Shown here: one piece after another, positions 1-6,726 of the stretch
How positions within the stretch are numbered: position 1 is the stretch's first letter
Layout of the letters: the number at the start of each line of letters is the position of its first letter
Origin: a virus
Lineage: Duplodnaviria; Heunggongvirae; Uroviricota; Caudoviricetes
Strand: one strand, 5' to 3'
Length of the DNA: 6,726 nt
IMG/VR virus record: IMGVR_UViG_2534682087_000016
Location: 1-6,726 of that record
Made by a program: the position numbers and the translations under genes
The notes under the pieces: generated by a model
What the model saw: only the letters and a program-made list of their open reading frames with translations
The model's database searches: none
What the model was told of the DNA's origin: nothing

Positions 1-1410
<1,410 letters not shown>

Positions 1411-1427
1411 ATTTTATAACCCATAAC

Positions 1428-1452
1428 GGGCGTCAGAAATGACGCCTTTTTT
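1428..1452 (+). terminator. Rho-independent terminator downstream of J
   Basis: Perfect 7-bp stem GGCGTCA (1429-1435) / TGACGCC (1440-1446) with GAAA loop, followed directly by TTTTTT (1447-1452). Lies 18 nt after the J stop. Confidence 0.6.
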
Positions 1453-1465
1453 ATTGCAGAAAAGC

Positions 1466-1471
1466 GAGAGG
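1466..1471 (+). promoter_or_regulatory. Ribosome binding site for lom
   Basis: GAGAGG, 5 nt upstream of the ATG at 1477. Confidence 0.5.
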
Positions 1472-1476
1472 TAATT

Positions 1477-2074
1477 ATGCGTAAACTTTATGCCGCCATT
1501 TTGTCCGCAGCCATTTGTCTGGCCGTATCCGGTGCGCCTGCATGGGCGTCTGAACATCAGTCCACGCTGAGCGCGGGGTATCTTCATGCCTCGACGAACG
1601 TTCCCGGCAGCGATGATCTGAACGGGATTAACGTGAAATACCGTTATGAGTTTACGGACACACTGGGGATGGTGACGTCTTCAGCTATGCAGGAGACAAG
1701 AATCGCCAGTACCCGTTACAGCGATACCCGCTGGCATGAAGATTCCGTCGTAACCGCTGGTTCAGCGTATGGCGGGGCCGTCTGTGCGCGTGAATGAATG
1801 GTTCAGCGCGTATGCGATGGCGGGTGTGGCTTACAGCCGTGTGTCGACTTTCTCCGGGGATTATCTTCGCGTAACTGACAACAAGGGGAAAACGCACGAT
1901 GTACTGACCGGAAGTGATGACGGTCGCCACAGCAACACGTCTCTGGCGTGGGGGGCTGGCGTGCAGTTTAACCCGACCGAATCCGTGACCATTGACCTTG
2001 CTTATGAAGGTTCCGGTAGTGGCGACTGGCGATCGGATGCATTTATTGTTGGTATCGGATACCGTTTCTGACAA
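1477..2074 (+). pseudogene. lom: Lom outer-membrane protein (Ail/Lom/OmpX/PagC beta-barrel family), reading frame disrupted
   Basis: Start MRKLYAAILSAAICLAVSGAPAWA is a signal peptide. The gene is split between ORF 1477..1797 (frame 1) and ORF 1769..2071 (frame 2). By hand, the Lom-like sequence hops frames four times between ~1679 and ~1770: frame 1 …LGMVTS, frame 3 FSYAGDKNRQ (1680-1709), frame 1 TRYSDTRWHEDSV (1711-1749), frame 3 RNRWFSV (1749-1769), frame 2 MAGPSVRVNEWF… to the stop at 2072-2074. The second half (…GVAYSRVSTFSGDYLRVTDNKGKTHDVLTGSDDGRHSNTSLAWGAGVQFNPTE…GYRF) matches lambda Lom as I remember it. Confidence 0.75.
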
Positions 2075-2176
2075 CAGACGCCGATTTATCTTCTGTAAAT
2101 ATTGTTATGATACGCAGGTTCATCCACCTTATGGGGTGAACTGCGTTTGAGGAAACGTAAAGTTACACTGTCCTGA

Positions 2177-2208
2177 AGCCCGTGGCGTCACTGCTGCGGG
2201 CTTTTTTT
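2177..2208 (+). terminator. Rho-independent terminator between lom and stf
   Basis: Stem AAGCCCGTGGC (2177-2187) pairs with GCTGCGGGCTT (2192-2202), including three G-U pairs, around a 4-nt loop TCAC; a run of seven T (2202-2208) follows. Confidence 0.5.
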
Positions 2209-2211
2209 ATT

Positions 2212-2217
2212 GGTGGA
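2212..2217 (+). promoter_or_regulatory. Ribosome binding site for stf
   Basis: GGTGGA, 5-6 nt upstream of the ATG at 2223. Confidence 0.4.
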
Positions 2218-2567
2218 AAAGTATGACAGTAAAAATTTCTGGCGTGCTTAAAGATGGCACAGGAAAACCAGTACAGAACTGCACCATTGTGCTGAAGGCC
2301 AGACGAACCAGCAGCACGGTGGTGGTGAACACGGTGGCCTCTGAAAATCCGGATGAAGCCGGACGTTACAGCATGGATGTTGAGCATGGTCAGTACAGCG
2401 TCACCCTGCTGGTTGAAGGTTTTCCGCCTTCACATGCCGGGACCATTACCGTCTATGAAGGTTCCAGACCAGGTACGCTGAATGATTTTCTCGGTGCCAT
2501 GACGGAGGATGATGTCCGACCGGAGGCACTGCGCCGCTTTGAGCAGATGGTGGAAGAAGTGTCACGT

Positions 2568-3600
2568 AACGCCTCCGCGGTTGCACAGAATACGGCAGCC
2601 GCGAAAAAATCAGCCAGCGATGCCAGTGCATCAGCCAGCGAGGCGGTAACTCATGCAACCGATGCTGCAGCCTCAGCACGTGCCGCCAGCACGTCAGCCG
2701 GACAGGCCGCGTCGTCGGCTCAGTCAGCGTCTTCCAGCGCAGGAACGGCATCAACAAAGGCCAGTGAAGCATCGAAAAGTGCTGCTGCTGCAGAGTCCTC
2801 AAAAAGCGCGGCAGCTACCAGTGCCGCTGCGGCGAAAACGTCAGAAACGAATGCGGCAGCGTCACAACAATCAGCAGCCACTTCTGCATCCGCCGCGACC
2901 ACGAAGGCGTCAGAAGCAGCCACCTCAGCCCGGGATGCGGCGGCCTCAAAAGAGGCAGCGAAATCATCAGAAACGAACGCATCATCAAGCGCCAGTAGTG
3001 CCGCTTCCTCGGCAACGGCGGCAGGCAATTCCGCGAAGGCGGCAAAGACGTCTGAGACAAACGCCAGGTCTTCTGAAACGGCAGCGGGACAGAGCGCCTC
3101 AGCTGCGGCAGACTCAAAAACAGCGGCTGCATTATCTGCCAGTGCCGCGTCAACAAGTGCCGGGCAGGCCTCAGCCAGTGCCACCGCCGCCGGAAAATCG
3201 GCAGAAAGTGCTGCATCGTCTGCTTCAACAGCCACAACGAAGGCTGGCGAAGCCGCTGTACAGGCCAGCGCAGCAGCGAGGTCTGCTTCCGCAGCGAAGA
3301 CATCCGAGACGAACGCGAAAGCGTCGGAAACCAGCGCAGAATCCTCAAAAACGGCTGCCGCATCGTCCGCCAGTTCGGCGGCGTCATCGGCATCATCTGC
3401 GTCTGCTTCAAAAGATGAGGCGACCAGACAGGCGTCAGCAGCAAGGGAGCGCCACGACGGCATCCACGAAGGCGACAGAGGCAGCTGGCAGTGCGACGGC
3501 GCAGCTCAGAGCAAAAGTACGGCGGAATCGCGCAACGCGCGCTGAGACAGCGGCAAAACGGGCAGAGGATATTGCATCCGCCGTGGCGCTTGAGGATGCG
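2568..3600 (+). repeat. Low-complexity Ala/Ser/Thr/Lys/Glu-rich region of the Stf shaft, with reiterated AAKTSETNA-type motifs
   Basis: About 340 codons made almost only of A, S, T, K, E, G, Q and N. AAK(T/S)SETNA occurs four times, ASTSAGQA twice, and TTKA(S/G)EAA twice. The GCN-rich coding leaves other frames on both strands open, which generates the spurious ORFs here. Confidence 0.6.
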
Positions 3601-3603
3601 AGC

Positions 3604-3830
3604 ACGACGAAAAAGGGGATAGTACAGCTCAGCAGTGCGACCAACAGCACTTCCGAGTCACTGGCGGCAACGCCAAAAGCCGTTAAGGCCGCGTATGACC
3701 TGGCTAACGGGAAATACACCGCACAGGATGCAACGACAGCACAGAAAGGGATAATCCAGCTAAGCAGCGCGACCAACAGCACGTCTGAAACGCTTGCCGC
3801 GACACCAAAGGCAGTAAAAGCAGCCAATGA
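3604..3830 (+). repeat. Tandem duplication of a ~38-residue tail-fibre repeat
   Basis: [38 protein letters not shown] is followed by [38 protein letters not shown]; the two DNA copies are roughly three-quarters identical. Confidence 0.6.
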
Positions 3831-4804
3831 CAATGCTGAGAAACGTCTGCAGAAAGATCAGAACGGTGCGGATATCCCTGGCAAAGATACCTTTACGAAA
3901 AATATTGGTGCCTGCCGTGCCTTCGGTGGGTCAGTAAGCACAACAACAGGAAACTGGACGACTGCACAGTTTATCGAGTGGCTGGATTCTCAGGGAGCAT
4001 TTAACCATCCATACTGGATGTGCAAGGGTTCCTGGTCTTATGGCAATAATAAAATCATTACTGATACTGACTGCGGTAATATTCATCTCGCCGGAGCTGT
4101 CATTGAAGTAATGGGGATAAAGTCAGCGATGACGATCCGCATTACCACACCGACCACCTCCACTGGTGGTGGAACAACTAACGCCCAGTTTACCTATATT
4201 AATCACGGAACAGATTATTCACCTGGCTGGCGAAGGGACTATAACTCCAGAAATAAGCCAACGGCATCAGAGATCGGGGCGTTACCGTCAGGTGGAACAG
4301 CAGTATCATCAGTTAATCTGGCTTCAAAAGGTCGGGTAACCGCGCTGACAGACAATACGCAGGGGGCAGCAGGTCTTGAGTTATACGAGGTGTATAACAA
4401 CGGATATCCAACAGCGTATGGAAATATCATTCACCTGAAAGGGATGACAGCCGTTGGCGAAGGTGAGTTACTCATCGGCTGGAGTGGTACAAGCGGTGCT
4501 CATGCTCCGGCATTTATTCGTTCACGACGGGATACGACCGACGCAAACTGGTCGCCGTGGGCGCAGCTTTACACCTCGGCTCATCCTCCTGCAGAGTTTT
4601 ATCCAGTCGGTGCACCAATCCCGTGGCCATCAGATACCGTTCCGTCTGGTTATGCCCTGATGCAGGGGCAGACTTTTGACAAATCTGCATACCCGAAACT
4701 TGCAGTTGCTTATCCGTCAGGCGTGATCCCTGATATGCGTGGCTGGACGATTAAGGGCAAGCCCGCCAGTGGTCGGGCCGTATTATCTCAGGAACAGGAC
4801 GGCA

Positions 4805-5220
4805 TTAAATCGCACACCCACAGCGCCAGCGCATCCAGTACGGATTTGGGGACGAAAACCACATCGTCGTTTGATTACGGAACCAAATCCACGAATAACA
4901 CCGGGGCGCATACCCATAGTATTAGCGGGACCGCAAATAGTGCCGGTGCGCACCAACACAAGAGTTCCGGTGCATTTGGTGGCACGAACACGAGCATTTT
5001 CCCTAATGGTTATACCGCGATTTCAAATCTAAGCGCGGGGATTATGAGCACAACAAGCGGTAGTGGCCAGACTCGTAATGCAGGGAAGACATCATCAGAT
5101 GGTGCTCATACCCACTCGCTGTCCGGCACTGCTGCAAGCGCAGGCGCACATGCACATACTGTCGGTATTGGTGCTCATACGCACTCCGTTGCGATTGGTT
5201 CACATGGACACACCATCACC
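4805..5220 (+). repeat. His-x-His repeat region of the Stf distal tip
   Basis: Repeated motifs [73 protein letters not shown]. Interspersed HxH motifs are characteristic of the C-terminal domain shared by lambda Stf and T4 gp37. Confidence 0.6.
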
Positions 5221-5277
5221 GTTAACGCTGCTGGTAACGCGGAAAACACCGTCAAAAACATCGCATTTAACTATATT

Positions 5278-5283
5278 GTGAGG
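5278..5283 (+). promoter_or_regulatory. Ribosome binding site for tfa, inside the 3' end of stf
   Basis: GTGAGG, 8 nt upstream of the tfa ATG at 5292. The stf stop TAA (5290-5292) shares one base with that ATG (TAATG). Confidence 0.5.
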
Positions 5284-5291
5284 CTTGCATA

Positions 5292-5876
5292 ATGGCATTC
5301 AGAATAAGTGAACAACCACGGACCATAAAAATTTATAATCTGCTGTCCGGAACTAATGAATTTATTGGTGAAGGTGATGCATATATTCCGCCTCATACAG
5401 GTCTGCCAGCAAACAGTACCGACATTGCACCGCCAGATATTCCAGCTGGCTTCGTGGCTGTTTTCAACAGTGATGAGTTATCGTGGCATCTCGTTGAAGA
5501 TCATCGGGGTAAAACGGTTTATGACGTGGCTTCCGGCGACGCGTTATTTATTTCTGAACTCGGCTCATTACCGGAAAATGTCACCTGGTTATCCCCGGAA
5601 GGGGAGTTTCAGAAGTGGAACGGCACAGCCTGGGTGAAAGATGCAGAAGCAGAAAAACTATTCCGGATCCGGGAGGCGGAAGAAACAAAAAACAGCCTGA
5701 TGCAGGTAGCCAGTGAGCATATTGCGCCACTTCAGGATGCTGTAGATCTGGAAATCGCAACGGAGGAAGAAACCTCATTGCTGGAAGTCTGGAAAAAGTA
5801 TCGGGTGTTGCTGAACCGTGTTGATACATCAACTGCACCGGATATTGAATGGCCAACAGGACCCATTATCGAATAG
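5292..5876 (+). CDS. tfa: Tail fibre assembly protein Tfa (194 aa)
   Basis: Intact [65 protein letters not shown]… is near-identical to lambda Tfa as I remember it, with the same length. It sits directly downstream of stf and is translationally coupled to it. Confidence 0.92.
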
Positions 5877-5887
5877 TGCATTACGAA

Positions 5888-5926
5888 CTGCAGGATATTA
5901 TATGGGATAATATTCTGCAGTTTATT
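5888..5926 (+). terminator. Stem-loop terminator between the convergent tfa and GGDEF genes (stronger for the + strand)
   Basis: A 13-bp stem, CTGCAGGATATTA (5888-5900) pairing with TAATATTCTGCAG (5908-5920) with one G-U pair, around a 7-nt loop TATGGGA, followed by TTTATT (5921-5926). On the - strand the same hairpin is followed by a weaker U-tract. Confidence 0.5.
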
Positions 5927-5949
5927 GGGGCTGTATTTTAAAAAGGTGT

Positions 5950-6726
5950 TTATTTTGAGTGAGTTATCACCTTGTTCTTTCCGGTTCTTTTGGCTTGATA
6001 TAACGCTTTATCGGCATTGACTAACATTTCAGATGGACTGAGATTATTCTCTTTTGAAGTAAAACAACCAATACTGACGGTTATTTTCTCAGGTCCATGC
6101 GATAATAATTTTTTCGAGCATTGCTCTTCAATGTTTTTTCTGATTCGCTCTGCAATTGATAGCAAGAGCTTTTGAGTATTACCTTTAATGATAATACCGA
6201 ACTCCTCACCGCCTAAGCGCCCTAATATATCCTCTTTCCTGATGGATTTTTTTATTATTCTGGTAACCATTACTATGACTTGATCACCCATATGATGCCC
6301 CCATTTGTCATTGATGCTTTTGAAATTGTCAATATCTAACATTATTACTGAGAAATCATGGTGTTTTGATATATTCTTCAATGAGTCAATAAAGTATCTT
6401 CTATTGTATGTATTCGTTAGTGGATCATGAATTGCCATATGATTAGCATGATTTAATTTCCTGAAAACATAATACATGAGTGTTGAAATGATATAAATCA
6501 TTGATATCAATTCAAGAAATTTTGTCATGTACCATGCAGGATGGGATTTATCAATAAAATACAATAAAATTAGGTTATTGCATACTGACACTATACTAAT
6601 AAGTATTATACACAACCATATTTTTGAGTAATTACGTATGCTGATGCATGAGCTGATAAGTAATACAAGCCAAAATACTGATATTATTTTGGTGTACACG
6701 ATATTCCACGTCGACAAATGACGATT
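5950..6726 (-). CDS. Membrane-anchored diguanylate cyclase (GGDEF domain, GGEEF active site, RxxD I-site); N-terminus beyond the window
   Basis: The - strand ORF ends at the TAA at 5950-5952. The GGDEF domain motifs are all present: HDPLTNTYNRRYF, LDIDNFKSIND, GHHMGDQV, RLGGEEF (nt 6199-6219), TVSIGC, ADKALYQAKRTGKN. RKED lies 5 residues upstream of GGEEF. The N-terminal ~90 residues in the window are hydrophobic with at least three predicted transmembrane helices. The track's start at 6717 is a TTG codon and the frame stays open to 6726, so the gene is 5'-truncated by the window. GC is about 30%. Confidence 0.85.
   Translation of the reverse strand, partial: NRHLSTWNIVYTKIISVFWLVLLISSCISIRNYSKIWLCIILISIVSVCNNLILLYFIDKSHPAWYMTKFLELISMIYIISTLMYYVFRKLNHANHMAIHDPLTNTYNRRYFIDSLKNISKHHDFSVIMLDIDNFKSINDKWGHHMGDQVIVMVTRIIKKSIRKEDILGRLGGEEFGIIIKGNTQKLLLSIAERIRKNIEEQCSKKLLSHGPEKITVSIGCFTSKENNLSPSEMLVNADKALYQAKRTGKNKVITHSK

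What the first reader, a model, noticed from the sequence alone, without database searches (positions are those of the whole stretch)
1675..3545. Frame-breaking indels are confined to two ~90-nt patches while ~5 kb of neighbouring coding sequence is clean
J (470 codons), the two flanks of stf (~400 and ~600 codons) and tfa (194 codons) show no frame problems, yet lom and stf each carry 3-4 indels inside one short patch. Random decay would scatter lesions; clustering points to local low-quality sequence (a single poor read, homopolymer error) or to a localised mutational event. Either way these two patches decide whether the element encodes a functional Lom and side fibre.
Basis: inference. Interest (0 to 1): 0.45.

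Follow-up and report, generated by a model that had tools for sequence, protein, structure and literature searches.

The report
Assembly artefact breaking lom and stf
The two clusters of frame-breaking deletions in the prophage genes lom and stf are real in the deposited sequence, but they are almost certainly an assembly error made where reads from two near-identical prophage copies were merged, so the genes are probably intact in the bacterium.

Summary
Against intact homologues, the window lacks exactly five single bases in lom (after 1679, 1709, 1710, 1748, 1768) and five in stf (after 3442, 3447, 3500, 3529, 3531). There are no other coding indels.

None of 5,426 complete E. coli genomes carries these deletions. 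The best matches are otherwise identical (211/216).

The ten missing bases are exactly the positions where two natural alleles differ. Deleting the five columns that differ between alleles L001 and L011 reproduces window 1625-1860 letter for letter. Doing the same with L002 and L008 reproduces 3400-3720.

The window is a whole 6,726-bp contig (AQAS01000020.1). It shares its truncated Lom product with contigs of ETEC isolates from patient P0304777, whose project used Illumina reads at >200x and Celera Assembler.

Sibling assemblies repeat the lom patch, though with different flank alleles. One has the stf patch intact. All carry further runs of one-base deletions, never insertions, in the multicopy genes J, lom and stf.

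Restoring the bases gives a 199-aa Lom and a 1,024-aa Stf.

Verdict: a consensus artefact at collapsed paralogous prophage copies, not decay or localised mutagenesis. Low interest, apart from its use as a quality warning.

The parts
1..1410 (+). 3' part of the tail-tip gene J (469 codons). No frame problem in this contig.
   Evidence: Pfam Ig_J, Ig_J_second, Phage_Tail_Tip and Ig_GpJ_C on the called product. No indels against L001, L002 or L003.
1428..1457 (+). Terminator-like hairpin plus T-run between J and lom.
1477..2071 (+). lom (Ail/Lom outer-membrane beta-barrel). As deposited it is split into 1477..1797 and 1769..2071.
   Evidence: ORFs. Pfam Ail_Lom on both halves. Restoring five bases gives 199 aa.
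1679..1768 (+). Patch 1: five one-base deletions, after 1679, 1709, 1710, 1748 and 1768.
   Evidence: These are exactly the five columns where alleles L001 and L011 differ within 1625-1860.
2175..2214 (+). Terminator-like hairpin plus T-run after lom.
2223..5292 (+). stf (side tail fibre). As deposited it is broken, with the first frame ending at 3545.
   Evidence: ORFs. Pfam Phage_fiber_2 and Collar on the window's own C-terminal product; phage_tail_N on the full-length Stf of sibling contigs L007 and L008. Restoring five bases gives 1,024 aa ending at 5292.
3442..3531 (+). Patch 2: five one-base deletions, after 3442, 3447, 3500, 3529 and 3531.
   Evidence: These are exactly the five columns, all transitions, where alleles L002 and L008 differ within 3400-3720.
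5292..5876 (+). tfa (tail fibre assembly protein, 194 aa), intact.
   Evidence: Pfam Caudo_TAP_N and Caudo_TAP. The exact protein is present on 79 public contigs.
5950..6726 (-). 3' part of a MASE4/GGDEF diguanylate cyclase gene. It is prophage-end cargo next to ybhB and bioA, single-copy, with no indels.
   Evidence: The sibling contig L007 carries the whole gene with MASE4 and GGDEF, followed by ybhB and bioA. Annotation in L001. No gaps against L001 or L007.

Best explanation
The ten missing bases are an artefact of the consensus step of the draft assembly.

Proposed sequence of events:
1. The sequenced ETEC clone carries several lambdoid prophages. Their J, lom and stf genes are nearly identical over long stretches.
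2. Where two copies differ by only a few percent, the overlap-based assembler pooled reads from both copies into one contig.
3. At each column where the copies disagree, the consensus emitted no base.
4. The result is a run of one-base deletions, one per variant site, confined to the zone where both copies were merged.

The patches are short only because that is where the variant sites of the merged zones happen to lie. In the real genome, lom and stf are most likely intact.

What is shown:
- The position and nature of the lesions.
- Their exact coincidence with allelic differences.
- Their absence from all complete E. coli genomes.
- Their non-reproducibility (stf) or flank-independence (lom) among sibling assemblies.
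- Their restriction to multicopy genes.

What is inferred:
- The software step that dropped the columns. It could be stripped ambiguity codes, or a mismatch split into two columns that were each called as a gap.
- The presence of an L002-type stf copy in this clone.
For: 1. Alignment-free reconstruction.
- Removing the five columns at which L001 (strain 30EVA1) and L011 (strain 2013C-3264) differ gives exactly window 1625-1860.
- Removing the five columns at which L002 (strain H14) and L008 (sibling contig AQAO01000015) differ gives exactly window 3400-3720.
- For a given pair of alleles, the chance of five random deletions doing this is about 1e-10 per patch.

2. Comparison with complete genomes. 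In 5,426 complete E. coli genomes the best matches to both patches are 211/216. The five gaps are the only differences, and no genome has them.

3. Direction of the lesions. Only deletions occur, with no insertions or substitutions inside the patches.

4. Source of the data.
- The window is contig AQAS01000020.1.
- Sibling contigs belong to isolates of patient P0304777.
- Per-patient isolates are described as clonal, sequenced on Illumina HiSeq at >200x and assembled with Celera Assembler (PMC4462620).

5. Sibling assemblies.
- L008 is intact at the stf patch.
- The lom patch is present in four siblings, but with L011-like flanks (window, L007) or with L001-like marker bases in the flanks (L008, L013).
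- This shows that both lom alleles exist in the clone.

6. More of the same lesion elsewhere.
- L008 has 22 one-base deletions in J and 6 in stf.
- L007 has 6 in J.
- L013 has 14 in J.
- L014, from another patient, has about 30 in J and 3 in lom.
- The single-copy GGDEF-ybhB stretch shows no indels.

7. Enrichment at variable sites. Deletion columns fall preferentially on sites that vary among references, with P from 1e-7 to 3e-4 in four of five regions. The stf patch gives only P = 0.026, because the aligner placed two gaps on neighbouring invariant columns.

8. Repair with either allele restores Lom (199 aa) and Stf (1,024 aa).
Against: - No reads were available, so mixed read support at the ten sites is inferred, not seen.
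- The L002-type stf allele has not been shown to exist in this clone. Only the L008-type allele is seen there.
- The allele pairs were picked after inspecting about ten references.
- The lom patch is reproducible in four sibling assemblies. Taken alone, that could mean an inherited mutation.
- The exact assembler behaviour that drops variant columns was not documented in the papers searched.
Confidence: 0.93

Rival explanations
1. The deletions are genuine. They are clustered mutations that inactivated lom and stf in a decaying prophage, for example through error-prone repair synthesis, or aberrant processing of mismatches in heteroduplex DNA formed between two co-resident prophage copies.
For: - The lom patch is identical in four sibling assemblies.
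- Cryptic prophages do accumulate pseudogenes. Other E. coli genomes have truncated J and stf genes annotated.
Against: - No known process removes exactly one base at each mismatch site and leaves everything else untouched.
- The stf patch is absent from a clonal sibling that has otherwise identical sequence.
- The same lom patch sits in two different prophage contexts with different flank alleles.
- Dozens of further deletions, never insertions, occur at differing places in each sibling assembly.
- None of 5,426 complete genomes shows such a lesion.
Confidence: 0.03
2. This is ordinary local low-quality sequence: one poor read or a low-coverage stretch with base-calling or homopolymer errors.
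For: - The lesions are local and they are errors of the record.
- The contig is short (6.7 kb), typical of a hard-to-assemble region.
Against: - Average coverage was >200x with Illumina chemistry. That chemistry produces mainly substitutions, not deletions (general knowledge).
- The patches contain no substitutions and no insertions.
- The deleted bases are not in homopolymers.
- Random read errors would not fall on precisely the allelic-difference sites.
- Random read errors would not recur identically in four assemblies.
Confidence: 0.03
3. The frame changes are functional: programmed frameshifting, or targeted hypervariation of a receptor-binding gene (DGR-like).
For: - Tail-fibre genes are the classical targets of diversity-generating systems (general knowledge).
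- The stf region stays open in two frames for about 900 nt.
Against: - The double-open frame is explained by the T-poor Ala/Ser-rich composition, with AT skew of 0.3-0.48.
- DGRs make adenine substitutions, not deletions. They also need a reverse transcriptase and a template repeat, and no ORF in the window is assigned such a function.
- The five stf sites are synonymous variants.
- lom, which is not a receptor-binding protein, shows the same lesion.
Confidence: 0.005

Closest known systems
Collapsed-repeat consensus errors in short-read draft assemblies
   Same: - Confined to multicopy sequence (prophage J, lom, stf).
- Not reproducible between assemblies of the same clone.
- Accompanied by allele switching along the contig.
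- Disappears in finished genomes.
   Different: The usual outcome is a mosaic of substituted bases or an ambiguity code. Here every variant column was dropped, giving pure one-base deletions and false frameshifts. I found no paper describing this specific behaviour.
The natural stf frameshift of laboratory lambda (lambda PaPa versus Ur-lambda: orf-401/orf-314)
   Same: It affects the same gene in a close relative, where a frameshift splits stf into two ORFs.
   Different: The lambda case is a single, real, inherited one-base change (own knowledge). Here five bases are missing within 89 nt, at allelic-difference sites, and they are absent from a clonal sibling.
Pseudogenes of cryptic lambdoid prophages in E. 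coli
   Same: Broken J and stf genes are common, and are annotated in complete genomes.
   Different: Those are truncations, IS insertions or isolated frameshifts. None of 5,426 complete genomes shows these lesions.

Membership tests
Collapsed-paralogue assembly consensus artefact | Lesions coincide with the sites at which co-resident copies differ. | tested here: met
   Dropping the L001/L011 differences reproduces window 1625-1860 exactly. Dropping the L002/L008 differences reproduces window 3400-3720 exactly.
Collapsed-paralogue assembly consensus artefact | The affected sequence is multicopy in the genome, and single-copy neighbours are clean. | tested here: met
   - The lom patch region matches a median of 2 and up to 13 places per E. 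coli genome.
- Sibling contigs show two lom contexts.
- The GGDEF-ybhB flank has no indels.
Collapsed-paralogue assembly consensus artefact | Not reproducible in independent assemblies of the same clone. | tested here: met
   - stf patch: intact in sibling L008.
- lom patch: it recurs, but with different flank alleles and an extra dropped site at window 1866 in L008. For lom this criterion alone is therefore inconclusive.
Collapsed-paralogue assembly consensus artefact | Reads show two base states at each site and no read carries the deletion. | not testable with these tools
   No access to the sequencing reads.
Genuine prophage pseudogene (decay) | The lesion is inherited, present in every assembly of the lineage, and accompanied by scattered substitutions. 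| tested here: not met
   The stf lesion is absent in a sibling. There are zero substitutions in either patch relative to natural alleles.
Homopolymer or low-quality read error | Indels lie in base runs, or are mixed with substitutions and insertions, at low coverage. | tested here: not met
   - The contexts are not homopolymers.
- Only deletions occur.
- The project reports >200x coverage.
Ail/Lom family (PF06316) - identity of the gene at 1477-2071 | Pfam Ail_Lom match, and a full-length beta-barrel of about 199 aa once repaired. | tested here: met
   Pfam hits on both fragments. The repaired ORF is 199 aa. The homologues are annotated Ail/Lom.
Lambdoid side tail fibre Stf - identity of the gene at 2223-5292 | phage_tail_N N-terminus, Collar and fibre repeats, followed by tfa. 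| tested here: met
   Pfam Phage_fiber_2 and Collar on the window's own C-terminal product, and phage_tail_N on the full-length Stf of sibling contigs. The repaired ORF is 1,024 aa and ends at the tfa start codon.

The most novel reading that the evidence does not exclude
The deletions are real. They would record an unknown repair outcome in which each mismatch of a heteroduplex, formed between two co-resident prophage paralogues, is resolved by excising a single base. That would leave a track of one-base deletions at every allelic difference.
Probability: 0.015. Interest if true: 0.8.

Novelty: not a real feature. Interest (0 to 1): 0.1.

Why it matters
Biologically, very little. The prophage most likely encodes intact Lom and Stf, and nothing here points to targeted mutagenesis or unusual decay.

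Practically, it is a useful warning:
- All five assemblies of this ETEC project that I examined drop bases at paralogue-variant sites in prophage genes.
- This creates false pseudogenes in J, lom and stf.
- Sometimes the dropped bases add up to a multiple of three, which leaves an ORF that looks intact but contains a scrambled stretch (L008 Stf).
- Pseudogene counts, prophage-integrity calls and tail-fibre or host-range comparisons based on these records would be misled.

The test used here is simple and could be reused as a diagnostic: check whether removing the differences between two natural alleles reproduces the sequence.

Tried and rejected
- Exact-match scans for the deleted versions of both patches found nothing in the species-representative genomes or in the viral contigs. 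The lesions are therefore not shared with any record in those collections.
- Searching papers for the WGS accession prefixes found nothing. The project was instead identified through strain names attached to the truncated Lom protein.
- Table S1 of the project paper is not held, so the isolate name of the window's assembly could not be fixed.
- I guessed from neighbouring protein accession numbers that a second truncated Lom (P0002) came from the same assembly as the window. The look-up showed a fourth assembly, AQAP, so that inference was dropped.
- A literature search for a documented Celera Assembler behaviour that drops variant columns gave nothing specific.
- Column-wise MAFFT tests understate the coincidence with variable sites, because the aligner places some gaps on a neighbouring invariant base. 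The alignment-free reconstruction replaced them.
- DGR, programmed frameshifting and homopolymer error were considered and rejected (see rival explanations).
- No tRNA genes were found in the window. The only Rfam match lies inside tfa and is unrelated to the patches.

Full report
**What the window is**

The window is the right arm of a lambdoid prophage.
- The 3' 1.4 kb of J lies at 1-1410.
- lom lies at 1477-2071.
- The side tail fibre gene stf lies at 2223-5292.
- tfa lies at 5292-5876.
- On the minus strand, the 3' part of a MASE4/GGDEF diguanylate cyclase gene lies at 5950-6726.

This reading rests on the ORF list, precomputed Pfam hits and the annotation of close relatives. In relatives and in a sibling contig, the GGDEF gene is followed by ybhB and bioA.

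**Checking the observation**

I aligned the window to intact homologues from complete genomes and one phage: L001 (strain 30EVA1), L002 (strain H14), L003 (phage SPF_0923) and L004-L006. These alignments show exactly five one-base deletions in lom and five in stf.
- lom: after 1679, 1709, 1710, 1748 and 1768.
- stf: after 3442, 3447, 3500, 3529 and 3531.

Each patch spans 89 nt. There are no insertions, and there are no substitutions within the patches relative to the nearest alleles. No other indel occurs in about 6 kb of coding sequence.

Ten random events on about 6.3 kb were never covered by two 90-nt windows in 200,000 simulations. An approximate analytic estimate of that probability is 2e-11.

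The apparent 900-nt overlap of two long stf ORFs (2223..3545 and 2653..5292), and the long antisense ORFs there, come from a T-poor Ala/Ser-rich region. Its AT skew is 0.3-0.48.

**Are the deletions seen anywhere else?**

I searched 211-nt queries across each patch against 5,426 complete E. coli genomes. They matched thousands of places. The best matches were 211/216, meaning the five gaps were the only differences, and no genome had the deletions. Exact-match scans of species-representative genomes and of viral contigs found nothing.

**Source of the window**

An exact look-up of the truncated 106-aa Lom product identified the window as the whole contig AQAS01000020.1 of assembly GCA_000358415.2. 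It also found the same product in two sibling assemblies, AQAH (L007) and AQAO (L008).

The protein records name the organisms as Escherichia coli P0304777.4 and P0304777.11. A one-residue variant comes from P0304777.5 (AQAP, L013). A related truncated form comes from an isolate of another patient, P0302293.9 (AQAF, L014).

These belong to the ETEC study of Sahl et al. (PMC4462620).
- Multiple colonies were taken per patient in Dhaka in 2011.
- Sequencing used Illumina HiSeq2000 paired-end libraries at >200x average coverage.
- Assembly used Celera Assembler.
- Isolates from most patients were clonal. The patient printed as 'P030477', presumably P0304777, is not one of the two non-clonal subjects.

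The supplementary table is not held. The window's own isolate number is therefore not fixed.

**The decisive result**

The missing bases are exactly the sites where two natural alleles differ.

In lom:
- L011 (strain 2013C-3264) is identical to the window at every retained base from 1400 to 1953.
- L001 differs from L011 within 1625-1860 at five positions only: G/A, A/C, T/G, T/G and A/G.

In stf:
- The sibling contig L008 is identical to the window over 3300-3720 except for the five missing bases.
- L002 differs from L008 within 3400-3720 at five positions only, all of them transitions.

An alignment-free test confirms this.
- Take L001 and L011 between 20-nt anchors and delete every column where they differ. 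The result equals window 1625-1860 exactly.
- Do the same with L002 and L008. The result equals window 3400-3720 exactly.
- No other pair of complete-genome or cross-source references does so.

For a given pair, five random deletions would achieve this with a probability of about 1e-10. Allowing for the few dozen pairs inspected does not change the conclusion.

**Evidence from sibling assemblies**

The stf patch is not reproducible. L008 carries the same allele intact.

The lom patch does recur, in L007, L008 and L013. However, it sits in two different contexts.
- The window and L007 have L011-like flanks.
- L008 lies next to a different J. It carries an L001-like marker base on each side of the patch and drops one further variant site, window 1866 (T/C).
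- L013 encodes the L001-like residue R39.

So the clone holds both lom alleles, and the zone between their flank markers was merged.

Every project contig examined carries more lesions of the same kind, always deletions.
- L008 has 22 in J and 6 in stf.
- L007 has 6 in J.
- L013 has 14 in J.
- L014 has about 30 in J and 3 in lom.
- The single-copy GGDEF-ybhB stretch shows no indels (L007 against L001).

Deletion columns are enriched at sites that vary among references, with P from 1e-7 to 3e-4 in four of five regions. In the window's stf patch the column-wise test gives only P = 0.026, because the aligner put two gaps on neighbouring invariant bases. This column-wise test therefore understates the effect.

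**Mechanism**

Shown:
- The lesions are column drops at inter-copy variant sites.
- They occur in multicopy prophage genes of short-read Celera assemblies.

Inferred:
- Reads from two paralogous prophage copies that differ by about 2% over 100-250 nt were pooled in one contig, and the consensus emitted nothing at conflicting columns.
- I could not determine whether that happened through stripped ambiguity codes or through a mismatch being split into two columns each called as a gap. A literature search gave nothing specific.

The equal 89-nt spans appear to be coincidental. In stf, the right edge of the patch is simply where the two alleles stop differing, because they are identical from 3532 to about 5300. 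In lom, the next variant sites lie 68 nt to the left and 99 nt to the right of the patch.

**Consequence for the genes**

Restoring the five bases with either allele gives a 199-aa Lom (the two alleles differ by one residue, L versus I) and a 1,024-aa Stf. That Stf ends at the stop at 5292, which overlaps the tfa start. The five stf variants are synonymous. The element therefore most likely encodes intact Lom and Stf.

**A caveat about the contig as a whole**

The window switches best-matching allele several times.
- Up to about 1950 it is L007/L011-like.
- From 1990 to 3400 it is identical to L004 (strain FDAARGOS_1248).
- From 3200 to 5300 it is identical to L008.
- From 5200 to the end it is identical to L007.

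The sibling contig L007 links the same lom and the same tfa-GGDEF segment through a different stf. In clonal isolates, at least one of these joins is probably chimeric.

**Rivals**

Real clustered mutation is contradicted by four points.
- The stf patch is intact in a sibling.
- The lom patch occurs with different flank alleles.
- The excess of deletions varies from one assembly to the next.
- The lesions are absent from complete genomes.

A poor read or homopolymer error is contradicted by three points.
- Coverage and sequencing chemistry do not fit.
- There are no substitutions.
- The lesions coincide with allelic sites.

Programmed frameshifting or DGR-like variation has no support. The lesions are deletions rather than adenine substitutions, no ORF in the window is assigned a reverse-transcriptase function, and the stf variants are synonymous.

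**Verdict**

This is not a biological feature. Its value is as a quality warning for these and similar draft assemblies.

Noticed in passing
window 1-6726; switch zones at about 1954-1990, 3200-3400 and 5200-5300: The contig changes best-matching allele three times: L007/L011-like, then identical to L004, then identical to L008, then identical to L007. The clonal sibling contig L007 joins the same lom and tfa-GGDEF through a different stf. The contig is therefore probably chimeric between co-resident prophages.
   Followed up: partly
L008 8654-11728 (sibling contig AQAO01000015): The Stf ORF is called as intact (1,024 aa) but has six dropped bases, between locus 9054 and 9286. Because six is a multiple of three the frame is restored, which hides an out-of-frame, scrambled stretch of about 70 aa.
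   Followed up: yes
window 5950-6726 (minus strand): A low-GC (27-37%) MASE4/GGDEF diguanylate cyclase gene sits between tfa and the chromosomal ybhB-bioA genes. This appears to correspond to the b region of lambda, whose attachment site lies between gal and bio (own knowledge), so it looks like prophage cargo. Many E. coli genomes have the same arrangement.
   Followed up: no
window 5635-5833 (+): A full-length Rfam match to IS009 (RF02111, 225.9 bits, gathering score 117) lies inside the 3' part of tfa.
   Followed up: no
window 2650-3550, both strands: The Ala/Ser-rich, T-poor part of stf (AT skew 0.3-0.48, GC about 60%) keeps two sense frames and two antisense frames open for 600-900 nt, for example 2720..3463 on the minus strand (247 aa). 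These look like compositional ghosts rather than genes.
   Followed up: partly
window 300-800 (J): The window and its sibling L007 differ at 12 substitution sites here, although they are identical over 800-1900 and 5200-6726. This suggests the consensus chose different paralogue alleles in different assemblies.
   Followed up: partly
window 1428-1457 and 2175-2214 (+): Terminator-like hairpins with T-runs flank lom on both sides, as expected for an independently expressed moron.
   Followed up: no

Follow-up and report, generated by a model that had tools for sequence, protein, structure and literature searches.

A stem-loop in the lom-stf spacer of a lambdoid prophage is probably the decayed copy of a duplicated spacer unit

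The window, by which we mean the whole 6,726-nucleotide stretch of DNA analysed here, covers the right-hand end of a Rac-like lambdoid prophage. J, of which the window holds the 3' end, runs to position 1410 and is followed directly by an intrinsic terminator (1428-1447; an 8-pair stem and then T6), which lies upstream of lom, a frameshifted gene for an Ail/Lom outer-membrane protein (1477-2071, plus strand). A spacer of 151 nt (2072-2222) separates lom from the side tail fibre gene stf (2223-5292, plus strand), which is also frameshifted and whose start codon is located 14 nt past the stem of a further terminator; tfa follows (5292-5876). The GGDEF diguanylate cyclase gene that adjoins tfa (5950-6717, minus strand) belongs to the host flank, and ybhB is next to this GGDEF gene in the closest relative of the window, marking the prophage-chromosome junction. 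With the clean terminator at 1428-1447 on one side and the terminator in the lom-stf spacer on the other, lom is bracketed by terminators in the manner of a classical moron.

Both frameshifted genes contain clusters of small deletions. The lom gene is 595 nt long and differs from that of the closest overall relative of the window, E. coli 30EVA1 (L141; 95% identity), by losses of 1 nt at 1679, 2 nt at 1709, 1 nt at 1747 and 1 nt at 1768, all within 90 nt, which split it into ORFs 1477-1797 and 1769-2071; the frameshift reflects either decay of the prophage, with lom now a pseudogene, or an error in sequencing. In stf the deletions (2 nt at 3447, 1 nt at 3500 and 2 nt at 3529) sum to a net -5, as they do in lom, and result in overlapping ORFs 2223-3545 and 2653-5292; it is odd that two genes have the same pattern of clustered 1-2-nt deletions. 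Long alternative frames are open over the Ala/Ser-rich repetitive part of stf (2650-3550), for example a minus-strand frame of 247 aa at 2720-3463, and these are most likely a compositional artefact.

An imperfect stem-loop at 2113-2145, followed by TTTG, had been noted within the lom-stf spacer in a first-pass annotation of this DNA, and the structure is present. It has the form CGCAGGTTCATCCACC-TTAT-GGGGTGAACTGCG (in whole, CGCAGGTTCATCCACCTTATGGGGTGAACTGCG), with CGCAG and CUGCG forming the lower stem and UUCAUCC and GGGUGAA the upper stem, and has an RNA minimum free energy of -15.9 kcal/mol (ViennaRNA), compared with a mean of -6.65 (sd 2.1) for shuffled sequences; this corresponds to a z of -4.40, and none of 200 shuffles is equally stable. 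The stem had been described as about 13 bp with three single-base bulges, and this register, with its TTAT loop, is an alternative for the apical part of the hairpin, but at minimum energy the stem is made up of 12 pairs with a single bulge, at G2118, and closes on a loop of 8 nt; the apical part is ambiguous between the two. Within the upper part of the hairpin (2118-2141) the arms GTTCAT and GTGAAC are invariant or nearly so, and the apical positions 2124-2136 are variable.

The second structure in the spacer is the intrinsic terminator downstream of lom (2175-2211, plus strand), which has a 13-pair stem (2175-2204) followed by T7 and pair probabilities of about 1.0. The hairpin and the terminator both form within the full spacer with pair probabilities of 0.83-1.0, in agreement with the earlier description of two structured elements in a spacer of about 150 nt; the exception is the pair 2117-2141 (0.46), which alternates with the G2118 register. 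Between the two structures is the linker UUUGAGGAAACGUAAAGUUACACUGUCCUGA (2146-2176), which is conserved and predicted to be mostly single-stranded. The hairpin thus folds better than shuffled controls and, as described below, is conserved in position, and together these properties argue against dismissing it.

The hairpin is not itself a terminator, since the stem is followed only by TTTG; the tail is TTTGAGGA, and the U-tract required of an intrinsic terminator (at least 5 T in 8) is absent. A scan with a terminator consensus likewise calls the stem at 2175-2204 and not the one at 2113-2145. Classical RNase III sites need about 20 bp or more of near-continuous double-stranded RNA, and a stem of 12-13 pairs with 1-3 bulges falls short of this.

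The first-pass annotation had raised the possibility of an attenuator. In such a mechanism the hairpin would compete with or control the downstream terminator to regulate stf. The two structures do lie in a leader-like position upstream of stf, and CGCAG (2113-2117) could pair with CUGCG in the right arm of the terminator, but the terminator forms with a probability of about 1.0 and the hairpin folds independently of it, and the best fold in which the terminator left arm pairs upstream is about 11 kcal/mol worse (-37.9 versus -48.7 kcal/mol) and leaves the hairpin intact. Nor is there a conserved leader peptide, the 10-codon ORF with an ATG at 2108 being absent from other lineages by inspection; no small ORF in the spacer is conserved. 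Searching window positions 1400-2700 against Rfam gave matches at chance level only (the best at 20 bits, against a gathering threshold of 59) and no leader or riboswitch. Because both folds form with probabilities of 0.8-1.0 and the best anti-terminator is so much less stable, we reject attenuation, which is very improbable.

We then consider the distribution of the spacer. Matches are present in 1650 of 5426 complete E. coli genomes (about 30%; 1654 records), mostly at identities of at least 99%, and in five phage records. Those that were listed and inspected are positioned between an Ail/Lom gene and a prophage tail-fibre gene, except in degraded prophages, and every inspected locus is at the lom/J-stf junction. 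Compared with lambda there are 89 additional nt (2072-2160); a query of this segment is matched at 1970 places in the 1650 genomes, with a median of one per genome, and this segment is never found alone, the best match covering at least 80% of the query in 1654 of 1654 records. Confinement to lom-stf, at a median of one copy per genome, shows that the element is not a dispersed repeat of the REP/BIME, ERIC or MITE type. None of the matches listed for the 1650 genomes has an annotation of the element as such. In a scan of species-representative genomes, a 20-mer taken from the spacer matched E. albertii only, and a metagenome scan for homologues returned no match. The spacers of Sakai Sp9 (1798916-1799066, plus strand; this copy was located in Sp9 through its nleA context) and of EPEC E2348/69 PP6 (NC_011601, 1470637-1470787, plus strand) are 100% identical to that of the window.

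Only two spacer alleles, of 151 nt and 64 nt, were found among IMG/VR relatives of this stf N-terminus; scans of IMG/VR for alleles other than the common one yielded no new lineages, and a search for an allele with both terminators intact found none. The 64-nt spacer lacks the hairpin and is present in lambda, K-12 Rac, Sakai Sp8, Sp14 and Sp15, and E. coli 30EVA1. When the window is aligned with 30EVA1 by blastn, positions 2-2061 match at 95.6% and 2196-4952 at 94.4%, with nothing aligned between them, and from this gap we conclude that 2062-2195 (plus strand) is a discrete 134-nt cassette that replaces 51 nt and distinguishes the 151-nt allele from the lambda/Rac-type spacer. The cassette is dispensable, given that lambda, Rac, Sp8, Sp14, Sp15 and the closest relative all have the 64-nt spacer.

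Several individual copies of the locus have further features. In one (L058, ~6340-7010, the same as L149) an IS200-type tnpA element is situated right after the T-run of the lom-stf terminator, splitting the terminator from stf. In a defective prophage (L050, 7932-8855) a deletion fuses an E-like major capsid gene in frame to the last lom codons (...YRF*), and the 151-nt spacer is intact. A decayed prophage (L137, 1480-1640) contains a J fragment and no lom, and its stf start codon is changed from ATG to ATT; the diverged spacer includes a perfect TGCTATAAT, and the apical changes A2126G and G2134C in the hairpin permit a re-registered G-C pair.

Comparison with the shorter allele suggests where the hairpin came from. 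MAFFT pairs the lambda-type terminator and stf ribosome site with the hairpin region of the window, and positions 2094-2140 (GTAAATATTGTTATGATACGCAGGTTCATCCACCTTATGGGGTGAA) are collinear with the Rac/lambda spacer (GTAACACAGTGTTATGACAGCCCGCCGGTTCAGGCGGGCTTTTTTGTGGGGTGAA) at z = 6.1-7.2, with 0 of 5000 dinucleotide shuffles scoring as well. Positions 2141-2240 are collinear in turn with the end of Rac lom, the spacer and the start of stf (z = 8.4; 0 of 3000 shuffles), and the alignment of this second unit starts with GTT-TGA against the last lom codons, GTTCTGA. By these alignments, the 151-nt spacer appears to consist of two tandem diverged copies of a unit that is single in lambda, Rac and many lambdoid prophages.

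The upstream unit (2094-2140, plus strand) is a decayed copy of the lambda/Rac-type spacer according to the collinear local alignment, with which the MAFFT pairing agrees. It retains the linker with TGTTATGA and, from the terminator, the loop together with the left arm (CGCnGGTTCA) and part of the T-run; TGGGGTGAA, formerly the Shine-Dalgarno sequence of stf, is also preserved. Its left arm and loop, CGCAGGTTCA, align with CGCCGGTTCA of the lambda/Rac terminator, and the right arm and T-run have been lost; the hairpin therefore has the homology to the lambda/Rac lom terminator (z = 6-7) that descent from a terminator predicts. The downstream unit (2144-2222, plus strand) is the functional copy, with a relic of the lom stop (CGTTTGA), the linker, the terminator and the stf ribosome-binding site. 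A direct alignment of the two units within the window is not significant, and we infer the duplication from the separate homology of each unit to the lambda/Rac unit; the duplication may be old, or may have joined two different alleles.

The single-unit spacers themselves differ little from each other. The lom terminators of lambda (L008, 1087-1150) and of the Rac type (L010, 4986-5049) have GGAACCGGTGGGC versus GGTTCAGGCGGGC as their sole difference, and both still form the stem; the 27-nt linker is 100% identical between lambda and Rac, and the 3' end of lom is only 70% identical.

The single unit thus contains the last lom codons, a linker of about 27 nt, an intrinsic terminator and the stf Shine-Dalgarno sequence. 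The downstream copy in the window (2144-2222) has retained a working terminator and ribosome site, and the upstream copy (~2094-2143) the old left arm and loop, with loss of the right arm and U-tract. GTTCA of the old loop now pairs with TGAAC of the former stf Shine-Dalgarno region (GGGGTGAAC), giving rise to the imperfect hairpin at 2113-2145. The hairpin is thus probably what remains of the first of two copies of the lom-stf unit, and it lies within a 134-nt cassette that is dimorphic among lambdoid prophages. The first-pass annotation had suggested a degenerate repeat remnant, and this is supported insofar as the upstream member of a tandem spacer duplication, homologous to the lambda/Rac unit, has decayed, but not in the sense of a dispersed repeat.

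Descent from a terminator is compatible with several present-day roles, and we examined whether the helix or the surrounding block is under selection. Twelve natural hairpin variants, representing about 5 lineages, all fold, with energies of -9.1 to -17.4 kcal/mol. However, of the 12 hairpin pairs none is changed on both sides, 3 have one-sided compatible changes and 4 are disrupted, a comparison that has low power with about 5 lineages; across the 12 variants the share of cells that pair, 88.7%, does not exceed that in the shuffle control, and random mutants given as many substitutions as the natural variants keep their folding energy equally well (fractions 0.06-0.56). In the lower stem, the left arm (2113-2117) is disrupted by C2113A, G2114A and G2117T, and CTGCG in the right arm is invariant. 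There is no positive evidence of selection on the helix itself, at low power, and the conservation in related prophages that had been put forward as a check is seen in position and sequence but not in compensatory changes.

At the level of sequence, positions 2118-2208 are 90-100% identical between lineages whose lom genes are 48-83% identical and whose stf 5' ends are 52-71% identical. By block, identity is 100% in the left upper arm (2118-2123), 89-100% in the right arm (2137-2145), and 88-100% in the terminator; it falls to 50-92% in 2072-2117, in the apical loop and around the ribosome site of stf. For the linker (2146-2176) the values are 97-100% where its flanks are 50-70% identical, and 81% in L137, the decayed prophage. 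The P-EibA lineage matches at 72 of 72 positions in 2137-2208 and differs at about 20% of sites in 2072-2136. Differences within the 2118-2208 island are mainly in loops, the terminator loop differing between lineages with its arms kept, and variation is concentrated in loops and in 2112-2117.

Retention of the arms and linker with variation in the loops is the pattern expected of a constrained RNA, and counts against a neutral fossil. Such a fossil should diverge like its surroundings, and since 2118-2208 does not, the interpretation of the hairpin as a passive fossil is weakened; phage operons are compact, and it would also be somewhat unexpected for about 30% of E. coli to carry a non-functional insert of 87 nt in one. 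The conservation could also be due to gene conversion acting locally, or to a recent spread of the cassette, and we note that in the lambda-type spacer, too, conservation exceeds that of lom (94% versus 70%, lambda versus Rac).

The last comparison also speaks for a role at the level of DNA, either as a homologous-recombination joint for exchange of lom and stf alleles or as an inverted-repeat site for protein binding. The cassette occurs with at least 3-4 different lom alleles and with different stf 5' ends, as a joint of this kind would, but a crossover joint explains the conservation only if exchange is frequent and recent, and the island is just ~90 nt long and stops right at the terminator. 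An inverted repeat, GTTCA...TGAAC, is present, and to our knowledge the hairpin contains no recognisable operator motif and no convincing match to a DNA invertase site (gix/hix-like). We regard DNA-level roles as quite improbable.

A cis-acting role in the late transcript is also unlikely. After readthrough by Q-modified polymerase, the hairpin, linker and terminator stem would form a structured leader that directs cleavage between lom and stf or stabilises the stf-tfa message. In favour of this, the region is conserved at the sequence level, lies directly upstream of stf and has its A/U-rich linker between two stable stem-loops, as RNase E entry sites typically do. Nonetheless, the same stf family is expressed without the hairpin in phages whose spacer is 64 nt long, the stem is too short and too bulged for RNase III, and pairing between the spacer and the stf Shine-Dalgarno sequence does not co-vary, by inspection, in the P-EibA lineage, whose ribosome-binding site differs. 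The linker side of the spacer (2141-2176) can also pair with the lom translation-initiation region (1447-1496) at -21.1 kcal/mol, which 0.5-1.5% of shuffled seeds equal; the signal is absent with the EH53-type lom allele, and we gave this pairing no weight.

Another interpretation of the conserved island is that 2118-2211 is an unannotated prophage small-RNA gene of about 93 nt, which we view as possible but doubtful. Transcription would be directed by an extended -10 element (TGnTATGAT, 2103-2111) and start near G2118, and the RNA would have a protective 5' stem-loop, the linker (2146-2176) as a candidate seed, and the terminator (2177-2211) with its U-tail, although this particular layout is no more than tentative. 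In a variant of the proposal, an RNA of about 65 nt would arise by processing of the lom 3' UTR immediately downstream of the hairpin. The left edge of the 2118-2208 island is sharp and lies 7 nt past the -10-like hexamer, its right edge is the end of the U-tract, its loops vary with the arms and linker kept, and the cassette moves as a unit between prophage backbones. The fold predicted from 2118 consists of a 5' hairpin, a small hairpin, an unpaired stretch and the terminator; a 3' terminator with T7 after a conserved single-stranded stretch is also characteristic of PasB/EcOnc-type RNAs, and the same prophage family has a validated RNA of this type, PasB/EcOnc22-24, in its I-J spacer.

The evidence for a promoter is mixed. 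The extended -10-like motif is TGTTATGAT in the window (2103-2111, plus strand) and TGTTATAAT, TGGTATAAT and TGCTATAAT in three other lineages, in which TG and TATAAT are kept and the intervening base is T, G or C. But the commonest allele has the weaker TATGAT, one lineage has lost the motif (TGCAATGTA), and there is no match to a -35 element upstream. Nine one-mismatch matches to the motif occur in the window against 5.2 expected, which is not above chance. The lambda-type spacer carries the homologous TGTTATGAC, so that the -10-like TGTTATGA is inherited from it and need not be a promoter.

Published RNA surveys and target predictions also weigh against a small RNA. The locus is absent from the 64 orphan peaks of Sakai Hfq-CRAC, even though the Sp9 spacer is identical, a weak negative in that orphan calling may skip 3' UTRs, and no PP6 lom-stf entry is present among the EPEC RIL-seq entries listed, also a weak negative, where PasB from the same prophage has 37 partners. 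In EPEC cultures lom and stf are almost silent, with base means of ~2-7. Within the window, the linker pairs with targets no better than shuffled seeds do and no target stands out, and there is no match in Rfam or in the literature; a full-text literature search for the sequence itself gave no match, and the Sakai locus tags gave nothing useful. If the island is nevertheless a small-RNA gene, it may have arisen by exaptation, with the old linker supplying the extended -10, the old terminator loop and old stf Shine-Dalgarno sequence the 5' stem-loop, and the second copy the seed and terminator, and 2118-2211 would then be an undescribed gene, though we think this rather unlikely. The putative RNA, whose existence we doubt to a similar degree, would be carried by about 30% of E. 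coli, including O157:H7 Sp9, EPEC PP6 and ST131, and would be either not Hfq-associated or expressed only under unsampled conditions.

The reading that we favour, although with less than even confidence, is that the hairpin is a passive stem-loop in the lom 3' UTR, with transcription ending constitutively at 2177-2211 in the lysogenic state and Q-modified polymerase reading through when the phage grows lytically. Expression of lom in lysogens has been reported, and morons carry their own promoter and terminator (PMC7067206, PMC3594210). As the hairpin has no U-tract, lom moron transcripts in lysogens would pass through it and end constitutively at 2177-2211; the hairpin would act at most as a pause site or a barrier to 3' exonucleases, and would not switch the terminator. 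During lytic growth, Q-modified polymerase would cross both structures into stf.

If the hairpin is only a fossil, it provides a small example of illegitimate recombination at module joints that leaves duplicated regulatory DNA in lambdoid prophages, and the decay of a terminator into a harmless 3'-UTR hairpin would be ordinary; it would also caution annotators that a stable, 'conserved' hairpin may lack function. If 2118-2211 is expressed, the E. coli accessory regulome would gain a prophage small RNA that is widespread (O157:H7, EPEC, ST131), and its gene would be a case in which duplication of a unit of terminator and ribosome site gave rise to a small RNA de novo. Unless expression is shown, the element is ordinary.

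Several known phage RNAs were compared with the lom-stf element. HnrS/EcOnc10-12 was rejected as a match because HnrS is a 66-nt RNA from a different locus that is restricted to EHEC and EPEC. The non-coding RNA 24B_1 of the Stx phage phi24B, described as lying 'between lom and vb_24B_43' (PMC4426718), is of microRNA size and is likewise downstream of a phage lom, but it is encoded on the opposite strand, the spacer that holds it measures 428 nt and belongs to a short-tailed phage, and it has no terminator; the best blastn-short match to it is 15 nt (E = 0.07), and this identification was rejected too.

PasB/EcOnc22-24, a small RNA that lambdoid prophages encode and that depends on Hfq (Pearl Mizrahi 2021, PMC8550237; Tree 2014, PMC4104026; Zhu 2026 preprint), resembles the lom-stf element in several respects. 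Its gene occupies a spacer within the tail operon in the same family of prophages (EPEC PP6); the RNA is about 83 nt long, has a 5' stem-loop, a conserved single-stranded stretch and a terminator, and is widespread in pathogenic and extraintestinal E. coli. Its description fitted the lom-stf element, but its coordinates place it elsewhere, in the I-J spacer and on the other strand, antisense to tail genes, and we therefore rejected identity of the two; comparison by eye revealed no convincing sequence similarity between them. PasB (= EcOnc22/23/24) is found at 2762-2844 on the minus strand of L132 and at ~10644-10705 of L135, just upstream of the region corresponding to the window. PasB has been detected experimentally and is Hfq-dependent, whereas the lom-stf element is known from sequence alone.

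The architecture of phage morons (PMC3594210), which comprise a promoter, a gene and a terminator of their own, has its parallel in the window, where lom is likewise flanked by terminators (1428-1447 and 2175-2211). The cassette resembles a moron in being an add-on segment that is missing from related phages, but unlike a moron its extra 87 nt encode no protein, and it derives from a duplicated neighbouring spacer and not from an import of foreign DNA. The closest counterpart is the lom-stf terminator of lambda (19586-19649) and of the K-12 Rac lomR-stfR spacer, which occupies the same position between lom and stf and to which each unit of the window is homologous. Lambda and Rac have one unit of 64 nt, and the window has two in tandem, in 151 nt. 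In the upstream unit of the window the right arm and U-tract are gone and the old loop is predicted to pair with the old Shine-Dalgarno sequence instead; the downstream unit is like that of lambda and Rac, with an intrinsic terminator of the working type followed by the stf ribosome site.

What the first reader, a model, noticed from the sequence alone, without database searches (positions are those of the whole stretch)
5950..6726. AT-rich cargo gene encoding a catalytically intact membrane GGDEF diguanylate cyclase, directly downstream of the tail fibre module
A full set of GGDEF catalytic motifs (DxLT, DIDNFK, GGEEF, RxxD I-site) on an N-terminal multi-pass membrane anchor sits 73 bp from the tfa stop, convergently oriented, at ~30% GC against ~55-60% for the phage genes. 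The position after stf-tfa is where lambda carries its non-essential b region and where lambdoid prophages commonly carry lysogenic-conversion cargo. A prophage-linked c-di-GMP synthase could rewire host biofilm and motility, or act in phage-host signalling. I recall a prophage-associated cyclase (DgcX) reported in enteroaggregative / O104:H4 E. coli, but cannot confirm identity from sequence alone. The sensory N-terminal domain and promoter lie outside the window.
Basis: partly seen in the sequence, partly recalled or inferred. Interest (0 to 1): 0.72.

Follow-up and report, generated by a model that had tools for sequence, protein, structure and literature searches.

The report
Known prophage-borne diguanylate cyclase DgcX
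The AT-rich gene after the phage tail-fibre genes is dgcX, the already described, highly expressed c-di-GMP synthase of enteroaggregative and O104:H4 E. coli; the one new point is that it lies inside the lambda-type prophage as its last cargo gene, not merely next to it.

Summary
Window 5950-6726 (- strand) encodes residues 186-443 of a 443-aa MASE4-GGDEF protein. It has Pfam GGDEF (E 3e-45), GGEEF, an RxxD I-site, DxLT and DIDNFK. Its stop codon lies 73 bp from the tfa stop, in convergent orientation. GC is 32% against 47-55% for the tail genes.

The gene is dgcX (Richter et al. 2014). The fragment is 255/258 identical to DgcX of E. coli 55989. Published dgcX primers match exactly. GGEEF sits at 357-361, as in the published E359A/E360A mutants.

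It is an accessory gene, present in 770 of 5426 complete E. coli genomes. In 767 of these it is fused to a tfa 3' end. In 588 it sits in the arrangement tfa-dgcX-sib/P arm-lambda att core-ybhB.

In PEC1011 and 55989 the 15-bp lambda core flanks a prophage of about 45 kb, and dgcX is on the phage side of attR. It fills the b-region slot that HK97 and HK106 leave empty. Variants of 51-85% identity occupy the same terminal position in other prophages at other sites.

This corrects the published views ("adjacent, hitchhiking by specialised transduction"; "not part of a mobile element"), but the gene and its activity are known. No sequenced phage genome carries it. Interest is low to moderate.

The parts
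5950..6726 (-). dgcX, 3' 777 nt: residues 186-443 of the 443-aa DgcX plus the stop codon at 5950-5952. The 5' 555 nt and the promoter lie beyond the window edge.
   Evidence: ORF. 100% DNA match to WP_001580291.1 CDS in PEC1011. 255/258 aa identical to E. coli 55989 DgcX. Published primer dgcX-u-1310 matches window 5953-5971.
5971..6435 (-). GGDEF catalytic domain (residues 283-437)
   Evidence: Pfam PF00990 E 1e-44 on the full-length protein and 3.2e-45 on the fragment. TIGR00254 E 3e-48. Aligns to PleD 1w25 (E 2.6e-24) with D316, N324, D333 and K431 matching PleD D327, N335, D344 and K442; PleD R446 is K435 here.
6199..6213 (-). A-site GGEEF (residues 357-361; E359 and E360)
   Evidence: Direct reading of the sequence. 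The numbering matches the published E359A/E360A catalytic mutants (PMC10459773).
6229..6240 (-). I-site RKED (RxxD, residues 348-351), five residues upstream of GGEEF
   Evidence: Aligns with PleD RAID. Richter et al. describe the same intact I-site.
6460..6726 (-). C-terminal part of the MASE4 membrane sensor domain (residues 186-274; last three of about eight TM helices)
   Evidence: Pfam PF17158: 31.8 bits on the fragment, 122.9 bits (E 1.8e-35, residues 40-274) on the full length. Hydropathy segments.
5885..5923 (.). 17-bp-stem hairpin in the 73-bp spacer between the convergent tfa and dgcX stops; probable terminator for the late operon and possibly for dgcX
   Evidence: RNA fold gives -26.6 kcal/mol, z -6.7 on the + strand (followed by UUUAUU) and -16 kcal/mol, z -5.5 on the - strand. 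Conserved in all four chromosomal contexts aligned. Function is inferred.
5782..5876 (+). Last ~95 nt of tfa, which travel with dgcX in every context; homology to tfa genes that have no dgcX ends at about 5858-5875
   Evidence: Remnant loci keep only 96-120 bp of tfa next to dgcX. Several IMG/VR contigs share homology only from 5782. A 209-bp junction probe is covered at 80% or more in 767 genomes, against 770 with dgcX. tfa-only matches stop at 5858-5875.
5292..5876 (+). tfa, tail fibre assembly protein (194 aa)
   Evidence: Pfam Caudo_TAP E 2.8e-44.
2223..5292 (+). stf side tail fibre gene, frameshifted in this window (frame 3 to about 3542, frame 1 from about 3442)
   Evidence: tblastn with the intact 30EVA1 Stf. 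Alignment shows 1-2-nt deletions.
1477..2071 (+). lom (Ail/Lom outer-membrane protein), frameshifted in this window near 1750-1769
4..1410 (+). 3' end of J (host specificity / tail tip protein, residues ~665-1133)
   Evidence: tblastn 95.7% to 30EVA1 J.

Best explanation
The feature is the 3' 58% of dgcX. DgcX is an inner-membrane MASE4-GGDEF diguanylate cyclase that condenses two GTP into c-di-GMP and is subject to product inhibition at its RxxD I-site. It is the single cargo gene (a moron) in the b-region slot of a lambda-type prophage. The order is ...J-lom-stf-tfa> <dgcX-[its own promoter]-terminator hairpin-tI/sib-attP P arm-core. In the lysogen it is transcribed from its own strong sigma70/sigmaS promoter, independently of the repressed phage genes. 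It adds c-di-GMP to the host pool. This raises cellulose-based biofilm matrix, lowers motility, and is thought to contribute to the adherent phenotype of EAEC/O104:H4; that is lysogenic conversion. Because it lies on the phage side of the att crossover, ordinary Int/Xis excision would carry it, and no aberrant excision is needed. The roughly 1.7-kb, 29%-GC cassette is fused to the conserved last ~95 nt of tfa. That shared segment would let homologous recombination move it between otherwise different tail modules and prophages. Shown here: identity, domain and motif integrity, position relative to att, cassette boundaries and distribution. Taken from papers: enzyme activity in vivo, expression level, sigma-factor dependence. 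Inferred: terminator roles, transfer by normal excision, benefit to phage or host.
For: Identity: 255/258 aa identical to DgcX of strain 55989, one of the strains in which dgcX was defined. Four published dgcX primers match exactly, one inside the window. GGEEF at 357-361 fits the published E359A/E360A mutants.

Domains: MASE4 40-274 (E 1.8e-35) and GGDEF 283-437 (E 1e-44). The catalytic residues align with PleD.

Inside the prophage: in PEC1011, whose sequence is 100% identical over window 5877-6726, the lambda core GCTTTTTTATACTAA occurs once between int and ybhC and once between dgcX and ybhB. A lambda-like P arm with tI/sib lies between dgcX and the core, and B' lies beyond it. The layout is the same in 55989.

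Empty-slot comparison: HK106 goes from tfa, through 124 bp, to the same hairpin, sib, attP and int.

Accessory status: 770 of 5426 complete genomes carry it; 767 keep the tfa-dgcX junction; 588 keep the whole tfa-dgcX-attR-ybhB arrangement. The tail genes next to an identical dgcX differ by about 10%.

Family pattern: variants of 85%, 82%, 52% and 51% identity are also the terminal gene after tfa in prophages at torS/torT, the e14 region, an E. albertii locus and the Rac end. All have GGEEF, RxxD and about 30% GC.

Activity and expression come from PMC4287979 and PMC10459773. The best promoter-like site (TTGACA-17-TAGTAT, 73-100 nt upstream of the ATG) lies inside the published -412..+18 lacZ fusion fragment.
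Against: The window stops inside the gene, so its own att site and promoter are not seen. Context is inferred from genomes with identical or near-identical dgcX. None of 50,697 deposited phage genomes carries dgcX by DNA or protein search, so packaging and transfer of a dgcX phage has not been observed. IMG/VR hits are computational prophage calls. In this window lom and stf are frameshifted, and several dgcX loci are plain prophage remnants. Many copies may therefore be immobile, host-retained genes. PleD R446 is K435 in DgcX (a conservative change). Enzyme activity rests on in vivo phenotypes in the literature, not on anything tested here. The signal sensed by MASE4 is unknown.
Confidence: 0.9

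Rival explanations
1. dgcX is a chromosomal or independently acquired island that only abuts the prophage. It spreads by hitchhiking through aberrant excision (specialised transduction), or it is not part of any mobile element. These are the views in the literature.
For: [quoted passage not shown] No deposited phage genome contains it. A 67%-identical homologue sits in a context without phage genes, next to nfrBA-ybcH.
Against: The att core and an intact lambda-type P arm (P1/P2 arm sites, tI/sib) lie between dgcX and the host gene ybhB, so dgcX is on the phage side of the crossover. A gene captured from the bio side would lie beyond the core. A lambda-gal-type capture would leave a hybrid BOP' site, which is not seen. 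The gene stays fused to a tfa 3' end in 767 of 770 genomes and at six or more different chromosomal sites.
Confidence: 0.07
2. The copy in this window is a domesticated remnant. The prophage is defective and dgcX is kept by selection on the host, so it acts as a host biofilm gene and not as mobile phage cargo.
For: lom and stf in the window are broken by several 1-2-nt deletions. Remnant loci keep dgcX while most phage genes are lost: AST205, T16R, and the 6.4-kb attL-int-...-tfa-dgcX mini-element L021.
Against: This does not conflict with a phage-cargo origin; it concerns only the present state of one copy. The clustered small deletions could be sequencing or assembly errors. J, tfa and dgcX are intact. 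PEC1011 and 55989 carry apparently complete ~45-kb prophages, although 55989 has frameshifts in terminase and rusA.
Confidence: 0.3
3. The protein is a degenerate GGDEF that binds c-di-GMP but does not make it, like its paralogue CdgI/YeaI.
For: CdgI is the closest K-12 relative (38% identity, same MASE4-GGDEF architecture).
Against: DgcX has canonical GGEEF where CdgI has EGEVF, plus all metal- and base-binding residues. Published overexpression phenotypes are abolished by E359A/E360A.
Confidence: 0.02

Closest known systems
DgcX of EAEC 55989 / O104:H4 outbreak strain (Richter et al. 2014, PMC4287979; Cimdins-Ahne et al. 2023, PMC10459773)
   Same: It is the same gene. Identity is 99% over the 258 residues in the window. 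It has the same 443-aa MASE4-GGDEF architecture, GGEEF 357-361, RxxD I-site and upstream region (primer matches). It has the same neighbours, a lambdoid tail module on one side and ybhB-bio on the other.
   Different: There are three amino-acid differences from the 55989 allele (I193T, K245Q, K390E in window-to-55989 direction). The adjacent J/lom/stf sequences are a different mosaic, about 90% identical. The papers place dgcX next to the prophage; here it maps inside the att-bounded element.
DgcT (YcdT) and CdgI (YeaI) of E. coli K-12, chromosomal MASE4-GGDEF paralogues
   Same: Same domain architecture and length. Identity is 37% (DgcT) and 38% (CdgI) over about 410-425 residues. DgcT also has GGEEF and RxxD.
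   Different: Both are core-genome genes at fixed loci (pgaA-ycdT; yeaH-yeaI-yeaJ), with 38-39% GC against 29%. CdgI has a degenerate A-site. According to the literature ycdT is weakly expressed, whereas dgcX is the most strongly expressed DGC gene.
Lambda b-region / lambdoid morons (lom, bor; ea47-ea31-ea59 in lambda)
   Same: Same position between tfa and sib/attP. Leftward orientation, like lambda ea47-ea59. Dispensable, with deviant GC, its own promoter and a flanking terminator. Expressed in the lysogen (by literature).
   Different: The cargo is a second-messenger synthase. The slot holds this one gene only. Transfer in virions has not been demonstrated.
PleD (C. crescentus), the structural archetype of active GGDEF cyclases (PDB 1w25)
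   Same: Catalytic domain with E 2.6e-24. A-site, I-site, Mg and guanine contacts are conserved.
   Different: PleD has a soluble receiver-domain input and DgcX a membrane MASE4 input. PleD R446 is K435 in DgcX.

Membership tests
Active GGDEF diguanylate cyclase | GGDEF domain detected above the curated threshold | tested here: met
   PF00990 154 bits (cut-off 23.8) on the window fragment; TIGR00254 163.7 bits (cut-off 37.4) on the full length.
Active GGDEF diguanylate cyclase | Intact A-site GG(D/E)EF | tested here: met
   GGEEF at residues 357-361, window 6199-6213.
Active GGDEF diguanylate cyclase | Metal-, base- and phosphate-binding residues equivalent to PleD D327, N335, D344, K442, R446 | tested here: met
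   D316, N324, D333 and K431 are conserved. R446 is replaced conservatively by K435 (alignment to 1w25).
Active GGDEF diguanylate cyclase | c-di-GMP synthesis demonstrated | not testable with these tools
   Literature only: overexpression raises cellulose and lowers motility, and the effect is lost in E359A/E360A mutants (PMC10459773).
I-site-regulated DGC | RxxD motif five residues upstream of GG(D/E)EF | tested here: met
   R348-K-E-D351, then ILGRL, then GGEEF.
MASE4 membrane sensor domain (PF17158) | Profile match above the gathering score, multi-pass membrane region | tested here: met
   122.9 bits (cut-off 28.4), residues 40-274 of the full protein; 31.8 bits for the in-window part. About eight hydrophobic segments.
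DgcX (the specific gene of Richter et al. 2014) | Sequence identity with DgcX of a strain in which it was defined | tested here: met
   255/258 identical to the 55989 protein WP_000586343.1. Belongs to a 90%-identity cluster of 6087 E. coli sequences.
DgcX (the specific gene of Richter et al. 2014) | Published dgcX primers anneal | tested here: met
   u-1310 matches window 5953-5971. d-412 and u-18 match L001 21782-21798 and 21393-21414. d-(-62) was matched by eye to L001 about 21440-21470 in the sequence; it was not searched.
DgcX (the specific gene of Richter et al. 2014) | Location beside a lambdoid prophage, mostly at lambda attB (ybhC/ybhB) | tested here: met
   The window shows J-lom-stf-tfa next to the gene. 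588 of 770 carrier genomes have tfa-dgcX-attR-ybhB. The window's own att side is not visible.
Prophage moron / lysogenic-conversion cargo | Lies within the att-bounded prophage | tested here: met
   The lambda core flanks int...dgcX in PEC1011 and 55989, with the P arm and sib between dgcX and the core.
Prophage moron / lysogenic-conversion cargo | Dispensable insert absent from related phages; deviant base composition | tested here: met
   HK106 and HK97 go from tfa almost directly to sib/attP. GC is 29% against 56% for the prophage late region.
Prophage moron / lysogenic-conversion cargo | Own promoter and terminator; expressed in the lysogen | tested here: inconclusive
   A promoter-like TTGACA-17-TAGTAT site and flanking hairpins were found, but promoter-like sites are no more frequent than in shuffled sequence. 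Strong expression of the -412..+18 fusion is from the literature.
Prophage moron / lysogenic-conversion cargo | Carried in virions and transferred by lysogenisation | tested here: not met
   No record among 50,697 phage genomes carries it by megablast or tblastn, and no PLSDB plasmid does. This is absence of evidence, not evidence of absence.
Known anti-phage defence system component | Match to a PADLOC model | tested here: not met
   0 families at E up to 0.001.

The most novel reading that the evidence does not exclude
DgcX-type MASE4-GGDEF cyclases may be a dedicated phage cargo family: a 'terminal moron' welded to the conserved 3' end of tfa. On this reading it moves between unrelated temperate-phage tail modules and att systems by recombination and is exported by normal excision. 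In the excised genome the gene would sit directly downstream of PL-int-attP-sib, in the orientation of lambda ea47-ea59. It could then be expressed both from its own promoter in the lysogen and by N-antiterminated readthrough during lytic growth. Its c-di-GMP might act on phage-relevant surfaces (matrix shielding, flagella, or the c-di-GMP-dependent NfrB glycan that phage N4 uses as a receptor). That last idea is hinted at by a 67% homologue encoded next to nfrBA-ybcH.
Probability: 0.2. Interest if true: 0.55.

Novelty: already known. Interest (0 to 1): 0.3.

Why it matters
DgcX is regarded as a contributor to the strong adherence and biofilm phenotype of EAEC and the 2011 O104:H4 outbreak strain. 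Placing it on the phage side of attR, and showing that about 14% of complete E. coli genomes carry it almost always fused to a tail-fibre assembly gene, makes it a clear example of a phage-borne c-di-GMP synthase. A recent review calls such phage-borne elements rare. It also implies that ordinary lysogenisation could spread a biofilm-promoting trait. The gene, its activity and its prophage association were already published, so this window adds confirmation and a positional refinement, not a discovery.

Tried and rejected
(1) Core chromosomal gene abutting attB: rejected. The gene is absent from 4656 of 5426 complete genomes, has 29% GC, and the att core lies beyond it.

(2) Sequenced phages carrying dgcX: none in INPHARED by megablast. 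Only the sib/attP part of the query matched, and tblastn gave only GGDEF-domain hits at 40% identity or less, many from questionable records.

(3) Plasmids: PLSDB has only tfa 3'-end matches. The three 'plasmid' places were not followed up.

(4) Close relatives in GTDB species representatives: only E. coli, plus a 2.5-kb 'Bacillota' MAG contig that also carries the lambda att core and is evidently misbinned E. coli.

It was repeated with the window fragment.

(6) Defence-system membership: no PADLOC hit. PHROGs hits are GGDEF families of unknown function.

(7) att repeats around the torS/torT remnant L037: none convincing at seed 12, so the boundaries of that element remain unmapped.

(8) No complete RefSeq genome matches the whole window. 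The best hit has 95.8% identity over 95% of the window, because the tail-fibre region is mosaic, so the source strain was not identified.

(9) Structure prediction was not run, because identity and the literature made it unnecessary.

Full report
**Observation.** On the minus strand an open frame runs from a stop codon at 5950-5952 to the window edge at 6726. Its 258 residues hit Pfam GGDEF (residues 98-252, E 3.2e-45) and the C-terminal third of MASE4 (31.8 bits, cut-off 28.4). In full-length numbering they are DPLT 286-289, DIDNFK 316-321, RKED 348-351 and GGEEF 357-361. The gene converges on tfa (5292-5876; Caudo_TAP E 2.8e-44) across a 73-bp spacer. GC is 32% for the in-window part and 29% for the whole gene, against 47-55% for J, lom, stf and tfa.

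**Identity.** Window 5877-6726 is 100% identical to a stretch of E. coli PEC1011. There the complete CDS is 443 aa and is annotated 'sensor domain-containing diguanylate cyclase'. The full protein has MASE4 at 40-274 (E 1.8e-35) and GGDEF at 283-437 (E 1e-44), with about eight hydrophobic segments.

Richter et al. 2014 (PMC4287979) defined dgcX in EAEC 55989, HUSEC041 and the O104:H4 outbreak strain. They described an extra GGDEF gene with intact A- and I-sites and an eight-helix N-terminal domain, lying at lambda attB beside prophage DNA. I retrieved the 55989 locus. The window fragment is 255/258 identical to its protein. Three of the paper's four dgcX primers were searched and match exactly: d-412 and u-18 in the PEC1011 locus and u-1310 at window 5953-5971. 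The fourth, d-(-62), was only read against the sequence by eye. GGEEF at 357-361 fits the E359A/E360A mutants of Cimdins-Ahne et al. 2023 (PMC10459773). The gene is therefore dgcX.

**Catalytic competence.** Alignment to PleD (1w25, E 2.6e-24) shows that D316, N324, D333 and K431 correspond to PleD D327, N335, D344 and K442. PleD R446 is conservatively K435. The K-12 paralogues are DgcT (37% identity, GGEEF) and CdgI (38%, degenerate EGEVF). In vivo activity (cellulose up, motility down, abolished by A-site mutations) and very high sigma70/sigmaS-dependent expression are from the papers. They were not tested here.

**Where the gene sits relative to the prophage.** In PEC1011 the 15-bp lambda core GCTTTTTTATACTAA occurs once between dgcX and ybhB (L001 22045-22059). 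It occurs once more between the integrase gene and ybhC (L007 23181-23195). The two cores bound a 44.9-kb prophage with a complete-looking gene set: int, xis, exo/bet/gam, repressor region, O/P, nin region, Q, lysis, terminase through J, lom, stf, tfa.

Between the dgcX start codon (21405) and the core lie four elements in order:
- about 250 bp of AT-rich upstream DNA;
- a strong hairpin followed by a U-run on the dgcX strand (about 21667-21705, -24.5 kcal/mol, z -4.9);
- the lambda tI/sib hairpin (about 21868-21905, -25.9 kcal/mol);
- a lambda-type P arm with the P1 and P2 Int arm sites.

Lambda, HK97, HK106 and phi80 match this stretch from 21654-21793 onward, and nothing to its left. Right of the core is the host B' arm and ybhB. 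Strain 55989 has the same layout, with cores at L030 16138-16152 and L006 36847-36861. dgcX is therefore on the phage side of attR, in the b-region slot. In HK106 that slot is empty: tfa, 124 bp, then the same hairpin, sib, attP and int.

This corrects two published views. Richter et al. wrote that dgcX lies 'adjacent' to prophages and may 'hitchhike by specialised transduction'. [quoted passage not shown] A gene captured from the bio side would lie beyond the core, and a gal-type capture would leave a hybrid att. Neither is seen.

**Cassette and distribution.**
- dgcX is present in 770 of 5426 complete E. coli genomes, nearly always as a single chromosomal copy.
- A 209-bp probe across the tfa 3' end, spacer and dgcX 3' end is covered at 80% or more in 767 genomes. 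The gene is thus essentially always fused to a tfa end.
- The full tfa-dgcX-attR-ybhB arrangement is found in 588 genomes.
- Elsewhere the gene sits in decayed prophage islands. Examples are the yagU/pao region in AST205 and argW-dsdC in T16R, a 90%-identity allele at the locus reported for Fec101. These keep only 96-120 bp of tfa and about 355 bp upstream of dgcX.
- Homology to tfa genes without dgcX ends at window 5858-5875. The cassette therefore begins within the last codons of tfa and spans about 1.7 kb.
- The tail genes beside an identical dgcX are mosaic. Window and PEC1011 are 100% identical over 5877-6726 and about 98% from 5096 onward, but only about 90% identical upstream.
- Sixteen IMG/VR contigs carry the gene, and each shares homology with the window across the tfa-dgcX junction. 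One of them (L021) is a 6.4-kb mini-element, attL-int-...-truncated stf-tfa-dgcX.

**Family view.** A search of 5.8 billion proteins found graded relatives in Escherichia at 85, 82-84, 80, 67 and 51-52% identity. Below these come the Citrobacter YeaI orthologue (41%) and DgcT-like proteins. Their contexts are as follows:
- The 85% allele is the gene after tfa, again with a 75-bp convergent gap. It lies in a prophage with a baseplate-type tail module between torT and torS; from memory, that is the HK022 attachment region.
- The 82% allele follows J-lom-stf-tfa in the e14/ycgE-ycgF region.
- The 51% allele is the last gene of a Rac-type prophage before uspF.
- A 52% E. albertii allele follows tfa with one extra metallo-beta-lactamase-fold gene in between.
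- The 67% allele is the exception. It lies between ybcH-nfrA-nfrB and folD with no phage genes nearby.

All of these retain GGEEF and RxxD and have about 30% GC. The terminal-cargo position is thus a property of the family, not of one prophage.

**Mechanism.** Shown here are the gene's identity, its intact catalytic and inhibitory sites, its membrane sensor domain, its position inside the prophage, the cassette limits and its prevalence. From the literature come c-di-GMP-dependent phenotypes and strong constitutive plus stationary-phase expression from the 412 bp upstream. That fragment contains the best promoter-like site found here, TTGACA-17-TAGTAT, although promoter-like sites in the region are no more frequent than in shuffled sequence.

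Three points are inferred. First, the 17-bp-stem hairpin at window 5885-5923 (z -6.7) probably terminates the late operon and perhaps dgcX. Second, the upstream hairpins probably insulate dgcX from leftward transcription in the lysogen. After excision the gene would lie downstream of PL-int-attP-sib in the orientation of lambda's ea genes, so N-antiterminated transcripts could reach it. Third, normal Int/Xis excision should carry the gene.

**Limits.** The window ends inside dgcX, so its own promoter and att site are unseen. No deposited phage genome and no PLSDB plasmid carries dgcX, so transfer in virions is unproven. In this window lom and stf are each broken by several 1-2-nt deletions relative to close relatives. 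Either this copy is a decaying prophage or the sequence is error-prone there. PADLOC gives no defence-system match.

**Verdict.** The feature is an already known gene in an already known general context. The added value is positional: dgcX is true b-region cargo inside the att-bounded prophage, fused to tfa, and the same holds across diverged alleles in other prophages. Novelty: already known. Interest 0.3.

Noticed in passing
window 1477-2071 (lom) and 2223-5292 (stf): Both genes are frameshifted. lom switches frame near 1750-1769 and stf near 3442-3542. Each is caused by clusters of 1-2-nt deletions relative to otherwise 95-97% identical relatives. J, tfa and dgcX are intact. Either the prophage is decaying or these GC-rich, repetitive stretches contain sequencing errors.
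   Followed up: partly
L031-L033 8001-9335 (e.g. CP057162.1 3131418-3132752): A 67%-identical DgcX homologue (GGEEF and RxxD intact, 30% GC) lies with no phage genes nearby. It sits directly after cusS-nfrB-nfrA-ybcH and before folD, next to the c-di-GMP-dependent NfrB glycan synthase that phage N4 needs (PMC8669469, PMC8669472). It could be a lead on the ancestry or target of the family.
   Followed up: no
L021 (IMGVR_UViG_2939152649_000004) 380-6446: A mini-element of about 6.4 kb: attL (B-core-P'), a 356-aa integrase, a few small ORFs, a truncated stf, tfa and dgcX. The cyclase is retained after nearly all phage genes were lost.
   Followed up: partly
L037-L039 8001-9992; L042 8001-9992: The 85% and 82% alleles keep the same convergent 75-bp spacing to tfa. 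They sit in prophages at torS/torT (baseplate-type tail genes) and in the e14/ycgE-ycgF region. No att repeats were found for the torS/torT remnant.
   Followed up: partly
L040 9533-10336; L041 2793-3665: In E. albertii a metallo-beta-lactamase-fold gene sits between tfa and the 52% DgcX-like gene. It has a faint Pfam hint to anti-Pycsar Apyc1, a cyclic-nucleotide-degrading phage protein.
   Followed up: no
L005 (T16R) ~13550-13620 vs L001 21478-21506: The argW-dsdC allele (90% DNA identity) differs in the candidate promoter. The -35 hexamer is TTAATA instead of TTGACA, and there is a 1-nt insertion near the -10. Its expression may differ from the 'blockbuster' level reported for the attB allele.
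   Followed up: no
L009 (JAEWTL010000008.1, 'Bacillota bacterium' MAG) 113-2267: A 2.5-kb contig with 99% dgcX, the tfa 3' end and the lambda att core. It is almost certainly E. coli DNA misbinned into a Bacillota MAG.
   Followed up: partly
L007 4715-5008, 6799-7881, 10988-11482 (PEC1011 prophage): The same prophage carries other conversion-type cargo: iss/bor, an OmpD/NmpC-type porin between Q and the lysis genes, and a gene annotated as TagO-like.
   Followed up: no
window ~2550-3750: The N-terminal third of stf encodes a long Ala/Ser/Thr/Lys-rich repetitive tract (strong AT skew, 60-63% GC). Its opposite strand and other frames give long spurious ORFs in the ORF list.
   Followed up: no
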